Notes under the pieces: model-generated
Told to the model about the DNA's origin: nothing
Database searches by the model: none
What the model saw: the letters and a program-made list of their open reading frames with translations, nothing else
Part shown: positions 1 to 64,000 of the stretch, piece after piece
Layout: every line of letters begins with the position of its first letter
Position numbering within the stretch: the first letter of the stretch is position 1
Program-made: the position numbers and the translations under genes
Source of the DNA: Stellaceae bacterium
Lineage (GTDB): Bacteria; Pseudomonadota; Alphaproteobacteria; ATCC43930; CGMCC-115725
Reading direction: 5' to 3'
Length of the DNA stretch: 64,000 nt
Assembly (NCBI GenBank): GCA_035945115.1
Contig: DASZAN010000123.1
Location: forward strand, 28,073 to 92,072

Positions 1-143
1 GCCGGCATCGGCGGGACTGCCGCGCTCGCTCTTTTGCTTGCTGGTCTTTCGCCCCGCGCGCTTTGCCATCGCCACCCCTCGAGCCGCCACCCTTGTGCCA
101 AAAAGATATGGGATGGGACGCGGCGACGCCAGGCGCGCTTGGG

Positions 144-974
144 CTAGCCGGACAATTCGCGCGAGCGCCGGGCGGCGGCGAGCACGGCGCGGGTGAGGAG
201 CGGCTCAAGCCCGTCCTTCGCCATCAGCACATCGAGGGCGGCCCGCGTGGTGCCGCCGGGGCTGGTGACGTTCTCGCGCAATTGCGCCGCCGTCTCCGGC
301 GAGAGCCGCGCCAGCTCGCCGGCGCCCGTCACCGTCGCCCGCGCCAGACGCGCGGCGAGATCGGTGGGCAAGCCCGCCGCGATGCCGGCCTTGGCGAGGC
401 ATTCAATGAGCAGGAAGACATAGGCGGGACCGCTGCCGGAGACCGCCGTCACCGCGTCGATGAGCGCTTCCTGCTCGACCCAGGCCACCTCGCCGACCGC
501 GGCGAGCAGCCGCTCGGCCACGTCGCGCTGCGCCGGCGTGACGCGGGGACCCGCGCAGGCGACGGAAATGCCGCGCCCGATCGCCGCGGGGGTGTTGGGC
601 ATGCTCCGCACCACGGCCGCCCTATCGCCGAGGGCGCGGGCAAAGAAGCCGAGCGTCTGACCGGCGGCGATCGAGAGCCAGAGGCTGTGGCCACCGGCGA
701 AGCGGCGATAATCGCCGAGCGCCGCCGCCATCACCTGCGGCTTCACTGCGAGCAAGATCGCTTCGGGGACGAGTGCGGGATCGATCGAGGCGGCGGCCGC
801 GAATAGCTCGATACCCGGCCGCGCGCGAAAAACCTCGGCACCCGGACCGGGCTCCACCACGAGATAGCGCTGGGCGACGCCGCGCTCGAGCCAGCCGCTG
901 AGCAGCGCCCCACCCATCTTGCCGCAACCGACGAGAAGCAGCGTCGAAAGCGCCGGCGCCGCCGCTCTGCTCAC
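144..974 (-). CDS. proC: pyrroline-5-carboxylate reductase
   Basis: ORF translation shows the NADP-binding motif LLLVGCGKMGGALL and the ProC C-terminal motif (SPGGTT). A GTG start at 974 was chosen because it overlaps the upstream gene's stop by 4 nt. Confidence 0.85.
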   Translation of the reverse strand: MSRAAAPALSTLLLVGCGKMGGALLSGWLERGVAQRYLVVEPGPGAEVFRARPGIELFAAAASIDPALVPEAILLAVKPQVMAAALGDYRRFAGGHSLWLSIAAGQTLGFFARALGDRAAVVRSMPNTPAAIGRGISVACAGPRVTPAQRDVAERLLAAVGEVAWVEQEALIDAVTAVSGSGPAYVFLLIECLAKAGIAAGLPTDLAARLARATVTGAGELARLSPETAAQLRENVTSPGGTTRAALDVLMAKDGLEPLLTRAVLAAARRSRELSG

Positions 975-1474
975 GCCTCGCCCAGGGGATCGATCATCGC
1001 CGCGGCAAGCGCTTCCTCGGCCGCCTTTCCGCCCCAGACCACGAGCTGGAAGGCGGGAAAGAAGCGCTCGCATTCGGTGACGGCGATGTCGACGAGATCC
1101 TCGATTTGCTCGACGCAGGCGCCGGTCGCGCCCCGGAGCAGCACGCCCTGACGGAAGGAGGGCGACGAATCCCGCGGCGAGAGATCGAAATGGCCAAGCC
1201 AGAGCCGCTCATTGACGACGGCGAGGAGTTCGAACACGGCGCCCCGCCGCGGCTTCGGCACCTTCATCTCGAAGCCGCAGGAGAAATGGAGCGCGCTCAC
1301 TTCACGCTGCCAGACGAAAAGGAGTCGGTAGTCGCACCAGCGGCCGCCGATCTCCACCACCATTTCCTCGTCGCTGGCGCGGTCGTGCGCCCACTCATTC
1401 GCCTGCACGATTTCCTCGACGAGGTCGATGGGATTGGCGGCGAGGGTTGAGGTTTCCAGCGACAACGACGTCAT
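971..1474 (-). CDS. YbjN-domain protein (putative sensory transduction regulator)
   Basis: Translation from MTSLSLETSTLAANPIDLVEEIVQANEW resembles the YbjN family. There is an ATG at 1474, and the gene overlaps proC by 4 nt in an operon-like arrangement. Confidence 0.6.
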   Translation of the reverse strand: MTSLSLETSTLAANPIDLVEEIVQANEWAHDRASDEEMVVEIGGRWCDYRLLFVWQREVSALHFSCGFEMKVPKPRRGAVFELLAVVNERLWLGHFDLSPRDSSPSFRQGVLLRGATGACVEQIEDLVDIAVTECERFFPAFQLVVWGGKAAEEALAAAMIDPLGEA

Positions 1475-1579
1475 CGGCCCTCCCTGCGGGCGCCGGGCGG
1501 GACGGATGTCTTGTGGGCACTTCCCCGGTTCACCACAACATCTAGCATGCCAAACCCGGGGCGCGGACACAAGCGGTTG

Positions 1580-1900
1580 TTAGGCCGGCGGCGCGCCGGG
1601 ATCGGCCGACTTGCTCTTGCGCGTCCGAGACGGCGCCTCCCCCTTCGCCTCCTGCTCGGCGAGCTTCGCCTCGAGCGCGGCGACGCGGGCCTCGAGCGCC
1701 TCCTGGGCCGCACGCGCATTGGCCGCCATCGCCTGGACCGCGTCGAATTCCTCGCGCCGCACCAGGTTCATGCGGCCAAGGATGCGCTCGAATTGCTCGC
1801 GCATGCGCGTCTCGACCTCATCGCGCACGCCCGTCAAGGCGCCAAGCGCGCCGCTCGCCACGCGCGCGAGATCGTCGAGCAAGCGGTTTTCCGAGGACAT
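1580..1900 (-). CDS. ubiK: ubiquinone biosynthesis accessory factor UbiK / BMFP family
   Basis: A 106-aa coiled-coil protein (LLDDLARVASGALGALTGVRDEVE...) typical of the YqiC/UbiK family. Confidence 0.6.
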   Translation of the reverse strand: MSSENRLLDDLARVASGALGALTGVRDEVETRMREQFERILGRMNLVRREEFDAVQAMAANARAAQEALEARVAALEAKLAEQEAKGEAPSRTRKSKSADPGAPPA

Positions 1901-2110
1901 GGGCTAACTCCTCATCTGCTGCGGCGAGGCGGCAAAACGTTGCCGAAAGCTCGATGATCAGCAATATGTACATCCGCCGGAGCAAAATCGAGAGCAGTCC
2001 GGCGCAATGAAATGCTGCACGCCTGTGGTGCGACCTTGATGCAGCTGCCCGCACAAGCGGCTTTGCGCCCCGAACGGCAGCGCTTATAAACAGCGCGGCA
2101 GCGGAGGGCG

Positions 2111-3103
2111 ATGTTCGTGATCGTCATCACGGGGGGCGCGGGGTTCATCGGGTCCAATCTCGTGGCGGCGCTCGAAGAGCGCGGCGAGCGCGATCTCGTC
2201 GTCTGCGATCGCCTCGGCAGCGACGGCAAATGGCGCAATATCGGCAAGCGCGAGCTTGCCGCCATCGTGCCGCCCGAGGCGCTCCTCGATTTTCTCGATG
2301 AGCGCGGCCGCGAGATCGACATCCTCTTTCATCTGGGCGCCATCTCCTCGACGACGGAGAGGGACGCCGACCTCATCGCCGCCACCAACTTCACGCTGTC
2401 GCAACGCCTCTGGGAGTGGGCCGCGGCGAGCGAGACGCGTTTCATCTATGCCTCCTCCGCCGCCACCTACGGCGACGGCGAGGCGGGATTCGACGATGAC
2501 GTCGCGGCGACGGCGCTCGCGCGCTTGCGGCCGCTCAACGCCTATGGCTGGTCGAAGCATCTCTTCGATCGCCGCGTCGCGCGGCTCCTCGAGCACCACG
2601 GGCAACGGCCGGCGCAATGGGCAGGCCTCAAATTCTTCAATGTCTACGGGCCCAACGAGTATCACAAGGGCGCCATGCAAAGCGTCGCCGTGCAGATTTA
2701 CCGCCGCGCCGCCAACGGCGACGCGGCGCGGCTCTTCCGCTCGCATCGCGACGGCATTCCCGACGGCGGCCAGAAACGCGATTTCGTTTATGTCCGGGAC
2801 GCCGTCGACATGATGCTCTGGGTTTACGACCATCCCGCGGTGAACGGGCTCTTCAACATCGGCAGCGGCGCGGCGCGGAGCTTCGCCGATCTCGCTGCCG
2901 CGGTGTTCCGCGCGATGGGGCACGCGCCGCGCATCGACTATGTCGACACACCCGTCGAGATTCGCGACAAGTATCAATACTTCACCGAAGCGCGGATGGA
3001 CCGCTTGCGCGCCGCCGGATACGACAAGCCCGCGACCTCGCTCGAAGACGGTGTCGCCGACTATGTGACGCGCTATCTCGCCGCGGCCGATCCTTATCGC
3101 TGA
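2111..3103 (+). CDS. hldD: ADP-L-glycero-D-manno-heptose-6-epimerase
   Basis: The N-terminal GGAGFIGSNLV Rossmann motif and overall similarity to the RfaD/HldD epimerase family; 330 aa. Confidence 0.8.
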   Translation: MFVIVITGGAGFIGSNLVAALEERGERDLVVCDRLGSDGKWRNIGKRELAAIVPPEALLDFLDERGREIDILFHLGAISSTTERDADLIAATNFTLSQRLWEWAAASETRFIYASSAATYGDGEAGFDDDVAATALARLRPLNAYGWSKHLFDRRVARLLEHHGQRPAQWAGLKFFNVYGPNEYHKGAMQSVAVQIYRRAANGDAARLFRSHRDGIPDGGQKRDFVYVRDAVDMMLWVYDHPAVNGLFNIGSGAARSFADLAAAVFRAMGHAPRIDYVDTPVEIRDKYQYFTEARMDRLRAAGYDKPATSLEDGVADYVTRYLAAADPYR

Positions 3104-3105
3104 GA

Positions 3106-3951
3106 ATGCTGGCGCCGATGCTGCTCATTCCCTTTCCGAACATCCATCCCGAGATCTTCTCGATCGGGCCGTTTCATCTCGACGGCTGGACGCTCGGGCC
3201 CTTCGCCATCCGCTGGTACGCACTCGCCTACATCGCCGGCCTCATCATCGGCTGGCGCTACTGCCTGGCGCTTGCCAGGCGGCCGCCACAAATCGCCAAG
3301 GCGCAGGACATCGACGATTTCCTGGTGTGGGCGACGATCGGCGTCGTGCTCGGCGGCCGCATCGGCTATGTGCTCTTCTACGACCCGCTGCGCTATCTCG
3401 CCGAGCCCGCCGAGATCATCAAGCTGTGGCATGGCGGCATGTCCTTCCATGGCGGCGCGCTCGGCGTCTGCGTCGCGATCTTCCTCTTCTGCCGACAGCG
3501 CCAGATCGCCTTGCTGGGTTTTGCCGACATCATCGCCTGTGCCGTGCCGATCGGCCTCTTCTTCGGGCGCATCGCCAATTTCATCAATGGCGAGCTCTGG
3601 GGGCGGCCGACCGATGTCGATTGGGCGATGATCTTTCCCGGCGATCCCGACCATCTGCCGCGCCATCCGAGCCAGCTTTATGAAGCCTTCCTCGAAGGCA
3701 TCGTGCTCTTCCTGCTGATCTGGGTCTTGCAACGCTTCTTCGCCGGGCGGCGGCGGCAGGGCTTGCTCACCGGCACCTTCCTCGCCGGCTACGGCATCGC
3801 GCGCATCATCGTCGAATTCTTCCGACAGCCGGACGCGCAGCTGGGATTTCTCTTCGCCGGCGCGACCATGGGTCAGCTGCTGTCGCTCCCGCTGGTCGTC
3901 GTCGGCCTCTGGCTGGTGCTGCGCGCGAAGCCGGCGCCGGCGCGGGCGTGA
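3106..3951 (+). CDS. lgt: prolipoprotein diacylglyceryl transferase
   Basis: A multi-TM protein with Lgt signature regions (FHGGALG, GRIANFINGELWGRPT). The start was re-set to the ATG at 3106, 3 nt after the hldD stop. Confidence 0.85.
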   Translation: MLAPMLLIPFPNIHPEIFSIGPFHLDGWTLGPFAIRWYALAYIAGLIIGWRYCLALARRPPQIAKAQDIDDFLVWATIGVVLGGRIGYVLFYDPLRYLAEPAEIIKLWHGGMSFHGGALGVCVAIFLFCRQRQIALLGFADIIACAVPIGLFFGRIANFINGELWGRPTDVDWAMIFPGDPDHLPRHPSQLYEAFLEGIVLFLLIWVLQRFFAGRRRQGLLTGTFLAGYGIARIIVEFFRQPDAQLGFLFAGATMGQLLSLPLVVVGLWLVLRAKPAPARA

Positions 3952-5048
3952 ATGAGCTCACGCGTCTGTTGGCGCGCCGCATCCGCGCGACGGGGCCGTT
4001 GAGCATCGCCGAGTACATGACGGAGGCCCTCCACCATCCGACGCTCGGCTACTACGCCCGGCGGGATCCGATCGGCCGCGCCGGCGACTTCATCACCGCG
4101 CCCGAGGTGAGCCAGATCTTCGGTGAGCTCTTGGGGCTCTGGTGCGCCGACGTCTGGGAGCGGATGGGCCGCCCCGATCCGGTCATCCTCGCCGAACTCG
4201 GCCCCGGACACGGCAGCTTGATGGCGGACGCGCTCCGCGCGCTCCGCGTGGCGCCGCACTTCCGCCGGGCGCTGCGGCTTCACCTCGTCGAGGCGAGCGC
4301 GATGTTGCGCCGCCGGCAGGCGGAAAAGCTCGGTGGCGCCGAGCCCGTCTGGCATGACGATCTTACGCGCCTTCCCGACGGACCGCTCATCTTGATCGCG
4401 AACGAGTTCCTCGACGCGCTGCCGATCCGGCAATTCGTGCGCGGCGCATCGGGTTGGCACGAGCGGCGCGTGGTGCTCGCCGAGGACGGCGAGCGCCTGG
4501 CCTTCGCGGTCGATAGCGCGCCGAGCCTCGCGCCGGCGCTCGCCCCGCCGGCCCTGCAATCGGCCCCGCCCGGCAGCATCTGGGAGATATGCCCGGCGGC
4601 GACGACGATGGGCGCCACCCCCGGCGCACGATTGAAGGGGCAAGGCGGAGTCGCGCTCTTCATCGATTACGGCTATGTCGCGAACGCCGGCGGCGACACG
4701 CTACAAGCGCTGAAGCAGCATCGACGCCACGACGTGCTCGCGGATCCCGGCGACGCCGATCTCACCGCCCATGTCGACTTCGCCGCCGTCGCCGCCGCCG
4801 CGGTCCAAGCCGGCGCGCGCGCCTTCGGCCCCGTGAGCCAAGCCGCATTTTTGAGGGCGCTCGGGGCGAAGGAACGCGCGGCGCAATTGCGTAAGCAGGC
4901 AACGCCGGCTCAAGCGGCGGCGATCGAGAGCGGGTGTCGTCGCTTGTTAGACGAGAACGAGATGGGCACGCTCTTCAAGGCCCTCGCCATCGTCGATCCC
5001 AAGCTCGGCGTACCCGCGGGCTTCACGGAGGAAAGACCGCCGTGCTGA
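3948..5048 (+). CDS. class I SAM-dependent methyltransferase, MidA/NDUFAF7 family (DUF185)
   Basis: LGYYARRDPIGRAGDFITAPEVSQIFGELLGLW is the characteristic MidA N-terminus. The gene overlaps the lgt stop. Confidence 0.75.
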   Translation: MNELTRLLARRIRATGPLSIAEYMTEALHHPTLGYYARRDPIGRAGDFITAPEVSQIFGELLGLWCADVWERMGRPDPVILAELGPGHGSLMADALRALRVAPHFRRALRLHLVEASAMLRRRQAEKLGGAEPVWHDDLTRLPDGPLILIANEFLDALPIRQFVRGASGWHERRVVLAEDGERLAFAVDSAPSLAPALAPPALQSAPPGSIWEICPAATTMGATPGARLKGQGGVALFIDYGYVANAGGDTLQALKQHRRHDVLADPGDADLTAHVDFAAVAAAAVQAGARAFGPVSQAAFLRALGAKERAAQLRKQATPAQAAAIESGCRRLLDENEMGTLFKALAIVDPKLGVPAGFTEERPPC

Positions 5049-5054
5049 ACCGCA

Positions 5055-5160
5055 CTTTTCCAGATCGCGTGTGCCGCCCCCTCCCACCCCCAGGGAGAAG
5101 AGAGGGAAAGAAAAGCACCCGCGCGTCCCCTCTCCCCTTGTAGGAGAGGGACAGGGTGAG
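5055..5160. repeat. G/C-rich palindromic REP-like element (cccctc...gagggg motifs)
   Basis: ccccctcccacccccagggagaagagagggaaag ... cccctctccccttgtaggagagggacagggtgagggg. Confidence 0.5.
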
Positions 5161-5953
5161 GGGACGTCGCGTGCTCACATCGTCAGAATGTTTGCGCGCG
5201 ACCGCGCTCGACCTTCCCATCATCCGCCATGGCTTTTTCACGCGGCAAGGCGGCGTCAGCGAGGGGATTTTCGCCTCGCTTAATTGCGGCTTCGGCTCGA
5301 GCGATGACGCCGCGAAGGTGGCGGAAAATCGTGTCCGCGCGATGGCCGTGCTCGGCCTCAGCGGCGATCGTCTCGCCACCTGCTATCAGGTGCACAGCGC
5401 CGAGGTGGTCGTCGTCGATCGCCCCTGGCCGCGCGACCAACGACCACGCGCGGACGCCATGGTGACGCGCACGCCCGAGATCGCCCTCGGCATTCTCACC
5501 GCCGATTGCGCGCCGGTGCTCTTCGCCGATGCCGAAGCGCGCGTCATCGGTGCCGCCCATGCCGGCTGGCGCGGCGCGCTCTCGGGCGTGCTCGAGGCGA
5601 CGGTCGAGGCGATGAAAAAACTCGGCGCCACGCCGCCGCGCATCCACGCCGCGATCGGCCCGTGCATCGGTTGGAATTCCTACGAGGTGGGCCCAGAATT
5701 TCCCGCGCCGTTCCTCGCCGAGAATGCCGCCAATGCCTCTTTCTTCCGTCCCGCGCCGCGCGAAGGTCACTTCCTCTTCGATCTCGCTGGTTACGGCGCG
5801 GCGCGTCTCAAGCGGCTCGGTCTCGCGCCGATCGAAACGATTCCCGGCAATACCGCTGCCGAGGCGGCGCGGTTTTTCTCCTATCGCCGCTCCTGTCGCC
5901 GGAAAGAGCCGGACTACGGCCGCGAGCTCTCGGCGATCGCGCTCGCGCCTTGA
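5156..5953 (+). CDS. pgeF: peptidoglycan editing factor PgeF (YfiH/laccase-domain purine nucleoside phosphorylase)
   Basis: The Cu-oxidase_4 family motifs HGFFTRQGG, LTADCAPVLF and HAGWRG are present. Confidence 0.8.
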   Translation: MRGRRVLTSSECLRATALDLPIIRHGFFTRQGGVSEGIFASLNCGFGSSDDAAKVAENRVRAMAVLGLSGDRLATCYQVHSAEVVVVDRPWPRDQRPRADAMVTRTPEIALGILTADCAPVLFADAEARVIGAAHAGWRGALSGVLEATVEAMKKLGATPPRIHAAIGPCIGWNSYEVGPEFPAPFLAENAANASFFRPAPREGHFLFDLAGYGAARLKRLGLAPIETIPGNTAAEAARFFSYRRSCRRKEPDYGRELSAIALAP

Positions 5954-6226
5954 GCGGAGCTTCGTCCGCCTGCTCGCGCGTTACGATCAGCAACGTGAAT
6001 TCGATGAGCGAAGCAAAATTGCGGGCGCACGCGAAGTCGCATGCAGGCTGTTAACAATTGAGCTTTACGTTTGCCGGATGACCTCGGGGCGGACGGATTG
6101 ACCGCATTCGGGGCACACACCTTGCGCTTGCGGTCGCTGCGCAGTCGCTCCAGCGCCGTCCTCGCCCCCGTCGCCATGCGCTCGCGCTCGCGGACCCTAT
6201 AACCGCACAAAATTGACGCGGGAGAC

Positions 6227-6502
6227 ATGAACATGAGCGTAGCCGACAACGCCATCGCGGAAGACCGAGCCGGGATCGTCACGCAGTTCGACGTGCCGGG
6301 CAATGGAATGCAATTTTTCGGCATAATGATCATGCTCTTGGCCGTTGCCGTTTTCCCGCCAGCCTGGTTCATGATCCACGGCGACGAGGGCGCGGTCGTC
6401 ACATCCGCGTTCCTGACATGGACCGTGATGTTCCTATCAGGCGCGGTCTTTTTCGGCTGCGGCAAGATCGTCACGCAGATTTGGCGGGCGACCACGTCGT
6501 AG
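6227..6502 (+). CDS. hypothetical small membrane protein
   Basis: A 91-aa ORF in an otherwise empty intergenic region, with two predicted hydrophobic helices. No recognisable family. Confidence 0.35.
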   Translation: MNMSVADNAIAEDRAGIVTQFDVPGNGMQFFGIMIMLLAVAVFPPAWFMIHGDEGAVVTSAFLTWTVMFLSGAVFFGCGKIVTQIWRATTS

Positions 6503-6624
6503 CCTATCGCCGCACACCCCCCGTGCCTCGTTCTACAGAGGCGCGGCCCCACCTCAGAACGGCCGCGCCTCTTCCTCTGCTCTGATCAGCGGCGTGAGGG
6601 GGTAAACCATCACGCTCCTGGGCT

Positions 6625-7407
6625 TTAAGCCTCGCGCCGGAACGGATTGCGCAAGACGCCGATGCCGGTGATCTCGATCTCGACCACGTCGCCGGATTGG
6701 AGGTTCGGCGAGGTGCCGTCGGTGCCCATCCAGACGACATCGCCGGGGTAGAGCGTGAGATAGCGGCTCATCGCGCTGAGATATCGCGCGACGCCGAACA
6801 ACATCGCGTTCGTGGGAAAGCGCAGCGTCTCCTCGCCGTTGACGCGGACGATGGTCTGGAGGTCGTCGAGATCGACCTCGGTCTCGATCCACGGACCCAT
6901 CGGCTTGAAGGTGTCGGTGTTCTTGGCCCGCCACAGCGTGCGATCCGAGCGCTGCCAGGTGCGTTCGCTGACATCGTTGCCGATGGTGTAGCCGAGCACG
7001 CATGAGAGTGCGTCCGCCTCGGAGAGATGCTTTGCCTTCTTGCCGATCACGACCACCAACTCGCCTTCGTACTGAACCTTGTCGCTCGCATCGCGCGGGA
7101 TGATGACGGTCTCGCCGGCGGCGATGAGCGCGTTGTTGGCGCGGTAACCGATATCGGGTTGCTTCGGCAGCTCCGGCGGCACGCCACGCTTCCGCGCCTG
7201 CTCGAGTACGTGGGCGCTGTAATTGAGCCCGGCGCAATAGAAGGTGCGGGGGATGACGGGCACCTCAATCTTGACGCCGGCGAGCGCGTGGCTCCTCGAC
7301 GTCCGCGCGTAGCCGGCGAAGGGATCGCCTGCCACTTCGGCGATGCGCTCGCCTTCGAGGATGCCATAGGCGGTCTTGCTGTTCGCGGTGAATCGGATCC
7401 AGCGCAT
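6625..7407 (-). CDS. fumarylacetoacetate hydrolase (FAH) family protein
   Basis: FAH-fold signature (GLNYSAH, GELVVVIGKK, GTDGTSP). The start was set at MRWIRF. Confidence 0.8.
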   Translation of the reverse strand: MRWIRFTANSKTAYGILEGERIAEVAGDPFAGYARTSRSHALAGVKIEVPVIPRTFYCAGLNYSAHVLEQARKRGVPPELPKQPDIGYRANNALIAAGETVIIPRDASDKVQYEGELVVVIGKKAKHLSEADALSCVLGYTIGNDVSERTWQRSDRTLWRAKNTDTFKPMGPWIETEVDLDDLQTIVRVNGEETLRFPTNAMLFGVARYLSAMSRYLTLYPGDVVWMGTDGTSPNLQSGDVVEIEITGIGVLRNPFRREA

Positions 7408-7467
7408 GATCACCACCTCGTGCGCCGATGGTAGCGCATCTTAGCGGCAGCGACAGCGCATGCCGGT

Positions 7468-8685
7468 TTATGGCGGGTTCGACGAGGTCGCGCTCAACAA
7501 CCCCGCGAGCCGCGCGATGCCCTCGCCGATCGTCGCTTCGTCGGCGCGGGAGAAGCTGAGGCGGAGCGTGTTGGCACCGCTGCCGTCGGCGTGAAAGGCG
7601 CGGCCGGGGACGAAGGCGACGCGGGCTTCTTTGACGGCGCGCTCAAGCAGCTGCGCGGCATCGATCTCCGCCGGCAAGGTGAGCCAGAGGAACATGCCGC
7701 CTTGGGGCTTCGTCCATTGCACACCCGGCGGCATCTCGGCGGCGAGCGCTTGCAGCATGGCGTCGCGGCGCGCGCGGTAGGTGGCGCGAATGGGCGCAAT
7801 ATGCGCCGGCAGCACCTCTTGCACCACCTCGTGCATCACCATCTGGCTCAGCGTGGGCGTGTGGAGATCGCTTGCCTGCTTGATGAGGACGAGCCGGCGG
7901 ATCACCGGCAGCGGCGCCGCCACCCAGCCGAGGCGCAAGCCCGGCACCACCGTCTTCGAAAACGTGCCGCAATAAAGGACGCGGCCTTGATCGATGCCGC
8001 CCCTGCGCGCTGCCTCGAGCGCGAGGAGCGCCGGAACCGCGGTGCCGTCGTAGCGAAGCGCTTCGTAGGCGGCGTCCTCGATCACCGGCACGTCGGCGGT
8101 CGCGAGCGCATCGAGCAGCGCCCGGCGCTCCGCGGCATCCAGACTCTCGCCGGTGGGATTGGCGAAGCTCGGCATGACATAAGCGAGCGCGGTGCGGCCG
8201 CGGCCGCTCGTCACCGGCGCCGGCCGATTGTCGCCGCGCCGCGGCAGGGGTGCATAGACGGGCTCGTAAGCGCTCATCGCCTGCAGCGCGCCAAGGTATG
8301 TGGGACGCGCCACCAGCACGGTGTCGCCAGCGCCGATGAAGAGCTTGGCGATGAAGTCGAGCGCCTGTTGCGAGCCGCTGGTGATGAAGATGTGCTCGAC
8401 GGTGCACGGCGCGCCGAGCGTGGTCATGTATTGGGCGATCCATTCGCGGAGCGGCCGATAGCCTTCGCTCGGCGAATATTGCAGTGCCGCCGCGGCGCGT
8501 TCGGACTCGCCGAGAATACGGTGATGAGCGGCCGCGATGGCTGGCACCGGAAAGAGCGCGGGATCGGGAATGCCGCCGGCAAAGGAAATGATGTCGGGCT
8601 GGTCGAGCAGCTTCAGCAGCTCGCGGATTTCCGAGGCGACCATGCCGCGCGCGCGGGCGGCGTAACGTTGCTCCCAAGCGGTCAT
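7468..8685 (-). CDS. PLP-dependent aminotransferase (class I/II, AAT-like)
   Basis: Sequence SEGYRPLREWIAQYM ... SFSKTVVPGLRLGWVAAP gives a PLP-binding lysine context. The start is at MTAWEQRYA. Confidence 0.75.
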   Translation of the reverse strand: MTAWEQRYAARARGMVASEIRELLKLLDQPDIISFAGGIPDPALFPVPAIAAAHHRILGESERAAAALQYSPSEGYRPLREWIAQYMTTLGAPCTVEHIFITSGSQQALDFIAKLFIGAGDTVLVARPTYLGALQAMSAYEPVYAPLPRRGDNRPAPVTSGRGRTALAYVMPSFANPTGESLDAAERRALLDALATADVPVIEDAAYEALRYDGTAVPALLALEAARRGGIDQGRVLYCGTFSKTVVPGLRLGWVAAPLPVIRRLVLIKQASDLHTPTLSQMVMHEVVQEVLPAHIAPIRATYRARRDAMLQALAAEMPPGVQWTKPQGGMFLWLTLPAEIDAAQLLERAVKEARVAFVPGRAFHADGSGANTLRLSFSRADEATIGEGIARLAGLLSATSSNPP

Positions 8686-8868
8686 GAGCGCCCCCCAGCA
8701 AAATTGAGACAATATTATTGACCTATTTTGCCGCTCCGGGCAAGGTGAATTGCGGGCGCGAGCGCACCCCTCCTATGATCCCGCGTCCATCGCCATGCCT
8801 TACCTCATCGCCTTCATCATCCTCTTCCTGCTGGGGCTGCTGGTTGCCTGTGTCGTCTCTTAAGCGTC

Positions 8869-9035
8869 CTACGCGAGGAAATTCCTCCTCCCCCCTTGAG
8901 GGGGAGGATGCCCGAGGGCCAGTGGCCCTCGGGCAGGAGGGGGGACTGCGCGAAGCGCCTGAAGACTCCCCTTCGACGAGACATCGGCTGCGCCCCCCCT
9001 CCCTACCCGCCCCCTCAAGGGGGGAGGGGCGTGCG
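8869..9035. repeat. cluster of G/C-rich palindromic REP-like elements (ctccccccttgagggggag; tgcccgagggccagtggccctcgggca; ccccctcaaggggggagggg)
   Basis: Several perfect palindromes between the aminotransferase gene and the lipoprotein gene. Confidence 0.55.
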
Positions 9036-9038
9036 AAG

Positions 9039-9890
9039 TTGCAGGGGCTCGCGCTCGCGATGCTCGCGCTCGCCGCCTGTCAGCCGCTGCCGCATCCCTT
9101 TGCCGATCAGGCGCCGCCGCCGCATGCGGCGATCCTCTCGCCGCGCGACAGCGCCGGGATTCACGTGGAGCGCATCGCCGGCGTTCCCGCGGCGTTTTCG
9201 GACGCGCTTGCCGAATCGCTCGCCGCCGCTCTGCGCGATGCCGAGATTCCCGCGAGCACGGCGGGGGCCAACAAGGCGAGCTATCGCGTCCTGGGCGTCG
9301 CCCATCCCGCTCGTTTTGCCGACGGGCGCGAGGCGATTGCGGTCGATTGGGAACTGCGCGGCCCCAATGAGCGAAGCCTTGGCCATGCGACGGCAGGGAT
9401 TCCCGCCGCCGACTTGTTGGCGGCGACCCAAGAGACTGCCGCCCACGCGCTCGCCGAGCAGGCGGCGCCCGTTATCGCTCGCCTCGTCCAAGAGGAGCCG
9501 CCCGCCGAGGTGGGGGAGCCACGGCTTGCCATCCAGGCGGTGAGCGGCGCGCCCGGCGACGGCGACCGGGCGCTCGCCCGCGCCATCGACGGCGCGCTCC
9601 GCCGCGTCCATGTGCCGCTCGTCGAGAAGCCGGCGGACCAGGCGAGCTTCGTCCTCGCCGGCACGGTCGCCGTGTCGCCGCCGCAAGGGGGAAAGCAGCA
9701 GGTGAGCGTCCGCTGGGCGCTGCTCCGCCCGGACGGCAAGGAAATCGGCAAGATCGACCAGCAGAACGCGGTTCCGGCCGGCAGCCTCGATCATGCCTGG
9801 GGCGACATCGCCTATGCCGTGGCGGAGGCGGCGGCGCCCGGGGTGGCGGCGCTCATCGAGAAGGCAAAGGCGGCGGAAACCGGCTCCTGA
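9039..9890 (+). CDS. hypothetical lipoprotein (two internal repeat halves)
   Basis: Lipobox [11 protein letters not shown] immediately after the REP-like repeats. The start is uncertain (TTG at 9039 or ATG at 9060). No family recognised. Confidence 0.45.
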
Positions 9891-10009
9891 GCCGCCCTGC
9901 AAGGGCGTTTACAGCACAAGACATGCTTGTTACAGTCGCGCCCGCTCGGCACGGGGGTCCTCGGCGGGCTCTTTGGGGCGCAGCACCCGCAGACCGGCGA
10001 AGCGTTCGG

Positions 10010-10942
10010 ATGAAAATTCTCACTTGCAACAGCAATCGGCCGCTCGCCGAGGCGATTTCGGCCTACCTCGCAACGCCCCTCACCAATGCGAGCGTCAGGC
10101 GCTTCGCCGACATGGAGGTGTTCGTCGAGATCCACGAGAACGTCCGCGGCGAGGACGTCTTCGTCGTGCAGTCGACGTCATATCCCGCCAACGACAATCT
10201 GATGGAGCTGTTGGTGACGCTCGACGCGCTGAAGCGCGGCTCGGCCAGGCGCACCACCGCCGTCATCCCCTATTACGGCTATGCGCGCCAGGACCGGAAA
10301 TCGGGACCGCGCACGCCCATCTCGGCGAAACTCGTCGCCAACATGATCACCGCCGCCGGCGCCGACCGCGTGCTCACGCTCGATCTCCATTCCGGGCAGA
10401 TTCAAGGATTCTTCGATATCCCGACCGACAACCTCTATTCGGCGCCGGTCTTCGTCAAAGACATCAAGGAGCGCTATAACGGCGACGATCTCGTCATCGT
10501 CTCGCCCGATTCGGGCGGCGTGGTGCGGGCGCGCGCGGTGGCGCGGCGCTTGGACGCCGATCTCGCGATCATCGACAAGCGGCGCGAGCGCGCCGGCGTC
10601 TCCGAGGTCATGAACATCATCGGCGATGTCGACGGGCGCCGCTGCATCCTCATCGACGACATCGTCGACAGCGCCGGCACGCTCTGCAACGCCGCCGAAG
10701 CGCTGAAGGAGCGCGGTGCCAAATCGGTCGCCGCTTACGTGACGCACGGCGTCTTCTCGGGCGGCGCGGTGGCCCGCGTCACCGCCTCGCCGATGGAGGC
10801 GATGGTGACGACCGACAGCATTCTCGCCACCGAGGCGGTGCGGGTTGCCAAGAACATCCGCCAGCTCACCATCGCGCCGCTCATCGCCGAGGCGATCCAA
10901 CGCATCAGCGAGGAGCGGTCGGTCTCGAGCCTGTTCGACTAG
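10010..10942 (+). CDS. prs: ribose-phosphate pyrophosphokinase
   Basis: MKILTCNSN..., the PRPP-binding motif, and [14 protein letters not shown]. Confidence 0.9.
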
Positions 10943-11047
10943 GTCTTAGCGCGGGCGCCCCGGCACCCCTGGAGGCCGGCGCTCGCCAGCGGGGAAATCC
11001 GCGCAATGGCGCGCGGATCCGCGTGTTGAGGAGAGAAGGAGTTTGGG

Positions 11048-11854
11048 ATGAGCAACCTCGTCACCATCCGCGCCAGCGCGCGCGACCGGGCCGGAAAGGG
11101 GGCCGCCCGGGCGACGCGCCGCGAAGGTCGCGTTCCCGGCGTCATCTACGGCGAAAAGCAGCCGCCCGTGCTGATCAGCGTCGATCCCCGCGAGCTCATG
11201 GGGCATATGGGCAAGCAAGGATTCTTCGCGCGCCTCGTCAATGTCGAGTTGAACGGCAGCGCCGTGCGCGCGCTGCCGCGCGACGTGCAGCTCAATCCCG
11301 TCAGCGACAAGCCCGAGCATGTCGATTTCATGCGTGTCGGCGCCGACACCCGCGTCACCGTCGAGGTGCCGGTGGTGTTCGTGAACCAGGAGAAGTCGCC
11401 GGGCATCCGCCGCGGCGGCATCCTCAACATCGTGCGGCATGAGATCGAGCTCGTCTGCAAGGTCGACAACATCCCCGAGCGCATCATCGTCGACGTCGAG
11501 GGGCTCGAGATCGGCGACAGCATCCACATCAAGCAGGTGACCTTGCCGGCAGGCACGCGGCCCACCATCGCCCGCGACTTCACCGTCGCATCCGTGGCGG
11601 CGCCGACAGCGGTGCGCGAAGAGCAGGCGGCGGCGGCGGCGGCCGCGGCGGCGGCGGCCGCGGCAGCGGCCGAAGCGGAAGCGGCGGGGATCGTGCCAGC
11701 GGTGCCGGGGGCACCGGGCGCACCTGGTGCACCGGGTGCGACGCCGAGCGCAGCGCCAGGCGCAGCGGCGCCGGGCGCACCTGGTGCTCCGGCCGCAGGC
11801 GCAGCGGCGGCACCGGCAAAGGAAACGGGCGGCGCGGGCAAGGGCAGAGGCTGA
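11048..11854 (+). CDS. rplY: 50S ribosomal protein L25 / general stress protein Ctc, with a long Ala/Pro/Gly-rich C-terminal tail
   Basis: The N-terminal L25/Ctc domain is followed by poly-Ala and PGAPGAPGAPG repeats. Confidence 0.85.
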   Translation: MSNLVTIRASARDRAGKGAARATRREGRVPGVIYGEKQPPVLISVDPRELMGHMGKQGFFARLVNVELNGSAVRALPRDVQLNPVSDKPEHVDFMRVGADTRVTVEVPVVFVNQEKSPGIRRGGILNIVRHEIELVCKVDNIPERIIVDVEGLEIGDSIHIKQVTLPAGTRPTIARDFTVASVAAPTAVREEQAAAAAAAAAAAAAAAEAEAAGIVPAVPGAPGAPGAPGATPSAAPGAAAPGAPGAPAAGAAAAPAKETGGAGKGRG

Positions 11855-11858
11855 GCCC

Positions 11859-12494
11859 TTGGCGCTTCGGCTGCTGGTGGGGCTCGGCAATCCCGGCGCC
11901 CGCTACGCGCGCAACCGGCACAATATCGGCTTCATGGCGGTGGACGCAGTCCACCGCCGCCACCGCTTGCAGCATTATCGCGCCAAATTCGAAGCCGAAA
12001 TCGCCGAGGGTGAGATCGGCGGCGAGCGCGTCTATGCGCTGAAGCCCATGACCTTCATGAATGGCTCGGGCGAGGCGGTGGGCGCAGCGGCGCGCTTCTA
12101 CAAGATCGCACCCCAAGAGATCGCCGTGCTCTATGACGAGATCGACCTCGCGCCGGGGAAGCTCCGCGTCAAGCAGGGCGGCGGCGCCGCCGGCCATAAC
12201 GGCATCCGCTCCGTCGATGAGGCCATCGGCGAAGATTTCTGGCGTGTCCGCCTCGGCGTCGGCCATCCCGGCGTCAAGGAGCTGGTCCATCCCTATGTGC
12301 TCAGCAACTTCCCGGCCGAAGAATTAACCGAGTGGGTGGCGCCGCTGCTCGAGGCGGTCGCCGAAGCGATTCCGGTGCTGGTGGCGGGCGATGCCGCGGG
12401 CTTCATGAACAAGGTGGCGCTCATCCGCAATCCACCCGCGCCGAAGCCGCCGCGGCGCGACGGCGGCGAGACCTCCGAGGGAAGCAAGGAATAG
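11859..12494 (+). CDS. pth: peptidyl-tRNA hydrolase
   Basis: LLVGLGNPGARYARNRHNIGF with a TTG start 5 nt after the rplY stop. The rplY-pth-ychF gene order is conserved. Confidence 0.85.
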   Translation: MALRLLVGLGNPGARYARNRHNIGFMAVDAVHRRHRLQHYRAKFEAEIAEGEIGGERVYALKPMTFMNGSGEAVGAAARFYKIAPQEIAVLYDEIDLAPGKLRVKQGGGAAGHNGIRSVDEAIGEDFWRVRLGVGHPGVKELVHPYVLSNFPAEELTEWVAPLLEAVAEAIPVLVAGDAAGFMNKVALIRNPPAPKPPRRDGGETSEGSKE

Positions 12495-12503
12495 CGGCGG
12501 CAA

Positions 12504-13604
12504 ATGGGCTTCAATTGCGGCATTGTCGGCCTTCCCAATGTCGGGAAGAGCACACTCTTCAACGCGCTCACCGCGACGCAAGCGGCGGAGGCGGCGAACT
12601 ATCCCTTCTGCACGATCGAGCCCAATCTCGGCCGCGTCGCCGTTCCCGACGAGCGGCTCGAGGTCGCCGCCAAACTCGCGAAGTCGGCCAAGGTCATTGC
12701 GACGCAGCTTGAGTTCGTCGACATCGCGGGTCTCGTGCGCGGCGCCTCCCGCGGCGAAGGCCTGGGCAACCAGTTCTTGGGCCACATCCGCGCCGTCGAC
12801 GCGATCGCCCATGTGCTGCGCTGCTTCGAGGACCGCAACATCACTCATGTGGAAGGCGCGATCGATCCCATCCGCGACGCCGAGACGGTGGAGACGGAGC
12901 TCATGCTCGCCGATCTCGAGAGCCTCGAGCGGCGGCTCCAAGCGACGCAGAAGAAGGCGCGCGGCGCCGACAAGGAGGCGAAGGCGCAGGCGGCGGTCAT
13001 GGAAGCGGCGCTGGCGCGCTTGCGTGAGGGGAAGCCGGCGCGCGGCATGGCGCTCTCAGCCGAAGAGAGCGCGATTCTCAGGAGCTTCGAGCTGCTCTCG
13101 GCGAAGCCCGTGCTCTACATCGCCAATGTCGAGGAGAGCGCCGCGGCCAGCGGCAATGCGCAATCATCGCGCGTCGCCGAGTATGCGAAAGAGCGGAACG
13201 CCGAGAGCGTCGTCATTTCCGCCGCCATCGAAGCCGAGGTGGCGCATCTCGCCGATGAGAGCGAGAAGCGCGAATTCCTCGCCCATCTCGGCCTCGAGGA
13301 AGCAGGGCTCGCGCGCCTCATCCGTGCGGGCTATCGCCTCCTCGACCTCGTCACCTTCTTCACCGTCGGCCCCAAGGAAGCGCATGCCTGGACGGTGGCC
13401 AAAGGCACGAGAGCGCCGCAAGCCGCCGGCGCCATCCACACGGATTTCGAAAAAGGCTTCATCCGCGCGGAGGTGATCTCATACGACGATTTCGTCGCGA
13501 ACGGCGGCGAGCAAGGCGCCAAGGACGCCGGCAAGATGCGCCTCGAAGGCGCTGAGTATGTCGTGCAGGATGGCGACATCCTCTACGTGCGCTTCAATGT
13601 GTGA
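12504..13604 (+). CDS. ychF: redox-regulated ribosome-binding ATPase YchF
   Basis: GIVGLPNVGKSTLFNALT P-loop, the TGS domain at the C-terminus. Confidence 0.9.
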   Translation: MGFNCGIVGLPNVGKSTLFNALTATQAAEAANYPFCTIEPNLGRVAVPDERLEVAAKLAKSAKVIATQLEFVDIAGLVRGASRGEGLGNQFLGHIRAVDAIAHVLRCFEDRNITHVEGAIDPIRDAETVETELMLADLESLERRLQATQKKARGADKEAKAQAAVMEAALARLREGKPARGMALSAEESAILRSFELLSAKPVLYIANVEESAAASGNAQSSRVAEYAKERNAESVVISAAIEAEVAHLADESEKREFLAHLGLEEAGLARLIRAGYRLLDLVTFFTVGPKEAHAWTVAKGTRAPQAAGAIHTDFEKGFIRAEVISYDDFVANGGEQGAKDAGKMRLEGAEYVVQDGDILYVRFNV

Positions 13605-13711
13605 GGTTCGGGGACGGCTCCTATGCGCATCTCGACCTGGCAACGGTTTTTTTACGCATTTTGACGCAGAATCGTTGAGAAAGCTCCTCTCTCACTGCGG
13701 AGGCTTGGTCG

Positions 13712-16288
13712 ATGCCGCGCGGAGCGATCGAGGAGAGGGTGCGCCATGCACCCGCCTCATCCGAGGCCATCTGCAACGTCGAAGTGGGCAGCGGCTCGAG
13801 CGCTGCAGAGGATGCCTTTGACGCCGGCGCCGCCGCCGCTCGCGCCGCCATCGCCTCGATCAAGCGCCACCCGCTTTCCGCCCTGATCGTCTATGCGTCG
13901 TCGCGTTACGATGCCGCCGAAATCCTCCACGGCGTCGCCAGCGTGGTGAGCGACAAGACGCCCGTCTTCGGCGTAACGACGGCCGGAGAAGTCGCCAATG
14001 GCCGCACGACGCGGAGCGTCACCGTGGCGGCGCTCGCCTCGCCCCATCTCGTCGTCCATTGCGGCGTCGGCACGCATGTGTCTCGCGATTGGAAGGGCGC
14101 GCTCGCGGCGGCGATCGCCGCGCGCGCGATCCGTCCCTTCTTCGACATGTCAACGGCGGTGCGCCAGCAGTTGGTCCGCGAGGGCAAGAGCGTCTTCGCC
14201 ATGCTCTTCGCGCCAGGAAATACGCGGCATCACGATTCGCGCGGCTTCGAGCTCTTGGAAATGCTGAAGGCGCAATCGCTGGGATATTTCCCGGTCGTCG
14301 GCGGCGCCGCCGCCGATGATTGGTGCTTGGAGAAGAACGCAGTTCTCCTCGGCCGAGACGTCTACACCGACGGCGTGTTGATCGCCATCTTCGAGACCAA
14401 GCTGCAAATCGGCATTGGCCTCGGGCACGGGTTCCGCTCGACCGGACGGACGACCACCGTCACCGACTCGCGCGGCCAGGAGCTCTTGGCGCTCGACGGC
14501 CGGAAAGCCGCCGACGTCATCGCCGAGCTGGTCGGCCAGCCGCGGGAATCGCTGACCGGCAAGCATGTGACCCTAACCACCGGCCACGTCGTCGGCATCG
14601 CCAACGCCATGGGGCAATTCGGGATCAGCGTGTGCACGTTCATGACCGCCAGTGGCGGTGTGCGGATGTCGCAGCCGGTCGCCCCCGGCACGGTCCTCAG
14701 CATCATGGAGCCGGACCCGGACCATATGCGGGCCGCCGGCGCCGATGCCGTGCAGAAGGCGATGCTTCGCGGCGCGGTCACGCAGCCGGCCATCGCGCTC
14801 GTGAACTATTGTGCGCTCCGAGCGCGCATCGTCGGCGCGGAGGAGGCGCACCGCGAGCTGGTCGATATGGCGCGCCCGATCGGCGATGCGCCTCTGGTCG
14901 GCTTTTGCAGCTTCGGCGAGGCGGGACTTGGCGATGACGGCATCAGCCGGCATGCAAACGCCGCCATTTCCGTGCTTGTCATTGGCAAGGAGCTGTCGCA
15001 TGCCGCGCGGGTCGCGCTTGAAGCGGAGGACCTGCGCAAGGCGCTTGAACGGAAGACCGAGGAATTGGAGCAACGCGTTGCCGCTCGCACGCGCGAGCTG
15101 CAAATCGAGAAGGAGCGCGCCGAGGCCGCCGAACGGAAGCTCGCCCACGCCCAAGCGCAGCTCATCGACGCGATCGAAACCCTGCCGGAAGGCTTCGTCT
15201 TCTACGACTCGAGCGACCGCCTCGTCCTCTGCAACCAAAAGTACCGGGAGCGCTATCCCGAATCGGCCGATCTCTTAGTTGCCGGCGCTCGCTTTGAATC
15301 GGTGCTGCGCGACGGACTCGCGCGCGGGCAATATCCGGAGGCGGCTGGCCGCGAGAATGAATGGTTGGCGCAGCGAATGGCCGTTCACCGCCAGCCCTAT
15401 GCCAGCTTCGAGCAGCAAGGAGCGAACGGACGATGGCTCCAGGTGATCGAGCGCCGCACGAACGACGGCGGCACCGTCGGCATCCGCATCGACATCACGG
15501 AGCGAAAGCTGAGGGAATCGGAGCTGCTGCGCGCCAAGGAGACGGCGGAAGTGGCGAGCCGCACGAAGACCGAATTCCTCGCCAATATGAGCCACGAGCT
15601 GCGCACGCCCTTGAACGCGATCATCGGCTTTTCCGACGCGCTCAGTCTCGGCGCAATGGGCGGTGAGCTCAGTCCGAAGCACCGCGGCTACGTTGACGAC
15701 ATCCATCGCTCCGGCATTCATCTGCTCGAGATCATCAACGATGTTCTCGATCTTTCGAAGATCGAGGCCGGTCACCTTGCGCTGCACCCACAGCCGACGA
15801 GCATCGCAGAAATCCTCGGCGTCTGCGAACGTTTGATCCGCGAGCGAGCGCGCGCCAGCGGCATCAAATTCGCGATTGCCATGCCGCCCGACCTGCCGGC
15901 CGTGATCGCCGATCCGCTGCGCATGAAGCAGATCCTGCTGAACCTGCTGTCCAATGCTGTCAAGTTCACGCAGCAGGGCGGCCGCGTCGACCTCACGGTC
16001 TCCTGCACCCCAAGCGACCTCAGCTTCGTCGTCGCGGACACCGGCATCGGCATGCACCCACAAGACATTCTTGTCGCCCTCGAGCCCTTCCGACAAATCG
16101 ACGGATCATTGGCGCGGCGCCACCAAGGCACCGGCCTCGGGCTGCCGCTCGCCAAACGGCTGACCGAACTTCACGACGGACGCCTCGAGATCGCAAGCGA
16201 GCCGGGCAAAGGCACGCAGGTCTCGGTTTCGCTGCCGAGCTCGCGATTAGTGCCAGCGCCGCCCGCTCCCACCGTGGACTTGCAATAG
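13712..16288 (+). CDS. cytoplasmic sensor histidine kinase with N-terminal FIST (N+C) domains, a PAS domain, HisKA and HATPase_c
   Basis: The FIST region spans roughly residues 30-420. A coiled linker follows, then a PAS segment (LPEGFVFYDSSDRLVLCNQKYRE), the H-box (MSHELRTPLNAI), and the N/G boxes. Confidence 0.8.
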   Translation: MPRGAIEERVRHAPASSEAICNVEVGSGSSAAEDAFDAGAAAARAAIASIKRHPLSALIVYASSRYDAAEILHGVASVVSDKTPVFGVTTAGEVANGRTTRSVTVAALASPHLVVHCGVGTHVSRDWKGALAAAIAARAIRPFFDMSTAVRQQLVREGKSVFAMLFAPGNTRHHDSRGFELLEMLKAQSLGYFPVVGGAAADDWCLEKNAVLLGRDVYTDGVLIAIFETKLQIGIGLGHGFRSTGRTTTVTDSRGQELLALDGRKAADVIAELVGQPRESLTGKHVTLTTGHVVGIANAMGQFGISVCTFMTASGGVRMSQPVAPGTVLSIMEPDPDHMRAAGADAVQKAMLRGAVTQPAIALVNYCALRARIVGAEEAHRELVDMARPIGDAPLVGFCSFGEAGLGDDGISRHANAAISVLVIGKELSHAARVALEAEDLRKALERKTEELEQRVAARTRELQIEKERAEAAERKLAHAQAQLIDAIETLPEGFVFYDSSDRLVLCNQKYRERYPESADLLVAGARFESVLRDGLARGQYPEAAGRENEWLAQRMAVHRQPYASFEQQGANGRWLQVIERRTNDGGTVGIRIDITERKLRESELLRAKETAEVASRTKTEFLANMSHELRTPLNAIIGFSDALSLGAMGGELSPKHRGYVDDIHRSGIHLLEIINDVLDLSKIEAGHLALHPQPTSIAEILGVCERLIRERARASGIKFAIAMPPDLPAVIADPLRMKQILLNLLSNAVKFTQQGGRVDLTVSCTPSDLSFVVADTGIGMHPQDILVALEPFRQIDGSLARRHQGTGLGLPLAKRLTELHDGRLEIASEPGKGTQVSVSLPSSRLVPAPPAPTVDLQ

Positions 16289-16411
16289 GGGGCAGGCCCG
16301 GCGACATTCGCCGCCGGTGCCAAAGACCGGTGTCAAGGACGCCGGCAAGATGCGGCTTGCCCGCAATGCCCCGAGTTTTTCGCGCTCAGCATCGGCGACT
16401 CCCTGAACCCG

Positions 16412-17800
16412 TCAGGCGGCAACCAAGCGCCTCTCGATCGCCCACGCCAAGGTGTCATCGAGGGCGCGCTCGATCCGCACCAGCAACTCGTCGATCTCGC
16501 TTTCAGTCACGATCAGCGGTGGACACAAATTGACGACGTCGCCGAGACCCCGCGTGATCACACCGTGCGAAAGCGCGCACTTGGCCACATGGGCGGCGAC
16601 GGCATCGGCGGGCGCGAAGTTCTCGCGCGTACGCTTGTCCTTGACGAGCTCGAGTCCGGCGACAAGGCCAACGCCGCGCGCCTCGCCGACGAGCGCGTGC
16701 GCGCCGAGGCGCCGCACCCGCTCTTGGAAGCGAGGTGCCACACGGCGCACATGGCCGACGATGTCGCGATCCTCGTAGATCCTAAGCGTCTCCAAAGCCA
16801 CCGCGGCGGCAACGGGGTGGCCGCCATAGGTGAAGCCATGGCCGAAGGTGCCGATTTTTTCGCTCTGCTGCACCGTCGCGCGGTAGATCTTTTCGTTGAT
16901 CATGAGCGCGGAGATCGGCTGATAGGCGGCCGAGAGCTGCTTCGCCATCGTCATCATGTCGGGCTGGAGACGGTACGTCTCCGTCCCAAACATATTGCCG
17001 GTGCGGCCGAAGCCGCAGATCACCTCGTCGGCGATAAGCAAGACGTCGTATTTGCGCAGGATCTCCTGGACCTGCTCGAAATAAGTACGCGGCGGCACGA
17101 TGCAGCCGCCCGACACCATGACGGGCTCGGCGATGAAGGCGCCGACGGTCTCGGGCCCTTCGCGGAGAATGAGCGCCTCGAGCGATTGGGCGCAACGCGT
17201 CGCGAACGCCTCTTCACTCTCGCCCGCTCGTCCAAAGCGGTAGTAGCCCGGGCAATCCGTGTGGAGGACGCGGCCGATCGGCAGATCGAAATCGCGATGA
17301 TTGTTGGGAAGGCCCGTCAGGCTCGCGGCGGCGACCGTGACGCCGTGATACGCCCTGATGCGCGAGATGATCTTCTTCTTCTCCGGCTTGCCGATGGCGT
17401 TGTGGTAGTACCAGACGAGCTTCACCGCGCTGTCATTGGCCTCGGAGCCGGAATTGGCGAAGAAGACTTTCGACATCGGCACCGGCGCAAGCCCAATGAG
17501 GCGCTCGGCGAGCTCGATCCCCGGCTCGTTCGATTTGCCGCCGAACACGTGATAGAACGGCAAGGTGCGCAACTGCCGCACCGCGGCATCGACGAGGCGC
17601 TCTTCGCTGAAGCCCAACGAGGCGCAGAACAAGCCGCCCAACCCTTCGATGTAGCGATTGCCCGCGTCGTCGAAGACATAGATCCCCTCGCCCCGCGTGA
17701 TGACGAGCGGCCCCTCCTTCTCATGCGCGGCGAGATTCGTGTAGGGGTGCAGATAGTAGGCGATGTCGCGAGCTTGCGCGGAATTGAGGCGAGCGCTCAT
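16412..17800 (-). CDS. class III (omega) aminotransferase, aspartate aminotransferase family
   Basis: The start is at MSARLNSAQ. Motifs GLGGLFCASLGF and ADEVICGFGRTG are typical of omega-transaminases. Confidence 0.85.
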   Translation of the reverse strand: MSARLNSAQARDIAYYLHPYTNLAAHEKEGPLVITRGEGIYVFDDAGNRYIEGLGGLFCASLGFSEERLVDAAVRQLRTLPFYHVFGGKSNEPGIELAERLIGLAPVPMSKVFFANSGSEANDSAVKLVWYYHNAIGKPEKKKIISRIRAYHGVTVAAASLTGLPNNHRDFDLPIGRVLHTDCPGYYRFGRAGESEEAFATRCAQSLEALILREGPETVGAFIAEPVMVSGGCIVPPRTYFEQVQEILRKYDVLLIADEVICGFGRTGNMFGTETYRLQPDMMTMAKQLSAAYQPISALMINEKIYRATVQQSEKIGTFGHGFTYGGHPVAAAVALETLRIYEDRDIVGHVRRVAPRFQERVRRLGAHALVGEARGVGLVAGLELVKDKRTRENFAPADAVAAHVAKCALSHGVITRGLGDVVNLCPPLIVTESEIDELLVRIERALDDTLAWAIERRLVAA

Positions 17801-18051
17801 GGGATGCCTCCGGCAACAGCGCCCGACGAACGCCGCCTCGTCGAGATCCGGGAGCTGCGTTGCGTCAGGCCGATATGGAATGCCAAATGGTATACCAACT
17901 GAGGCCGACGCGTCAAAAGCGGCTCGTGTCGCCTCAGTTTGGGTGTGACCGCTCGCACCGGCAAGCCGGATAACGCAGCGTCGGCCGAACATCCGCTTAG
18001 CCCCCGATCGCGGCGCAAAAGCGAACATGGCGAGAGGACCGGGTTGTGCCA

Positions 18052-18110
18052 CAACCGGAAGTCAGTCGGTTGTTCAATCGCCTCGTCGGCGCCGGCAAGA
18101 CGGGACGGGG
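18052..18110 (-). pseudogene. remnant of the C-terminus of a PF04392-type ABC substrate-binding protein gene
   Basis: The minus-strand translation CLPPSRLAGADEAIEQPTD* matches the conserved C-terminus (VLPPTIMVRADEVIE*) of the four intact paralogs. Nothing of the gene remains upstream. Confidence 0.5.
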
Positions 18111-18164
18111 GAAGACACTCGCGACCGCCACCGCGACGAAGAAGTTTCCGCCGAGCTGATCGAG

Positions 18165-19205
18165 CTAGACCGTTCGCAGGAACTCCACCACGGCTGCGTT
18201 TACTTCGGCCGCGCGCTCCTGCTGAACGTGATGGCCGGTGTCGGGGATGATATGTGTCCCTTTGAGGCCGGGAACCGTATTCGGCAGTTGCCGAAGAGCC
18301 TCTGCGCCAAACCCTTTTATGAAAGCATCTTCGCTGCCAGCGATAAAGAGAGCGGGCTGCCGTACTTTCGTGCCTTCCCATGCCGCCGACAATTCCCAAT
18401 TACGATCGATATTGCGATACCAATTCAGCCCACCTCGAAAGCCCGTGCGCTTATATGTGTCGACGTAGTAAGCGACATCCTCCTCAGTCAACCAGGATGG
18501 CGTCTGGTCCGGCACGATGCTTTCGCCAAGGAACCCTTGGCCGGGCTTCATCATCAGTGATACGCCCTTGCCGTAGAGCATAGTTCGCATCGTCCGATCA
18601 ATATCCCGCTCGAACTCGGCCTCAGCGACACCGGGTGTCTGAAAATACTGCGCATAAAAAGTCGTCGTCCCCGCATCCCGAAGAGCTTTCAACGGTGCCT
18701 CTGGTCCCCGCGGGAAATAGGGATTCATGGCAACGACGGCGCGAAAAACATCAGGTCTGAGCTGCGCACAGGCCCACCCGACGAACGCGCCCCAGTCATG
18801 GCCGATGATGACAGCCTGCTTTCCGCCAAGTGTCGAGACGAGTTGAACCATGTCGCCGACATTGTGGACAATCGTGTACGCCGATATGTCCTCGGGCGCG
18901 TCGGTCTGACCAAAACCACGCATATCGGGCGCAACTGCATGAAAGCCCGCGTCTGCGAGCGCGCGAAGCTGGTGCCGCCACGAATACCAGCACTCTGGCC
19001 ACCCATGGCAAAGAAGCACGAGCGGCCCTTGACCCTGTTCGGCGATGTGAAAGCGAATGCCAATCAGCCTAACCATCCGATGCGTCAGTTCGTTCTGCAT
19101 ATTTTGCTCATCATCGGCAGCGACGGCACGTGGGATGAAAGCAGGCGTCAACGTTGAGAGGGCAAGTGCCTGGAGGAAGGTCCGCCGTTCATATGGACCA
19201 ATCAT
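18165..19205 (-). CDS. alpha/beta hydrolase (epoxide-hydrolase-like), Tat signal
   Basis: RRTFLQALALS is a twin-arginine signal. HGWPECWYSWRHQ and GHDWGA provide the nucleophile elbow. GC content is noticeably lower than that of the neighbours. Confidence 0.8.
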   Translation of the reverse strand: MIGPYERRTFLQALALSTLTPAFIPRAVAADDEQNMQNELTHRMVRLIGIRFHIAEQGQGPLVLLCHGWPECWYSWRHQLRALADAGFHAVAPDMRGFGQTDAPEDISAYTIVHNVGDMVQLVSTLGGKQAVIIGHDWGAFVGWACAQLRPDVFRAVVAMNPYFPRGPEAPLKALRDAGTTTFYAQYFQTPGVAEAEFERDIDRTMRTMLYGKGVSLMMKPGQGFLGESIVPDQTPSWLTEEDVAYYVDTYKRTGFRGGLNWYRNIDRNWELSAAWEGTKVRQPALFIAGSEDAFIKGFGAEALRQLPNTVPGLKGTHIIPDTGHHVQQERAAEVNAAVVEFLRTV

Positions 19206-19262
19206 GATGGCTCTCCTTGCATCCAACCCGCTACCCATTCAACGCGAATAGACTCGCGGCCC

Positions 19263-20249
19263 TTACTCAATCACCTCGTCGGCGCGGACCATGATTGTTG
19301 GTGGAAGCACCACGTCGAGCGCCTTTGCAGTCTTCATATTCACAACTAGGGTAAATCTCGTTGGCTCCTCGACTGGCAAGTCCGACGGTCGCGCTCCCCT
19401 AACTATCTGGTCGGCTAAAGCAGCCGTGCGGCGGTAACTCTCCGCTAATGATGGCCCGAAAGACATCAAGCCGCCGTCCTGCACCTCCGGCGGAAAGGAG
19501 TGGATGGAAGGGAGATGATGAGCAAGCGCCAGCTCGGCGACTTGCTTCCGCCGCCCGAACAGTGCGTTGTCGGTCATGAAGACTAGGCCTTGTGCCCCAG
19601 CTCTTACCGCGTCGTCGAATGCCGGGGCCAAATCATCGACTCCCGCGAGTTCGCGCGGATAGACTTCGATGGCCAATCTCGAGGCTGAGCGGCGAATGTC
19701 ATCGAGCATCGCCGCATTCTCAAGCAGTGAAGCGCTCCAGATCACCGCCACGCGCTTCGCGCTTGGAATAGCATCCACGAGCAGCTCCAGACGCTTGCCG
19801 CCTAGCTCCGCTTCGCTATAAGCAACTCCGGTGAAATTCCCCCCGGGATGCGCGAGGCTTTCGACGATGCCGAGCCCAACCGGGTCCGCGACGGATTGGA
19901 AGACGACGGGCGTCACGAGACCCGCGCGTTTGATCGCCAGGACAGCGGGAGACGTAATGGCGATGATCACGGTTGGCTTCTCGGCGCCAAGATGCTCGAC
20001 GAGCATTCTTAAGCGCTCCTCATTTCCTTCGGCGCCGAGCAGTTCAATTTCAGCGGTGCGGCCATCCTCGTAGCCGAGCGCGCGAAGCTCCGCGAACAAG
20101 TATTGGACTGGTGATCGATTTGGGAAGCCACTGTGCAGGATGCTGATGTGCGGTCGTCCTTGCGCAGATGTGGGGGTTGCACCGGCGATAAGCAGCGCTG
20201 CGGTAGCTGTTGCTGGGCCGAAGAGAGCAATGAACGTCCGCCGCCTCAT
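19263..20249 (-). CDS. ABC transporter substrate-binding protein, PF04392/COG2984 family (paralog 1)
   Basis: Tat-like MRRRTFIALFG start. The C-terminus LPPTIMVRADEVIE is shared by all paralogs. Confidence 0.8.
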   Translation of the reverse strand: MRRRTFIALFGPATATAALLIAGATPTSAQGRPHISILHSGFPNRSPVQYLFAELRALGYEDGRTAEIELLGAEGNEERLRMLVEHLGAEKPTVIIAITSPAVLAIKRAGLVTPVVFQSVADPVGLGIVESLAHPGGNFTGVAYSEAELGGKRLELLVDAIPSAKRVAVIWSASLLENAAMLDDIRRSASRLAIEVYPRELAGVDDLAPAFDDAVRAGAQGLVFMTDNALFGRRKQVAELALAHHLPSIHSFPPEVQDGGLMSFGPSLAESYRRTAALADQIVRGARPSDLPVEEPTRFTLVVNMKTAKALDVVLPPTIMVRADEVIE

Positions 20250-20616
20250 TTGTCCCCCTTATTCGTCGGACGCGGCGTGACCAAGCTGCGCCCAATCGCT
20301 CCTATTCTATCAGGCTACAAGAGGAAGGCGTGTGCGAAACGTCACAGCTTCTGGCTCTTTCCGGCTTCCGGCACTCGCCATCGCTGCCGCAATCGCGACG
20401 TCTGAGTTGGGTCAACAGCAGCGGTCGAGACAGCGCCCGCATCGCGTCTGCGTACCCGCGGATTGTGTTGTCAAACTCGGTTTTTCTCGGCGAACCGGAC
20501 CCAGAGTTGCGGATTTGCCGCCTCACGCCGGGCTGCCTGGCATAAGTCTAGGCTGGGCAGGCAGATCCCGCCGTTGGCGGCGCGCGCCAGAGGAGTTTGG
20601 CAAGTCGTCTCAGGTT

Positions 20617-20850
20617 CTGCGCCGTTGCCGTGAGCAGGACCTCGTCCCTGGCACCGCTTAACCCTCGCAGACCAGGTCGTCGCTGGCTGCGGCTCGGTGC
20701 CAGAAACTGACCCACAGGGTAAAGCCCTTTCTCCGCGATCGCCGCGACCTTATTGGCGGTAGCACCGTGCGCATTGACGTTCGGCCGGACGCCTAGCCAC
20801 CCGCCGCCGGCGTCAGTCCGTTTCGATCGGCAATGACATATCCTTCGCCC
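20617..20850 (-). mobile_element. IS5-family transposase C-terminal remnant
   Basis: The minus-strand translation ...VRPNVNAHGATANKVAAIAEKGLYPVGQFLAP...ATAQNLRRLAKLLW resembles the conserved C-terminal end of IS5/IS1182-type DDE transposases. There is no N-terminus or inverted repeats. Confidence 0.4.
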
Positions 20851-21687
20851 ATTCACCCATAGAGCCGTCATAGAGCAATAGATTGTCGTAGCCCAGCTGG
20901 TACAGCAGGAAGAGATCGATGGTGGCAGAAATACCGCCGCCGCAATAGCAGATGATCTGCTTCTCCTTGGTCACGCCCTCCGCCGCGAAGCGCGCCGCAG
21001 CATCGCTCGGGGCAACGAAATCTTTCGCCGCGGGGCTTATGAGCGCCGCGGCCGGGACATTGACGCTGCCCGGGATCCGCCCTGGCCTGCCGTAGCGGCT
21101 GGGATCGCGACCGCTGTGGAATTGCGGGCCAAGCGCATTGACCAGGACGACATCCCGGCAATCGAGCGCCGCGAGGACCGCTTTCTTGTCGACGAAGAAG
21201 CCCGGCCGCGGTGCGGCCTCGAAGACGGAAGGGGGATAACCCTTGGCGGGTCCGCTCTCGGTGGGACGACCCTCAGCCCGCCATTGTCAAAGCCGCCATC
21301 GAGCACCGCCGCTTCGTCGAAGCCGAGCGACTTGAGCATCCACCAAAAGCGTGTCGCCCACATCATCGTGCCGATGCTGTAGAGGACGACACGAGTTCCC
21401 TGGCCGATGCCGTGACGCGCAAAAGCTCTCTCGAGCGCGGCCGCCGTTGGCATCATGAAGCGCAGCCGCGTGGCAGCATCGGAGAACTCGCCCTGCAGGT
21501 CGAGAAAATCGGCGCCGGGGACATGCGCCTCTTCGAAGCTTTTGCTCCCGGGAACGGGAAGGTAGGGGTCGTCGCTGCCAGGGGGCGCGGGAGCGAGATA
21601 GGTCGTGCAGTCATAGACTCTCAGATCCGCGCGGCCCAGCTCGGCGGCCAACTGCGCGGTGCTGATGAGCGCCTTCGAGTCGCGCAT
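20814..21687 (-). pseudogene. sseA: 3-mercaptopyruvate/thiosulfate sulfurtransferase (two rhodanese domains) interrupted by a -1 frameshift
   Basis: The N-terminal rhodanese domain reads in one frame up to ...LDGGFDNGG. The C-terminal domain (AEGRPTESGP...QIICYCGGGISATIDLF...MGEWAKDMSLPIETD*) continues in another frame. A single missing base is inferred near 21265-21275. Confidence 0.6.
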
Positions 21688-21780
21688 CACCTTCCTCGAA
21701 AAACTGCCGTGATTGAACGGCGATCCTAGCATTATTCGGCAACGCCATTTAAGAGTTATCGAGGGTCCGAGATGGGTCAA

Positions 21781-21955
21781 ACTCATTGGCCTCGGAGCCG
21801 GAATTGTGTCGCCTCAGTTTGGGTGTGACTGCTCGCACCGGCGAGCCGGATAACCCGTCGTCGGCCGAACGTCCGCTTAGCCCCCGATCGCGGCGCAAAA
21901 GCGAACATGGCGAGAGGACCGGGTTGTGCCATAAGCAGAAGTCGGCTGCTCATTC
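21781..21955. repeat. duplicated composite fragment: 23 bp from inside the aminotransferase CDS (17437-17459) joined to about 125 bp of its upstream region (17929-18050)
   Basis: Direct sequence comparison shows near-identity, with the junction at ggaattg|tgtcgcc. In both copies the fragment is followed by an SBP gene 3' end. Confidence 0.7.
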
Positions 21956-22933
21956 AATCACCCCGTCGGCGCGCGCAATCAGCACTGGCGAAATCTCGAG
22001 GTTAAGCGCCTTCGCGGTCTTTAGATTGATGATCATGTCGAAGTGGGTCGGCTGCTCGATCGGGATGTCGGCTGGTTTCGCGCCCTTGGCGATGCGATCG
22101 ACGTACAACGCCACATCTCTGAGGACAGCGGTGACAGTGACGCCATAGCTCAGCAGTGCACCCGATTCGGCGTGCTCGGGAAACGCGCCGATGGCGGGGA
22201 TGCGACGCTCGAGCAGAAGCGCGAGAAGCGCCACCCGATCGCGATAGAAGCGCGGAGTCGCCGGGATCACCAAGGGCGCACCCGGTGTCTCTGCCATGGG
22301 TGCGAGAGCGGCCGAATAGTCGGGCGGCTCGCCGCTAGCCTCGACAAGATGAGGCTCGAAACCGAGCGTTCTCGCCACTTCCGCTGCGGCGTCGGCTTGG
22401 TCGCGCGATACCGCATCCCACAGCAGCCAAAGCGCGCGCGCCTCGGGCATGGCTTGCCGCGCGAGCTCGACGCGCTTCTTTGCCAACTCGATTTGGCGAA
22501 CGAATATCCCGGTCATGTTGCCGCCGGGCTTGGCGAGGTTCGTGACAAAGCCCTTCGCGAAAGGATCGAAGTCGAGGGCAAAAAAGACCACAGGAACTTG
22601 GTTTCCCGCAGCGCCCACTGCCGCGCTGAGCGCCGCCTCGTTTCCAGCGGCAATGAGAATGTCGCAGCCGCGAGCGGTCAGCTCGCGATAGCCCGCCGCA
22701 TAGTCGTCGAGGCTCCGTATGTGCACGAAGTCAAAGGCGAAGTTCGCACCCTCTTGGTAGCCGAGCTCGCCCATGCGCTTCACAAACGCGTCGTGCTGCG
22801 CCGAGCGTGGCAGCAGCGTGACATAGCCGACGCGCAACATCTTCTGTGGCGACTGCGCGACGGCGCGGGCCAAGGGGACGAGGACAGCGGTCAGCCCTCC
22901 AAGGGCCGCACGCCGGGTCATACCGGCGCTCAT
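21950..22933 (-). CDS. ABC transporter substrate-binding protein, PF04392 family (paralog 2)
   Basis: Same family as the other paralogs; ends in ADGVIE; its start overlaps the paralog 3 stop. Confidence 0.8.
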   Translation of the reverse strand: MSAGMTRRAALGGLTAVLVPLARAVAQSPQKMLRVGYVTLLPRSAQHDAFVKRMGELGYQEGANFAFDFVHIRSLDDYAAGYRELTARGCDILIAAGNEAALSAAVGAAGNQVPVVFFALDFDPFAKGFVTNLAKPGGNMTGIFVRQIELAKKRVELARQAMPEARALWLLWDAVSRDQADAAAEVARTLGFEPHLVEASGEPPDYSAALAPMAETPGAPLVIPATPRFYRDRVALLALLLERRIPAIGAFPEHAESGALLSYGVTVTAVLRDVALYVDRIAKGAKPADIPIEQPTHFDMIINLKTAKALNLEISPVLIARADGVIE

Positions 22934-23904
22934 TCGATCACCTCGTCGGCTTGGGCGAAGAGCGAGGGCGGGATGGTCAGGCCGAGCGCATTGGCGGTCT
23001 TGAGGTTGATCACCAGCTCGAATTTAGTCGTCCGCGCCACCGGCAGGTCGGCGGGTTTTTCGCCCTTGAGAACGCGGCCGGCGTAGACGCCAGCGAGGCG
23101 ATAGGAATCCGCGCGGCTGGCGCCATAGCTCATCAGGCCCCCGGCCGCGACGTAGTCGCGATACTGGTAGATCGAAGGTACCCTGTGTTTAGCGGCCAAC
23201 GCCGCGACCTGCTCGCGCCGGTCATCTAACAAATTCCCGCTGCCGACCATGAGCGCGTCGGCGCGCGGTTGGGTTAATTCCACGAACGCCGTATCGATCT
23301 CACCGGCGGTGCTGGCCTTGAGGATACGGATTTGCAGCCCGAGCGCTCGCGCCGCCTCCTCAATCTCATTGGATTGGGTCTCCGCTCGCGGATCGTTCGG
23401 GTCCACGAGCAACCCGACAGTCTTGGCCGCAGGGAGCAAATCGTGCAGCACCCCTAGTCGCTTCGCCACCAACTCGGAACTCAGCTGGGTGACGCCGGTG
23501 GCGTTGCCGCCCGGCCTGTTAATGCTCGCGACGAGGCCGAGTTTGACGGGGTCACCGGCTGTCTCGAAGACGATCGGAATGACCGTGGTCGCGGCCTTGG
23601 CTGCAAGGGCCGCGGATGTACCAGCCGCTGCGATCAGGCTTACCGGGCGCCCGACCAACTGCGCCGCAAAGGCTGGCAGCCGATCCAGTCGATTTTCCGC
23701 CCAGAGATAGTCGACTGTGACGTTTTGACCATCGGCGTAGCCGGCTTCCTTCAGGCCCGCGACAAAGGCCGACGTGTTGCGCCGAAGCGGCGCGGCCGAT
23801 CCGCCGCTGAGGTAGCCGATCGAGGGCATGGTCGCCTGCGCGCGCGCCGCCAGCGGCCACGCCGCAGCGCCGCCGACAAGCGCGATGAAATTCCGCCTCC
23901 TCAT
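22930..23904 (-). CDS. ABC transporter substrate-binding protein, PF04392 family (paralog 3)
   Basis: MRRRNFIALVGGAAAWPLAARAQ Tat signal; ends in ADEVIE. Confidence 0.8.
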   Translation of the reverse strand: MRRRNFIALVGGAAAWPLAARAQATMPSIGYLSGGSAAPLRRNTSAFVAGLKEAGYADGQNVTVDYLWAENRLDRLPAFAAQLVGRPVSLIAAAGTSAALAAKAATTVIPIVFETAGDPVKLGLVASINRPGGNATGVTQLSSELVAKRLGVLHDLLPAAKTVGLLVDPNDPRAETQSNEIEEAARALGLQIRILKASTAGEIDTAFVELTQPRADALMVGSGNLLDDRREQVAALAAKHRVPSIYQYRDYVAAGGLMSYGASRADSYRLAGVYAGRVLKGEKPADLPVARTTKFELVINLKTANALGLTIPPSLFAQADEVIE

Positions 23905-23951
23905 GTGTGGATGGCCCCCGCGATGCAAGAGGTCATGGAGCGCGTGGTGCC

Positions 23952-24932
23952 TCACTCAATCACCTCGTCGGCGCGGACCATTAGCGAAGGTGGAATTGTT
24001 AGCCCGAGCGCCTTTGCCGCCTTTGCATTGAGAACCAGCTCGATCTTGGACAATTGCACCACCGGAAGATCGGCGGGCCTTGCGCCGCGGAGGATGCGCC
24101 CGACATAGGCGCCAGCCTCGCGATAAGCGATTGCGTAGTCCGGCCCGTAACTCGCGAGGCCTCCCGCCTCGGAATAGTAGCGCGTATCGAATATCGCCGG
24201 CACAGCTTGGCGAGCGGCAAGCGCAACCAATTGCTCGCGCCGGCTCTCGAAAAGCGGACTACTCGAGACCAGGAGTGCATCAGGGCGCTGCTGAGCAAGG
24301 CTCGCGAAAACGCGGTCGAGTTCCCTCTCGCTGCTGGCTTTGAGGACATTGAGCCGCACGCCAAGCCGGTTCGCTGCTACTGGTAAAGATGCAGCGTCGA
24401 ACTCGGCAACCGCGGTACCGGGATTGACGAGGACGGCGATGTTCTCAGCGGTGGGCACGAGATCGTGCAATATCTCAAGCCGCTTGGCCGTTAGCTCCGA
24501 GGAAAGCAGGCTAATGCCGGTGACGTTTCCGCCCGGTCGGTTGAGTGTTGCGACGAGGCCGGAGGCGACGGGATCGATCCCGGCGGTAAACACGATCGGA
24601 ATATTGGCAGTCGCTCGTTTTGCCGCTCGTGCTGAGCGGCCGCCGCCGGTCGCGGCGATAACGGCGACGCCGCGTGCGGCGAGATCGCGCGCCAATTCGG
24701 CGAGCCGATCATCGTTGCCCTCGGCCCAGCGGTACTCAATCGCGACATTCTGGCCCTCGACATAGCCGACCTGACCAAGGCCGATCTTGAAGGCCGCGAC
24801 GCGCGGCGCCCACGGCGCGGGCCACGCGCTGTTGAGAAAGCCGATCACCGGCATCGGCGTCTGCTGCGCACGCGCAGCAAATGGCCACGATGCTGCCGCA
24901 CTCACGGCGATCATGAAATCGCGCCGCCTCAT
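23952..24932 (-). CDS. ABC transporter substrate-binding protein, PF04392 family (paralog 4)
   Basis: MRRRDFMIAVSAAASWPFAARAQ; ends in ADEVIE; the first gene of a three-gene tandem. Confidence 0.8.
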   Translation of the reverse strand: MRRRDFMIAVSAAASWPFAARAQQTPMPVIGFLNSAWPAPWAPRVAAFKIGLGQVGYVEGQNVAIEYRWAEGNDDRLAELARDLAARGVAVIAATGGGRSARAAKRATANIPIVFTAGIDPVASGLVATLNRPGGNVTGISLLSSELTAKRLEILHDLVPTAENIAVLVNPGTAVAEFDAASLPVAANRLGVRLNVLKASSERELDRVFASLAQQRPDALLVSSSPLFESRREQLVALAARQAVPAIFDTRYYSEAGGLASYGPDYAIAYREAGAYVGRILRGARPADLPVVQLSKIELVLNAKAAKALGLTIPPSLMVRADEVIE

Positions 24933-25266
24933 GTCTCCCCCTGGCCCCAACCGCCCCTATTCTATCAGGCTACGGACTAGCCGGCGTGCGAAACGTCACA
25001 GCTTCCGCTCTTACGGGCCTTGGGCGCGCACGAATACCGCCGCTCCTTGCGATGTCTCAGTTGGGTCAAAGTGAGAAGAGCTGTGCCGTCACGCATAGGT
25101 CGGTAAACCGCCTGAAGGCGGACTTGCGGAGAGCAAAGCGTTTGGTTGCACTTTGACCCTAACCGGTCATTGTCCTTGCTAACCAGCCGGCGGCGGCAAT
25201 GAGACCGAGGCGGGCCAATTGATACGGTCGAAAACGTCACCGAATTCGCCACAGGCGCCGCGCCTC

Positions 25267-26142
25267 TCACGCGAGGTTCCGGATGCTCCGATGACGGTGC
25301 GGTGCAAGCTCCCGCGGAAGCGCCCTCCGGTTCAGCCCGCCCTCGTCGATCCATTTCTGCGATGATCGGACGGCCTGTTCGATGAGCGATCGCGCGGCCG
25401 AGAAATCGAAGGGAGACACGGCGAGCGGGCACAGCGTCGGCACGACGTGAACCTCGATGTCCTGGGGCATCCGCTCCAGTTCATAGATGAGCTGCCAATT
25501 AATCATCAAGGTGATCGCGTGCAGCGCCTTGGCGATCGCGCGCTTCGGCGGTTCTATCAGCGCGCAGGCGTAGCCGGTCGGAAGAATGATGATCCGCGAC
25601 GCCCCGAGCTCAATGGCCAGGCGCACGGGTGTGTTGGCCGCAATCGCTCCGTCCATCAACGCTTCGCCCTCGATCTCCACGGTCGGGAAAACCCCAGGGA
25701 TCGCCGTGGTCGCCAGAATGGCCTCGACCGCCAGACCAGTGGACAGGCGAACCGCCAGCCCCTGCTGGTTCGTCGCCATGATGTGGAGCGGAATCTGCGC
25801 CTCCTCCAGACGCTCAAAGGGCAAATTTCTTTCGACCACTTGGCGGAGCCCACCCGGATCGACGACGTTGCCCGGATGTCTGATGAGCCCGAGGACGCTC
25901 CCCAGGGTCAACGGAAAAATGTCTGAGCGCCGCAGACCCGACCAGATCCGCTCCAACGCGGCGACCCCTCCGGCGTTCGGGGTGCCTGCAAAGTAGCTCG
26001 CGTTGATCGCGCCGACCGACGCACCAACCACGAAATCTGGTTGCACCCCAGATGACAATAATACGCGCAACATGCCAACTTGGATCGCACCGAGGCTTCC
26101 CCCGCCGGCGAAGACGAATGCTGTTTTCCTGCCCTGAGCCAC
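25267..26142 (-). CDS. patatin-like phospholipase
   Basis: FAGGGSLGAIQVG (oxyanion and Gly-rich motifs), GASVGAI (GxSxG) and DGA. The start is uncertain (GTG near 26142). Confidence 0.75.
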   Translation of the reverse strand: MAQGRKTAFVFAGGGSLGAIQVGMLRVLLSSGVQPDFVVGASVGAINASYFAGTPNAGGVAALERIWSGLRRSDIFPLTLGSVLGLIRHPGNVVDPGGLRQVVERNLPFERLEEAQIPLHIMATNQQGLAVRLSTGLAVEAILATTAIPGVFPTVEIEGEALMDGAIAANTPVRLAIELGASRIIILPTGYACALIEPPKRAIAKALHAITLMINWQLIYELERMPQDIEVHVVPTLCPLAVSPFDFSAARSLIEQAVRSSQKWIDEGGLNRRALPRELAPHRHRSIRNLA

Positions 26143-26349
26143 AGAGCCCCGTCCTTCTTCCTGCCCGACCGCCGGCCCCCTCGACAATCGGTCGACCTTG
26201 CTTATTCCATGAGATAAGTCGCCATTCCCGCCGAGCGCCCTATCGACTGATCAACAGCGGTCATGGACTGACGCGAGATCACCCCCTCGGGAGCTTCTCG
26301 CGCAGCACGACGCCGATCCCAAACTTGTAGACCAACTGGCCGCACGAGA

Positions 26350-26574
26350 TCAGTGGCCAATCCCGGCAACGGATCGTAGTCCCCCCTCCGCCCAGCGGTA
26401 TTCGATTGCAACGTTCTGACCCTCGCGATAGCCCGCTTCACTGAGCCCTTGCAGAAAGCCCGCCAAGTAAGGCGCGTATCCCTGTCGCGATGCTCCATTG
26501 AGAAAGCCAATCACCGGCATCGCCGCCTGATCGGCGCGCGCCAGCAGGGGAGCCGCGACGGCTGTGCCGAGCAC
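26350..26574 (-). pseudogene. 5' fragment of a fifth PF04392 SBP paralog (truncated after about 65 codons)
   Basis: N-terminal [46 protein letters not shown] matches the paralogs, then diverges and terminates. It is preceded by the same conserved upstream element. Confidence 0.55.
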
Positions 26575-26727
26575 ACCTATGAAATGGCCCCGCCGGATTT
26601 GTCCCCCCTCGTCGCCTGCTCTGGCGAAACCTCGCTGCGCTGAATTGAGGCTATTCTATCACCTTGGCATCGGGCGGGTGTGCGAAACCTCACCCGGTGG
26701 TACCCTAGAGCCCGAACGAGGGTTTTT

Positions 26728-27408
26728 ATGGAACTGAACGCCGACTTCTCCAAACGCGCCGTCGTTCATGCCGCGCGCGTTTCGTGGGTGCCCTCGCCAA
26801 TTGCTGGGGTCGAAAGGCGCATGCTCGACCGGATTGGCGAAGAGGTGTCACGCGCCACGTCGATCGTGCGCTATGCGTCGAACTCGCGTTTCTCCGCGCA
26901 TACCCATGGCGGCGGTGAGGAGTTCATCGTCCTCGACGGTGTGTTCTCTGACGAGCACGGCGATTTCCCAGCCGGCTCTTACATCCGCAATCCACCGGGT
27001 TCACGCCACACGCCGGGCTCGGAAAAGGGATGCATCATTTTCGTGAAGCTCTGGCAGTTCGATCCCGAAGACCGCAAGCACGTCCGCATCGACGCGACCA
27101 AAAGACCGTTTTTGCCCACGCGGGATCGGCCGGGGGTTGAGGTTTTGCTGCTGCACGAAGACGCGCGCGAAAACGTGCGCCTTGAACGTTGGAGCGCGGA
27201 TACGCAAATCTTTCTGCGCGCTACCGGCGGAGCGGAAATCCTGGTTCTCGAAGGTGGCTTCAGCGACGGCGACGAGACGTTTGAACCGCAATCCTGGTTG
27301 AGGTTGCCCGTCGATGCGATGCTCACGGCTCGGCCCGGCGCGAACGGTTGCAAAGTCTGGGTCAAGACCGGCCATCTCGCGCGACCGCAAACCGCGCCGA
27401 GGCTTTAA
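26728..27408 (+). CDS. bicupin protein (ChrR-like cupin domains)
   Basis: Two cupin beta-barrel motifs (HTHGGGEEFIVLDG ...). Confidence 0.6.
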   Translation: MELNADFSKRAVVHAARVSWVPSPIAGVERRMLDRIGEEVSRATSIVRYASNSRFSAHTHGGGEEFIVLDGVFSDEHGDFPAGSYIRNPPGSRHTPGSEKGCIIFVKLWQFDPEDRKHVRIDATKRPFLPTRDRPGVEVLLLHEDARENVRLERWSADTQIFLRATGGAEILVLEGGFSDGDETFEPQSWLRLPVDAMLTARPGANGCKVWVKTGHLARPQTAPRL

Positions 27409-27479
27409 GTCTTTCGAACCTGTCGCAAGGCGTAGGCGCTAAAATGTTCGGCGCCCTCTTGGTCGCCAAGCTCGCCCCG

Positions 27480-28298
27480 CTAAAGGATCTTCGAGAGAAA
27501 CGCCTGCGTCCGCTTTTGAACGGGGCTCAGGAAGAGGCGGTCGGGCGTGCCCTCTTCGACGATCCGGCCGTCGTCCATCATGACCACGCGATCGGCGACC
27601 TCGCGGGCAAAGCCCATCTCGTGCGACACCACGATCATGGTCATGCCCTCGCGGGCAAGCTCCCGCATCACCTCGAGCACCTCGCCGATCATTTCCGGAT
27701 CGAGCGCGCTGGTCGGCTCGTCGAACAGCATGAGACTCGGCTTCATGGCGAGCGCGCGCGCGATCGCGACGCGCTGTTGCTGACCGCCCGACAATTGCGC
27801 CGGATAGACATCGACCTTGTCGGATAGGCCGACGCGGGCGAGGAGGTCACGGCCGATTGCAACGGCCTCGCGCTCGGGGATGCCCAAGACATGGATCGGC
27901 GCCTCGATGACGTTGCCGAGGGCGGTCTTGTGGTGAAACAGGTTGAAGCGCTGGAAGACCATGCCGATTTCGCGCCGCTGCCGCGCGATGTTCCGCTCGC
28001 GGTCCTCCATCAAGCGGCCACGGCTTTCGCGATAGCCGATCAGGTGTCCGTTGACGAAGATGCGGCCGCTCTCGATCTTTTCGAGGTGGTTGAGACAGCG
28101 CACGAAGGTGGTCTTGCCGGACCCGGACGGGCCGATGATGACCACCACCTCGCCGCGCCGAACGGTGAGCGACACACCCTTCAAAACCTCGAGCTTTCCG
28201 TAGGATTTGCGCACCTCGACGGCGCGGACCACCTCCTCGCTCGCGGGCTCGGGGACGCCGCCGATCGACGATACAATATCCGCGCTGGCGCCGCTCAT
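27480..28298 (-). CDS. amino-acid ABC transporter ATP-binding protein
   Basis: Walker [10 protein letters not shown], signature [15 protein letters not shown], and Walker [13 protein letters not shown]. Confidence 0.9.
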
Positions 28299-29077
28299 GC
28301 CTTCTTCCGCACCGCCGCGAAAATCGCGGAGCCGAAGAAGCGCTCGCCGAAGCCCGGCACGATGGTGGCGCGGCCCGAGGGCTCGCTGCAGCGCAATTCG
28401 ATCCGGTTTTGGATGATGCCCCAAAGGGTGGTGAGCGTGAGATAGTAGAGCGCCACGACGGAATAGAGCTCGAACACGCGGAACGTCGCCGATGTCAGCG
28501 TCTCCGTCGTGAGCAACAGCTCGGGCACGCCGATGACGCTGACCAGCGTCGTGTTCTTCAGCATCGCGTTGAATTCGTTGCCGAGCGGCGGGATCACGAA
28601 GCGCGCCGCTTGCGGCAGCACAATTCGCCGCATCAGGAGCCCATAAGTCATGCCGACCGATTTCGCCGCCTCGGTCTGCCCGCTATCCACCGCGGAGATG
28701 CCGGCGCGGATGATCTCGGCCATATAGGCCGTCTCGTTCAAGCTCAGCGCGACGAGGCCCGCTTGGACATTGCCGGGGATGGTCAGGATGCCCAGCGAGA
28801 TGTCCTCGAAGCGGAAGATGCCGCCGGCAGCAAGGCCCGTGTAGATGAAGACGATCTGAACCAGGAGCGGCGTTCCCCGCATGATCCAGATATAGCCGCG
28901 TACCAGATACTGGAGCGGCGCTAGTCGCGACATGCGGCCGAGCGCGGCGAACAGGCCTAAAAGCGTGCCGAGCGCCTGTGCGGCGACGCTCAGCACCAAC
29001 GTCAGCATCAGGCCATGGAGATACGCCGAACTCGGACGAAGCAAATAATGCCAGAAGAAAGGCCAATCAAAGCTCAT
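28295..29077 (-). CDS. amino-acid ABC transporter permease (His/Glu/Gln/Arg/opine family)
   Basis: TM protein with an EAA-like loop; overlaps the ATPase gene by 4 nt. Confidence 0.8.
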
Positions 29078-29086
29078 CGGCCTTCC

Positions 29087-29941
29087 TCACTTCATCATGT
29101 CTCCCTCGATATGCCACTTCTTGAGGATAGCGAGCAGTGCGCCGTCCTGCTTCATGGCATCGACCGCCTTCTGGACTCCCTCGGCCATTCCCGCATCGTT
29201 CTTGCGCAGCCCGATCGCCGTGAGGATCTGGTGGAAGGGCGGACCCGCCACTTCGAACGTCTTCGGCGACTTGTCCATATAGTAGGCAGCACTCTCGAGT
29301 GTCGTGCCGTAGACGTCGACTTGACCGATCTGCAGCGCCTGCAGCGCGTCGGTATCCTTCGGGAAGACGACGACGTCGGCTGACTTCTTTCCGGCCGCTT
29401 GGAACTTCTTGTTCTGATCCTCGATCAGCTCCTGGATGGTGGTTCCGTTCTCGACCGCCACCTTGTGGCCGGAGAGATCCTCGATCGAATGGACCTTCTT
29501 GGGATTGCCGGAATGAACCAGGAACGCCTCGCTCGAATTCATGTAGTCGACGAGGTCGATGGTCTGACGCCGCTCGGGCTTGTCGAAGAGTTGCGAGATG
29601 ACGGCGTCGCATTGCTGCGCCAACAGGGCGGGAACGAGGCCTTTGAACGGAATATTCTTCCATTCGACCTTCACGCCGAAGCGCTTCGCGATCTCGTTGC
29701 CGATGTCGATGTCGGAGCCGACCGGCTTGGTGCTCTCGTCGAGAAACTCGATCGGCGGGCTCGTCATGTCCGAGCAATAAACGATCGCGCCGGAGTCGGC
29801 GATGCGTTTCGGCGCCATGGCGCTGGCCGCCGCAGCGCTGCCGGGGAGCGCCACGCCCCATCCGATGAGCGCGGAACAAGAAACGACCAGCGATAGTATC
29901 AGGCTAGGGCGAGCGTCTCGCCCGGCTTGCTCGTGTAGCAT
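29087..29941 (-). CDS. amino-acid ABC transporter substrate-binding protein (SBP_bac_3)
   Basis: A signal peptide followed by a periplasmic-binding-protein family 3 fold. Confidence 0.75.
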   Translation of the reverse strand: MLHEQAGRDARPSLILSLVVSCSALIGWGVALPGSAAAASAMAPKRIADSGAIVYCSDMTSPPIEFLDESTKPVGSDIDIGNEIAKRFGVKVEWKNIPFKGLVPALLAQQCDAVISQLFDKPERRQTIDLVDYMNSSEAFLVHSGNPKKVHSIEDLSGHKVAVENGTTIQELIEDQNKKFQAAGKKSADVVVFPKDTDALQALQIGQVDVYGTTLESAAYYMDKSPKTFEVAGPPFHQILTAIGLRKNDAGMAEGVQKAVDAMKQDGALLAILKKWHIEGDMMK

Positions 29942-30626
29942 GATGCTGCTCCCTATGTTGCGCGGTTATGACCCACAGCGCGTCTTCCCAGGAACGCTTC
30001 ACATGTCGCGTAGCGATCTTGGCAGCGCGCTTTTCGTCGCGAGCGGTCACGGCATCGACGAGCTCGCGATGCTCTTTCCGGGTGAGTGGCCATTTGTCAA
30101 ACCACAGCACGTCGATCCAGGTCAGCAGGCGCAGCCGATCGTAGATCTGAAGCAAGGTCTCGCGGACGAAGCTGTTGCCGCTTTCGCGGGCGATCACTTC
30201 GTGGATGCGGAGCCCCAGCTGGACCTCTTGCCTGAGTTCCGCCGCACGGGGGTTTTTCTTCCGTTCGAAAACGGCAAGCTGCCGGATGATGTCCCTGAGC
30301 TCGCGGATGCCCTCGTCGCTGATCAGCCGGGCGGCGGCGCGTACCGCATGCACCTCGAGCAGCTCGCGGAATTCGTAAATCTCGTCCACCGCCTTGGGAT
30401 CGAACTCCGGCGCGAAATAACCCAGGCCGGGCTTGCTGACGGCGAGACCGTCCCGTTCGAGCCGCCCCAGAGCTTCGCGCAGCGGCGTGCGGCTGACCTG
30501 AATCCGGCGCGCGAGCTCGCGCTCACCGAGGCGTTCGCCCGGACGCACCTCGCCGGATAGGATCATTGATCTCAGCGAATCGTACGCGATCTGGCTCAGC
30601 GACCGGTCGCTTTCTTGATCCGTCAT
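29904..30626 (-). CDS. GntR-family transcriptional regulator (FadR/FCD subfamily)
   Basis: N-terminal winged-helix HTH (IAYDSLRSMILSGEVRPGERLGERELARRIQVSRTPLREAL) plus an FCD domain. Confidence 0.8.
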   Translation of the reverse strand: MTDQESDRSLSQIAYDSLRSMILSGEVRPGERLGERELARRIQVSRTPLREALGRLERDGLAVSKPGLGYFAPEFDPKAVDEIYEFRELLEVHAVRAAARLISDEGIRELRDIIRQLAVFERKKNPRAAELRQEVQLGLRIHEVIARESGNSFVRETLLQIYDRLRLLTWIDVLWFDKWPLTRKEHRELVDAVTARDEKRAAKIATRHVKRSWEDALWVITAQHREQHHATRASRARRSP

Positions 30627-30757
30627 GCCGCACTCAGAGTGGTGTCAACGGAGCTGATCCGTTCATGGCGCCCGCGCAGTGCGCTAATGCTGCGCCACAA
30701 GGTGATTGGCTGATTGACAGCCGCGCTGCGGCAGGCATACCGTATGGTATACCAGCG

Positions 30758-32071
30758 ATGAACGACGTCAAGCACAGCCTTCACGCGGCGCGCTCTCAGT
30801 CGTCGCTGCCGGCGTCGCTCTGGGCGGCGACCGCATCGCCGTGTCCGGCGCTCGAACAACTGACCGGCCACCGCACGGTCGACGTCGCCATCATCGGCGC
30901 CGGATACACCGGCCTCTCGACGGCGCTTCATCTCGCGGTCGCGGGCGTCGATTGCGCGGTCATCGATACGCACGAGCCTAGTTGGGGCGCTTCCGGCAGA
31001 AATGGCGGACAAGTCTTGCCCGGACTCAAAGTGGCGAAAGCAGCGCTGCAGCGCCGATTTGGCGAGGACATCGGCAACCGCGTTCACAAGCTCTGCGAAA
31101 CCGCCGCCCAATTCCTCTACGACCTCGTCGAGGAGCACGGGATCGGCTGCGATTTGGCACGGACCGGGAGCATCCGCGCCGCCCACAACCGAGCGATGCT
31201 GGCAATGCTCAGGGAGAATTTCGCAGCGCTTGTCGCGGAGGGTGTGCCGGCGCGTTTTCTCGGTGCGGATGACATTGCGCGCTCGCTGGGCACGCGCGCC
31301 TATCTCGGCGGCCGCTTTGATCCGCGCAGCGGGACGCTGCACCCGCTCAAATACGCTCGCGGTCTCGCCGCTGCGGCATTGCGCAAAGGCGCGATGATCT
31401 ACCGCGACTCCCCGGCGACTGCCTTGAGTGGGAAAGGCGGGCGCTGGCATGTGACAACGCCCGACGGAGTGCTCGTCGCTCGGCAGGTTGTCGTCGCCAC
31501 CAACGGCTACACGGACAGGCTTTGGCCGCGCCTCGCCGCCACGATGTTGCCGGTGCACAGCTTCCAGATCGCGACGGCTCGGCTCAGTGGCGACGCAACC
31601 GCCTCGATATTGCAGGACAGGGTCTGCTTCTCGGATACGCGGCGACTCATTCTCTATGCGCAGCGCTCGGCCGACGACCGACTCGTGCTCGGTGGTCGTG
31701 CCTCGTTCACCCTCGTCGACCGTGCCGCCGACTACAAGGTCCTGCATCGCGTGCTGGTCGGCCTCTTCCCGCAACTTCGCGCGACGCCCATTGAGTATCG
31801 ATGGGCGGGTCGCGTGGCATTGACGCGGGATTCCATTCCCCATCTGCACGCGCCCGCGCCCGGCATTCTCATCGCCACCGGGTTCAACGGGAAGGGCGTC
31901 GCGATGACGACGCTGATGGGCAAGATCCTCGCCGATCATATTCGTTTCCCGGACGAGCCCTCGGCCTATCCGATCACCGAGATTCGCCCGATTCCGCTTT
32001 ATTTCGTCCGCGAGCCGGCGCTCAATCTCGCCATGTACTACGAGACCTTGATGGATCGGCTCGGTCGGTGA
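30758..32071 (+). CDS. FAD-dependent oxidoreductase (DadA/PuuB-like)
   Basis: Dinucleotide-binding [16 protein letters not shown]. The start is at MNDVKH. Divergent from the GntR gene. Confidence 0.75.
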
Positions 32072-32082
32072 GACGCGGCGAG

Positions 32083-33221
<1,139 letters not shown>

Positions 33222-33225
<4 letters not shown>

Positions 33226-34103
33226 TCACCATGCTTCGCCGCGTGGGTTTGTTGGCACCCACGGTTTTGACCATCGGGGTGCTGTTGATCGTGCCGCTGG
33301 GGATCATGGCCTATGTCTCGACGCTGGCGCGTGGGCCGACGGGCGGCGTCATCTGGACCGAGCACACGGCCGCGGCGTACGCACAGTTTCTGTTCGAGCG
33401 CGATCTGGCCGATCGCCTCGTCGTCAACACCGACTATCTGCACATCTTCGCCCGGTCGATGGGACTGGCGGCCATCACGACTGTCGTGACCTTTCTTGTC
33501 GCGTTTCCCATGGCGCTGTGGATGGCGTTTCAGCCACCACAGCGACGTATGCTGCTGGTCTTCATCGTCACCGTTCCGTTCTGGACCAACATCCTCGTGC
33601 GAAATTACGCCTGGATCCTGCTGCTCAGAAATGACGGCGTGATCGATTGGGGGCTACGTAAGTTGGGGATCACGACCGGCTCGCTCGACGTCCTCTACAC
33701 GCCCTTCGCCACCAGCATTGGCCTGACCTACTCGTTTCTCCCCTACATGGTGCTGCCCATTTATGTGAGCCTCGAGAAGCTCGATCGGCGCCTGATCGAG
33801 GCCGCGTTCGACTTGGGTGCCGATCGTTGGCGCGCCTTTCGCCGCGTGATCCTGCCGCTGTCGCTGCCAGGCGTCATCGGTGGCGCCATCCTGGTGTTCA
33901 TTCCGGGGCTCGGCGCCTTCATCAGCCCGGAGCTGCTGGGCGGGGCCAAGTCGATGATGATCGGCAGCTTGATCCAGCAGCAATTCGGGCAATCGCGGAA
34001 TTGGCCCTTCGGCGCGGCGCTGTCCTTCGTCTTGCTTATTCTCGTGGTGCTCGCGCTCTCGGCGCACGCCGTGCGCTTCCGGCGCCAGGCGGGCAGGCGA
34101 TGA
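33222..34103 (+). CDS. ABC transporter permease (PotB-like)
   Basis: Six TM segments with an EAA loop; overlaps the neighbouring genes. Confidence 0.8.
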
Positions 34104-34906
34104 GGGAGAGGACGATGGCACGGCACCTCGACCTTTGGCGCTGTCCCGGTACGCGCGCTGTCGCGATCGCTGCGTTTTTCTACCTCTACCTGCCGATCGT
34201 GGCGCTGGTCATTCTCTCCTTTAGCGCCGGCGACTCCTCGCTCGCGCGGTGGGAGGGCTTCAGTTTTCGCTGGTATCTCGACGTCCTCGACAATGCCGAC
34301 ATGCTGCGTGCCATTCGCAATTCCCTGGCCGTCGCCAGTGTTGCGACCGTGACCGGCACTTTCGTTGCGACCATGGCGGCGCTGGCGACCGCCGGTCCAC
34401 GCTTTCGCCTGCAAGCCGTGTTCGAAGGAATGATCGGCCTACCCCTGATCGTTCCGGACATCGTCGCGGGGATCGCCACGCTGCTCTTCTTCGTGATCGT
34501 CGGCATCCCCCTTGGTCTCGTGAGCATCATGCTCGCGCATACCGTCTTTGCCGTGCCGTTCGCCTATCTGCCGATCCGCGCGCGGCTCGATGGGCTCGAT
34601 CCCGCCCTCGCCGAAGCGGCGGCCGATCTCTATGCCACGCCTTCCCAAGGCTTCCGCCGAATCATCCTGCCGCTGATCTGGCCGGGAATCGCCGCGGGTG
34701 CGATGCTGGCCTTCATCAGCTCCCTCGGCGATGTCGTGATCAGCTACTTCGTCTCGGGACCAGGCGCTACGACGCTACCGGTCTATGTCTTCAGCATGGT
34801 GCGCATGGGCGTGACGCCAGCCGTCAACGCTGTCTCGACATTGCTCATGCTGGCCTCGATGTCGCTGCTCACCGTCTCGTATCTGCTCAGCCGCAGCTTG
34901 CGGTGA
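34100..34906 (+). CDS. ABC transporter permease (PotC-like)
   Basis: ATGA overlap with the preceding gene; permease fold. Confidence 0.8.
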   Translation: MRERTMARHLDLWRCPGTRAVAIAAFFYLYLPIVALVILSFSAGDSSLARWEGFSFRWYLDVLDNADMLRAIRNSLAVASVATVTGTFVATMAALATAGPRFRLQAVFEGMIGLPLIVPDIVAGIATLLFFVIVGIPLGLVSIMLAHTVFAVPFAYLPIRARLDGLDPALAEAAADLYATPSQGFRRIILPLIWPGIAAGAMLAFISSLGDVVISYFVSGPGATTLPVYVFSMVRMGVTPAVNAVSTLLMLASMSLLTVSYLLSRSLR

Positions 34907-34938
34907 ATGCTTCAGCATCAACAGGGGAGGATGATTTC

Positions 34939-35985
34939 ATGCGACAAGGTATCGCCCTAGCAGCGGCCTTCATGCTTTCCTTCCTCGGCGCCCGCGCAAA
35001 CGCCGCCGAGGAAAAGCAGCTTCTGCTCTTCAATTGGTCCAACTACATGTCGCCGGACTTGCTGAAGCGCTTCGAGGCGGAGACCGGGATCAAAGTCACG
35101 CTCGACACCTACGACACGAATGAATCGATGCTGGCAAAGCTGCAAGCGGGCGGCGCCGGATATGATGTCGTCGTGCCCACCGGCCCGACCCTGCAGCAGA
35201 TGATCCGCGACGGGCTCGTCCTCAAGGTCGATGCGAACGCCATGCCGAATTACAAGAATGTCAAGAAGCCCTTCGACCATCCCGACTTCGATTCCGAGCG
35301 CGGCTTTTCCGTCCCCTATATGTGGGGCTCGACGGGCTTGGTCTACGACACGACGAAAGTCGCGGGCGGGAAGATCGACGACAGCTGGAAAGAGCTCTTT
35401 GAGCCGCGGCCGGATTTCGTCGGCAAAATCGGCATGCTCAAGGACATGGGCGAAGTCATGACGGCCGCCGCCTACTATCTCGGCTTCGATCAATGCACGG
35501 AAAAGCCGGAGGAAGGCCAAAAGATCCTCGAGCTTCTCGAGAAGCAGAAGCCAGCCGTCAAGATTTACTCGGCCGAGGGAACCGTTGACCGTGTTGCCGG
35601 CGGCGAGGTGACGATGGAGCATATGTGGAACGGCTCGTTTCATCGCGCGCATGCGAAATTGCCGACCATCGTCTACGTTTACCCGCGCGAAGGGCTGAAC
35701 CTTTGGGGCGACAATTTCGCCGTGCCGAAAGGGGCGAAGCATGTCGAGAATGCCAAGCTCTTCCTCAATTTCATGATGGACCCCAAGAACGCCGCGGAAG
35801 CGTCGAATTTCACCGGCTACAACAATGCGATCGCTGGCTCGGAGGCGTACCTCAAGGAAGATCTTCGCAACGATCCTGCCTTCAACACCCCCGAACCGAT
35901 GATCACTCGGCTCAAGCAAACGCGGCTTTGCTCGAAGGCCGCCCTCGATCTGCGCGAACGGATCTGGACGCGGCTGTTGCGCTAG
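34939..35985 (+). CDS. polyamine/opine-type periplasmic substrate-binding protein (PotD/PotF-like)
   Basis: Signal peptide MRQGIALAAAFMLSFLGARANA and SBP_bac_1/8-like sequence. Confidence 0.8.
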   Translation: MRQGIALAAAFMLSFLGARANAAEEKQLLLFNWSNYMSPDLLKRFEAETGIKVTLDTYDTNESMLAKLQAGGAGYDVVVPTGPTLQQMIRDGLVLKVDANAMPNYKNVKKPFDHPDFDSERGFSVPYMWGSTGLVYDTTKVAGGKIDDSWKELFEPRPDFVGKIGMLKDMGEVMTAAAYYLGFDQCTEKPEEGQKILELLEKQKPAVKIYSAEGTVDRVAGGEVTMEHMWNGSFHRAHAKLPTIVYVYPREGLNLWGDNFAVPKGAKHVENAKLFLNFMMDPKNAAEASNFTGYNNAIAGSEAYLKEDLRNDPAFNTPEPMITRLKQTRLCSKAALDLRERIWTRLLR

Positions 35986-36084
35986 ACCATTTCCTATTCC
36001 TGGCGGTACGGCCGCAAGCCGCTCCGCCCCTTGCGGGGCGGAGCGCACTTAGATCGGTACTCACCTACTTGCGGCGTTCAGTGC

Positions 36085-37236
36085 TCACGCCGGCTCGGAT
36101 GCCTTGAGGCGTATGAGCTTGCTCAGGAGGGCGTCGAAGCCCTGACCCTCGCCGGCGTGGAGGTCGATCCGACCCACCTTCTCGACCAGCCGCTCGAGGC
36201 TCTCGAGCTCCTTGAGCCTGAGGAGAAGCGGGTTCTCCTCCATGAGCTTGGCGGTGTTGAGGAGCGAGCGCGTCGCCGCGGTCTCTTCCTGTCGGCGGAT
36301 CAAGTTGGCCTTGGCCATCCGCTCCGCCTCCACCACCTTGTTCACGAGCTCGCGGATCTCGCCGGGAAGGATCACATCCTTCACGCCGAGCTCAGTCACC
36401 TCGATGCCGGTCTCGACCAGACGCTCGCGCACATAGGCGCGCAGCTCCGCATCGAGCACGCTCTTGGCCGACAGCACCTCGTCGAGCGTGCGCGCCGCAA
36501 CTGCCTCGCGGATCGCGAACTGCACGAGCCGGTAGAGCCAGCCATCGACGTCGACGACCGCGCTCACCGCGCGCTCGGGATCGACGATCCGGCGAAGCGC
36601 CGTCAAGGTCACGCGCAGTGCGATGCGATCCTTGGTGAGCATCTCCTGCGCCGTGATCTCGACCGCCTGTGGCCGGAGATCGAGACGCTTCACCTCGACC
36701 TTGCGGTTGACCGACCAGTAGGCGTGCCGGCCAGGCGCGAGCCGCTCCACGAGCCGGCCCTCGACGTAGAGGAGGCCCGCCTCGTGGTTCTCGACCACCG
36801 TCTCGGCGAGATAGGGGTTACGCGCCCGCTCGACCAGCGCCAGATGCTGCGGTGCTACCTTCGGATCGCGTGCGACGTCGATGCGCTCGACCTCGACCGT
36901 GGTCGCGACCTTCCAGTAGGCGCGGAGCTGCCACGGGCCAATGAGCTGCGCTGGCCGACCGTCGAGGCTGATGATTGCGACCTCGTCGGCACGCGTCTCG
37001 ACCGCCGTGAAGAGCTCGAGCGCGATGTCCGGCCGCTCGGCCTTGATCACGGCGTAGCGCTCTGGCGGGAACTCGGTGCGCACGACCGGGAAGGTCTCGA
37101 CCTTGAGCTCGCCAAGCGGATCAAAGACGCGGTGACGGCCCGGCGGCAGCACGCGCTCGAGCCGACCGTTGCGCAGCAGAAACGCGCGCTCGCCGTCCTT
37201 AACGATCACCTGCAACACGACAAGGTACCTGGTCAT
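36085..37236 (-). CDS. SPFH/band-7 domain protein
   Basis: Start at MTRYLVVLQVIVKDGERAFLLRNG, then the SPFH core and a long coiled-coil tail. Confidence 0.7.
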   Translation of the reverse strand: MTRYLVVLQVIVKDGERAFLLRNGRLERVLPPGRHRVFDPLGELKVETFPVVRTEFPPERYAVIKAERPDIALELFTAVETRADEVAIISLDGRPAQLIGPWQLRAYWKVATTVEVERIDVARDPKVAPQHLALVERARNPYLAETVVENHEAGLLYVEGRLVERLAPGRHAYWSVNRKVEVKRLDLRPQAVEITAQEMLTKDRIALRVTLTALRRIVDPERAVSAVVDVDGWLYRLVQFAIREAVAARTLDEVLSAKSVLDAELRAYVRERLVETGIEVTELGVKDVILPGEIRELVNKVVEAERMAKANLIRRQEETAATRSLLNTAKLMEENPLLLRLKELESLERLVEKVGRIDLHAGEGQGFDALLSKLIRLKASEPA

Positions 37237-37562
37237 GACACTCTCCACACTTGGCTGCGCGACGGATTTCGCGCGGCTGGCTTCGGATCGAGGAGGGTGG
37301 GTTCCGGACGCGTCTTCCCGCGGGAGGCGGCGGGCCGGGGCTTGAGCCGCACGGGCGGCGGGCACACGTCCCCGCCGTCAGCTCAAGGCATGACGAGCGA
37401 AAGCGCTACCCGACGCCCGCGCGGGCGATATCCACCCCGGCGCAGGGCCGTTCCAACGGTGTCTGGTACGGGCAAGAGGCCTTTCGGCCAAACGACCGGA
37501 CCGCGACTGAAGCGCGCGTCCGGTCCCCCTCAGAGGTGTTCAGTTTTCCAGGCTGAACCGGC

Positions 37563-37636
37563 GCGTAGGAGCGGGAGTCGAACCCGCGACCCGATGCTTA
37601 AAGGGCATCTGCTCTAACCACCTGAGCTATCCTCGT
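37563..37636 (-). pseudogene. tRNA-Lys(UUU)-like gene with a 1-nt defect in the 5' acceptor strand
   Basis: The reverse complement folds as a tRNA (D arm gctc/gagc, anticodon loop CTTTAAG, T arm gcggg-ttcgact-cccgc). However, the 5' acceptor reads cgaggat where cgtagga is needed to pair with the 3' strand. Confidence 0.45.
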
Positions 37637-37639
37637 TTG

Positions 37640-37707
37640 TGCAACCGATCGGACTCGAACCGATGCCTCCGGGTTTCCCCGGCGCTCTTCCCTTGAGCTA
37701 CGATCGC
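37640..37707 (-). pseudogene. tRNA-like gene (Phe-GAA-like) with a truncated anticodon arm
   Basis: Good acceptor (gcgatcg/cggttgc with GU pairs), D arm and T arm are present. The anticodon region is only ccggg-gaaa-cccgg, 3 nt short. Confidence 0.4.
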
Positions 37708-38234
37708 GGCCTTCGTTCAGCGGAACACGAAACGCACAGAGTGCGATCGCGCCAGCCGGGACCCAACGAACCCGGACACGAAGCCGAGCGAAGGGAGCGC
37801 GCTTGTACATGAGTCGCAATCGGCGCACAAGGTGAAAAACGCGCACGACAATTGCTTTCTTTTTCGACGGTGAGAAATTTTCTCGCGACGAGGCCAAAAC
37901 GACCGCTCCATGAAATGTGCAAATGCGCCGTTCATGAAATTCTGTGCTGGAAATTCGAAGACCGTCTGCCGTTCTGAATTAGGAAAAGCCGCCCGATGAA
38001 AAAAATTTTTTGCGAAATGGATTGCAAGTGCCGCGTCGTCCGTTCATATCTAACGCCATGACACAGAGACTGAACATATCATTCGCCAGGACTGCCGCCA
38101 TGTTAGTGGCGACGCGGCCGTGGTATTGCGCGCGCCAATCGCGACCCGAACGTAAATTCGGGACGCGGCACGGCAGCAGCGACGGAGATTCAGCCGGGTG
38201 AGTGCACCCGCATCGACCGAAAGGTTGACTGAAC

Positions 38235-38270
38235 CCCGCCGCGCGCAAGCCCGAGCGGGGTTTTTCATTG
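38235..38270 (+). terminator. rho-independent terminator
   Basis: ccccgc-(15 nt)-gcgggg hairpin followed by TTTTT, sitting in a low-GC segment. Confidence 0.5.
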
Positions 38271-38399
38271 CGGTTTTTCAATGGGCCGACTTGTAGTCGT
38301 GTGGGCTCAGACCCACCTTTGCGCTCAAATTTGGGCGGGCTGGTTTCAAGCGGTCGGATCGAGAGGAGACAGCCATCTCCTCTCGTTCGTCAATTTTTC

Positions 38400-38470
38400 G
38401 GGCCGAGCGCTGGGCGCGGCTGATCCTTGCAAGATCGGAGCGCTGAGTTCGATTCTCAGTCGGTCCACCA
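38400..38470 (+). tRNA. tRNA-Ala(UGC)
   Basis: Acceptor gggccga/tcggtcc, anticodon stem-loop tgatc-CTTGCAA-gatcg, T arm ctgag-ttcgatt-ctcag, CCA encoded. The D arm is short. Confidence 0.6.
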
Positions 38471-38545
38471 GCCTTCGCTCGCTTCGCGAGCTACGGCTCG
38501 GCAAGCCAGGCTCGATTTGACCAGCTAAGCGAGCGAAGGCTGCCG
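38471..38545. repeat. long perfect hairpin (12-bp stem gccttcgctcgc / gcgagcgaaggc) directly after tRNA-Ala
   Basis: Inverted repeat read directly from the sequence. Confidence 0.6.
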
Positions 38546-38607
38546 CGCCGTAGCCCAAAGGGCGGAGGCGGGCTGCTGCCGTGAGCTACCAGAGCAACGA
38601 CATTGGC

Positions 38608-38847
38608 ATGACCTACGTCTATATTCTCCAAAGCATGCAACGGCTCGAGCGGTTTTACGTCGGGGTGACAGCCGACTTTAGATCTCGTCTTCGGAGGCAC
38701 AACGCGGGTGAAGTGTCGCATACGTCGAAATATACGCCTTGGGCGGTGAAGACCTATATCGCGTTTTCGGATGAGACGCAGGCCTATGCGTTCGAGAAAT
38801 ATCTCAAATCGCCGTCCGGAAGGGCCTTTGCGAAGAAGCGTCTTTGA
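38608..38847 (+). CDS. GIY-YIG nuclease family protein (YhbQ/Slx1-like, about 79 aa)
   Basis: MTYVYILQS...RFYVGVTADFRSRLRRHNAGEVSHTSKYTPWAV...FSDETQAYAFEKYLK is a textbook GIY-YIG core. Confidence 0.75.
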   Translation: MTYVYILQSMQRLERFYVGVTADFRSRLRRHNAGEVSHTSKYTPWAVKTYIAFSDETQAYAFEKYLKSPSGRAFAKKRL

Positions 38848-38890
38848 TCGAACGACAAGCCCAGGACAAAACTGGGCACTTACACCGCTG

Positions 38891-39352
38891 CTACTGCCAC
38901 GTTCGTATCTCGTGCAGCCGCGGATCACCCATGTAGATCGCGTCAATGAGCGCGAACACTTGCGGTGCAAGCGGTGTTCCGATGATCTCCGACCGCTTGA
39001 GCGCCGAGTCTGCGAGGTCGCCGTCAGAGGTCAGACGACCTTGAGCGTCAACAACCATGAACTGAGGCGATCCCTCGACAATTCTGTAGTCGAGCGCGAC
39101 GGCATAACGGTCCTGCTTTGTCGCGGAAGCTCCCCACTTTCCAAGTATCAAATCGAAACTTGCGCCGTGATCGGGACGTTGCTCCGCCCAGCCGACGAAG
39201 TACGCGGCCACTGCCGCGCCGCCCCTGTGGATGAGACCCCAGACGCGTTTGGTAGTCGAGCCGCAACAATCACAATGTCCATCGCTCGTGCCACTTTGCT
39301 CGACCTCGAAAGATCGCCAATCGACCGGCCCGTCATTTGGAAGCTCAGACAC
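38891..39352 (-). CDS. hypothetical protein (contains an HCDCCG Cys-rich motif)
   Basis: A 153-aa ORF in a lower-GC segment between the GIY-YIG gene and the tRNA array. No family recognised. Confidence 0.45.
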   Translation of the reverse strand: MSELPNDGPVDWRSFEVEQSGTSDGHCDCCGSTTKRVWGLIHRGGAAVAAYFVGWAEQRPDHGASFDLILGKWGASATKQDRYAVALDYRIVEGSPQFMVVDAQGRLTSDGDLADSALKRSEIIGTPLAPQVFALIDAIYMGDPRLHEIRTWQ

Positions 39353-39494
39353 TTAGCGCTTCGCAGCTAGCCGTTTATCACGTTGCGAGTATAGCTAACT
39401 TCGTGAAGTTAACAGACATCATTTCTGCGTCTGAGCGATCTCTTGGTCGGTATGGGCAGTTCGAAAATCCAGTGCCCAATTGGTCCACCAATTC

Positions 39495-39568
39495 GCGGGC
39501 ATAGCTCAACGGCAGAGCATTGCGTTGCCAACGCAAAGACGAGGGTTCGAGTCCCCCTGTCCGCTCCA
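39495..39568 (+). tRNA. tRNA-Gly(GCC)
   Basis: gcgggca...TTGCCAA...ggttcgagtcc...tgtccgc-t-CCA. Confidence 0.8.
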
Positions 39569-39572
39569 TTTC

Positions 39573-39667
39573 GGTTGTCGGCTCTGGTGAGCGGGTGCGC
39601 CTTATAAGCGCGCGAGAGCGGCTGGACGAGCTGCGACGGGTTGGTTCGATCCCAACGACAACCACCA
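39573..39667 (+). tRNA. type-II (long variable arm) tRNA, anticodon uncertain; loop CTTATAA would give UAU
   Basis: 95 nt. Acceptor ggttgtc/gacaacc, T arm gttgg-ttcgatc-ccaac, CCA. The anticodon stem tgcgc/gcgcg has the loop cttataa. Confidence 0.5.
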
Positions 39668-39671
39668 TTGC

Positions 39672-39743
39672 TGCGGGGTGGCACGGTGCCCGCGTCGGCT
39701 CATAACCGGCGTCGCGTCCGTTCGACTCGGACCTCCGCAACCA
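39672..39743 (+). tRNA. tRNA-Met/Ile2 (CAU) with a reduced D arm
   Basis: Only 72 nt including CCA. Anticodon stem-loop gtcgg-CTCATAA-ccggc and T arm gtccg-ttcgact-cggac. Confidence 0.6.
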
Positions 39744-39746
39744 CTT

Positions 39747-39819
39747 GCCTTTCTGGTGTAGATGGTCTGCACGCCTGTCTGAAGAACAGGAGGTCTCTGA
39801 TCGTTACAGAGGGAAGGCG
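39747..39819 (+). tRNA. tRNA-Phe(GAA)-like with a non-canonical T loop (ATCGTTA) and no CCA
   Basis: Acceptor gcctttc/ggaaggc, anticodon stem-loop cctgt-CTGAAGA-acagg. Confidence 0.45.
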
Positions 39820-39821
39820 CC

Positions 39822-39897
39822 GCGGCGCTTGTAGTTTGGTGACTGCCTTAGCCTTCCAAGCTAATGAGGGCGGGTTCGATTCCCCCGCGCCGCTCCA
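39822..39897 (+). tRNA. tRNA-Gly(UCC)
   Basis: Acceptor gcggcgc/gcgccgc, anticodon stem-loop ttagc-CTTCCAA-gctaa, CCA. Confidence 0.75.
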
Positions 39898-39904
39898 GTT
39901 TCAT

Positions 39905-39981
39905 TCCCAGCGGTCCCCATTGGCAGGGGAACGAGACTGTTAATCTCGTCGCTCCAGGTTCGAATCCTGGGCTGGGAGCCA
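39905..39981 (+). tRNA. tRNA-Asn(GUU)
   Basis: Acceptor tcccagc/gctggga, anticodon stem-loop cgaga-CTGTTAA-tctcg, T arm ccagg-ttcgaat-cctgg, CCA. Confidence 0.8.
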
Positions 39982-40056
39982 TTTAAGCCCGAGCTGAAGC
40001 CAGCCGCCCGGTCTCCAAAACCGCGGCGCGTGGGAGCGTTACCTACCGGGCGTGCC
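39982..40056 (+). other. degenerate tRNA-sized spacer (possible Trp-CCA-like anticodon hairpin cggt-CTCCAAA-accg)
   Basis: 75 nt between two tRNAs. No canonical T loop or acceptor pairing could be found. Confidence 0.2.
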
Positions 40057-40132
40057 AGTGCCGTGGCGGAGTGGTCATCGCCGGGGTCTGCAAAACCTCT
40101 CTATCTGGGTTCGATTCCCAGCGGCACTTCCA
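40057..40132 (+). tRNA. tRNA-Cys(GCA)
   Basis: Acceptor agtgccg/cggcact, anticodon stem-loop ggggt-CTGCAAA-acctc, T arm ctggg-ttcgatt-cccag, CCA. The first nucleotide overlaps the previous spacer's terminal A. Confidence 0.65.
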
Positions 40133-40133
40133 T

Positions 40134-40209
40134 GGTGGTCGTGGACCTCTGGCGAAGTCGGCGCGTCGTGACCGCGCTCAGGCGAGTTCGATTCTCGTCG
40201 GCCACCCCA
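40134..40209 (+). tRNA. tRNA-His(GUG) with an encoded G-1
   Basis: G-1 plus gtggtcg pairs with cggccac-C73. Anticodon stem-loop gcgcg-TCGTGAC-cgcgc; CCA. Confidence 0.75.
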
Positions 40210-40284
40210 GCCCGCATAGCACAGCAGCAGTGCAGCCGCCTTGTAAGCGGAAGGCCGTGGGTGCAAATCCTACTGCGGGCACCA
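40210..40284 (+). tRNA. tRNA-Tyr(GUA) with a SHORT variable arm (type I), T loop TGCAAAT
   Basis: Acceptor gcccgca/tgcgggc-A73, D arm gcac/gtgc, anticodon loop CTTGTAA, 75 nt. Confidence 0.55.
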
Positions 40285-40291
40285 GATTGAT

Positions 40292-40368
40292 GGCGGATTA
40301 CGGCGTGGTCGCCGCGGCCGGCTCTGACCCGGCTTGATTAGAGAGTTCGATTCTCTCGTCCGCTGCCA
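40292..40368 (+). tRNA. tRNA-Gln(CUG)
   Basis: Acceptor ggcggat/gtccgct (two GU pairs), anticodon stem-loop gccgg-CTCTGAC-ccggc, T arm gagag-ttcgatt-ctctc, CCA. Confidence 0.7.
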
Positions 40369-40370
40369 TG

Positions 40371-40442
40371 ACGCGGGGCCTCTAGCGAGGGCGCCGGCCT
40401 TTGAAGCCGGCCAGATCGGTGCGATCCCGGTACCCGCTGCCA
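40371..40442 (+). tRNA. tRNA-Gln(UUG)-like, with poorly paired acceptor and T loop TGCGATC
   Basis: Anticodon stem-loop ccggc-CTTTGAA-gccgg is perfect and CCA is present. The acceptor pairing could not be satisfied. Confidence 0.45.
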
Positions 40443-40447
40443 ATCAT

Positions 40448-40523
40448 GTCCCATTCGGCTACTGGCTAGGCCGCCACCCTCTCAAGGTGGAAAAGGCGGG
40501 ATCGAAACCCCCATGGGACACCA
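40448..40523 (+). tRNA. tRNA-Glu(CUC)
   Basis: Acceptor gtcccat/atgggac, anticodon stem-loop ccacc-CTCTCAA-ggtgg, CCA. Confidence 0.75.
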
Positions 40524-40527
40524 ATTC

Positions 40528-40604
40528 GCGCGCGTATCCCAACAGGCAGAGGAACAACGTTGAGAGCGTTGACAGTGCGCGTTCGAATCGCGCCGCGCGC
40601 ACCA
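40528..40604 (+). tRNA. tRNA-Leu(GAG) with a short (5-nt) variable arm
   Basis: Acceptor gcgcgcg/cgcgcgc-A73, anticodon stem-loop caacg-TTGAGAG-cgttg, T arm gcgcg-ttcgaat-cgcgc, 77 nt including CCA. Confidence 0.55.
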
Positions 40605-40606
40605 GA

Positions 40607-40684
40607 GGGCCGGTAGACCAATCGGTAGGAGTCATCGCGCTTAGAACGCGAGCAGTGTGGGTTCGAATCCCTCCCGGCCTACCA
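40607..40684 (+). tRNA. tRNA-Leu(UAG) with a short variable arm
   Basis: Acceptor gggccgg/ccggcct-A73, anticodon stem-loop tcgcg-CTTAGAA-cgcga, CCA. Confidence 0.55.
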
Positions 40685-40690
40685 TTTTAC

Positions 40691-40779
40691 GGAAGGTGCC
40701 GCTGAAAGGCCGGCAACTGGTCTTGAAAACCAGGGTAGCGTGATGAGCGCTAAGGGTTCGATTCCTTCACCTTCCGCCA
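40691..40779 (+). tRNA. tRNA-Ser(UGA), type II
   Basis: Acceptor ggaaggt/accttcc-G73, anticodon stem-loop ctggt-CTTGAAA-accag, a long variable arm, CCA. Confidence 0.8.
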
Positions 40780-40782
40780 TTT

Positions 40783-40870
40783 GGAGAGTCAATCGGCGAG
40801 GTCGCCGAGCGCGCCTGCTAAGCGCGGCGCCGTTCGCGTGGCCGGTGAGTTTCGATTACTCGGCTCTCCG
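40783..40870 (+). tRNA. tRNA-Ser(GCU), type II, no encoded CCA
   Basis: Acceptor ggagagt/gctctcc-G73, anticodon stem-loop cgcgc-CTGCTAA-gcgcg. Confidence 0.75.
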
Positions 40871-40872
40871 CC

Positions 40873-40946
40873 GCTCGTGTAGCTCAATGGCAGAGCAGCG
40901 CATTGGTATCGCGCCGATTGCGGTTCGATCCCGCACATGAGCTCCA
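40873..40946 (+). tRNA. tRNA-Thr(GGU)
   Basis: Acceptor gctcgtg/catgagc, D arm gctc-aatggca-gagc, anticodon loop TTGGTAT, T arm tgcgg-ttcgatc-ccgca, CCA. Confidence 0.8.
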
Positions 40947-40951
40947 GTTTC

Positions 40952-41044
40952 GGGAGACGCCAATAAGGTCGGGCTGGTGCCGACGCCGCGCTGTAAACGC
41001 GGTCCCGCACGGGCAAGAGGTTCGATTCCGTCCGTCTCCCACCA
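40952..41044 (+). tRNA. tRNA-Tyr(GUA), type II (canonical bacterial form)
   Basis: Acceptor gggagac/gtctccc-A73, anticodon stem-loop ccgcg-CTGTAAA-cgcgg, variable stem cccg/cggg, CCA. Confidence 0.65.
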
Positions 41045-41045
41045 T

Positions 41046-41118
41046 GGGCCTCTCGTCCAATGCAGGACACGCGCCTGATTAGCGTGGAATCGCAGTGCAA
41101 ATCTGCGGGGGCCTACCA
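41046..41118 (+). tRNA. tRNA-Ile(GAU), T loop TGCAAAT
   Basis: Acceptor gggcctc/ggggcct, D arm gtcc/ggac, anticodon loop CTGATTA, T arm cgcag-tgcaaat-ctgcg, CCA. Confidence 0.75.
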
Positions 41119-41124
41119 ATTCCG

Positions 41125-41199
41125 GGGTCGCTAACTCAACGGCAGAGTACCCGCCTCTTAAGCGGTGAGATCATGGTTCGAATCCATGGCGGCCCACCA
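41125..41199 (+). tRNA. tRNA-Lys(CUU)
   Basis: Acceptor gggtcgc/gcggccc, D arm actc/gagt, anticodon loop CTCTTAA, T arm catgg-ttcgaat-ccatg, CCA. Confidence 0.75.
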
Positions 41200-41251
41200 T
41201 TGCGCCGAGAGGCGCGGCATCGGCACAGGTCCGCGAGCAGCCGATGCACCC

Positions 41252-41326
41252 GCACTGTGAGCCATGTGGCCGAGGCGCTGCCCAGTCACGGCAGATAGAC
41301 GGGTTCGATCCCCGTACAGTGCGCCA
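41252..41326 (+). tRNA. tRNA-Asp(GUC) (anticodon loop CAGTCAC, A at position 33)
   Basis: Acceptor gcactgt/acagtgc-G73, anticodon stem ctgcc/ggcag, T arm acggg-ttcgatc-cccgt, CCA. Preceded by a 52-nt spacer containing two hairpins. Confidence 0.7.
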
Positions 41327-41333
41327 GTTTCGG

Positions 41334-41408
41334 CGGAGTGTAAGTCAGCAGCAGACGGCTTGCTTTGGAAGCAAGCAGACGGGGGTGCAAGTCCCTCCAC
41401 TCCGACCA
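41334..41408 (+). tRNA. tRNA-Pro(UGG), T loop TGCAAGT
   Basis: Acceptor cggagtg/cactccg, anticodon stem-loop cttgc-TTTGGAA-gcaag, CCA. Confidence 0.75.
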
Positions 41409-41411
41409 TTT

Positions 41412-41483
41412 GCCCTCGCCGCTGAGACGGAAGCGGGTTTCCTAAACCTGCGCAGCGCGGTTTGATTCCGCGCGGGGGCGCCA
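41412..41483 (+). tRNA. tRNA-Arg(CCU)
   Basis: Acceptor gccctcg/cgggggc, anticodon stem-loop cgggt-TTCCTAA-acctg, T arm cgcgg-tttgatt-ccgcg, CCA. Confidence 0.6.
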
Positions 41484-41484
41484 T

Positions 41485-41559
41485 GGGCGCTTAGTAGAGT
41501 GGTCATAACGGCTGGCCTACACCCAGCAGACGGTGGTTCGATTCCATCAGCGCCTACCA
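41485..41559 (+). tRNA. tRNA-Val(UAC) (anticodon loop CCTACAC)
   Basis: Acceptor gggcgct/agcgcct-A73, anticodon stem gctgg/ccagc, T arm ggtgg-ttcgatt-ccatc, CCA. Confidence 0.65.
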
Positions 41560-41562
41560 TTT

Positions 41563-41639
41563 TGCAGCGTTACGCTTCCGGTGAGGCGCCCCGCCTTTCA
41601 AGCGGGAGAGGCTCGGTTCGACTCCGGCACGCTGCACCA
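41563..41639 (+). tRNA. tRNA-Glu(UUC)
   Basis: Acceptor gcagcgt/acgctgc, anticodon stem-loop cccgc-CTTTCAA-gcggg, CCA. Confidence 0.75.
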
Positions 41640-41646
41640 ATTTCCT

Positions 41647-41718
41647 GGCCCACCCGCTGAGACGGACGCGGCGCTTCGAACGCCGCAATGCGGAGTTTGA
41701 TTCTCCGGTGGGCCCCCA
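41647..41718 (+). tRNA. tRNA-Arg(UCG)
   Basis: Acceptor ggcccac/gtgggcc, anticodon stem-loop cggcg-CTTCGAA-cgccg, T arm cggag-tttgatt-ctccg, CCA. Confidence 0.7.
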
Positions 41719-41719
41719 T

Positions 41720-41794
41720 GCGCACGCAGCTCGATGGACGAGCGCCGCTCTGCGAAGGCGGAGGCTGAAGGTTCGATTCCTTTCGTGCGCGCCA
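41720..41794 (+). tRNA. tRNA-Arg(GCG) (unusual anticodon; bacteria normally use ACG)
   Basis: Acceptor gcgcacg/cgtgcgc, D arm gctc-gatggac-gagc, anticodon stem-loop ccgct-CTGCGAA-ggcgg, CCA. Confidence 0.65.
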
Positions 41795-41799
41795 ATTCT

Positions 41800-41871
41800 G
41801 GTCACGTCCCGATGGATCGGGCATCCGCCTTCTAAGCGGGTTGAATGCGGGTTCGAATCCTGCCGTGACCG
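41800..41871 (+). tRNA. tRNA-Arg(UCU), no encoded CCA
   Basis: Acceptor ggtcacg/cgtgacc-G73, anticodon stem-loop tccgc-CTTCTAA-gcggg, T arm gcggg-ttcgaat-cctgc. Confidence 0.7.
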
Positions 41872-41873
41872 CC

Positions 41874-41951
41874 GCGCGACTAGCCCAATTGGCAGAGGCG
41901 GCTCGCTCAAAACGAGCAACGGTCTCGGTTCGAGTCCGAGGTCGCGCACCA
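41874..41951 (+). tRNA. tRNA-Leu(CAA) with a short variable arm
   Basis: Acceptor gcgcgac/gtcgcgc-A73, anticodon stem-loop gctcg-CTCAAAA-cgagc, T arm ctcgg-ttcgagt-ccgag, CCA. Confidence 0.6.
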
Positions 41952-41955
41952 CTGC

Positions 41956-42029
41956 GGGCGTATAGCTGGAAGGACAAGCTGCCGCCTTTTAAGCGGTTGA
42001 TGAGAGTTCGATTCTCTCTGCGCCCACCA
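41956..42029 (+). tRNA. tRNA-Lys(UUU)
   Basis: Acceptor gggcgta/tgcgccc-A73, anticodon stem-loop gccgc-CTTTTAA-gcggt, T arm gagag-ttcgatt-ctctc, CCA. Confidence 0.75.
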
Positions 42030-42034
42030 TTGCC

Positions 42035-42105
42035 GCTCCGGTCGTTCAACAGTAGGATGGCGCCCTCGTAGAGCGCAGATTTCGGTGCAACTCCGAACTG
42101 GAGCT
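42035..42105 (+). tRNA. tRNA-Thr(CGU), T loop TGCAACT, no CCA
   Basis: Acceptor gctccgg/ctggagc, anticodon stem-loop gcgcc-CTCGTAG-agcgc, T arm ttcgg-tgcaact-ccgaa. The last gene of the array. Confidence 0.55.
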
Positions 42106-42110
42106 CTTTC

Positions 42111-43733
42111 TCACGAGTTCCCCAGCACCGTCTCCGCGGCGACATAGCCCCAGGTCATGCACGGGCCGAGCGTCGTTCCGGCGCCGATGGCGCGGGTGCC
42201 GATCGGGTTCGCCATGGCGTTGCCGGCGGCGAGCAAGCCGGGAATGACGGTGTGGTCTTGGCGCAGCGCCTGCGCTCTGTTATTGGTGCGGACGCCGCCC
42301 TTGGTGCCGACGGTCATGAGATCGATGGCCATCGCGTAGAAGGGCGGCTGCTCGATCTTGCCGAGTGCTACGCCCGTCCGGCCCAGCTTGTAGTGCTCCC
42401 ACACGCTTTCGCCACGGTGAAAATCCTCGTCACGGCCCATCTCGCAGAAGCGGTTGAAGCGCTCGACCGTTGCTTTGAGGGTCGCCGCGGGAATGCCGAT
42501 GCGCCCGGCAATTTCCTCTAGGCTCGTTCCCTTGATGACCCAGCCCTTCTCATGCGACGCATACCAGCGGAAGGCCGCGCCGTGCCGCAGGTAGCGGCTG
42601 TCGGCGATGACATAGGCCGGCACATGCAGCAGCTCGCCCGAACTCGGATCGCGCCGGTCGAGCGCCTCGCCCAGATTGTAGGAGAGTTCGCTCACGAAGC
42701 GTCGGCCGTGGCGATCGACCAGGATCGCATGCGGCGCGGCTTGGAAGGTGGCGGGGATGCCGGAAGGCTGGCCTTCATAAGTGACCGGCAGCAGCGGGTA
42801 GATATTGGCTTGATCCATACGGTCGAGCCGCGCACCCGCGGCTTCGGCCATGCGCTGGCCATCGCCCTCGTTGCTGCGCGGACTGCCGATCCGCTGGAAG
42901 CGTCCGCCGAAATGACGCTCGACGAGCGCGGTATTCCACTCGAATCCGCCGGTGGCGAGAAGGACGCCGCGCCGTGCCCGGATCGTCACGGGTTTCCCGT
43001 CGCTGAGCCCCGTCACGCCGACGACGCCACCCGTGCGATCATCGAGCATGAGGCTTTGGGCGCGCGTCGCCAGCAGCAAGCGGCAGGATCGGTCGAGACA
43101 CGCCTTCAAGAGCCCGGCGACGAGCGCGTTTCCTTGGCCGATGCTATCGGTGATCCGCCGCCGCAAGAGAGCCGGAAGGAGTCGGAAGCCGGTTCGCACG
43201 GGGTGGTGATAGGGATCGAGCGCGAGCACCTCTTGATAGGTGAAGATGTGCGGCAGCGTCGACCGCCGGATCCTTTGCGCGTAAGGCCCCAAGATTTTGC
43301 GGCTAAGGAGACGAGGCGAGACCATGCGGCCCACCTTCTTGCCGCCGGCATACTCGGCCATTGGGTCGGGCTCGTTCGTCAAGGCGAAGCGAAGCGGCGT
43401 GTTCTGCTCGACGAACTCGAGCATGATGGGCGCGGTCGCGGCAAAGCGCCGCCAGAGCAAATCCTCGCTGTTGTGCCAACCCGGCGGCGCGGTGGCGCGC
43501 AGGTATTGCAGCGCCTCGTCCGGGCTGTCGCTCAAGCCCGCGGCACGGGCGTGGTGGTTCGCCGGGATCCAGATGCCACCGCCCGACATCGCGCTCGCGC
43601 CGCCGGCAAGCGCCGCTTTTTCGAGGATGGTGACACTGAGGCCGCCGGACGAGGCCCTGAGCGCCGCCGTGAGCCCGGCGCAACCCGAGCCGATCACGAG
43701 AAAATCGGTCTCGATTCGGTTGGGATCGCTCAT
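42111..43733 (-). CDS. FAD-binding dehydrogenase (fumarate reductase/succinate dehydrogenase flavoprotein-like, KstD-like)
   Basis: Start at MSDPNRIETDFLVIGSGCAGLTAAL (GxGxxG). A C-terminal FAD_binding_2 capping motif is present. Confidence 0.75.
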   Translation of the reverse strand: MSDPNRIETDFLVIGSGCAGLTAALRASSGGLSVTILEKAALAGGASAMSGGGIWIPANHHARAAGLSDSPDEALQYLRATAPPGWHNSEDLLWRRFAATAPIMLEFVEQNTPLRFALTNEPDPMAEYAGGKKVGRMVSPRLLSRKILGPYAQRIRRSTLPHIFTYQEVLALDPYHHPVRTGFRLLPALLRRRITDSIGQGNALVAGLLKACLDRSCRLLLATRAQSLMLDDRTGGVVGVTGLSDGKPVTIRARRGVLLATGGFEWNTALVERHFGGRFQRIGSPRSNEGDGQRMAEAAGARLDRMDQANIYPLLPVTYEGQPSGIPATFQAAPHAILVDRHGRRFVSELSYNLGEALDRRDPSSGELLHVPAYVIADSRYLRHGAAFRWYASHEKGWVIKGTSLEEIAGRIGIPAATLKATVERFNRFCEMGRDEDFHRGESVWEHYKLGRTGVALGKIEQPPFYAMAIDLMTVGTKGGVRTNNRAQALRQDHTVIPGLLAAGNAMANPIGTRAIGAGTTLGPCMTWGYVAAETVLGNS

Positions 43734-43878
43734 CCGATCAACCCGAGGACGTTGCGTCGCGCGTAGAGCCGGTCCCCATACTCCCGGAGATCGGCTGAGA
43801 GACGCAAGCCATCGCTTGCCGTTACTATGGCGAGGCCACGACCTCTGTCGCCGTTTCACCTCGCTCGACCATGGGGAG

Positions 43879-44373
43879 ATGGACATGCCCTCGACAACGC
43901 GGCGCGATCGCAGCGCGCTTGAAGCTTCCCTTTCCGCCGGCACGGTCGTCGTCGCCTCCACCGGCGTTGGCAAGTTCCAGCAACTCATGTTGGACGGACG
44001 CCACGCGCTCCATGGCGATGAGCCGCGCTCGGCCGGCGGCGATGATACCGGGCCAGGTCCCTACGAGCTGCTGCTGATGGCGCTCGGCAGCTGTACGTCG
44101 ATGACGGTCCATCTCTATGCCGCGCGCAAGAAATGGCCGGTGGAGCAGGTCGTCGTCCGGCTTCGCCAGGAACGCGTTCATGCGCGGGACTGCGCTGATT
44201 GCGAGCAGCCGGGCGCGATGGTCCATCGCATCGAGAAGACGATCGAGCTCGTCGGCGCGCTCGACGAGGCGCAACGACAGCGCTTGCTCGAGATTGCCGA
44301 CCATTGTCCGGTTCACCGCACCTTGACAGCCAAGATCGAAATCGCGAGCGCCCTCGCCCCCACCGGCGACTGA
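43879..44373 (+). CDS. OsmC/Ohr family peroxiredoxin-like protein
   Basis: PYELLLMALGSCTSMTV ... ADHCPVHRTL gives the paired Cys motifs of the OsmC family. Confidence 0.75.
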   Translation: MDMPSTTRRDRSALEASLSAGTVVVASTGVGKFQQLMLDGRHALHGDEPRSAGGDDTGPGPYELLLMALGSCTSMTVHLYAARKKWPVEQVVVRLRQERVHARDCADCEQPGAMVHRIEKTIELVGALDEAQRQRLLEIADHCPVHRTLTAKIEIASALAPTGD

Positions 44374-44456
44374 TCATGGCAGCGAGCTTGTCGACGCGAT
44401 GCTTGCGCCGCGTTTCTCGCCGCCTATGATCGCGTGCATCACCAGGGAGGAGATGC

Positions 44457-45125
44457 ATGGGACAAATGGTTTCGCTTACCGCCAAGGACGGCCACAAATT
44501 GTCCGCCTACCGCGCCGATCCCGCGGGGAAGCCCAAGGGCGCGCTCGTCGTCATTCAGGAAATTTTCGGCGTCAATCATCACATCAAGAATGTCGCCGAC
44601 GGCTTCGCCAAGCACGGTTACGTCGCGGTGGCGCCGGCGCTCTTCGATCGCGTCGAGCGCGGCATCGAGCTCGGCTATGACCAGAAGGACATCGAGGCCG
44701 GCCGCGCCATCCGCATGAAGGTCCCGCTCGACGGCAGCCTCGCCGATCTGCAAGCGGCCATCGACTACGCGAAATCGGTCGGCAAGGTGGGAGTCGTCGG
44801 TTACTGCTGGGGCGGCGGGCTTGCCTTCATCGCCGCGGCACGCTTGCCGAACGTCGCCGGCGCGGTGGGATATTACGGCGGCCTCGTCGCGGCGCATGCC
44901 AACGAGAAGCCGAAGGCGCCGGTGCTGCTCCATTTCGGCGAGACCGACCAGAGCATCCCGCTCAGCGATGTCGAAAAGGTCCGCCAGGCGCGGCCCGACG
45001 TGCCGATCCACATCTATAAGGCAGGCCACGGCTTCGCGTGCGACGAGCGCGGCAGCTTCCACGCCGAAAGCGCCAAGCTCGCCCTCGACCGCACCCTCAG
45101 ATTCTTCGCCGAGACGGTGGGATAG
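44457..45125 (+). CDS. dienelactone hydrolase family protein
   Basis: VVGYCWGGGLA nucleophile motif and a C-terminal His motif. Confidence 0.8.
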   Translation: MGQMVSLTAKDGHKLSAYRADPAGKPKGALVVIQEIFGVNHHIKNVADGFAKHGYVAVAPALFDRVERGIELGYDQKDIEAGRAIRMKVPLDGSLADLQAAIDYAKSVGKVGVVGYCWGGGLAFIAAARLPNVAGAVGYYGGLVAAHANEKPKAPVLLHFGETDQSIPLSDVEKVRQARPDVPIHIYKAGHGFACDERGSFHAESAKLALDRTLRFFAETVG

Positions 45126-45218
45126 GCGCGTCTCTCAACAGCGGCGCGTGTTTGGATGCACGGCTTTGAGCTGGCGTCGCGGCACCGCAGCGCGCGTGCG
45201 GGCAATCGATGGCGCCCG

Positions 45219-45533
45219 ATGCTCTTTCTGACCATCTGGCGGGCGCGGCGGGCGATCCGGGGGATTGCGCGGCGCTACTCTCCGCGGGCCAAAGTATTTA
45301 GCTTCGGCGCCACGTGGATCGATCCGCGCCATCTCGCGATTTGGATCGCGACCGAGACGGATGACGAACGCGACCGCCTTAGCGCGATGCCGGATGTGAT
45401 CGACGCCTTCCGCCGGGCGCTACTGGAGGCGGGCTATCCGCCGGCCGCGGTTCCCGCGGTCGGCTTCGAATTCGAATCGGAAGAAACTGTCCGGCGCGAT
45501 TACAAGGGCAATTGGTTCTATCGCATGAAGTGA
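45219..45533 (+). CDS. hypothetical protein
   Basis: ORF with plausible codon usage; start uncertain; no family recognised. Confidence 0.35.
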   Translation: MLFLTIWRARRAIRGIARRYSPRAKVFSFGATWIDPRHLAIWIATETDDERDRLSAMPDVIDAFRRALLEAGYPPAAVPAVGFEFESEETVRRDYKGNWFYRMK

Positions 45534-45597
45534 CGCCGACGTTGGGCGCCGCTCGCGCGCGAATCCTTTGCCAAGACGGTAGGATAGAGGCGCGCCG

Positions 45598-46155
45598 TCA
45601 GCGCGCGCCCGGCTGCGTGGTCGCGATGCTGGTGCTGGCGTTTTGCAGCTTGGCGCGGAGCGCGTGGATGGCGTTGAGGAGGTCGTCGGCGAAGGCGACG
45701 ACGCGCCGCGCTTCAGTGGCGACGAAGGCGTTCGTTCCGCAATCGCCGGCCGCGAGCGAGGTCAGGATTTGCTGCGACGCGCGGGCGTTGGCGACTTCGA
45801 CCTTGAGCGCCTTCTCCACCTGATCGTCAACCGTGAATTGATCGAGGGGATGCGCCATTCTCGCCGCGAGGCCGATGAGCACGCCAATATTGCTGCCGTC
45901 TCGCACGAGATCGCGGACCTCCTGAGCGAGCGCGGCAAAGCAGCGATCGCCCGCGCCGGCGCCGGTCCCACCGGCGACGTCGGTGAGAAACTCCTCAACC
46001 GCGCTGACCCGCCGCATCATCCCCGCCCAGTTCGCGCGGTCGCTCTCGTCGAGCGTCGGCGGCGCGGCGCGCGCGGTTGAAGAGAAAACGAGAAAGCCGC
46101 ACAACACAAGCGGCACGGTGCGCCCGATGGCGTCACCAAAACGGTGCACGGTCAT
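45598..46155 (-). CDS. hypothetical secreted protein
   Basis: N-terminal signal peptide (LVLCGFLVFSSTARA). Confidence 0.45.
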   Translation of the reverse strand: MTVHRFGDAIGRTVPLVLCGFLVFSSTARAAPPTLDESDRANWAGMMRRVSAVEEFLTDVAGGTGAGAGDRCFAALAQEVRDLVRDGSNIGVLIGLAARMAHPLDQFTVDDQVEKALKVEVANARASQQILTSLAAGDCGTNAFVATEARRVVAFADDLLNAIHALRAKLQNASTSIATTQPGAR

Positions 46156-46317
46156 TTGCCCCCCCCGGCGGATGAGAGGGGCAGTATATACCGAAGGGTG
46201 ACGCCCTTCGGAGATTTTTCTTTAGGGTAGCTGCGTCCGCGCACAGCCGGATCGATGGCGCGGGTCATGACAGCCGATCGCGCGATCCCCACATAGGCGA
46301 CGGTGGAGGAGTGGCAC

Positions 46318-47016
46318 ATGATCACGTTTCGCGACCGCATGGCGCGCGGCGAGAGCCGGACCGGCTGGCTCGACAGCCGCCATACCTTCTCCTTCGCGGA
46401 TTATTGGGACCCCGCGCAGATGGGGTTTCGGACCCTTCGGGTCATCAACGAGGATCGCGTTATTCCCGGTGCGGGTTTTCCCACGCACGGCCATCGCGAC
46501 ATGGAGATCATTACCTATGTGCTCGAGGGCGCGCTCGCGCACAAGGACAGCCTCGGCAGCGGCGCGACAATCCGGCCGGGCGAGGTCCAGCGCATGAGCG
46601 CGGGCACCGGCATCCGCCACAGCGAGTTCAACGCGTCGAAAAGCGCGGGCGTGCACTTCCTGCAGATCTGGATTCTGCCGGACCGCGCGGGCTTGCCGCC
46701 GAGCTACGAGCAAAAGGCGTTTCCGCCGGCGGAACGGCGCGGCCGCCTGCGCCTCGTCGCATCGCCCGACGGCGCGGAAGGTGCCGTGACCCTGCATCAG
46801 GATGCGCGGCTCTATCTGGGCGCGCTCGGCGCGGGCGAGCGCGTATCGCACGACATCGCCAAAGGCCGCGGCCTCTGGCTCCAGGTGGCGCGCGGCATCG
46901 TCGCGCTCGACGGCACGGAGATGCGCGAAGGCGACGGCGCCGCGGTCGAGGGTCAACCGTCGGTCGCGATCACGGCAGAGACGGACGCGGAGATTCTACT
47001 CTTCGACCTCGCCTGA
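46318..47016 (+). CDS. pirin family protein
   Basis: HGHRDMEIITYVLEG gives the cupin metal-binding motifs. Confidence 0.8.
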   Translation: MITFRDRMARGESRTGWLDSRHTFSFADYWDPAQMGFRTLRVINEDRVIPGAGFPTHGHRDMEIITYVLEGALAHKDSLGSGATIRPGEVQRMSAGTGIRHSEFNASKSAGVHFLQIWILPDRAGLPPSYEQKAFPPAERRGRLRLVASPDGAEGAVTLHQDARLYLGALGAGERVSHDIAKGRGLWLQVARGIVALDGTEMREGDGAAVEGQPSVAITAETDAEILLFDLA

Positions 47017-47080
47017 CCCGCCTCGCCCTCCCTCTCGATTAGGGGAGAGGGGGTGCGCGATGGCGCTCTTTTTTCCCTGC

Positions 47081-47458
47081 TTACTCGTCCTCGGGATGGA
47101 TCTTGTGCCAGCGGTCTCTTAGGCCCTGCATGGCATTTTCGAATCCGTGCTTGGCGCGATCCCAATGATCGGCGCTCGCGGTTTGCAGCTGCTGCGCCGC
47201 TCTCTTGGTTTTGCTCCAGGCCTGATCGATATCCTTGCCGGCGTGCTCGCCCTTGCGGTGGAGCTTGTCGTTCCACTCCTCCATTTCGCGGTTCGCGTCG
47301 CGCACGTACTCGTCTTTTTTGGCGGAGAAATCGCCCTCGGCGGCCAAGCGGAGGTAAGCGGCGTCTTCGGGTGGCGAAAGGCGCGGCGCGGCGGCTGCCG
47401 GCAACACGCTCGCCAGGACGAGCCCAGCACTGAGACATGAGATGAGGATCGGTTTCAC
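47081..47458 (-). CDS. hypothetical periplasmic protein
   Basis: Signal peptide ILISCLSAGLVLASVLPAAAA followed by a charged helical region. Confidence 0.45.
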   Translation of the reverse strand: MKPILISCLSAGLVLASVLPAAAAPRLSPPEDAAYLRLAAEGDFSAKKDEYVRDANREMEEWNDKLHRKGEHAGKDIDQAWSKTKRAAQQLQTASADHWDRAKHGFENAMQGLRDRWHKIHPEDE

Positions 47459-47570
47459 GATGCACTCCCGTGATGATTGATCGCCATCCATGCCCAACGC
47501 TCGAGTTCATGGAAGCGTTCCTGCAATCAACTGCGCAGCGCGCTGGCGTGCATCGCCGCCATCCCTCAAG

Positions 47571-48755
47571 ATGCCCCTCATGAGCCCACACGACACCGAG
47601 GCGATCGCCGGCTGGGTCGTGGCGCAAGGCCTCGCCGGCGCTGCGGAGAAGACGCTGCTCGACGGGTTTTGCGAACGCTGCCGCGACGGCGGGATCGAGC
47701 TCTCGCGGGCCGTCGCCATCATCGACACGCTCCATCCCATCTATGAAGGCCGCGCCTTCGAGTACCGCTCGACCAGTGTCGGCGAGGCGGCGGAGAATTG
47801 GCGGCGCAGCGCCTTCTTCCATTTGATGTCGACCGGCGCCGACGAGGTGCGGCGCCGCATCGGCCTCGGCGATCCCGCGGATTTTTTCAATCTCGATGTC
47901 ATGAAGGCGGAAGGAAACACCGATTACGTGGCTTTCGCCCAACGCTTCGCCAGCGGTGGCGTCATCGGCGAGATGGATTGCTTTTATTCGCAGTGGGCGA
48001 CGCGGCGGGCGGACGGATTCCGCGAGAGCGATCTGGCGGCGCTGCGCCGCCTCGTGCCGTCCTTGGGGCTCGCCATCAAATGCGCCTCGCTCGCGCGCAT
48101 CGCCGGCACGCTCGTCGAAGTCTATCTCGGCCGCGATGCCGGGCAGCGCGTGCTCGCAGGTCGCATCTCGCGCGGCGTCGCCGACCGCATCAACGCCGTG
48201 CTGTGGTTCTCGGATCTGCGCGGCTATACCGGCATTACCGACAGCGCGCCGCCCGACGAGATCATTCCCCTGTTGAATGACTACGCCGAGGCGGTCATTG
48301 CCGCGATCCACGAGGCGGGCGGCGACGTGCTGAAGCTCATCGGCGACGGCACGCTTGCCATCTTCAAGGCGGATGATCCCGCCGCCGCCTGCACCGCCGC
48401 GCTCGCCGCCGCCGCCGATTTGCGCCGCCGCATCGGTGCGCTCAAGGAGCGCCGCGCCGGGGAAGGTCGGCCGGTCACCTCGCTTTATCTCGGCCTCCAT
48501 CTTGGCGACGTCTTCTACGGCAATATCGGCAGCGAGGACCGCCTCGACTTCACGGTGGTGGGCCCGGCGGTCAACGAGGTGGCGCGCATCGCCGCGATGT
48601 GCCGCTCGGTCGATCGCGGCATTCTGCTGTCGTCGGAATTCGTCGCGGCGATGGAGGAAACCGAGCGCTGGCAATTCGTGTCGGTCGGCCGCTACGCGCT
48701 GCGCGGCGTCGGCCGCGCCAAGGAGCTCTTCACGCTCGATCCCGCAACGCTTTGA
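47571..48755 (+). CDS. class III adenylate/guanylate cyclase with an N-terminal sensory region
   Basis: C-terminal CYCc domain (FSDLRGYTGITD ... GDGTLAIF ... GLHLGDVFYGNIGS). Confidence 0.75.
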   Translation: MPLMSPHDTEAIAGWVVAQGLAGAAEKTLLDGFCERCRDGGIELSRAVAIIDTLHPIYEGRAFEYRSTSVGEAAENWRRSAFFHLMSTGADEVRRRIGLGDPADFFNLDVMKAEGNTDYVAFAQRFASGGVIGEMDCFYSQWATRRADGFRESDLAALRRLVPSLGLAIKCASLARIAGTLVEVYLGRDAGQRVLAGRISRGVADRINAVLWFSDLRGYTGITDSAPPDEIIPLLNDYAEAVIAAIHEAGGDVLKLIGDGTLAIFKADDPAAACTAALAAAADLRRRIGALKERRAGEGRPVTSLYLGLHLGDVFYGNIGSEDRLDFTVVGPAVNEVARIAAMCRSVDRGILLSSEFVAAMEETERWQFVSVGRYALRGVGRAKELFTLDPATL

Positions 48756-49263
48756 AGGTGCGCTCGAAGTCGGAGGCCGTTTCGTCCAACGGCGCGGCCT
48801 CGGCGCGGCGCTTGCGCTTCGGCCGCTCCCAGACGATGCCGGGAAAGCCCTTGAGCGGGACCAGACGGGCGCCGGCATAGGCCCAGTCCTGCCGCTCGGC
48901 GATGCCGACATGGTAGAGCGGCTCGCGCCCGGAACGGCTCTGAAAGAGCGCGCGGGGGATGTTCACCATGTGCGGCGACCGCGTCCGCTCGTAATAGAGG
49001 GGCGTGCCGCAGCGCTTGCAGAAGGCGCGTGTCGTGCCGGTTTTCTTGTCCTCGTAGCGGGCGATCCGGCTCTTGCCTTTGACGATGCGGAAGCGCTTGC
49101 GCCAACTGCCGACATATGTCGCATAGGCGGCGCCGTGCGCGACGCGGCTCGCCGCCGAATGATCGTGCCAGGCCCAGCGCGCGGGATAGTCGATCTCGAG
49201 GCGGACATCGCCGCAAAGGCAGCGCGCCGGAACGCGCTCGCGGTCTTCGCTGCTCTCTTTCAT
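48730..49263 (-). CDS. GFA (glutathione-dependent formaldehyde-activating / CENP-V-like) family protein
   Basis: CLCGDVRLEI ... CKRCGTPLYY gives the Zn-binding Cys pattern of the GFA fold. Confidence 0.6.
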   Translation of the reverse strand: MKESSEDRERVPARCLCGDVRLEIDYPARWAWHDHSAASRVAHGAAYATYVGSWRKRFRIVKGKSRIARYEDKKTGTTRAFCKRCGTPLYYERTRSPHMVNIPRALFQSRSGREPLYHVGIAERQDWAYAGARLVPLKGFPGIVWERPKRKRRAEAAPLDETASDFERTFKALRDRA

Positions 49264-49266
49264 GAG

Positions 49267-51363
49267 CTAATGCGCCAAGGGATCAGGCCTGATCTGGATC
49301 TTGATCGCGCGTGGCAGGTTGGCCGTGCCGCCTTCGAGATGGAACATCGTGCGCGTGCCGTCGGTGGTCCAGAGCGCGCGGCCTTTCCAGCCGTTGCTCT
49401 CGTCGTCGATGCGCGCATCGACATTCTTGGCATGAAGACCCATCGGATAGGGCACGACGAAGTTGAGGAACTTGCCGGCGACGAAAGCCATGACCGAGCT
49501 GTTGAGATTGCCCATGACGAAAGGCGTGTCCTTCCCCAAGCCCATCACATTGAAACGGTCGGTCCAGACGTAGTAGCTGCCCTCGGCGCTGCCGCCGTCC
49601 CTCACCTCTTTGAATTGCGGGCCCGGCAGCGTGTAGAGCGTCCAGCCTTCGGGACAGTGCTTGCCGGTGGCGGTTGGGCCTTTCAGCACCTTGCATTGCC
49701 GGCGATCGAAGCGGCCCAAATGGCCGCTCGCGAGCGACACCCAATAGATGCCCGCGGAATCGACATCGCCGCCGCGCGGGCCGAAGCCGGGCAAAGGCAG
49801 CTCGTAGATTTCCGTGAGCGCGGTGTGGATGGGATCCTTGCCGGGATCGACGCGCAGGATCGCGCCGGGATAGCCGATGACCGTCCCCCAAATGGCGCCG
49901 TCCGAGGGGCTGATGGCGACGGCGTAGAGATTGGCGGCGATGCGCTTGTCCTTCGTGGGGTCGACGGGCTCTCCGGGGTCGACATAGTCGTCGCGCTTGC
50001 CGTTGCCGTTGGTGTCGAGGACGAAGGGCGTCCAGCCCTGCGCCTTCTGCTCGTCGCCCGTCTCCTCGAAGAGGCGGCGGTTGAGCCAGCCGATGACGCC
50101 GGGTCCGGCAACACCCGCACTCGTCCACAAGGTCTGATCGGCATCGGACGCGAAGTTCAGGTGATGCGTCGGAAAGCAGGTGTCGATGAGCGTGAAGTTG
50201 CCGCTCTTGGGATCGTACATCGAGAGCTGGCGATTGCTCTCCTCGAGCGGAAAGGCCTTGGCCGCGGGATGATCGGAGCCTTTGCGGCAGAAATCGGGAT
50301 TTTTCGCCGGCCGGATGCGCGGCGTGAACCAGATGCGGCCCTCTTCGTCCATCATCGGATTGTGATTGATGTTTTGGCTGTCCCAGATGGGCTTATCGCC
50401 CCAATAGGGCGAAGGTGCCATGGGATTGTCCTTGGTCGAGGGCGTCCTCGGATCGCGCACGGGATGCTTCACCTCGGCAGCGGTATTCCCGACGGGATCG
50501 AGGATCGGCACGAAATCGGTGCTGTCCTCGGGCGAGCCATAGAGCTTGCCGTTGGCGTTGAGGCGGGGATTGCGCCGATCGGTCGAGACCTCGTCATGCA
50601 GGTACGAGGTGGGATGGCCCCACTCCCATTGCGTGATGACGATGTTGCGCTCGACGCCTTTGGGCCGCTCGGGCTTGGCGAAGGGCAGCTCGCCCGCGGC
50701 GATGCGATCGGTCCAGTCGCCGAAGAGCTGCAGCGCCTTTTCCGTGTCGAGCCGGACGATATCGCGCGCCATGAACATCTGCGCGCCGCCCGATTGGAGG
50801 CGCCGCTCCCAGGCTTCCGCCGAATTCTTGAAGCTGCCGAGTGCAGGCGAGATGGTGCGCGTGCCGGGTGTGCCGAGGGGATGGCAGGAAAGGCAGGCGC
50901 CCGATTTGATGGTGTTGAGCCAAGCGCCCTGGCTCTTCATCTTCGGCAGCGGAAATTCGCTCGCGGCCGGCACGTGCAGCATCGCATACCAATAGACCGC
51001 GGGATAAATCTCGGCCGCGGTCTTTTCGTTCGGCGCTGGTGTCGCGGTGAGATCGAGTACCCGGCCCGGCGACGCATTCACTTTCGCTGAATCGACGAGC
51101 CCGTAGCCGCGCACGAAGACGCGATAGTTTGCCTTGGGCAGATCGGGGATGAGATAGCGCCCGTCATCGTCGGTGACGACGGTCTTCGCGTATTTCGTCG
51201 GCAAGTCGGTGGTCTCGGCGATGACCCACACGCCCGCCTCGGGACCGGCGGCGCTGGTGACACGGCCGGCGAGATCGCTGGCACCTGGCTGCGGCGCTTG
51301 CGCCAGCGGACTCGCCGCAGCGAGCGCCGCCACGATGCCGAGGAGTGTCGCCGCCCGCTTCAT
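49267..51363 (-). CDS. large secreted protein with an N-terminal carboxypeptidase-regulatory-like domain
   Basis: Signal peptide MKRAATLLGIVAALAAA. The segment GRVTSAAGPEAGVWVIAETTD...DDDGRYLIPDLPKANYRVFVRGYG is a CarbopepD_reg_2-like beta-sandwich. The remaining roughly 550 aa are of unknown function. Confidence 0.6.
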   Translation of the reverse strand: MKRAATLLGIVAALAAASPLAQAPQPGASDLAGRVTSAAGPEAGVWVIAETTDLPTKYAKTVVTDDDGRYLIPDLPKANYRVFVRGYGLVDSAKVNASPGRVLDLTATPAPNEKTAAEIYPAVYWYAMLHVPAASEFPLPKMKSQGAWLNTIKSGACLSCHPLGTPGTRTISPALGSFKNSAEAWERRLQSGGAQMFMARDIVRLDTEKALQLFGDWTDRIAAGELPFAKPERPKGVERNIVITQWEWGHPTSYLHDEVSTDRRNPRLNANGKLYGSPEDSTDFVPILDPVGNTAAEVKHPVRDPRTPSTKDNPMAPSPYWGDKPIWDSQNINHNPMMDEEGRIWFTPRIRPAKNPDFCRKGSDHPAAKAFPLEESNRQLSMYDPKSGNFTLIDTCFPTHHLNFASDADQTLWTSAGVAGPGVIGWLNRRLFEETGDEQKAQGWTPFVLDTNGNGKRDDYVDPGEPVDPTKDKRIAANLYAVAISPSDGAIWGTVIGYPGAILRVDPGKDPIHTALTEIYELPLPGFGPRGGDVDSAGIYWVSLASGHLGRFDRRQCKVLKGPTATGKHCPEGWTLYTLPGPQFKEVRDGGSAEGSYYVWTDRFNVMGLGKDTPFVMGNLNSSVMAFVAGKFLNFVVPYPMGLHAKNVDARIDDESNGWKGRALWTTDGTRTMFHLEGGTANLPRAIKIQIRPDPLAH

Positions 51364-51433
51364 GCCCCACCTCCCCCATTCTTCTGTGCGGGGAAGTGTA
51401 GCAGGGGGAGCGCGCCCCCTCACCCTCCCGCCG

Positions 51434-52648
51434 CTACTTCTGCGCCAAGGGACAGCCGCCCTCGGCGAGCGAGCGGAAGGCTTGATCACCCGGAATGGTG
51501 CCGATGATCTTGAGGTAGTCCCAGGGACCCTTGGACTCCGCGGGCTTCTTCACTTGCGCCAGATACATGTCGTGGACGAGGCGGCCGTCGATGCGGAGCC
51601 GCGCGCCCTTGGCGAAAAAATCATCGACCGGCAGCTCGCGCATCTTCGCCATCACCTGGGGCGCCGCGTCGGTGCCGGCGGCGGCCACCGCGCGCAGATA
51701 ATGCCGCGTCGCCGAATAGACGCTGGCATGATCCATGGTCGGCATCGCCTTGTGCCGCTCGAAGAAGCGCTTGGCCCAGGCACGGCTTCCCTCGTCGCGG
51801 TCCCAGTAGAAAGCCGTGACGAAGGTGAGACCTTGCGCCGCCTGCAAGCCCAAGCTGTGCACGTCGGTGATGAAGACGAGGAGCGAGACCAACGTCTGGC
51901 CGCCTTCAGCGAGACCGAACTCGTTCGCCTGCTTCGTCGCCGTCGTCATGTCGCCGCCGCCATTGGCAAGCGCCACCACCTTGGCGCCCGACGCCTTCGC
52001 CTGCAGCAAATACGAGCTGAAATCGGCGGTGTTGAGGGGATGGCGCACGCTTCCCAGCACCTTGCCGCCGCCCGCTTCCACCGCGCGGCGCGCATCGGCT
52101 TCGAGCGAATGGCCGAAGGCGTAATCGACGGTGATGAAGAACCAGGTGTCGAGACCGCGGGCGAGTGCGGCGCGGGCGAGGCTCGTTGTCAGCGCGTAGC
52201 TGTCGTAAAGCCAGGCCGCCGCGGTGGGCGTGCAAGCCTTGCCGGTGTAGTCGGTGGTGCCGACGGCGTTGGCGATGGCGATGCGGTTCCTCTCGTGCGC
52301 CAATGACTCGACGGCAAGCGCCACCGCGGAATTGGAAAAATCGAGCACCATGTCGACGTGGTCGACATCGAACCACTGCCGCGCGATGGCGGCGCCGATA
52401 TCGGCTTTGTTCTGGTGATCGGCGAACACAACCTCGATCGGCGCCCCGATCACCTTCCCGCCCATGTCTTCCGCCGCCATGCGCGCGGCGAGCACGGAGC
52501 CGGGTCCCGCAAGGTCCGCATAAAGCCCGGTCTGATCGTTGAGCACACCGATCTTGACGACGCCGTCGGAGATTTGCGCCGACGCGGGTTCGAGAGCAGC
52601 GAGCGCGGCGGCGAAAGCGAGCGCGAGGGCGCGGAGTCCGGCGAGCAT
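51434..52648 (-). CDS. branched-chain amino acid ABC transporter substrate-binding protein (LivK-like, Peripla_BP_6)
   Basis: The RBS aggagg precedes the ATG at 52648. Signal peptide followed by a family-6 periplasmic-binding-protein fold. Confidence 0.75.
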   Translation of the reverse strand: MLAGLRALALAFAAALAALEPASAQISDGVVKIGVLNDQTGLYADLAGPGSVLAARMAAEDMGGKVIGAPIEVVFADHQNKADIGAAIARQWFDVDHVDMVLDFSNSAVALAVESLAHERNRIAIANAVGTTDYTGKACTPTAAAWLYDSYALTTSLARAALARGLDTWFFITVDYAFGHSLEADARRAVEAGGGKVLGSVRHPLNTADFSSYLLQAKASGAKVVALANGGGDMTTATKQANEFGLAEGGQTLVSLLVFITDVHSLGLQAAQGLTFVTAFYWDRDEGSRAWAKRFFERHKAMPTMDHASVYSATRHYLRAVAAAGTDAAPQVMAKMRELPVDDFFAKGARLRIDGRLVHDMYLAQVKKPAESKGPWDYLKIIGTIPGDQAFRSLAEGGCPLAQK

Positions 52649-52780
52649 GGCAATCTCCCCTCCTCTGGGCACCCCGAGCATAGCGGCGCTCCTCGGGCGC
52701 GCCACTAGGCGGCCGACGCACTTAGCCCCGTCCCGCTTGACATTCGGTAAGTATACACTTACGGGAATCCCTGGGCCGCG

Positions 52781-53077
52781 CTGGCGGACCCGACCCGGCG
52801 GCAGGTATTCGAGCGGCTGAAATCCGGCCCGCGCGCGGTGGGCGCGCTCGCACGCGGCATGCCGGTAAGCCGGCCCGCAGTGTCGCAGCACCTCAAAGTG
52901 CTGAAGGACGCGGGCCTGGTCGCCGATCGGCCGCAGGGCAGAAATCGCGTCTACTATCTCGATCCCCACGGATTGGGCGCGCTCCGTCGCTGGCTCGACC
53001 AGTTCTGGGATGAAGCGCTGGAAAACTTCCGCGCCGAGGTGGAGCGCAAACCCCGACAGCAGAAGGAGCCACGATGA
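52781..53077 (+). CDS. ArsR/SmtB family transcriptional regulator
   Basis: LADPTRRQVFERL ... the HTH and LVADRPQGRNRVYYL wing are present. There is no in-frame ATG/GTG/TTG upstream of the HTH, so the start codon is uncertain (possibly CTG). Confidence 0.6.
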   Translation: MADPTRRQVFERLKSGPRAVGALARGMPVSRPAVSQHLKVLKDAGLVADRPQGRNRVYYLDPHGLGALRRWLDQFWDEALENFRAEVERKPRQQKEPR

Positions 53078-53541
53078 CGGCCATAACCCTCGCGCCGGTG
53101 CGCAAAAGCGTGCGCGTCAAGGCCGCACCGGCGCATGCTTTCGAGGTCTTCACCGCCAGAATGGGAACTTGGTGGCCGCGAGAGATGAAGATCGTCACGG
53201 CGCCGCTCAAGACGGTCGTCGTGGAGCCACGCGCCGGCGGACGGTGGTACGAACGCGGCGAGGACGGCGCCGAAGCCAACCTCGGCAAGGTTCTGGCCTG
53301 GGAGCCGCCGCACCGGGTCGTGATGAGCTGGGAGATCAACCAGCATTGGCGACCCGATGCCACGGTGCGGGCTGAGGTCGAAGTCAACTTCATCGCCGAC
53401 GGGCCCGATCTCACCATCGTCGAAGTGGAACATCGCAAGCTCGAAGTCCTCGGTGCGGAAGCCGGCGCCTCAGTGCGAGAGAGAGTCGACAGCGGCTGGC
53501 CGCGCGTGCTCGAGCACTTCAAAGCGGCCGTTGACGCCTGA
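53074..53541 (+). CDS. SRPBCC (AHSA1-like) domain protein
   Basis: Typical partner gene co-transcribed with ArsR; overlaps the ArsR stop. Confidence 0.7.
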   Translation: MTAITLAPVRKSVRVKAAPAHAFEVFTARMGTWWPREMKIVTAPLKTVVVEPRAGGRWYERGEDGAEANLGKVLAWEPPHRVVMSWEINQHWRPDATVRAEVEVNFIADGPDLTIVEVEHRKLEVLGAEAGASVRERVDSGWPRVLEHFKAAVDA

Positions 53542-53576
53542 GCCGACCCCCCGATCGCCGGCACGAAGAGGACCTG

Positions 53577-54218
53577 ATGAGCATCGAACTCTATGTCTTC
53601 CCACCGAGCCCACGCGCCTTCAAGGTGATGGCCCTTGCCAATCATCTCGACCTTGACTGGACGCCGCGTATGGTCGACCTGCGCAAAGGCGATCAGAAGA
53701 CGCCTGCCTATGCCGCGCTTAATCCCAACATGCGTATGCCCACGCTAAAAGACGGCGATTTCGTCCTCTGGGAATCGAACGCGATCCTGCAGTACCTCGC
53801 CTTGAAGCGGCCGGAGAGCGGGCTTCTGCCCAAGGACGAGCGTGCACGCCTCGACGTGATACGCTGGCAGTTCTGGGACCTCGCGCATTGGGAGTCGGCG
53901 GCGGCAGTATTCATTTTCGAATACGTCGCCAAGCCGCTCGTGCGCGGCTCCGCCGACCCGGACCTGGCGGCGATTGCCAAGGCGACCGAGCCTTTCCACC
54001 GTGCGGCGCGTGTCCTCGACGATCAGCTACAGGGACGGAAATTCATCACGGGCGACACGCTGACGGTCGCCGATTTTTCGCTGAGTGCCGGCCTCCACCT
54101 CGCGGAAATGGCGCACCTCCCGATCGAGCCGTACGCCGCGATCAAACGTTGGTTCGCGACACTCAACGCGCTGCCCGCCTGGCACAAGACGCGCGCGCAG
54201 GCGATGGGGGCGCCGTAG
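53577..54218 (+). CDS. glutathione S-transferase
   Basis: N-terminal thioredoxin-like GST domain plus a helical C-terminal domain. Confidence 0.8.
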   Translation: MSIELYVFPPSPRAFKVMALANHLDLDWTPRMVDLRKGDQKTPAYAALNPNMRMPTLKDGDFVLWESNAILQYLALKRPESGLLPKDERARLDVIRWQFWDLAHWESAAAVFIFEYVAKPLVRGSADPDLAAIAKATEPFHRAARVLDDQLQGRKFITGDTLTVADFSLSAGLHLAEMAHLPIEPYAAIKRWFATLNALPAWHKTRAQAMGAP

Positions 54219-54232
54219 CGGCTTAGGCGATG

Positions 54233-54877
54233 TTATGTCTCACCCGCGCGCAAGCCGGCATCGGGGTCGATCGAATAAGGATGCACCGGCGGCAGCTCGC
54301 CGGCCGTCTCTTTGACGCGCGCGATCCAGGCGCTGAGCGCGGGATAGTGGGCAAAATCGAAGCCCGCGTCTTCGCCGAGATGAGTGTAAGCGAAGACCGC
54401 GATGTCGGCGATGGTGTAAGCGTCCGCGGCAAGAAAGGCACGCATGCCGAGATGGCGCTCGAGTGCCTGAAGCGCGCGCTCGGCGCCGGTGCGGTTGCCC
54501 GGCACCAGCGCGGCGTTGGCGTGAAGCCGCCCGGTCAACGTCCAGAAGCGAAGCGTGCCGAGATTGGGCTCGACGTAGTACTGCTCGAAAAAAAGCCACT
54601 GCATCACCTGCGCGCGGGCGAGCCGTTCGGCCGGCAAAAAACGCGTGCCTTCGGCGAGATAGCAGAGGATCGCGTTCGACTCGGCGATGAACTGACCTGG
54701 GGCGGGCTCAAGCACGGGAATGGCGCCGACGGGGTTTTTCTCAAGAAACTCCGGCGTACGCGCTTCGCCGCGGAAGATCGCCACCGGCACGGTCTCCCAC
54801 CCAAGACCGAGATGCCGAAGAAGCATGCGGATTTTGTAGCCGTTCTGCGAAGGCAAATAATCATGGAGCCGAAGCAT
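54233..54877 (-). CDS. glutathione S-transferase
   Basis: GST N and C domains; convergent with the previous GST. Confidence 0.8.
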   Translation of the reverse strand: MLRLHDYLPSQNGYKIRMLLRHLGLGWETVPVAIFRGEARTPEFLEKNPVGAIPVLEPAPGQFIAESNAILCYLAEGTRFLPAERLARAQVMQWLFFEQYYVEPNLGTLRFWTLTGRLHANAALVPGNRTGAERALQALERHLGMRAFLAADAYTIADIAVFAYTHLGEDAGFDFAHYPALSAWIARVKETAGELPPVHPYSIDPDAGLRAGET

Positions 54878-55089
54878 CGCTGACCTCGTGGCTGAGAGGT
54901 CGCCATCTCTAAGCCCGCGGTGGGCACGCGCACTCCGATTCTTGCGGCGAATTGGCCGAGAGCTGGCAGCTCGTGCCGCGCCCCTACTCCGCAGCGTCGG
55001 CGGAGACGGGGACGCGGATGCGCCAGGCGGGGCACCCGATCAAGACGGTGGTGCCACGCCCGGGCGCGCTCGCAATCTCGAGCGTGCCG

Positions 55090-55399
55090 CCATGGGATTC
55101 AGCTCCACGCCTTCGAGCGCAAGAACGCTTGGGCGATAAAGCTGCTGGCTGATCCCGATCTCGCCGTACATCGCCTCTACAATGTGCAACAGCGCAATTT
55201 CACGCCGAAGCGCGGGCCCTTCCGCGACCTCGCGATTCCAACGACGCTCCTCCTCGATGAGGACGGCGGCGTGCTCTGGCTCGAGCAGACCAGCGACTTC
55301 CGCGTCCGCCCGCAGGCAGACGCGCTCCTCGCCAAGGCGCGGGTGCTGCTCGGCAAGGACGACACGGCCGCCGGAGACTGCGACGTCTGCGCCGCCTGA
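55090..55399 (+). pseudogene. C-terminal fragment of a Bcp-type peroxiredoxin (thioredoxin fold), with the N-terminal CxxxxC region missing or frameshifted
   Basis: HAFERKNAWAIKLLADPDLAVHRLYNV ... TTLLLDEDGGVLWLEQ aligns with the Bcp C-terminal half. No in-frame start and no peroxidatic Cys region are present. The upstream frames show only a PDQDGG fragment. Confidence 0.4.
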
Positions 55400-55401
55400 C
55401 C

Positions 55402-56250
55402 TTAGGCGCGGCTGAAAATGAGGAGCGTGCCGCTGGCTTCCCGTGGCGGCACGAGAATGGTGCCATCCCCCGCTTCCTCATGGGGCACGTGCCAGCGTGC
55501 GAGATGATCCGCTGTCGCCCCGAGATCGCGGGTCACAAACCGCACCGCCGCCATGGCTGGCAACGGGCGTCTCAACGCCGGCTCGATCTCGGGGTAGAGC
55601 GCGGCGAAATCGTCAGACGTGGCGAAGGTGAGGCGATGCGGCCCGGCATGAACCGTTAGAACCTCGTCCGTGAGGGTGACGCCCGTCGGAAAGAGCTTCT
55701 CGTAAGCGGCGGCGAGCGGCTTCGTCCGTTCCACCAGCACCACCACGCCGGCGATGCCGACAACGGCGTTGGTATGGCGGAGCCAATCGGGCCGCCGCAC
55801 CAGCTCCGGCGTCAGATGCTGGCACACGAAGCTCATGAGTTCCGGCGTCTCCTCGGGCGGAAGCGAGATCAGCTTGAAGCGCGGCAGCACCGTGCCTTCC
55901 GGCAATTCGAGCTGCCGCGTCAAATCGCGCGGCGCCGCCGGATGAAGGCCCTGGCGCGCAAGGGCGGCGGCGGTGTCGGCGCCGGCGCGCGGTGCAAAGG
56001 CGAGGCCGCGCGGCCCCTCGCCATGCACGAGAAAGTCGGCGAGCCCGCCTGTGTCCTGGCGTGGGTCGACGACGCCCATCAGCTCGAGATAGTCGCGCTC
56101 GAACATGATGCAATAATTGCCGGTGCCCTTCTGGAGATGGCGGCCGCGCGGCGTCAGCGTGAATCCCAGGCGCTCCCAGGTGAGGCGCGCCCGCTCGAGA
56201 TCGCCGACGGCGATGATGACGTGATCGATGCCGGAAAGCGGCGAGGTCAT
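55402..56250 (-). CDS. VOC (glyoxalase/bleomycin-resistance/dioxygenase) family protein, two domains
   Basis: IDHVIIAVGDLERA ... beta-alpha-beta-beta-beta modules. Confidence 0.65.
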   Translation of the reverse strand: MTSPLSGIDHVIIAVGDLERARLTWERLGFTLTPRGRHLQKGTGNYCIMFERDYLELMGVVDPRQDTGGLADFLVHGEGPRGLAFAPRAGADTAAALARQGLHPAAPRDLTRQLELPEGTVLPRFKLISLPPEETPELMSFVCQHLTPELVRRPDWLRHTNAVVGIAGVVVLVERTKPLAAAYEKLFPTGVTLTDEVLTVHAGPHRLTFATSDDFAALYPEIEPALRRPLPAMAAVRFVTRDLGATADHLARWHVPHEEAGDGTILVPPREASGTLLIFSRA

Positions 56251-58316
56251 CAGCGGAGACTCGCTTCGATGTTGCCGCCGTCGACCGTGACGACGGCAGC
56301 GGTGGTGGTGCGCGCTTGCGCGAGAAACACGAAGGCTTGCGCCACGTCCTCGGCGGAGACTTCGCGGCGCAGGAGATTGCCGCTCATATAGTCGGTCTCA
56401 GAGACGCCGCGGGCGCGGGCGCGCTCGGCGATCATCGCCTCGGTCAGGAGGCCGGAGCGGATGCGGTCGGCATTGACGGCGTTCGAGCGAATGCCCTCGG
56501 CACCATAATCGAGCGCGTATTGCTTCATGAGGAAGAGCGTCGTCGCTTTGGGCAAGCCGTAGGGACCGAAATCGCGGCCGGGATTGACCGCCTGCTTCGA
56601 GGTATTGAAGAGCAAGCATCCGCCAGTGCCCTGCGCGCGCATGATGCACACGGCATTCTGCGCCACGCTCTGATGAGCGAAGAAATTCAGCTCGAAGGAG
56701 CGGCGCAGCATTGCCTCGTCCACCTCGCCGATGCGGCCTTGCCAGGCGGCGCCGGCGTTCGACACGACGATGTCGACGCCACCGAACGCTGCGGCGACGC
56801 TGTCGAAGGCGGTGGTGACGGCGGCGGCATCGGTCACATCGCACTCCACGGCAAGCGACGGGCCACCAATCGCTTTCACCACGCCGAGCGCCGCCGCGAT
56901 GTCGCGGTCGAGCACCGCCACTTCGGCCCCAGCGATCGCGAGCGCCTTCGCCGTCGCCGCACCGATGCCGCTGCCACCGCCGGTGACGGCCGCCACGTGC
57001 CGCGCGAGCGGTTTTTCCGCGGCTCTGCCGAGCTTCGCTTGCTCCAGCGACCAATATTCGACGTCGAACATGTCGCTCTCGTCGATCGGCTGGAAGCGGC
57101 CGATCGCTTCGGCGTCGGTGACGACGGCGATGGTGTTCTCGGCGATGTCGGCGACAATCGCTGCATCCTTGTAAGAGGCGCCCAAGCCGAAGAGGCCGAG
57201 GCCCGGCACCAACACGACGCGGGGGCGCGGATCGAGCGCGAGGCGCGACGTCTTCTGCCGCGCATTGTGGCGGGCGAAGTAGGCGCGGTAGCGCTCGGCA
57301 TAGGCTGCAATCGCCGCCGCCACCGCCTCGCGCCACGCGTCGACCCGCCCGGCTTCCGGCGGCGGCAGGATGAGCGGCCAATTCTTGGTGCGGATGGTGT
57401 GATCCGGCGTCACCACGCCTTGCTGCGAATAGCGCGAGAGATCGACGCCGTTGACGTAATTCAAAATCTCGGGCGAGGTGCGGAAGCAGAGGATCTGGCG
57501 CTTGGCGCGGCCGCTCGCGCGGTCGTTCTCGATCGCGGCAAGACCGCGCAGCACCGGCGCCACTTGCGCCACGGGCACGATCGCCGCCGGGAGCGCGACT
57601 ACCGCGAACACGTTCCGCCGGCCGCGCGCGAGCCGCGCCTCCGCAAGGTTCGCCATCTCGATCATGCGCTCATAGGCGTCGCGCGCGTCTTCGCCCAAGG
57701 TGAAGATGCCGTGCTTTAGCAGGATCAAGCCGTCGACGCGGGGATCGCGCTCGTAAATCTCAGCCGCCTTCTTGGCGAGCGCGAAGCCAGGCATGATGTA
57801 GGGGACGAGCGCCATGCGGCCGTCATAGACCTCGCGGCAGAGCGCCTCGCCGTCGGGCTGATCCGTCAGCGCCAGCACCGAGGTGGCGTGCGTGTGGTCG
57901 ATGAACTTGTGCGGCAGGAAGGCGTGAAGCAGCGTCTCGACCGAGGGGTTGGGGGCGGCGCTGTCGAGGAGCGCGCCGCGCTGTGCGTTCACCATGTCCT
58001 CGTCGGAGAGCTTATCGAGCGCACGCAAGCGGCGGAGCGGGTCCAATCGCACCGCCGGCAGGCCCGCGGGCTCGATGTTGCCCATGTCCCAGCCCGAGCC
58101 TTTGACGCAAAGCACCGCGACCTCCTCGCCGAGGAGATCAGGCATCACCGTCTTGACCGAGCTGTTACCGCCGCCATGGAGCACGAGGCGCGGATCTTGC
58201 CCGAGGAGCCGCGTCGTGTAGACGCGAAGCGCGAGATCGCGCGGGACGCCTTGGCTAGCGTAGCGGGCGATGAAGGATTCCGCCTCGGCATCGGACCAGT
58301 GGGAGTTCATGGACAC
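56250..58316 (-). CDS. bifunctional class-II aldolase / short-chain dehydrogenase
   Basis: N-terminal class II aldolase/adducin domain (HGGGNSSVK, HTHATS). The C-terminal SDR domain has TGGGSGIGAATA and the catalytic YxxxK region. Confidence 0.85.
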   Translation of the reverse strand: MSMNSHWSDAEAESFIARYASQGVPRDLALRVYTTRLLGQDPRLVLHGGGNSSVKTVMPDLLGEEVAVLCVKGSGWDMGNIEPAGLPAVRLDPLRRLRALDKLSDEDMVNAQRGALLDSAAPNPSVETLLHAFLPHKFIDHTHATSVLALTDQPDGEALCREVYDGRMALVPYIMPGFALAKKAAEIYERDPRVDGLILLKHGIFTLGEDARDAYERMIEMANLAEARLARGRRNVFAVVALPAAIVPVAQVAPVLRGLAAIENDRASGRAKRQILCFRTSPEILNYVNGVDLSRYSQQGVVTPDHTIRTKNWPLILPPPEAGRVDAWREAVAAAIAAYAERYRAYFARHNARQKTSRLALDPRPRVVLVPGLGLFGLGASYKDAAIVADIAENTIAVVTDAEAIGRFQPIDESDMFDVEYWSLEQAKLGRAAEKPLARHVAAVTGGGSGIGAATAKALAIAGAEVAVLDRDIAAALGVVKAIGGPSLAVECDVTDAAAVTTAFDSVAAAFGGVDIVVSNAGAAWQGRIGEVDEAMLRRSFELNFFAHQSVAQNAVCIMRAQGTGGCLLFNTSKQAVNPGRDFGPYGLPKATTLFLMKQYALDYGAEGIRSNAVNADRIRSGLLTEAMIAERARARGVSETDYMSGNLLRREVSAEDVAQAFVFLAQARTTTAAVVTVDGGNIEASLR

Positions 58317-58326
58317 TCGCCGGCCA

Positions 58327-59436
58327 TCACTCCCCCGCCAGCCGCGCGCGGCGTTCGGGGAAGAGCGCGAGCAGTCCCTCGCGCGAAGCTGGGCACACGC
58401 CGCGTTCGGTGATGAGGCCGGTGACGAGGCGGGCCGGTGTCACATCGAAGGCGTAGTTGGCGGCGGGGCTGCCGTCGGGGACGAGGCGCACACGCGCGGT
58501 GGTGCCGTCGGCAAGGCGGCCGGCGATTTCCGTCACCTCGCTCGCATCGCGCTCCTCGATGGGAATGGCGCGCCCGTCCTCGATCGACCAGTCGATCGTC
58601 GGCGAGGGCAGCGCGACGTAGAAAGGAACGGCATTGTCGTGCGCGGCAAGCGCTTTCAGATACGTGCCGATCTTGTTGGCGACGTCGCCCGCCGCGGTGG
58701 TGCGGTCGGTGCCGACGATGGCGAGATCGACGCGGCCATGCTGCATCAAATGGCCGCCGGCGTTGTCGACAATGACGGTGTGGGGGATGCCTTCCTGGCC
58801 CAATTCCCAGGCGGTGAGGCTCGCCCCTTGATTGCGCGGTCGCGTCTCGTCGACCCAGACGTGAAGCGGGATGCCCGCTTCCTGCGCGGCGTAGATGGGC
58901 GCGAGCGCGGTGCCCCAATCGACCGTGGCGAGCCAACCGGCGTTGCAGTGGGTGAGCACGTTGACGGGCTCGCCGCCGCGCTTCTTGCGCGCCGACGCTT
59001 CGATGACGGCGCGGCCGTGGCGACCGAGCGCGCGATTCATCGCCACGTCCTCCTCGCAAATCTCGTCGGCGCGCGCATAAGCGGCGGCGGCGCGATCTTT
59101 TTCGGCGAGCGGCGCCAGGAGCGCACGCATCTCCTCGAGCGCCCAGCGGAGGTTGACGGCGGTGGGGCGCGTCGCCAGCAGCACGCGGCAGGCGTTCTCG
59201 AGCGCGGGATTGCAAGGGTCTTCGCGCATCGCCAGCGCCACGCCATAGGCCGCGGCGGCCCCGATGAGCGGCGCGCCGCGCACCAGCATGGCACGGATGG
59301 CATGCGCCGCGTCCGTCAGCGTCGCAAGGCGGGCGATGACGAGCTCATGCGGCAGCTCCGTTTGGTCGATGATGCCGACGGTGGCGCCATCCGGCTCAGG
59401 CCAAATGGTGCGCATGGGTTTGCCGTTGACACGCAT
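58327..59436 (-). CDS. mtnA: S-methyl-5-thioribose-1-phosphate isomerase
   Basis: eIF-2B alpha/beta/delta fold ([40 protein letters not shown]). Confidence 0.85.
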
Positions 59437-59487
59437 ATTCTTACTTTATCCCGCGATCGTCGCTTGTGCCAGCCGACCAACGCTGTA

Positions 59488-59612
59488 GAGGCGATGTGCG
59501 TCCTTCGACAGTCTCAGCCCTTCGGCAAGCTCAGGGGAGGAAGATCGGGTCAGGCATCTATCGAGGAGCCACCAGAAAGCGCCTCATCCTGAGCCTGTCG
59601 AAGGACGCATCG
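59488..59612. repeat. REP/MITE-like element: about 27-bp imperfect inverted repeats (gcgatgtgcgtccttcgacagtctcag / cctgagcctgtcgaaggacgcatcgc) flanking about 60 bp
   Basis: Inverted repeat read directly from the sequence, in the mtnA-amidohydrolase intergenic region. Confidence 0.5.
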
Positions 59613-59685
59613 CGGTTTTGCAGCCATATTGCCGCCCGGCACCATGCGGCCTACCCTTAGGCAAAAGTATCGGGAGGGTTCGGCC

Positions 59686-61116
59686 ATGTCCTTCGAGGGA
59701 TTTCCCGGCAGCGCCGTGCGCGAGAAGCTCGATCATCCCGTGATCGATGCCGATGCGCATGTGGTGGAATGCGATTTCGCGCATCAGGACTTGGTGGGCG
59801 AGATCGCCGGATCCGAAGTGTTGAAGCGGGTGCAGCAGGAGCGCGCCGCCCACGGGCCGACGGTCCGCGGTTTCTGGTGGGGACTACCGTCCGGACCCCA
59901 TACCGCCGACCGCGCACTCGCGATGCTGCCGCGCTATTTCCGCTCCAAGCTCGATGAATGCGGCATCGACTTCGCGCACTGCTACACGACGCGCGGCTTG
60001 AGCCATATGTTCATCACCGACGAGGCGGCGCGGCGGGCGAGCTGTCGCGCGCTCAACATGCTCTATGCCGAGATGTTCGCCGATGTTGCCGACCGCGTAC
60101 GGCCGGTTGCGATCATTCCGACATACACGCCCAAGGAGGCGATCGAGGAGCTCGACTTCGCCGTTAACGAGCTCGGCTTCAAATCGGTCATGATCGGCAC
60201 CGAGCTGCGCGGCCCGGCACGGCGCGCGACCGGCGGCGATCCCTTCCTCGAGGCGCCGCAGGCGACGCGCTCGATCGCGATGGATGCGCCTTACGACTAT
60301 GATCCCTTCTGGCGGCGTTGCATCGAGCTCAAGATCGCGCCCGCCTGCCACACGCCGTCCCGCGGCATCGGCTATCGCTGCTCGCCCTCGAACTACGTCT
60401 ACAATCATCTCGGCGACTTCGCCAATGGCGCCGAGTTCTTCTGCCGCTCCCTGATTTTTGGCGGTGTCACCCGGCGCTTTCCCAATCTGAGCTTCGCCTT
60501 CCTCGAAGGCGGTGTCGCCTGGGCGGTCAATCTCTTGAACGACATCGTCGAGCATTGGGAAAAGCGCAATCCCGAAGCGATGGCGCGCAATCTCGATCCG
60601 GCGAAGCTCGATGTGGATCTGCTCGAGCGGCTCTTCCGCGAATACGGCACGAAGCGCCTCACCGCCGAGCGCTTCCGCGCCGAGCCGCATGGCGCGCTCT
60701 CGACCGGACATGCCGCCGGCCCCAATGAATTCGCCGCCTGCGCGCTTCGCGATGTGCGGGAGCTCCGCGAGCTCTTCATCGATCCCTTCTATTTCGGCTG
60801 CGAGGCCGACGACCGCATGGTGAGCGTCGCCTTCAACCGCCGGCTCAATCCGGTGGGCGCCACGCTGAAGGCGGTCTTCGGCTCCGATATCGGCCATTGG
60901 GACGTGCTCGACGCCAAGAGCGTGGTGACGGAAGCGTGGACGATGGTCGAGGCGAAGCTGCTCACACCAGAGAACTTCCGCGACTTCACCTTCGTCAATC
61001 CGGCGATGCTCCACCTCTCGATGAATCCCGATTATTTCGCGGGCACCGTCGTCGCCGAGGACGCACGAAAGCTGCTCGCTACATCTGCGCCGCAGAAGGC
61101 CGCGGCGCGCGCCTAA
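59686..61116 (+). CDS. amidohydrolase family protein (amidohydrolase_2 / ACMSD-like metal-dependent hydrolase)
   Basis: DADAHVVE metal-binding His motif and a TIM-barrel hydrolase fold. Start at MSFEGFPG. Confidence 0.7.
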   Translation: MSFEGFPGSAVREKLDHPVIDADAHVVECDFAHQDLVGEIAGSEVLKRVQQERAAHGPTVRGFWWGLPSGPHTADRALAMLPRYFRSKLDECGIDFAHCYTTRGLSHMFITDEAARRASCRALNMLYAEMFADVADRVRPVAIIPTYTPKEAIEELDFAVNELGFKSVMIGTELRGPARRATGGDPFLEAPQATRSIAMDAPYDYDPFWRRCIELKIAPACHTPSRGIGYRCSPSNYVYNHLGDFANGAEFFCRSLIFGGVTRRFPNLSFAFLEGGVAWAVNLLNDIVEHWEKRNPEAMARNLDPAKLDVDLLERLFREYGTKRLTAERFRAEPHGALSTGHAAGPNEFAACALRDVRELRELFIDPFYFGCEADDRMVSVAFNRRLNPVGATLKAVFGSDIGHWDVLDAKSVVTEAWTMVEAKLLTPENFRDFTFVNPAMLHLSMNPDYFAGTVVAEDARKLLATSAPQKAAARA

Positions 61117-61752
61117 CTAGCGCACGCCGCCGAATCGTTCGCCGGCGATGATCGGGTCGGCGATGATGCGGATTTCTTCGATCGGCGGGGCCGAATCTGC
61201 CGTCCCCTTCGGCGGCCGGATCGCGATTTGGGCGCCAAGGATGATGTCGACGGCAAGCCCGTCCTTGCTCAGCTGCAGCAAAATCGCCTCGGTCAGCATC
61301 CACTCACGGCCCGGGATGTAGAAGACGGTGCCCTTGCACGCGACCGGCCGCGCATTGTCGACAACCGCGCTGTTGATTTTCTGCAATTCCGCCGCTTGCT
61401 CTGCGCTGTAGTTCGTCGCGTCGACGGTGCGGCCGGTGAAGTCGCGCCCGAGAAATTCGCAAATGGCGGTGCCGATGAGCCGATACTTGAAGCGCAACGG
61501 ATCGCGCTCAACGCCGACCATGAACACATACGGCAGTAGCCGCACGATCTCCGTGGGATCGATGTCGGCGCGTTGCGGCATGGCGCGGCCGCGACGCTTG
61601 TCGTTCCAATAGCGATAGATCGCGACGAGCGTCGGGTGCGTGATCTCGTCTGAATGCTGCGATGCCGCGTCAGCCACAGCCCAAGCTCCGGCAAAGAATG
61701 GCCCCGGCGCAAGTTTTAGCATCGCTCCTCGTGTCGCCCGGTTAACGCTCAT
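61117..61752 (-). CDS. PAS-domain protein (small stand-alone PAS, DUF1457-like)
   Basis: [27 protein letters not shown] ... [16 protein letters not shown]. Confidence 0.55.
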
Positions 61753-61942
61753 ATTCACGTTTTGTTCTAAGCGTTCTTTTCGGATCGACGCGGCGCTGCG
61801 CCACGACAACCACTGCAGGCGTGCGCTCACGGCGGGTCAATTCGTTGTGAAGACACGGTCTCGTCATCATGGCGTCTGCGCTTGCCTGATAGCGTTCCAG
61901 AAAGCGCGAGAGAGCGCTCGCTCTTTTTCTGGGAGAAACAGT

Positions 61943-63106
61943 ATGCCCCGGCTTTTTGAACCGTCGATGGATGTGCGACGCATCGCGACGCGTCTTGCTC
62001 CGCTCGCTGCTCTTGCTGCATGGGCCCTTGCGATCCCCGCTTTCGCCGACCCGCTCGATCTCCCGCGCGAGAGGGTGACTCTGGTGGCCCCGCCCTTCGT
62101 TCATGCCCATGAGCAAGCGACGACGGCCGGTCCCAAGATCATGGAATTCCGCCTCGTCGCCGAAGAAAAGCCGATGGTTATCGACGCGGCCGGCACGACG
62201 GTGCAGGCGATGACCTTCAACGGCTCGATCCCCGGTCCGCTCATGGTCGTACATGAGGGCGATTACGTCGAACTCACCCTGGTCAATCCCGCCAGCAACA
62301 CCATGGCGCACAACATCGACTTCCACGCCTCGACCGGCGCACTTGGCGGCGGCACGTTGACGCTGGTCAATCCCGGCGAGGAGGCGGTGCTGCGCTTCAA
62401 GGCGACGCGCGCCGGCGTCTTCATCTATCACTGCGCACCGGGCGGGCCGATGATCCCCTTCCACGTCGTCTCCGGCATGAACGGCGCCATCATGGTCCTG
62501 CCGCGCGAGGGGCTCAGCGATGGCCAAGGCCACGCGCTCCACTATGACCGCGTCTACTACGTCGGCGAGCAAGACTTCTATGTGCCGCGCGACGATAAGG
62601 GGCACTACAAGACCTACAAGGCCCCGGCCGATGCCTTCAACGACACGGAAAAAGCGATGCGCTCGCTGGTGCCGACGCATGTCGTTTTCGAGGGCCGCGT
62701 CGGCGCGCTCACCGGCAAGGACGCGCTCACGGCCAAGGTGGGCGAGACCGTGCTCATCGTCCATTCCGAAGCCAATCGCGATTCCCGCCCGCATCTCATC
62801 GGCGGCCATGGCGATTACGTCTGGGAGACCGGCAAGTTCGCCAATCCGCCGGAGAAGGATCTCGAGACCTGGTTCATCCGTGGCGGTTCGGCGGGCGCAG
62901 CGCTCTATACCTTCCGCCAGCCCGGCATTTACGCCTATCTCACGCACAATCTCATCGAAGCGGTCGAGCTCGGCGCCACCGCCCATTTCAAAGTCGAGGG
63001 CGAGTGGAACAACGATCTGATGACACAGGTCAAACCGCCCTCGCCGATCGCCGCCGAAGGGTCCAGCACGGCGCTCGCGCCCTCGCGCGCTCCCGTCCGC
63101 TACTAA
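61943..63106 (+). CDS. nirK: copper-containing nitrite reductase
   Basis: Tat/Sec signal, then the type-1 and type-2 Cu ligand motifs ([20 protein letters not shown]). Confidence 0.9.
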
Positions 63107-63124
63107 GCCGATCGCGCCGGGACG

Positions 63125-63871
63125 ATGCGGCCCACATCGATCCCGATCATCGCCGCAACGGCTTTCATCGCGCTCGCCGCGATGGCGCCGCGCATCGATG
63201 AGAAAGCGAGCGAGGCGCCGGACATGGTCGTGCTCGCGCCGCAGGTTTTCCTCTATCCGATGGCGGGCGACTTCACGCGCGGCGGAAAGCCGGCGGCGGT
63301 GCCGCTACGCGAGATGCGTCCGCCGCGCCCGCTCGCGATCATGCGGCGCGAGGTGACCGCGGCGGAATACCGGCGCTGCATCGAGGACGGCGGCTGTCTC
63401 GATGTGCCGGGCCTCGCGGATGCGGGTGAACACCCCGCCGTCACGGTGAGCTGGCGCGATGCCACCGCCTATGCGGCGTGGCTCTCGCGCCGCCTCGGCG
63501 CCACATATCGTCTGCCGACCGACGAGGAATGGGCGTTCGCCGCCGGAAGCCGCTTCACCCCGCTCGCCGCGCAGGCAAGCGGGAATGATCCCGGGGCGAT
63601 TGCGCTCGCCGCCTACGAACGGGAAGCGGCGCTGGCGGTTGCAGCGGATGGAGCGACGAACGCCAACGAGAACGGTCTTTTCGACCTCACCGGCGCCCTC
63701 GCCGAATGGACCGACACCTGCTATCGCCATGTGGAACTCGATGCAGGTGCCGCGCCAGTCGTCAATTGCGGCATCCGCGTCGTCGAAGGCAGCCACCGCA
63801 CCTATATGCCGGACTTCATCCGCGACCCCCGCGCGGGTGGCTGCTCAATAGGCGCGCCGCCTAGAGTCTGA
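63125..63871 (+). CDS. nirV: formylglycine-generating-enzyme (SUMF1) family protein NirV
   Basis: FGE-sulfatase domain immediately downstream of nirK, in the conserved nirKV arrangement. Confidence 0.8.
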   Translation: MRPTSIPIIAATAFIALAAMAPRIDEKASEAPDMVVLAPQVFLYPMAGDFTRGGKPAAVPLREMRPPRPLAIMRREVTAAEYRRCIEDGGCLDVPGLADAGEHPAVTVSWRDATAYAAWLSRRLGATYRLPTDEEWAFAAGSRFTPLAAQASGNDPGAIALAAYEREAALAVAADGATNANENGLFDLTGALAEWTDTCYRHVELDAGAAPVVNCGIRVVEGSHRTYMPDFIRDPRAGGCSIGAPPRV

Positions 63872-63872
63872 T

Positions 63873-64000
63873 CCATTCAGGTTGAAGCGTAGCCTGCGTT
63901 TCGGAAGTAGTTGGCGCACTCTTGCGGCGAGACGCTGCTGAGGAGGGTTCCGATCTGGCGCCATGTGTCCTCGACGGTTCGCTTGGCGGCTTTGCGGAGC
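63873..64000 (-). other. partial ORF at the window edge; the C-terminus resembles a DDE transposase tail (...ECANYFRNAGYAST*)
   Basis: Only 42 codons are visible, so the assignment is tentative. Confidence 0.25.

Follow-up and report, generated by a model that had tools for sequence, protein, structure and literature searches.

The tRNA Array and Its Setting

The window, by which we mean the whole stretch of 64,000 nucleotides that was analysed, carries between positions 38400 and 42106 a long tRNA array of the kind referred to as L-arrays (Santamaria-Gomez et al., 2021) or tRNA array units (Tran et al., 2016), delineated with ARAGORN, with Rfam and by eye. ARAGORN recognizes 26 tRNA genes in it, all on the forward strand, 25 of which are packed into the 2.6 kb of 39495–42106, its densest part; additional, irregular tRNAs were seen through Rfam matches or by eye, and at many places the genes are spaced by 0 to 10 nt. 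A group of tRNA genes has been defined as a long array if it counts 20 or more co-oriented, closely spaced genes, with no fewer than 2 per kb (Tran et al., 2016; PMC4758250), a definition that covers this array. The gene order is like that of other arrays, with short tRNA-Leu genes beside long tRNA-Ser and tRNA-Tyr genes. An ORF of 88 aa with a GIY-YIG nuclease domain (38581–38847, forward strand; Pfam PF01541, E = 7.9e-14) lies in a segment of approximately 1 kb flanked by a 14-nt direct repeat of a tRNA-Ala 3′ end (38457–38470 and 39477–39490). Truncated or degenerate tRNA-like pieces are found at 37567–37707, 41409–41484, and 41647–41718.

Related metagenome contigs (with slipin proteins 91% identical) share DNA with the window, at approximately 86% identity, as far as position 37838 and no farther. 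Synteny is rearranged around this point, and as the shared DNA ends there, the array is missing from that position in those contigs. No integrase, transposase, or phage structural genes were found around the array in the window, a promoter and terminator scan revealed no enrichment, and the host LeuRS gene is not located within the window. The host was placed by the best named matches of YchF.

Three Type I tRNA-Leu Genes

Three genes of the array, all on the forward strand, possess Leu anticodons, and these are genuine type I (short-variable-loop) tRNA genes. The gene for tRNA-Leu(GAG) (40528–40604), assigned with ARAGORN, Rfam, a pairing check, and alignment with the Leu tRNAs of Escherichia coli, folds into a 7/5 cloverleaf with a 3-bp D stem, an 11-nt D loop (CAACAGGCAGA), a variable loop of 5 nt (ACAGU), A73, and an encoded CCA. 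The gene for tRNA-Leu(UAG) (40607–40684; ARAGORN and Rfam) has a 12-nt D loop (CAAUCGGUAGGA), a 5-nt variable loop (GCAGU), A73, and CCA, and it shows two oddities, a G1-U72 pair and a U50-U64 mismatch in the T stem. The same T stem (GTGGG/CCCTC), mismatch included, is present in the relatives L113, L104, and L148, and the gene is 83% identical to tRNA-Leu(UAG) of the Microcystis phage Mwe-JY26 and 81% identical to the array copy in L113. The gene for tRNA-Leu(CAA) (41874–41951; ARAGORN, Rfam, and alignment) possesses the D arm GCC-CAAUUGGCAGA-GGC, a variable loop of 6 nt (AACGGU), A73, and CCA, and is 80% identical to tRNA-Leu(CAA) of a 40-tRNA array on plasmid pACHL01. The anticodon loops, UUGAGAG (GAG), CUUAGAA (UAG), and CUCAAAA (CAA), are each of 7 nt on a 5-bp stem, with the Leu anticodon at positions 34–36.

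The earlier note on this DNA, made from the letters only, had placed Leu genes with short variable arms and A73 at these very positions, and ARAGORN agrees, with loops of 5, 5, and 6 nt. Covariance-model scoring, which it had proposed as a check, likewise recognizes all three as tRNAs, the Rfam RF00005 scores being 48.6 bits for GAG, 53.7 for UAG, and 50.7 for CAA, against a gathering score of 29. It had also named an alternative fold with a long arm as an outcome that would overturn the observation; this is ruled out by the length of the genes, as 74–75 nt without CCA leave no room for a long arm, and by the 7-bp acceptor and 5-bp T stems, which are unambiguous in the pairing check. None of the three has the variable arm of at least 10 nt with a stem-loop that marks canonical type II tRNAs. 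A pattern specific for this architecture has three matches in the window, at these three sites, where shuffled sequences lead one to expect 0.00. The three genes are 63–67% identical to each other, with all four stems intact and the identity and tertiary nucleotides present.

Neighboring Genes: Thr, Ser, Tyr, and an Allo-tRNA-Like Gene

A fourth gene (40210–40284, forward strand) had been read as a short-armed tRNA-Tyr(GUA), and this reading does not hold: the gene encodes an ordinary type I tRNA-Thr(UGU), according to ARAGORN, Rfam, BLAST, and the pairing check. In the ARAGORN fold, CCGC and GCGG form the stem that closes the loop C-U-U-G-U-A-A, in which the anticodon in register is UGU, and the one-base shift in register needed for GUA breaks the anticodon stem. 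The gene scores as a normal tRNA (61.2 bits with the Rfam tRNA model), is 79–83% identical to annotated tRNA-Thr genes of Proteus, Klebsiella, and Bacillus phages, and has G1-C72, C2-G71, and A73.

The long variable regions that had been attributed to two Ser genes and to a second GUA gene are indeed present (folds and pairing check), though all three genes, on the forward strand like the rest, are irregular. The tRNA-Ser(UGA) gene (40691–40779; ARAGORN, pairing check, and 41.2 bits with the Rfam tRNA-Sec model) combines an 8-bp acceptor with a T stem of 4 bp and carries G73. The tRNA-Ser(GCU) gene (40783–40872), whose anticodon and D arm were read by eye with a pairing check, has G73 and a 6-bp D stem closed by a tetraloop (TCGGCG-AGGT-CGCCGA); an 8-bp acceptor is possible and the gene is compatible with an 8/4 structure. 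It has no Rfam match at E ≤ 1, and at a relaxed threshold ARAGORN calls Ala(CGC) at this locus, in another register. The irregular gene with a GUA (Tyr) anticodon (40952–41044), assigned from its fold and from reading the sequence, matches only the tRNA-Sec model in Rfam (27.4 bits) and is not called on the forward strand by ARAGORN even at a relaxed threshold; an 8-bp acceptor is possible (GGGAGACG/CGUCUCCC), the T stem is poor, and A73 and CCA are present. Upstream, on the same strand, lies a 95-nt tRNA with a UAU anticodon (39573–39667; ARAGORN, pairing check, Rfam tRNA-Sec 33.6 bits, fold z = −2.67), whose variable region forms a long hairpin and whose anticodon stem has 6 bp. The D arm of this gene is GCUC-UGGU-GAGC, and A73 and CCA are present. 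The gene is similar to the allo-tRNAs, of which those with Leu anticodons insert Ser at Leu codons in E. coli (Mukai, 2017; PMC5389517).

Relation to Type II tRNA-Leu

Alignment with known type I and type II tRNAs had been suggested as a further check, and it matches the window Leu genes with the type II Leu tRNAs of E. coli minus the variable-arm hairpin. Over their whole length they can be aligned with leuV, leuW, and leuZ of E. coli and with the type II tRNA-Leu(CAG) of array L086, and the sole systematic difference is the absence of 8–10 nt from their variable region. Throughout the alignment there is no variation at A14, G18, G19, U48, A73, or the T-loop bases. The window genes still have a D arm of the Leu type (a 3-bp stem with an 11–12 nt loop), laid out as in leuV, leuW, and leuZ, along with U8, A14, A15, G18G19, U48, and A73. 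By this comparison, they look like canonical bacterial tRNA-Leu genes from which the variable-arm hairpin, and only the hairpin, has been removed.

The same architecture is conserved more broadly. Across 108 distinct genomic short-arm Leu sequences, 98.3% of stem positions are paired, with 2–6 pair types at 19 of the 20 stem pairs, and U8 is present in 108/108, U48 in 106/108, A73 in 107/108, and a 5-nt variable loop in 98/108, while the pattern used in the search did not include U8, U48, A73, or the stems. To judge from these sequences, the short-arm Leu gene family is under selection.

Distribution of Short-Arm tRNA-Leu

The genomes and the viral sequences were each scanned with one sequence pattern, yielding at least 120 bacterial and at least 120 viral loci. 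At least 111 short-arm Leu genes were found in the genomes, a count into which the three genes of the window and those of loci L001–L003 also enter, and the Anabaena trn operon is among the loci that carry such genes. Among the matches listed, these are mostly stand-alone genes of Actinomycetota, from dozens of actinobacterial chromosomes, and the arrays that carry them, among the same matches, belong to Actinomycetota, Planctomycetota, Myxococcota, Acidobacteriota, and Hyphomicrobiaceae, with six phyla represented besides the actinobacteria. Of the viral loci, 108 of the 120 among the matches listed have at least one short-arm Leu gene, and the loci listed hold at least 160 short versus 24 long Leu genes, counts that are biased toward the short form, as the pattern itself requires the short-arm architecture; the viral loci entered by non-Leu matches only hold 16 short versus 13 long Leu genes among the matches listed. 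Some arrays (L135, L136) keep long-armed Leu genes, and among those arrays sampled that possess short-arm Leu genes, Leu alone has lost the arm. A short-loop tRNA-Leu(TAG) is also part of a Mycobacterium tRNA cluster (Behra et al., 2019; PMC6582537).

Short-arm Leu tRNAs had been described in the earlier note as structurally non-bacterial and of unclear identity. Neither part is sustained: Streptomyces coelicolor has a type I tRNA-Leu(CAA) that its own LeuRS leucylates (see below), and the architecture recurs in actinobacterial chromosomes, in arrays of the six phyla besides, and in over 100 viral contigs. As type I tRNA-Leu is already known in bacteria and is common in actinobacteria, phages, and mobile tRNA arrays, the short-arm Leu genes of the window are an ordinary further example of it.

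Comparison with Known Systems

The closest characterized counterpart is the tRNA-Leu(CAA) of S. coelicolor (Fan, Huang, Ji, and Wang, 2019, NAR 47:6369; PMC6614811), which shares with the window genes a hairpin-free variable loop of about 5 nt, the 7/5 cloverleaf, U8-A14, and A73-CCA, and which is likewise accompanied by Ser and Tyr tRNAs with long arms. The D arm GCC-CAAYNGGCAGA-GGC is common to the window genes and closely matching sampled actinobacterial homologs. Unlike the single housekeeping gene of Streptomyces, the window genes comprise three type I isoacceptors (GAG, UAG, and CAA), they are supernumerary copies in a mobile-type array of an alphaproteobacterium, and their identity to the sampled actinobacterial copies does not exceed 78%.

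As to the array, a similar one is the trn operon on plasmid delta of Anabaena/Nostoc sp. PCC 7120, with approximately 26 tRNA genes on one strand (Puerto-Galan and Vioque, 2012; Santamaria-Gomez et al., 2021; PMC8421152). Its four Leu genes (CAA, UAG, GAG, and UAA) are without exception short-armed and its Tyr and Ser(GCU) genes long-armed, while ARAGORN calls one short Ser(CGA); the D arm of tRNA-Leu(CAA) is identical in the two arrays. A homing-type endonuclease gene is associated with both, HNH adjoining the Anabaena operon versus GIY-YIG in the window array. However, the window array is chromosomal, with 63% GC, whereas the Anabaena operon is on a plasmid and of low GC, and gene order is not conserved. 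Short arms are not discussed in the published work on this operon. Mycobacterial tRNA clusters and array units also associate with an HNH endonuclease (Morgado and Vicente, 2018; PMC5966550; Behra et al., 2019; PMC6582537), but they belong to a phylum other than that of the window host, and just one Leu isoacceptor is remarked on (PMC6582537).

In phages, including Mwe-JY26 of Microcystis, PE09 and phiPsa315 of Pseudomonas, and in many IMG/VR contigs, tRNA-Leu genes of 77–78 nt share the window D arm, the 5-nt variable loop, and A73, and tRNA-Leu(UAG) of Mwe-JY26 shares the unusual 12-nt D loop of its window counterpart. The window array differs from the phage clusters in its surroundings, where no phage structural or integrase genes were found. 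The type I tRNA-Leu of animal mitochondria also has a short variable loop and A73, but the window genes keep the full bacterial D- and T-loop consensus (G18G19, T54-psi55-C56), unlike the former, and the comparison gives no indication of common descent. The S. coelicolor LeuRS (ScoLeuRS) does not charge human mitochondrial tRNA-Leu(UUR) (PMC6614811).

Charging and Possible Roles

The literature searched assigns "almost all" bacterial tRNA-Leu to type II and names ScoLeuRS as the sole prokaryotic LeuRS shown to charge both types. This enzyme is the only LeuRS of its organism and leucylates the type I tRNA-Leu(CAA), attempts to delete the gene for which failed, and human mitochondrial LeuRS also charges this tRNA (Fan et al., 2019; PMC6614811). 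Removal of the variable-arm stem from a type II tRNA-Leu(UAA) left charging unharmed. The LeuRS enzymes of E. coli and Streptomyces purpurogeneiscleroticus, on the other hand, do not leucylate the Streptomyces type I tRNA, and the ability to do so maps to the leucine-specific domain of LeuRS (PMC6614811). The length of the variable loop mattered in that study, though the loop of the window tRNA-Leu(CAA) has 6 rather than 5 nt. In Anabaena PCC 7120, 23 of the 26 tRNAs of the trn operon are aminoacylated in vivo and the remaining three are undetected pseudogenes, with L-arrays in general being usually silent (PMC8421152). As four of these 26 are short-arm Leu, at least one of the four must be charged in a non-actinobacterium, and the spread of such genes in phages of non-actinobacteria suggests that many LeuRS enzymes accept them.

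The reading that we prefer, to which we assign a probability of roughly three in four, is that the three genes are type I Leu tRNAs that form one lineage-typical component of a long array acquired horizontally by a Stellaceae-like alphaproteobacterial chromosome. The array would be transcribed and its tRNAs processed and leucylated by LeuRS. All the features expected to matter to LeuRS are retained, namely U8-A14, A15 with U48, the T loop, A73, and a 3-bp D stem whose loop of 11–12 nt contains G18G19. The charged tRNAs would then decode CUN and UUG codons, as supernumerary isodecoders like those of other L-arrays. That Ser and Tyr genes of such arrays keep long arms would reflect recognition of the arm by SerRS and bacterial TyrRS as an identity element, with LeuRS needing no hairpin.

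It is unlikely that the genes are instead relics, tRNA-Leu genes that lost the variable arm by deletion in a decaying, silent array. Both the prevalent silence of L-arrays, with the three pseudogenes of Anabaena, and the degenerate tRNA-like pieces in the window array are in line with decay, as is the mismatch in the T stem of tRNA-Leu(UAG), but that mismatch recurs in the identical T stem of its relatives in L113, L104, and L148, three independent, divergent genes have intact stems and a complete set of identity and tertiary nucleotides, the Rfam scores exceed the threshold by 20–25 bits, and the architecture is shared, with compensatory changes, by the 108 genomic sequences and the 160 or more viral genes. 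We consider similarly improbable that the tRNAs are un- or mischarged and act as decoys, regulators, or mistranslators, either rejected by the alphaproteobacterial LeuRS or taken by another synthetase. As the E. coli enzyme fails with the Streptomyces tRNA, the proteobacterial host enzyme may fail likewise; the array also holds the allo-tRNA-like UAU gene along with 8/4 Ser genes, allo-tRNAs that bear Leu anticodons being able to put Ser at Leu codons in E. coli, and Santamaria-Gomez et al. leave non-canonical roles of array tRNAs possible. Against this, the Leu-type D arm, A15/U48, and A73 are in place, no obvious determinant for another synthetase is present (G3-U70, G73 with a long arm, and G-1 are all absent), nothing in the window sequence points to such a role, a homologous tRNA is charged in Anabaena, and phages of non-actinobacteria (PE09, Mwe-JY26) carry short-arm Leu widely.

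A different question is whether loss of the arm serves anti-defence, with tRNA-Leu of phages and mobile elements evading nucleases or toxins that recognize type II tRNAs, while staying chargeable. tRNA arrays have been discussed as possible anti-defence cargo (PMC12803027), the viral loci listed contain more short than long Leu genes, though the pattern that selected these loci requires a short arm, and in the sampled arrays with short-arm Leu the arm is lost only in Leu, which would be the single type II isotype with a synthetase that can do without it. This proposal is speculative, however, and we regard it as very improbable: no defence gene or tRNA-Leu-specific nuclease was identified here, some arrays retain long arms (L135, L136), and actinobacterial housekeeping genes share the architecture, so that arm loss needs no phage context. 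We also give little credence to a broader version, in which short-arm tRNA-Leu would be a horizontally mobile lineage of phages and L-arrays across phyla, its arm loss adaptive as an escape from type II-recognizing factors or from host control, with the tRNAs perhaps persisting as unleucylated decoys or regulators in proteobacteria with an E. coli-type LeuRS.

Implications

For the window itself, nothing unusual is needed to explain the short-arm Leu genes. What is corrected is the textbook-style assumption, made in the earlier note, that bacterial tRNA-Leu is always of type II, and with this correction similar short-arm Leu matches elsewhere should not be over-called. While the literature searched presents type I tRNA-Leu in bacteria as a rarity of Streptomyces, our sequence survey suggests that the short-arm architecture is routine in Actinomycetota and in the tRNA clusters of phages and mobile elements of many phyla, and this raises a small, testable question, of how broadly LeuRS enzymes accept armless tRNA-Leu.

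Three tRNA-Leu Genes Lacking the Variable Arm

The three genes with leucine anticodons, tRNA-Leu(GAG) at 40528-40604, tRNA-Leu(UAG) at 40607-40684 and tRNA-Leu(CAA) at 41874-41951, all on the plus strand, are type I (short variable loop) genes recognized both by ARAGORN and by the Rfam model RF00005, with scores of 48.6, 53.7 and 50.7 bits, respectively (the gathering score being 29). A pairing check reveals in each an acceptor stem of 7 bp and a T stem of 5 bp, with a mismatch at the potential eighth acceptor pair, as expected for U8. The D stem is of 3 bp, with a D loop of 11-12 nt (CAACAGGCAGA, CAAUCGGUAGGA and CAAUUGGCAGA, in the order GAG, UAG, CAA), and ARAGORN assigns to all three an anticodon stem of 5 bp with a 7-nt loop, A73 and an encoded CCA, along with variable loops ACAGU (GAG), GCAGU (UAG) and AACGGU (CAA). 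The architecture pattern, CCAAYNGGYAGR-N29-34-GTTCRA, matches these three sites only in the 64 kb, with 0.00 matches expected from shuffles. The earlier note was thus exact as to the positions, the short variable loops and A73 of these genes, and the alternative fold with a long arm, which it named as a possible refutation, is impossible, as the genes measure 74-75 nt before CCA. Minimum free energy folding of single sequences produced a cloverleaf for some genes only, with weak z-scores, and is not counted either way.

When aligned with leuV, leuW and leuZ of E. coli and with a type II (long-arm) tRNA-Leu(CAG) of another array, the three genes match over their full length, the sole systematic difference being the absence of 8-10 nt, the hairpin, from the variable region, and A14, G18, G19, U48 (the last variable nucleotide), G53-T54-T55-C56, A58 and A73 are invariant across both types. 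The full-length match and the invariant positions identify the genes, at the level of sequence, as tRNA-Leu minus the arm, and not as another tRNA that carries a Leu anticodon by chance. Identity among the three is 63-67%, and the best identity to anything sampled is 83%, the nearest sampled neighbours of Leu(UAG) and Leu(CAA) being phage or array copies.

Thr, Ser, and Other Irregular tRNA Genes

The fourth gene for which a short arm had been claimed, a Tyr(GUA) at 40210-40284, is an ordinary tRNA-Thr. Reading GUA requires a one-base shift of the loop, at which the stem breaks, while a CCGC/GCGG stem closes the loop C-U-U-G-U-A-A (ARAGORN), so that the anticodon is UGU. In Rfam it reaches 61.2 bits with the normal tRNA model; it is 79-83% identical to annotated tRNA-Thr genes of Proteus, Klebsiella and Bacillus phages (BLAST), and carries G1-C72, C2-G71 and A73. 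The original observation was therefore two-thirds right, holding for the Leu genes (ARAGORN, Rfam) and failing for the Tyr gene.

Ser(UGA) (40691-40779), Ser(GCU) (40783-40872) and a GUA (Tyr) tRNA (40952-41044), all on the plus strand, do possess long variable regions, as proposed, but they are not quite canonical. For Ser(UGA) the best drawing pairs 8 bp in the acceptor and 4 bp in the T stem. In Ser(GCU) a tetraloop caps a D stem of 6 bp, and the gene is compatible with an 8/4 structure and has no Rfam match, its anticodon being a by-eye reading (ARAGORN at a relaxed threshold gives Ala(CGC), in a different register). The GUA gene, with its 8-bp acceptor and poor T stem, scores 27 bits on the tRNA-Sec model only. 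The two Ser genes resemble the (8/4) tRNA-Ser described from tRNA clusters of alphaproteobacterial phages (Mukai 2017, PMC5389517).

Two further tRNAs of unusual structure are encoded on the plus strand. One, 95 nt in length (39573-39667), carries the anticodon UAU on a stem of 6 bp, a variable region in the form of a long hairpin, a D arm GCUC-UGGU-GAGC, A73 and CCA; an acceptor of 8 bp combined with a T stem of 4 bp is compatible with its sequence, and the Rfam tRNA-Sec model gives it 33.6 bits. This gene is similar to the (8/4) allo-tRNA(UAU) class, whose tested members were inactive in translation (Mukai 2017, PMC5389517), but it has A73, while most allo-tRNAs have G73 or U73. The array of an Acidobacteriota MAG encodes another UAU tRNA with a long variable arm (L113:6349-6441); this one, of 93 nt, is of ordinary 7/5 build, with GCUCAACUGGUAGAGC as its D arm. 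Long-armed UAU tRNAs are thus a recurrent element of arrays and come in two or more designs. The other, at 41563-41640, has a Sec-like D stem of 6 bp and a 4-nt D loop (CGCUUC-CGGU-GAGGCG) and scores 44.9 bits on tRNA-Sec; ARAGORN gives it an 8-nt anticodon loop ('tcaa'), and if a 7-bp acceptor is drawn from 41565, the gene has A73, CCA and a Glu anticodon, UUC.

The Array and Its Surroundings

ARAGORN recognizes 27 tRNA genes in the window, 26 of them at 38400-42106 on the plus strand, often spaced by just 0-10 nt; Rfam supports most of these and adds a few irregular ones. Among by-eye candidates on the plus strand, Trp (CCA) at 39985-40057, Arg(CCU) at 41409-41484 and Arg(UCG) at 41647-41718 have no Rfam support at E<=10, and Gln(UUG) at 40373-40438 reaches only a sub-threshold 20.9 bits; these four segments, which are spacers between well-supported tRNAs, have the look of degenerate tRNAs and are regarded as tRNA-like only.

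Gene content places the window on a chromosome, since it encodes YchF (12495-13604) and other housekeeping and metabolic genes; among named YchF homologues, the best (81-83% identity) belong to Stellaceae, a family of the Rhodospirillales in the Alphaproteobacteria. The array is flanked by genes for a slipin (SPFH; 36085-37365, minus strand) and an FAD oxidoreductase (42111-43988, minus strand). Soil metagenome contigs encode a slipin 91% identical to that of the window, and their DNA (approximately 86% identity) matches the window from slipin through two minus-strand tRNA-like genes to 37838, where it diverges; these contigs have no array at that position, and the surrounding synteny is rearranged, so that a clean empty site is not definable from these relatives, the left homology break at 37838 being the only usable one. 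The two tRNA-like genes (37567-37707), between slipin and the array, thus belong to a block kept by array-less relatives; one, truncated, covers positions 4-67 of the Rfam model, and in the other, which still scores 54 bits, a short GAAA-type loop replaces the anticodon loop.

An insert of approximately 1 kb (38457-39490), located within the array between the genes for tRNA-Ala and tRNA-Gly, contains an 88-aa GIY-YIG ORF (38581-38847, plus strand; Pfam E=8e-14) and a 153-aa ORF without a family match (38891-39352, minus strand). It is flanked by a 14-nt direct repeat (CAGTCGGTCCACCA / CAATTGGTCCACCA), the first copy of which is the 3' end of tRNA-Ala, and its sequence suggests a small mobile cassette for which the 3' end of a tRNA was the target. 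PHROGs gave no match for the ORFs at 37.9-39.4 kb, Pfam detected no mobility genes in the array flanks, the internal GIY-YIG ORF being the only one, and neither integrase genes nor phage structural genes were detected around the array. While HNH endonuclease genes accompany the arrays of Anabaena, Mycobacterium and pACHL01 (a plasmid with a 40-tRNA array), the array of the window has the GIY-YIG ORF. A promoter/terminator scan produced no enrichment versus shuffles. Approximately 115 nt upstream of the first plus-strand tRNA (Ala, 38400), a direct repeat of 12 nt stands in tandem at 38259-38283 (GGTTTTTCATTG-c-GGTTTTTCAATG); the arrangement is reminiscent of the operator repeats, of 9 nt and also in tandem, in the trn promoter of Anabaena, though two copies may be due to chance.

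Distribution of Short-Arm tRNA-Leu

A scan of genome contigs with the architecture pattern produced at least 120 loci; among the matches listed, ARAGORN classes most as tRNA-Leu of 74-78 nt, the remainder being Trp, Asn and Thr, with at least 111 short-arm Leu genes, those of the window and of loci L001-L003 included. At least approximately 68 loci (a hand count over L004-L123) are single, stand-alone genes (UAA, CAA, UAG) on Actinomycetota chromosomes of many orders, including Gordonia, Nocardia, Mycobacterium, Rhodococcus, Corynebacterium, Bifidobacterium, Amycolatopsis and Acidimicrobiia. The other matches listed are from Planctomycetota (one MAG, L008:3550-3794, encodes three in succession, CAG, UAA and GAG), Poribacteria, a Rickettsiales MAG, and long arrays, those of Asanoa, Kribbella, Actinokineospora, Polyangiaceae and Myxococcus, and of MAGs of Thermoguttaceae (35 tRNAs), Acidobacteriota (34 tRNAs, with all four Leu genes short) and Hyphomicrobiaceae (21 tRNAs). 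The trn operon of Anabaena PCC 7120 likewise encodes four short-arm Leu tRNAs (CAA, UAG, GAG, UAA), and the D arm of its Leu(CAA) is that of Leu(CAA) in the window.

In viral contigs, 108 of the 120 loci among the matches listed encode at least one short-arm Leu gene, and GenBank phages Mwe-JY26 and PE09 have such genes annotated as tRNA-Leu. Among these loci, 160 short versus 24 long Leu genes are encoded. The counts, those for genome contigs included, are biased by a search pattern that selects the short-arm architecture; loci listed solely through non-Leu matches encode 16 short and 13 long. Short arms are not a rule for all arrays: in some, such as the plasmid arrays of Pseudomonas FeN3W and Acidiphilium, with Leu genes of 79-82 nt, the arms are long or intermediate, and the pACHL01 array has both kinds.

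Charging and Possible Role

The earlier note regarded short-arm Leu tRNAs as non-bacterial, but type I tRNA-Leu is known from bacteria. Streptomyces coelicolor possesses one type I tRNA-Leu(CAA) and four type II isoacceptors (Fan 2019, PMC6614811). The type I tRNA is leucylated by the single LeuRS of this species and by human mitochondrial LeuRS, attempts to delete its gene were unsuccessful, and its charging depends on U8-A14 and on the 5-nt loop length (PMC6614811). A Mycobacterium tRNA cluster also encodes a short-variable-loop tRNA-Leu(TAG), mentioned in passing (Behra 2019, PMC6582537), and, this paper aside, the topic is absent from the tRNA-array literature examined. The genes of the window are a further case of known type I tRNA-Leu, within a long tRNA array.

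Observed for these genes are their structure, the identity nucleotides of Leu type, the array context and the fact that they belong to a conserved family. The array would be transcribed as one unit under some condition, its Leu tRNAs would be leucylated, and these would then serve as supernumerary isodecoders of CUN and UUG codons. The sampled arrays with short-arm Leu retain long arms on Ser and Tyr, and bacterial TyrRS relies on the long arm, as does SerRS. LeuRS does not require the variable-arm hairpin, and removal of the type II variable-arm stem leaves charging unharmed (PMC6614811); long Ser and Tyr arms beside short Leu arms fit such dependence on the one hand and independence on the other. 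The Anabaena array is transcribed under translational stress, and charging extends to 23 of its 26 tRNAs (PMC8421152), so at least one of its four short-arm Leu tRNAs must be charged. The main uncertainty lies in acceptance of type I tRNA-Leu by the host LeuRS, given that E. coli LeuRS, along with one Streptomyces LeuRS, fails to charge it, a difference mapped to the leucine-specific domain of the enzyme (PMC6614811).

Should the host enzyme refuse them, the Leu tRNAs could be uncharged or mischarged decoys or regulators, as the earlier note had suggested, but this is unlikely and not favoured by the sequence. Decay into pseudogenes is about equally improbable, and the sequence does not favour it either: 108 distinct short-arm Leu sequences bear marks of selection, with pairing at 98.3% of their stem positions and 2-6 pair types at 19 of the 20 stem pairs, and, among features outside the search pattern, U8 is present in 108, A73 in 107 and U48 in 106, with a 5-nt variable loop in 98. 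The U50-U64 mismatch of Leu(UAG) is also present in the identical T stem of relatives (L113, L104 and L148), and thus random decay is not its cause. Loss of the arm as an anti-defence measure is the most remote of these alternatives, again not favoured by the sequence.

Supernumerary, leucylated type I tRNA-Leu would remain the preferred reading for the array. Beyond arrays, stand-alone UAA, CAA and UAG genes have a distribution that greatly exceeds the one case, CAA of S. coelicolor, analysed in the literature found, and overall the short-arm architecture appears to be far commoner than the one dedicated paper suggests.

Follow-up and report, generated by a model that had tools for sequence, protein, structure and literature searches.

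In the canonical tRNA elbow, G18 lies between residues 57 and 58 and is bonded to pseudouridine 55. In the yeast suppressor SUP4oc the G18–U55 pair tolerates no single substitution (PMC4117946), and a paired change is therefore expected wherever function is kept. Two natural tRNAs depart from this arrangement. The Staphylococcus NP1–NP3 tRNA-Gly, bacterial tRNAs barred from translation, lack U55 and have lost both G18 and G19 (to UU or CU), a loss that no partner compensates; they belong to a single isotype, serve a dedicated cell-wall function, and have weak EF-Tu determinants (PMC13443448, PMC4574755). The tRNA-Pyl of Desulfitobacterium hafniense is a functional tRNA with G55 and no T54–pseudouridine 55–C56; its position 56 is A, its D loop has 5 bases and lacks G18–G19, its anticodon stem has 6 bp, just one base separates the acceptor stem from the D stem, and its core is compact and non-canonical (PMC1851642). 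Generic T loops read UGNRA in 88.7% of cases and UGNAA in ~80%, and the base intercalating into them is almost exclusively adenosine; the FMN and cobalamin riboswitch modules prefer UGHAA, with an adenosine expected between positions 4 and 5 (bioRxiv 10.1101/2022.12.26.521914).

The long tRNA gene array (L-array) of Anabaena PCC 7120 consists of dozens of tRNA genes in one orientation, set a few bases apart; it is non-periodic, covers nearly all isotypes, includes some degenerate members, and adjoins an HNH nuclease gene (PMC8421152, PMC4758250). Adjoining homing endonuclease genes are on record for L-arrays, and 23 of the 26 tRNAs of the Anabaena trn operon are charged in vivo, with all those tested found on polysomes, at the level of the operon and with Glu-CUC not singled out (PMC8421152). 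We found no description of an A18/G55 elbow in the literature, and no mention of a T-loop/D-loop variant in that on Anabaena-type arrays (PMC8421152, PMC4758250).

The window contains an L-array

The window, the whole 64,000-nucleotide stretch analyzed here, belongs to a chromosomal alphaproteobacterial contig (probably Stellaceae) and contains the following features.

38400–38470, + strand: tRNA-Ala(UGC) (ARAGORN), outside the array and co-oriented with it; isotype absent from the array
38581–38847, + strand: 88-aa GIY-YIG nuclease-domain protein (PF01541, E = 7.9e-14), upstream of the array and co-oriented
39495–42106, + strand: L-array (ARAGORN, Infernal, unit-by-unit cloverleaf parse)
42111–43988, − strand: convergent oxidoreductase gene ORF, its stop codon 5 bases past the end of tRNA-Thr(CGU)

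The array comprises ~33 tRNA or tRNA-like units in head-to-tail order, with CCA encoded in nearly all of them, and covers all 20 amino acids together with the Ala-UGC gene at 38400. It is identified as an L-array, of the mobile, phage-like kind, by 25 ARAGORN genes within 2.6 kb on one strand, the upstream GIY-YIG gene, and the ordinary chromosomal flanks seen in the ORFs scanned on either side; it was probably acquired horizontally. A consensus scan gave no excess of promoter-like or terminator-like signals. The array resembles that of Anabaena in its many co-oriented genes, short spacers, lack of periodicity, near-complete isotype coverage, degenerate members, and adjoining nuclease gene (GIY-YIG in place of HNH), whereas sequence relationship is limited to single tRNAs and gene order differs. 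Closest matches of the individual tRNAs come from phage tRNA clusters (large IMG/VR phages; T5-like, Bastille-like, and others), and phage contigs also share an A18/G55 elbow in many isotypes, U37 in Ile-GAU, C33 in Val-UAC, and AUCGUUA T loops. Unlike in those clusters, the ORFs scanned beside the array yielded no gene for phage structure or replication, and the cultured phages inspected (Bacillus phage P59, a Proteus phage, Streptomyces phage BRock, and Vibrio phage JSF10) have U55 throughout.

The cloverleaf parse reproduced several oddities listed in the original prediction, namely A33 in Asp (CAGUCAC), C33 in His (UCGUGAC) and Val (CCUACAC), the AUCGUUA T loop in Phe, and an Arg-GCG anticodon; the reduced D arm reported for the CAU tRNA is visible in the ARAGORN drawing.

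Four array genes carry G55

The original prediction also described five array tRNAs with T54–G55–C56. Four of these are solid genes.

40210–40284, + strand: tRNA-Thr(UGU), swapped elbow; RF00005 61.2 bits (match 40210–40281); CCA encoded; D loop AGCAGCA at 40223–40229 (A18 = 40226, G19 = 40227); T loop UGCAAAU at 40262–40268 (G55 = 40263)
41046–41118, + strand: tRNA-Ile(GAU), G55; RF00005 41.8 bits (match 41046–41115); CCA encoded; D loop AAUGCA at 41059–41064; anticodon loop CUGAUUA (U37 = 41080); T loop UGCAAAU at 41096–41102 (G55 = 41097)
41334–41408, + strand: tRNA-Pro(UGG), swapped elbow; RF00005 54.5 bits (match 41334–41405); CCA encoded; D loop AGCAGCA at 41347–41353 (A18 = 41350, G19 = 41351); T loop UGCAAGU at 41386–41392 (G55 = 41387)
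42035–42106, + strand: tRNA-Thr(CGU), swapped elbow; RF00005 39.1 bits (match 42035–42105); no encoded CCA; D loop AACAGUA at 42048–42054 (A18 = 42051, G19 = 42052); C31–A39 mismatch; T loop UGCAACU at 42086–42092 (G55 = 42087); abuts the convergent gene

Refolding against RF00005 aligns all four T loops as U54–G55–C56, and ARAGORN and an independent cloverleaf parse place them in the identical register, on 5-bp T stems closed by G53–C61. Alternative T-stem registers offer no UUC in any of the four, and the G55 reading stands; the sole UUC among them lies within the 5′ strand of the Thr-CGU T stem. The gene at 40210, first taken for a Tyr tRNA, has the anticodon loop CUUGUAA and is Thr-UGU.

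The partner of the G55 change, a G-to-A change at position 18, had been overlooked. A18–G19 replaces G18–G19 in three of the four genes, and the D-loop GG present in every cleanly parsed U55 tRNA of the window occurs in none of them, while G19–C56, U54–A58, and G53–C61 are all retained. The exception, Ile-GAU, is without the A18 found in its phage homologues (D loop AAYAGCA) and has apparently lost it; phage Ile-GAU genes, its nearest relatives, likewise have both U37 and G55.

The fifth member of the predicted set is a sub-threshold, tRNA-like remnant with the same loop, and a sixth unit also has G at position 55.

40373–40442, + strand: degenerate Gln(UUG)-like unit; 20.9 bits (threshold 29), uncalled by ARAGORN; acceptor stem of 5 bp, reduced D arm; T loop UGCGAUC at 40420–40426 (G55 = 40421); CCA encoded
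39985–40056, + strand: very weak second Trp(CCA)-like unit; ARAGORN at relaxed threshold only; 12.7 bits against tRNA-Sec, no RF00005 match; T loop AGCGUUA (A54, G55, U58)

Two Arg-like units elsewhere in the array have reduced D arms.

Positions 18 and 55 change together

The survey covered 844 distinct tRNAs, drawn from the window and from ~150 loci retrieved from phages, genomes, and metagenomes; each had to score at least 20 in our own parser, and positions 18–19 were assigned by rule. G55 is spread over 24 anticodon classes and 61 loci. A18–G19 accompanies it in 94 of 99 tRNAs and occurs in 2 of 677 U55 tRNAs from comparable loci, essentially all of which have GG; within the D loop, A-G takes up the offsets that canonical GG occupies. 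With the search-selected isotypes left out, the counts are 45/47 and 2/675 (Fisher p ~1e-66, a value that overstates the evidence, as the loci were chosen for holding one G55 tRNA rather than at random and related sequences are non-independent). A57 is likewise enriched with G55 (57/99, versus 179/677 with U55). The exceptions combine G18–G19 with G55 (loci L033 and L028) or A-G with U55 (L091, L094, and the Pro gene of Vibrio phage JSF10). The G55/A18 pattern is beyond chance, in agreement with the original prediction that a recurrent, non-random departure at this highly conserved tertiary contact has some constraint behind it.

Scans from either side converge on this pairing. Thr-UGU genes selected by an A18-type D arm alone turned out to have G55 T loops, and a search on the G55 T arm alone brought up 46 viral and 40 genomic loci, with A-G at 18–19 in nearly all of their D loops; scans for Pro-UGG and Ile-GAU had the same outcome. 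Within the G55 families of Thr-UGU (n = 42), Ile-GAU (9), and Pro-UGG (9), evolution has preserved structure: 18 of 21 stem pairs have changed on both sides, and G53–C61 is invariant.

The A18–G55 combination is found again in tRNAs of phages, of tRNA arrays, and of some archaea. DPANN archaeal contigs contain Thr-UGU genes with A18/G55 beside normal tRNAs and ordinary cellular genes, and the Glu-CUC gene of the Anabaena PCC 7120 trn operon has the T loop UGCAACU and an A-G D loop. Thr-UGU homologues in Bacillus phage P59, a Proteus phage, and a Pseudomonas plasmid have GG and TTC, and differ from the window gene at exactly three positions, 18 (G), 20, and 55 (U).

A probable rebuilt elbow and its alternatives

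We consider it likely that the G55 genes are structurally compensated tRNAs of a mobile, phage-like L-array. A18 inserted against G55, usually with A57, would take the place of the G18–pseudouridine 55 contact, and the outer G19–C56 pair, the reverse-Hoogsteen U54–A58 pair, and G53–C61 would be kept around the swapped pair. U54–G55–C56–A57–A58 with an intercalating adenosine would then be the generic T-loop/receptor solution of the FMN and cobalamin riboswitches: UGCAA at loop positions 1–5 fits UGHAA, with G at position 2, and A18 would be the adenosine expected between positions 4 and 5. Because UGCAA and an inserted A match this design, the A18/G55 tRNAs are most likely compensated and normally folded, and we infer an elbow geometry as in riboswitch T loops. 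The window module differs from these in its setting, a tRNA elbow with the D loop as receptor, and in position 3 (C56), which keeps a Watson–Crick pair with G19. Such tRNAs can carry neither pseudouridine 55 nor Gm18.

The original prediction had proposed either descent from a common odd ancestor or a constraint other than canonical translation. Duplication and re-targeting of one odd tRNA, or copying of its T arm to neighbors by gene conversion, would fit a trait found in four to six members of one array, and Thr-UGU and Pro-UGG do have in common the AGCAGCA D loop and the stretch GGGUGCAA. Outside the T loop, however, the four genes share 29–48% identity (mean 40%) with each other and a mean of 42% with other members; their T stems are unlike (GUGGG, CGCAG, GGGGG, UUCGG), and their best matches are same-isotype tRNAs at other loci (68–83%), some with U55 and some with G55. 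Since the four are no closer to one another than to their array neighbors, a common origin from one odd tRNA of the array is unsupported, and we regard it as extremely unlikely. We also find it very unlikely that the elbow was lost to avoid EF-Tu and the ribosome in tRNAs acting as amino-acid donors to another pathway or as regulators. The staphylococcal NP tRNA-Gly and tRNA-Pyl are precedents for loss of the canonical elbow, and the authors of the Anabaena study left non-canonical roles of array tRNAs possible. Where the NP tRNAs lose G18 and G19 uncompensated, however, the window genes change 18 and 55 jointly and retain G19, C56, U54, A58, and G53–C61, and unlike tRNA-Pyl they are otherwise canonical. 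G55 is spread over 24 anticodon classes rather than confined to a single amino-acid-specific set; anticodon loops and acceptor stems in the G55 families are conserved by isotype and show compensatory changes, and the scan of flanking ORFs identified no Fem-type transferase. A Staphylococcus-type role is disfavored because G19–C56 is kept and the isotypes, here Thr, Ile, and Pro, are diverse. The second proposed cause finds no support either, because the A18/G55 combination, which matches the generic T-loop/receptor rule, points to an L shape kept rather than given up.

Decay in a silent, supernumerary array, with the G55 genes as pseudogenes gathering hits at conserved positions, is improbable. 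It draws on the degenerate units at 40373 and 39985 and the two Arg-like ones, on the poor transcription of L-arrays under standard conditions and the 3 pseudogenes among 26 Anabaena genes, and on the absence of a promoter-like or terminator-like signal from our consensus scan. The missing A18 of Ile-GAU and the missing CCA and stem mismatch of Thr-CGU point the same way and, with the gene abutting Thr-CGU and the sub-threshold score of 40373, are counterpoints to compensation. Yet random decay would hardly strike 18 and 55 jointly in 94 of 99 cases and at 61 loci while sparing 19, 54, 56, 58, 53, and 61, and the 39–61 bits of the four genes fall inside the 36–66 of the U55 array members. The compensatory stem changes speak against the pseudogene reading as well. 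Selection, finally, may have favored A18/G55 in phage and array tRNAs by hiding them from a host factor that recognizes G18 or pseudouridine 55, such as a tRNA-cleaving toxin or defense nuclease directed at the T loop or elbow, or by ending dependence on TruB/TrmH. A Burkholderia CdiA-CT toxin reportedly cuts tRNA between T54 and pseudouridine 55, which counts for such an escape. The variant is found chiefly in phage contigs and L-arrays, several loci having 4–6 such tRNAs of differing isotype (L065, L100, L027, L094, L149, and the window), and G55 arose repeatedly inside isotype families rather than once. Other nuclease-relevant deviations abound in the same arrays (non-U33 in 62 of 831 tRNAs, U37 in Ile-GAU, recurrent C33 in Val-UAC), phage tRNAs evade tRNA-targeting defenses by anticodon-loop mutations (PMC10264068), and L-array tRNAs aid survival under translational stress (PMC8421152). 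Against this, no T-loop- or elbow-directed defense nuclease is encoded beside or implicated with the arrays in the data examined, the phage-tRNA studies consulted deal with anticodon arms only, an arms race is less obvious for the ordinary chromosomal DPANN genes, and neutral drift, if compensated along the way, would leave an identical sequence pattern. We therefore hold escape to be possible, though rather unlikely. It is compatible with structural compensation, would explain why the variant exists, and would parallel the anticodon-loop escape of phage tRNAs from anticodon nucleases.

If the elbow is rebuilt by compensation, the G55 RNAs should fold to the L shape, be processed and charged, and be used by ribosomes; the chromosomal DPANN Thr-UGU genes and the charged Anabaena array tRNAs lead us to infer that A18/G55 tRNAs are competent in translation. 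The swapped pair looks like a working alternative tRNA design, not damage.

G55 T loops in four array tRNAs

Four genes in the tRNA array carry U54-G55-C56 in the T loop, and all four pass the Rfam curated threshold for tRNA (RF00005, 29 bits).

G55 genes of the array, with T loops and Infernal scores against RF00005
40210, Thr-UGU, T loop UGCAAAU, 61.2 bits
41046, Ile-GAU, T loop UGCAAAU, 41.8 bits
41334, Pro-UGG, T loop UGCAAGU, 54.5 bits
42035, Thr-CGU, T loop UGCAACU, 39.1 bits

Each folds into a cloverleaf with a 7-bp acceptor stem, 4-bp D stem, 5-bp anticodon and T stems, and 7-base anticodon and T loops, scoring 21–22 of 22 points in our own cloverleaf parse. The T stems are closed by a G53-C61 pair, and no alternative T-arm register that would give a canonical TTC/UUC loop is available in any of the four genes, either in the Infernal alignment or in our parse. 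The original prediction had placed G55 in five array tRNAs. Refolding on RF00005 upheld four of them, with U54-G55-C56 aligned at 39.1–61.2 bits, and the gene at 40210, then read as Tyr, is Thr-UGU. The fifth, unit 40373, is a decayed array member with a T loop of UGCGAUC, a reduced D arm and a sub-threshold score of 20.9 bits. Unit 39985, with the T loop AGCGUUA, is weaker still.

The D loops of the four genes read AGCAGCA in Thr-UGU and Pro-UGG, AACAGUA in Thr-CGU, and AAUGCA in Ile-GAU. Placing these loops against the model consensus, A-a-U-G-G-U-A, puts A18-G19 in the first three; in Ile-GAU, position 18 is missing or is U. The contact between G18 and pseudouridine 55, regarded as close to invariant in cytoplasmic tRNAs, is absent from all four. 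All array members with U55 that parsed cleanly have a GG in the D loop. The G19-C56, U54-A58 and G53-C61 pairs and A14 are present in the four genes (for Ile-GAU, G19 under a U-G reading of its 6-nt D loop) and are retained in 98 of the 99 G55 tRNAs of the wider set described below.

Covariation of positions 18 and 55

Scanning viral contigs for Thr-UGU with the A18-type D arm fixed and the T arm free returned tRNAs with UGCGAAU. The reverse scan, with the G55 T arm fixed and the D arm free, hit 46 viral contigs of about a dozen lineages, nearly all with A-G at positions 18-19. The G55 T-arm scan of one genome per species gave 40 loci. They include many Planctomycetota arrays, the largest with 39 tRNAs in 8 kb; L065, from an uncultured proteobacterium, where six or more tRNAs have G55; the Binatia array L094, where five do; one Bulleidia genome; and four DPANN archaea. 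Further phage arrays and metagenome contigs came from G55 scans for Pro-UGG and Ile-GAU. The database search for G55 tRNAs, put forward earlier as a check, located them in 61 loci and 24 anticodon classes.

Bases at positions 18-19 by base at position 55, among 844 distinct, well-parsed tRNAs
G55, all: n = 99; A-G in 94; three of the other five ambiguous between AG and GG
U55, all: n = 677; A-G in 2; GG in 652
G55, pattern-selected isotypes removed: n = 47; A-G in 45
U55, pattern-selected isotypes removed: n = 675; A-G in 2

Positions 18 and 55 covary across tRNAs, and this paired change at a tertiary contact is widespread and recurrent in tRNAs of phages and arrays and in some from archaea. 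The Fisher p value of the association in the filtered set (~1e-66) is overstated because relatives are not independent. Within the D loop, the A-G dinucleotide takes the offsets that GG has in canonical tRNAs, and A57 is commoner with G55 (58%) than with U55 (26%). Mixed 18/55 states are rare in either direction, the pattern expected of intermediates. We found no description of the A18/G55 elbow in the open-access literature, within which absence is not proof.

The Pro-UGG gene of Vibrio phage JSF10 (L168, ~2560–2638), which adjoins Asp-GUC as its counterpart in the window does, has A-G and no GG in its D loop and a canonical T loop, UUCGAGU; it may represent an A18/U55 intermediate state. C55 T loops (UCCGAxU) occur in phage and metagenome tRNAs at seven loci (L025, L034, L111, L114, L120, L134 and L147). 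These tRNAs depart from U55 without a change at 18, having a normal GG D loop in 10 of 10 cases. Searches from L100, L114, L121 and a common viral Thr-UGU gave no clear case of a cultured phage with G55 tRNAs, and the Streptomyces phage BRock cluster has U55 in all 19 parsed tRNAs.

A proposed generic T-loop solution at the tRNA elbow

In canonical tRNA, G18 lies between residues 57 and 58 and is bonded to pseudouridine 55, G19 pairs with C56, and the five-base T-loop motif is closed by U54-A58 (PMC7912444). In a deep mutational scan, yeast SUP4oc tolerated no single substitution in G18-U55, G19-C56 or U54-A58 (PMC4117946). The T loops of FMN and cobalamin riboswitches follow another rule: 88.7% are UGNRA and ~80% UGNAA, with UGHAA working best, and the base inserted between T-loop positions 4 and 5 is almost always an adenosine facing the position-2 base; the same study describes tRNA, with U at position 2, as the outlier (bioRxiv 10.1101/2022.12.26.521914).

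T-loop positions 1–5 of the four genes, UGCAA, obey the UGNRA rule, as does UGCGA in the degenerate unit 40373. Judged by sequence, the inserting position, where canonical tRNAs have G18, is taken by adenosine in 94 of 99 G55 tRNAs; among the four window genes, three have it. The elbow of these tRNAs would then have switched from the tRNA-specific to the generic T-loop solution while retaining the G19-C56 pair on its outer face. A generic T-loop/receptor arrangement explains the triple pattern of G55, A18 and frequent A57. By analogy with the riboswitch motif, we infer a geometry in which the adenosine would stack between T-loop positions 4 and 5 and bond to the G at position 2, and such an elbow is predicted to let the tRNA take its normal L shape with neither pseudouridine 55 nor Gm18.

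How G55 came to recur in the array

Descent from a common odd ancestor had been one proposed source of the recurrence across isotypes. Outside the T loop, identities among the four genes are 29–48% (mean 40%), against a mean of 42% to other array members, and these values reject a common ancestor inside the array; G55 did not spread from one gene. The best matches of each G55 gene are same-isotype tRNAs at other loci, which argues that the trait was gained several times within isotype families and was sometimes inherited from a phage-type pool. The closest relatives of the window Thr-UGU, in Bacillus phage P59, a Proteus phage and a Pseudomonas plasmid, carry GG and UUC, and the window gene differs from them exactly at positions 18 and 55, plus 20; it is 83% identical to a U55 phage gene and 83% to a G55 Bulleidia gene. 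Pro-UGG and Thr-CGU both have their nearest relatives among U55 tRNAs.

The window Ile-GAU is a member of a phage lineage in which G55 goes together with U37, at a position where t6A37 is expected. Its anticodon loop, CUGAUUA (41075–41081), also occurs at L109, L114, L118, L121, L122 and L130, and U37 is present in 7 of 9 G55 Ile-GAU genes versus none of 11 with U55. The combination sets apart a distinct lineage of phage-type Ile tRNAs. The D loop of these phage relatives reads AAYAGCA, of which the window gene no longer has the A18 base. A BLAST search of phages with the Ile gene by itself produced no match.

The array and its surroundings

Features of the array region
36085–37365, SPFH protein, ordinary chromosomal flank
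37567–37633, minus strand, tRNA truncated in the acceptor stem (model positions 4–67; Infernal), adjoining the next unit
37639–37707, minus strand, tRNA-shaped gene, 54.3 bits (ARAGORN and Infernal)
38400, tRNA-Ala (ARAGORN), outside the array
38581–38847, plus strand, GIY-YIG domain protein, 88 aa (PF01541, E = 8e-14; weak T5orf172 match), upstream of the array
38891–39352, minus strand, 153-aa protein without a Pfam domain
39495–42106, plus strand, tRNA array (L-array), 25 ARAGORN genes and ~33 units in 2,612 bases
42111–43988, FAD-dependent oxidoreductase, ordinary chromosomal flank

Units of a tRNA array are defined as at least 20 co-oriented tRNA genes at two or more per kb (Tran et al. 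2016, PMC4758250). The long ones, termed L-arrays, are considered to spread by horizontal transfer and often have a homing-endonuclease gene as a neighbor (PMC4758250; PMC8421152). The window array is an L-array by the features that define the class. Its 25 ARAGORN genes are co-oriented and dense, and further tRNA-like units, from Infernal and our own cloverleaf parse, fill most of the ARAGORN gaps. Among the ~33 units, spacers measure 0–10 bases, and nearly all units encode CCA. The array covers 19 amino acids, with Ala supplied by the gene at 38400, and is non-periodic, with no repeated gene order in the unit list. The adjacent gene of homing-endonuclease type is the GIY-YIG gene just upstream, paralleling those found beside other L-arrays (PMC8421152). 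Within the 64 kb of genome covered, phage-like tRNA relatives, the GIY-YIG neighbor and a slightly lower G+C are consistent with a set that may be supernumerary to the housekeeping tRNAs and acquired from elsewhere; a horizontal origin is likely. Further upstream are ordinary chromosomal genes, a GntR regulator and an ABC permease.

The opposite-strand gene at 37639–37707 has its anticodon loop swapped for a GAAA tetraloop (CCGGG-GAAA-CCCGG); together with the truncated unit at 37567–37633 it could be an integration-site remnant, or a tRNA-like RNA without a decoding role. Over 120 homologues of the 153-aa protein occur in metagenomes from soil and freshwater. A protein of a Stellaceae MAG matches part of it at 99% identity, which makes an alphaproteobacterium the probable host. 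We rejected its gene as a handle for related arrays: tRNAs adjoined it in none of five fetched contexts, which were varied and chromosomal, and it therefore has no relation to the array. Plasmids and phages searched by BLAST with the whole array gave single-tRNA matches and no related array, and tRNA-pattern scans of genomes and metagenomes, including a broader Pro-UGG scan, revealed no close relative; the latter did return other G55 arrays, such as L150. The exact D arm of the window Thr-UGU had no metagenome match, and a promoter/terminator consensus scan of the array stayed at shuffle level and was uninformative.

Other departures from the tRNA consensus were read correctly in the original prediction, our own parse confirming A33 in Asp (41252), C33 in His (40135) and Val-UAC (41485), AUCGUUA in Phe, and Arg-GCG. 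Non-U33 tRNAs or Val-UAC with C33 also occur at L058, L070, L094, L100, L122 and L134. The T loop of Phe-GAA (39747–39821), AUCGUUA, has A54 and U58, the reverse of U54-A58, and recurs in phage tRNA arrays L109, L112, L114, L132 and L134. A combined form, AGCGUUA (A54, G55, U58), is found in a His tRNA of L109, a Thr-GGU tRNA of L121 and the weak window unit 39985. The A54/U58 loop looks like a second covarying T-loop variant. A reduced D arm (CCGCUGAGACGGA) and the T loop UUUGAUU, in which U56 replaces C56, are common to two Arg-like units (41409–41484 and 41647–41714, anticodons CCU and UCG); neither unit has an ARAGORN call or an Infernal match at E < 1. The tRNA with anticodon UAU at 39573–39667 is 95 nt long with a long variable arm (type II shape), and a 101-nt counterpart lies in the L065 array (4429–4529).

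G55 tRNAs as probable working tRNAs

A function other than canonical translation had also been suggested for these genes. Known Staphylococcus non-proteinogenic tRNA-Gly species lack U55, have lost G18 and G19 together, belong to one isotype and serve a dedicated role. The four genes, in contrast, keep G19 and C56, substitute A18 and represent Thr, Ile, Pro and Thr rather than Gly only; they show neither the joint loss of G18, G19 and U55 nor the restriction to one amino acid, and the wider set spans 24 anticodon classes. A reading of them as odd, perhaps non-translational tRNAs is very unlikely. tRNA-Pyl shares G55 with the window genes but has A56 and a compact, non-canonical core.

Compensatory changes were counted within the G55 families of Thr-UGU (n = 42), Ile-GAU (n = 9) and Pro-UGG (n = 9). 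Both sides have changed in 18 of 21 stem pairs, and G53-C61 is invariant; the percentage paired is uninformative because the sets were filtered for good pairing, and it is the abundance of double changes that is informative. Four DPANN loci from Woesearchaeota/Nanoarchaeia MAGs (L060, L069, L084 and L086) each hold a single chromosomal Thr-UGU with A18-G19 and G55, and these genes differ among themselves by compensatory acceptor-stem changes. The other tRNAs in the fetched stretches of L069 and L084 are canonical, and the one DPANN context examined (L069) contains ordinary cellular genes.

The trn operon of Anabaena PCC 7120 is the best-studied L-array (PMC8421152). On the delta plasmid of Nostoc sp. 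PCC 7120 (L170), its Glu-CUC (2416–2493) has the T loop UGCAACU and an A-G D loop (AAAUAAGAUAA), and its Ile-GAU (4592–4662) has the T loop GGCAGUA and the D loop AAAAGUG, without GG. Upon induction, 23 of the 26 operon tRNAs, perhaps including Glu-CUC, were detected and charged in vivo; all those tested were found on polysomes, and the operonic Ile-GAU was charged and had aberrant gel mobility (PMC8421152). The Anabaena array tRNAs and the DPANN Thr-UGU genes lend indirect support, by analogy, to the idea that the four window genes may be matured, aminoacylated and used by the ribosome.

Possible reasons for the variant

The A18/G55 pair may be a compensated and nearly neutral path, one that mobile, supernumerary sets of tRNAs tolerate more often. 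Selection for the variant, as an escape from attack directed at the elbow or T loop or as independence from TruB and TrmH, seems unlikely, though several observations from sequence would favor it. Conserved sites show an unusual number of other departures in these arrays: 62 of 831 array and phage tRNAs have a base other than U at position 33, Val-UAC with C33 (CCUACAC) occurs at seven unrelated loci, and swapped A54-U58 T loops such as AUCGUUA are found in several phage arrays. Phage tRNAs are also known to escape anticodon nucleases by loop changes (PMC10264068).

A broader version, which we consider more doubtful still, would treat the A18-G55 elbow, along with the variants that the same arrays have at other sites (non-U33, U37 and A54-U58), as a counter-defense adaptation of the mobile tRNA sets of phages and L-arrays. 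The tRNAs would have been rebuilt at each conserved site recognized by host or competitor tRNases and modification-dependent sensors, and the holder of the array, cell or phage, would keep translating while standard tRNAs are cut. If the variant is a nuclease escape, it would point to an unknown tRNA-directed defense or toxin; if the counter-defense reading is true, the altered elbow would be the sign of a kind of tRNA attack, directed at the T loop or elbow, that is new to description.

As a natural paired alternative, the A18/G55 elbow occurs in ~100 distinct tRNAs that belong to 24 anticodon classes and come from bacteria, phages and archaea. It would be a clear case of two positions covarying at a tertiary contact and would tie the tRNA elbow to the rules that T loops and their receptors follow in general. 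It would also serve as a sequence marker of phage-type or array-type tRNAs, which gene finders score lower, and offer a new orthogonal scaffold for engineered tRNAs. For the biology of tRNA itself, it would define a class that has to work with neither pseudouridine 55 nor Gm18, a point of relevance to what TruB and TrmH do.
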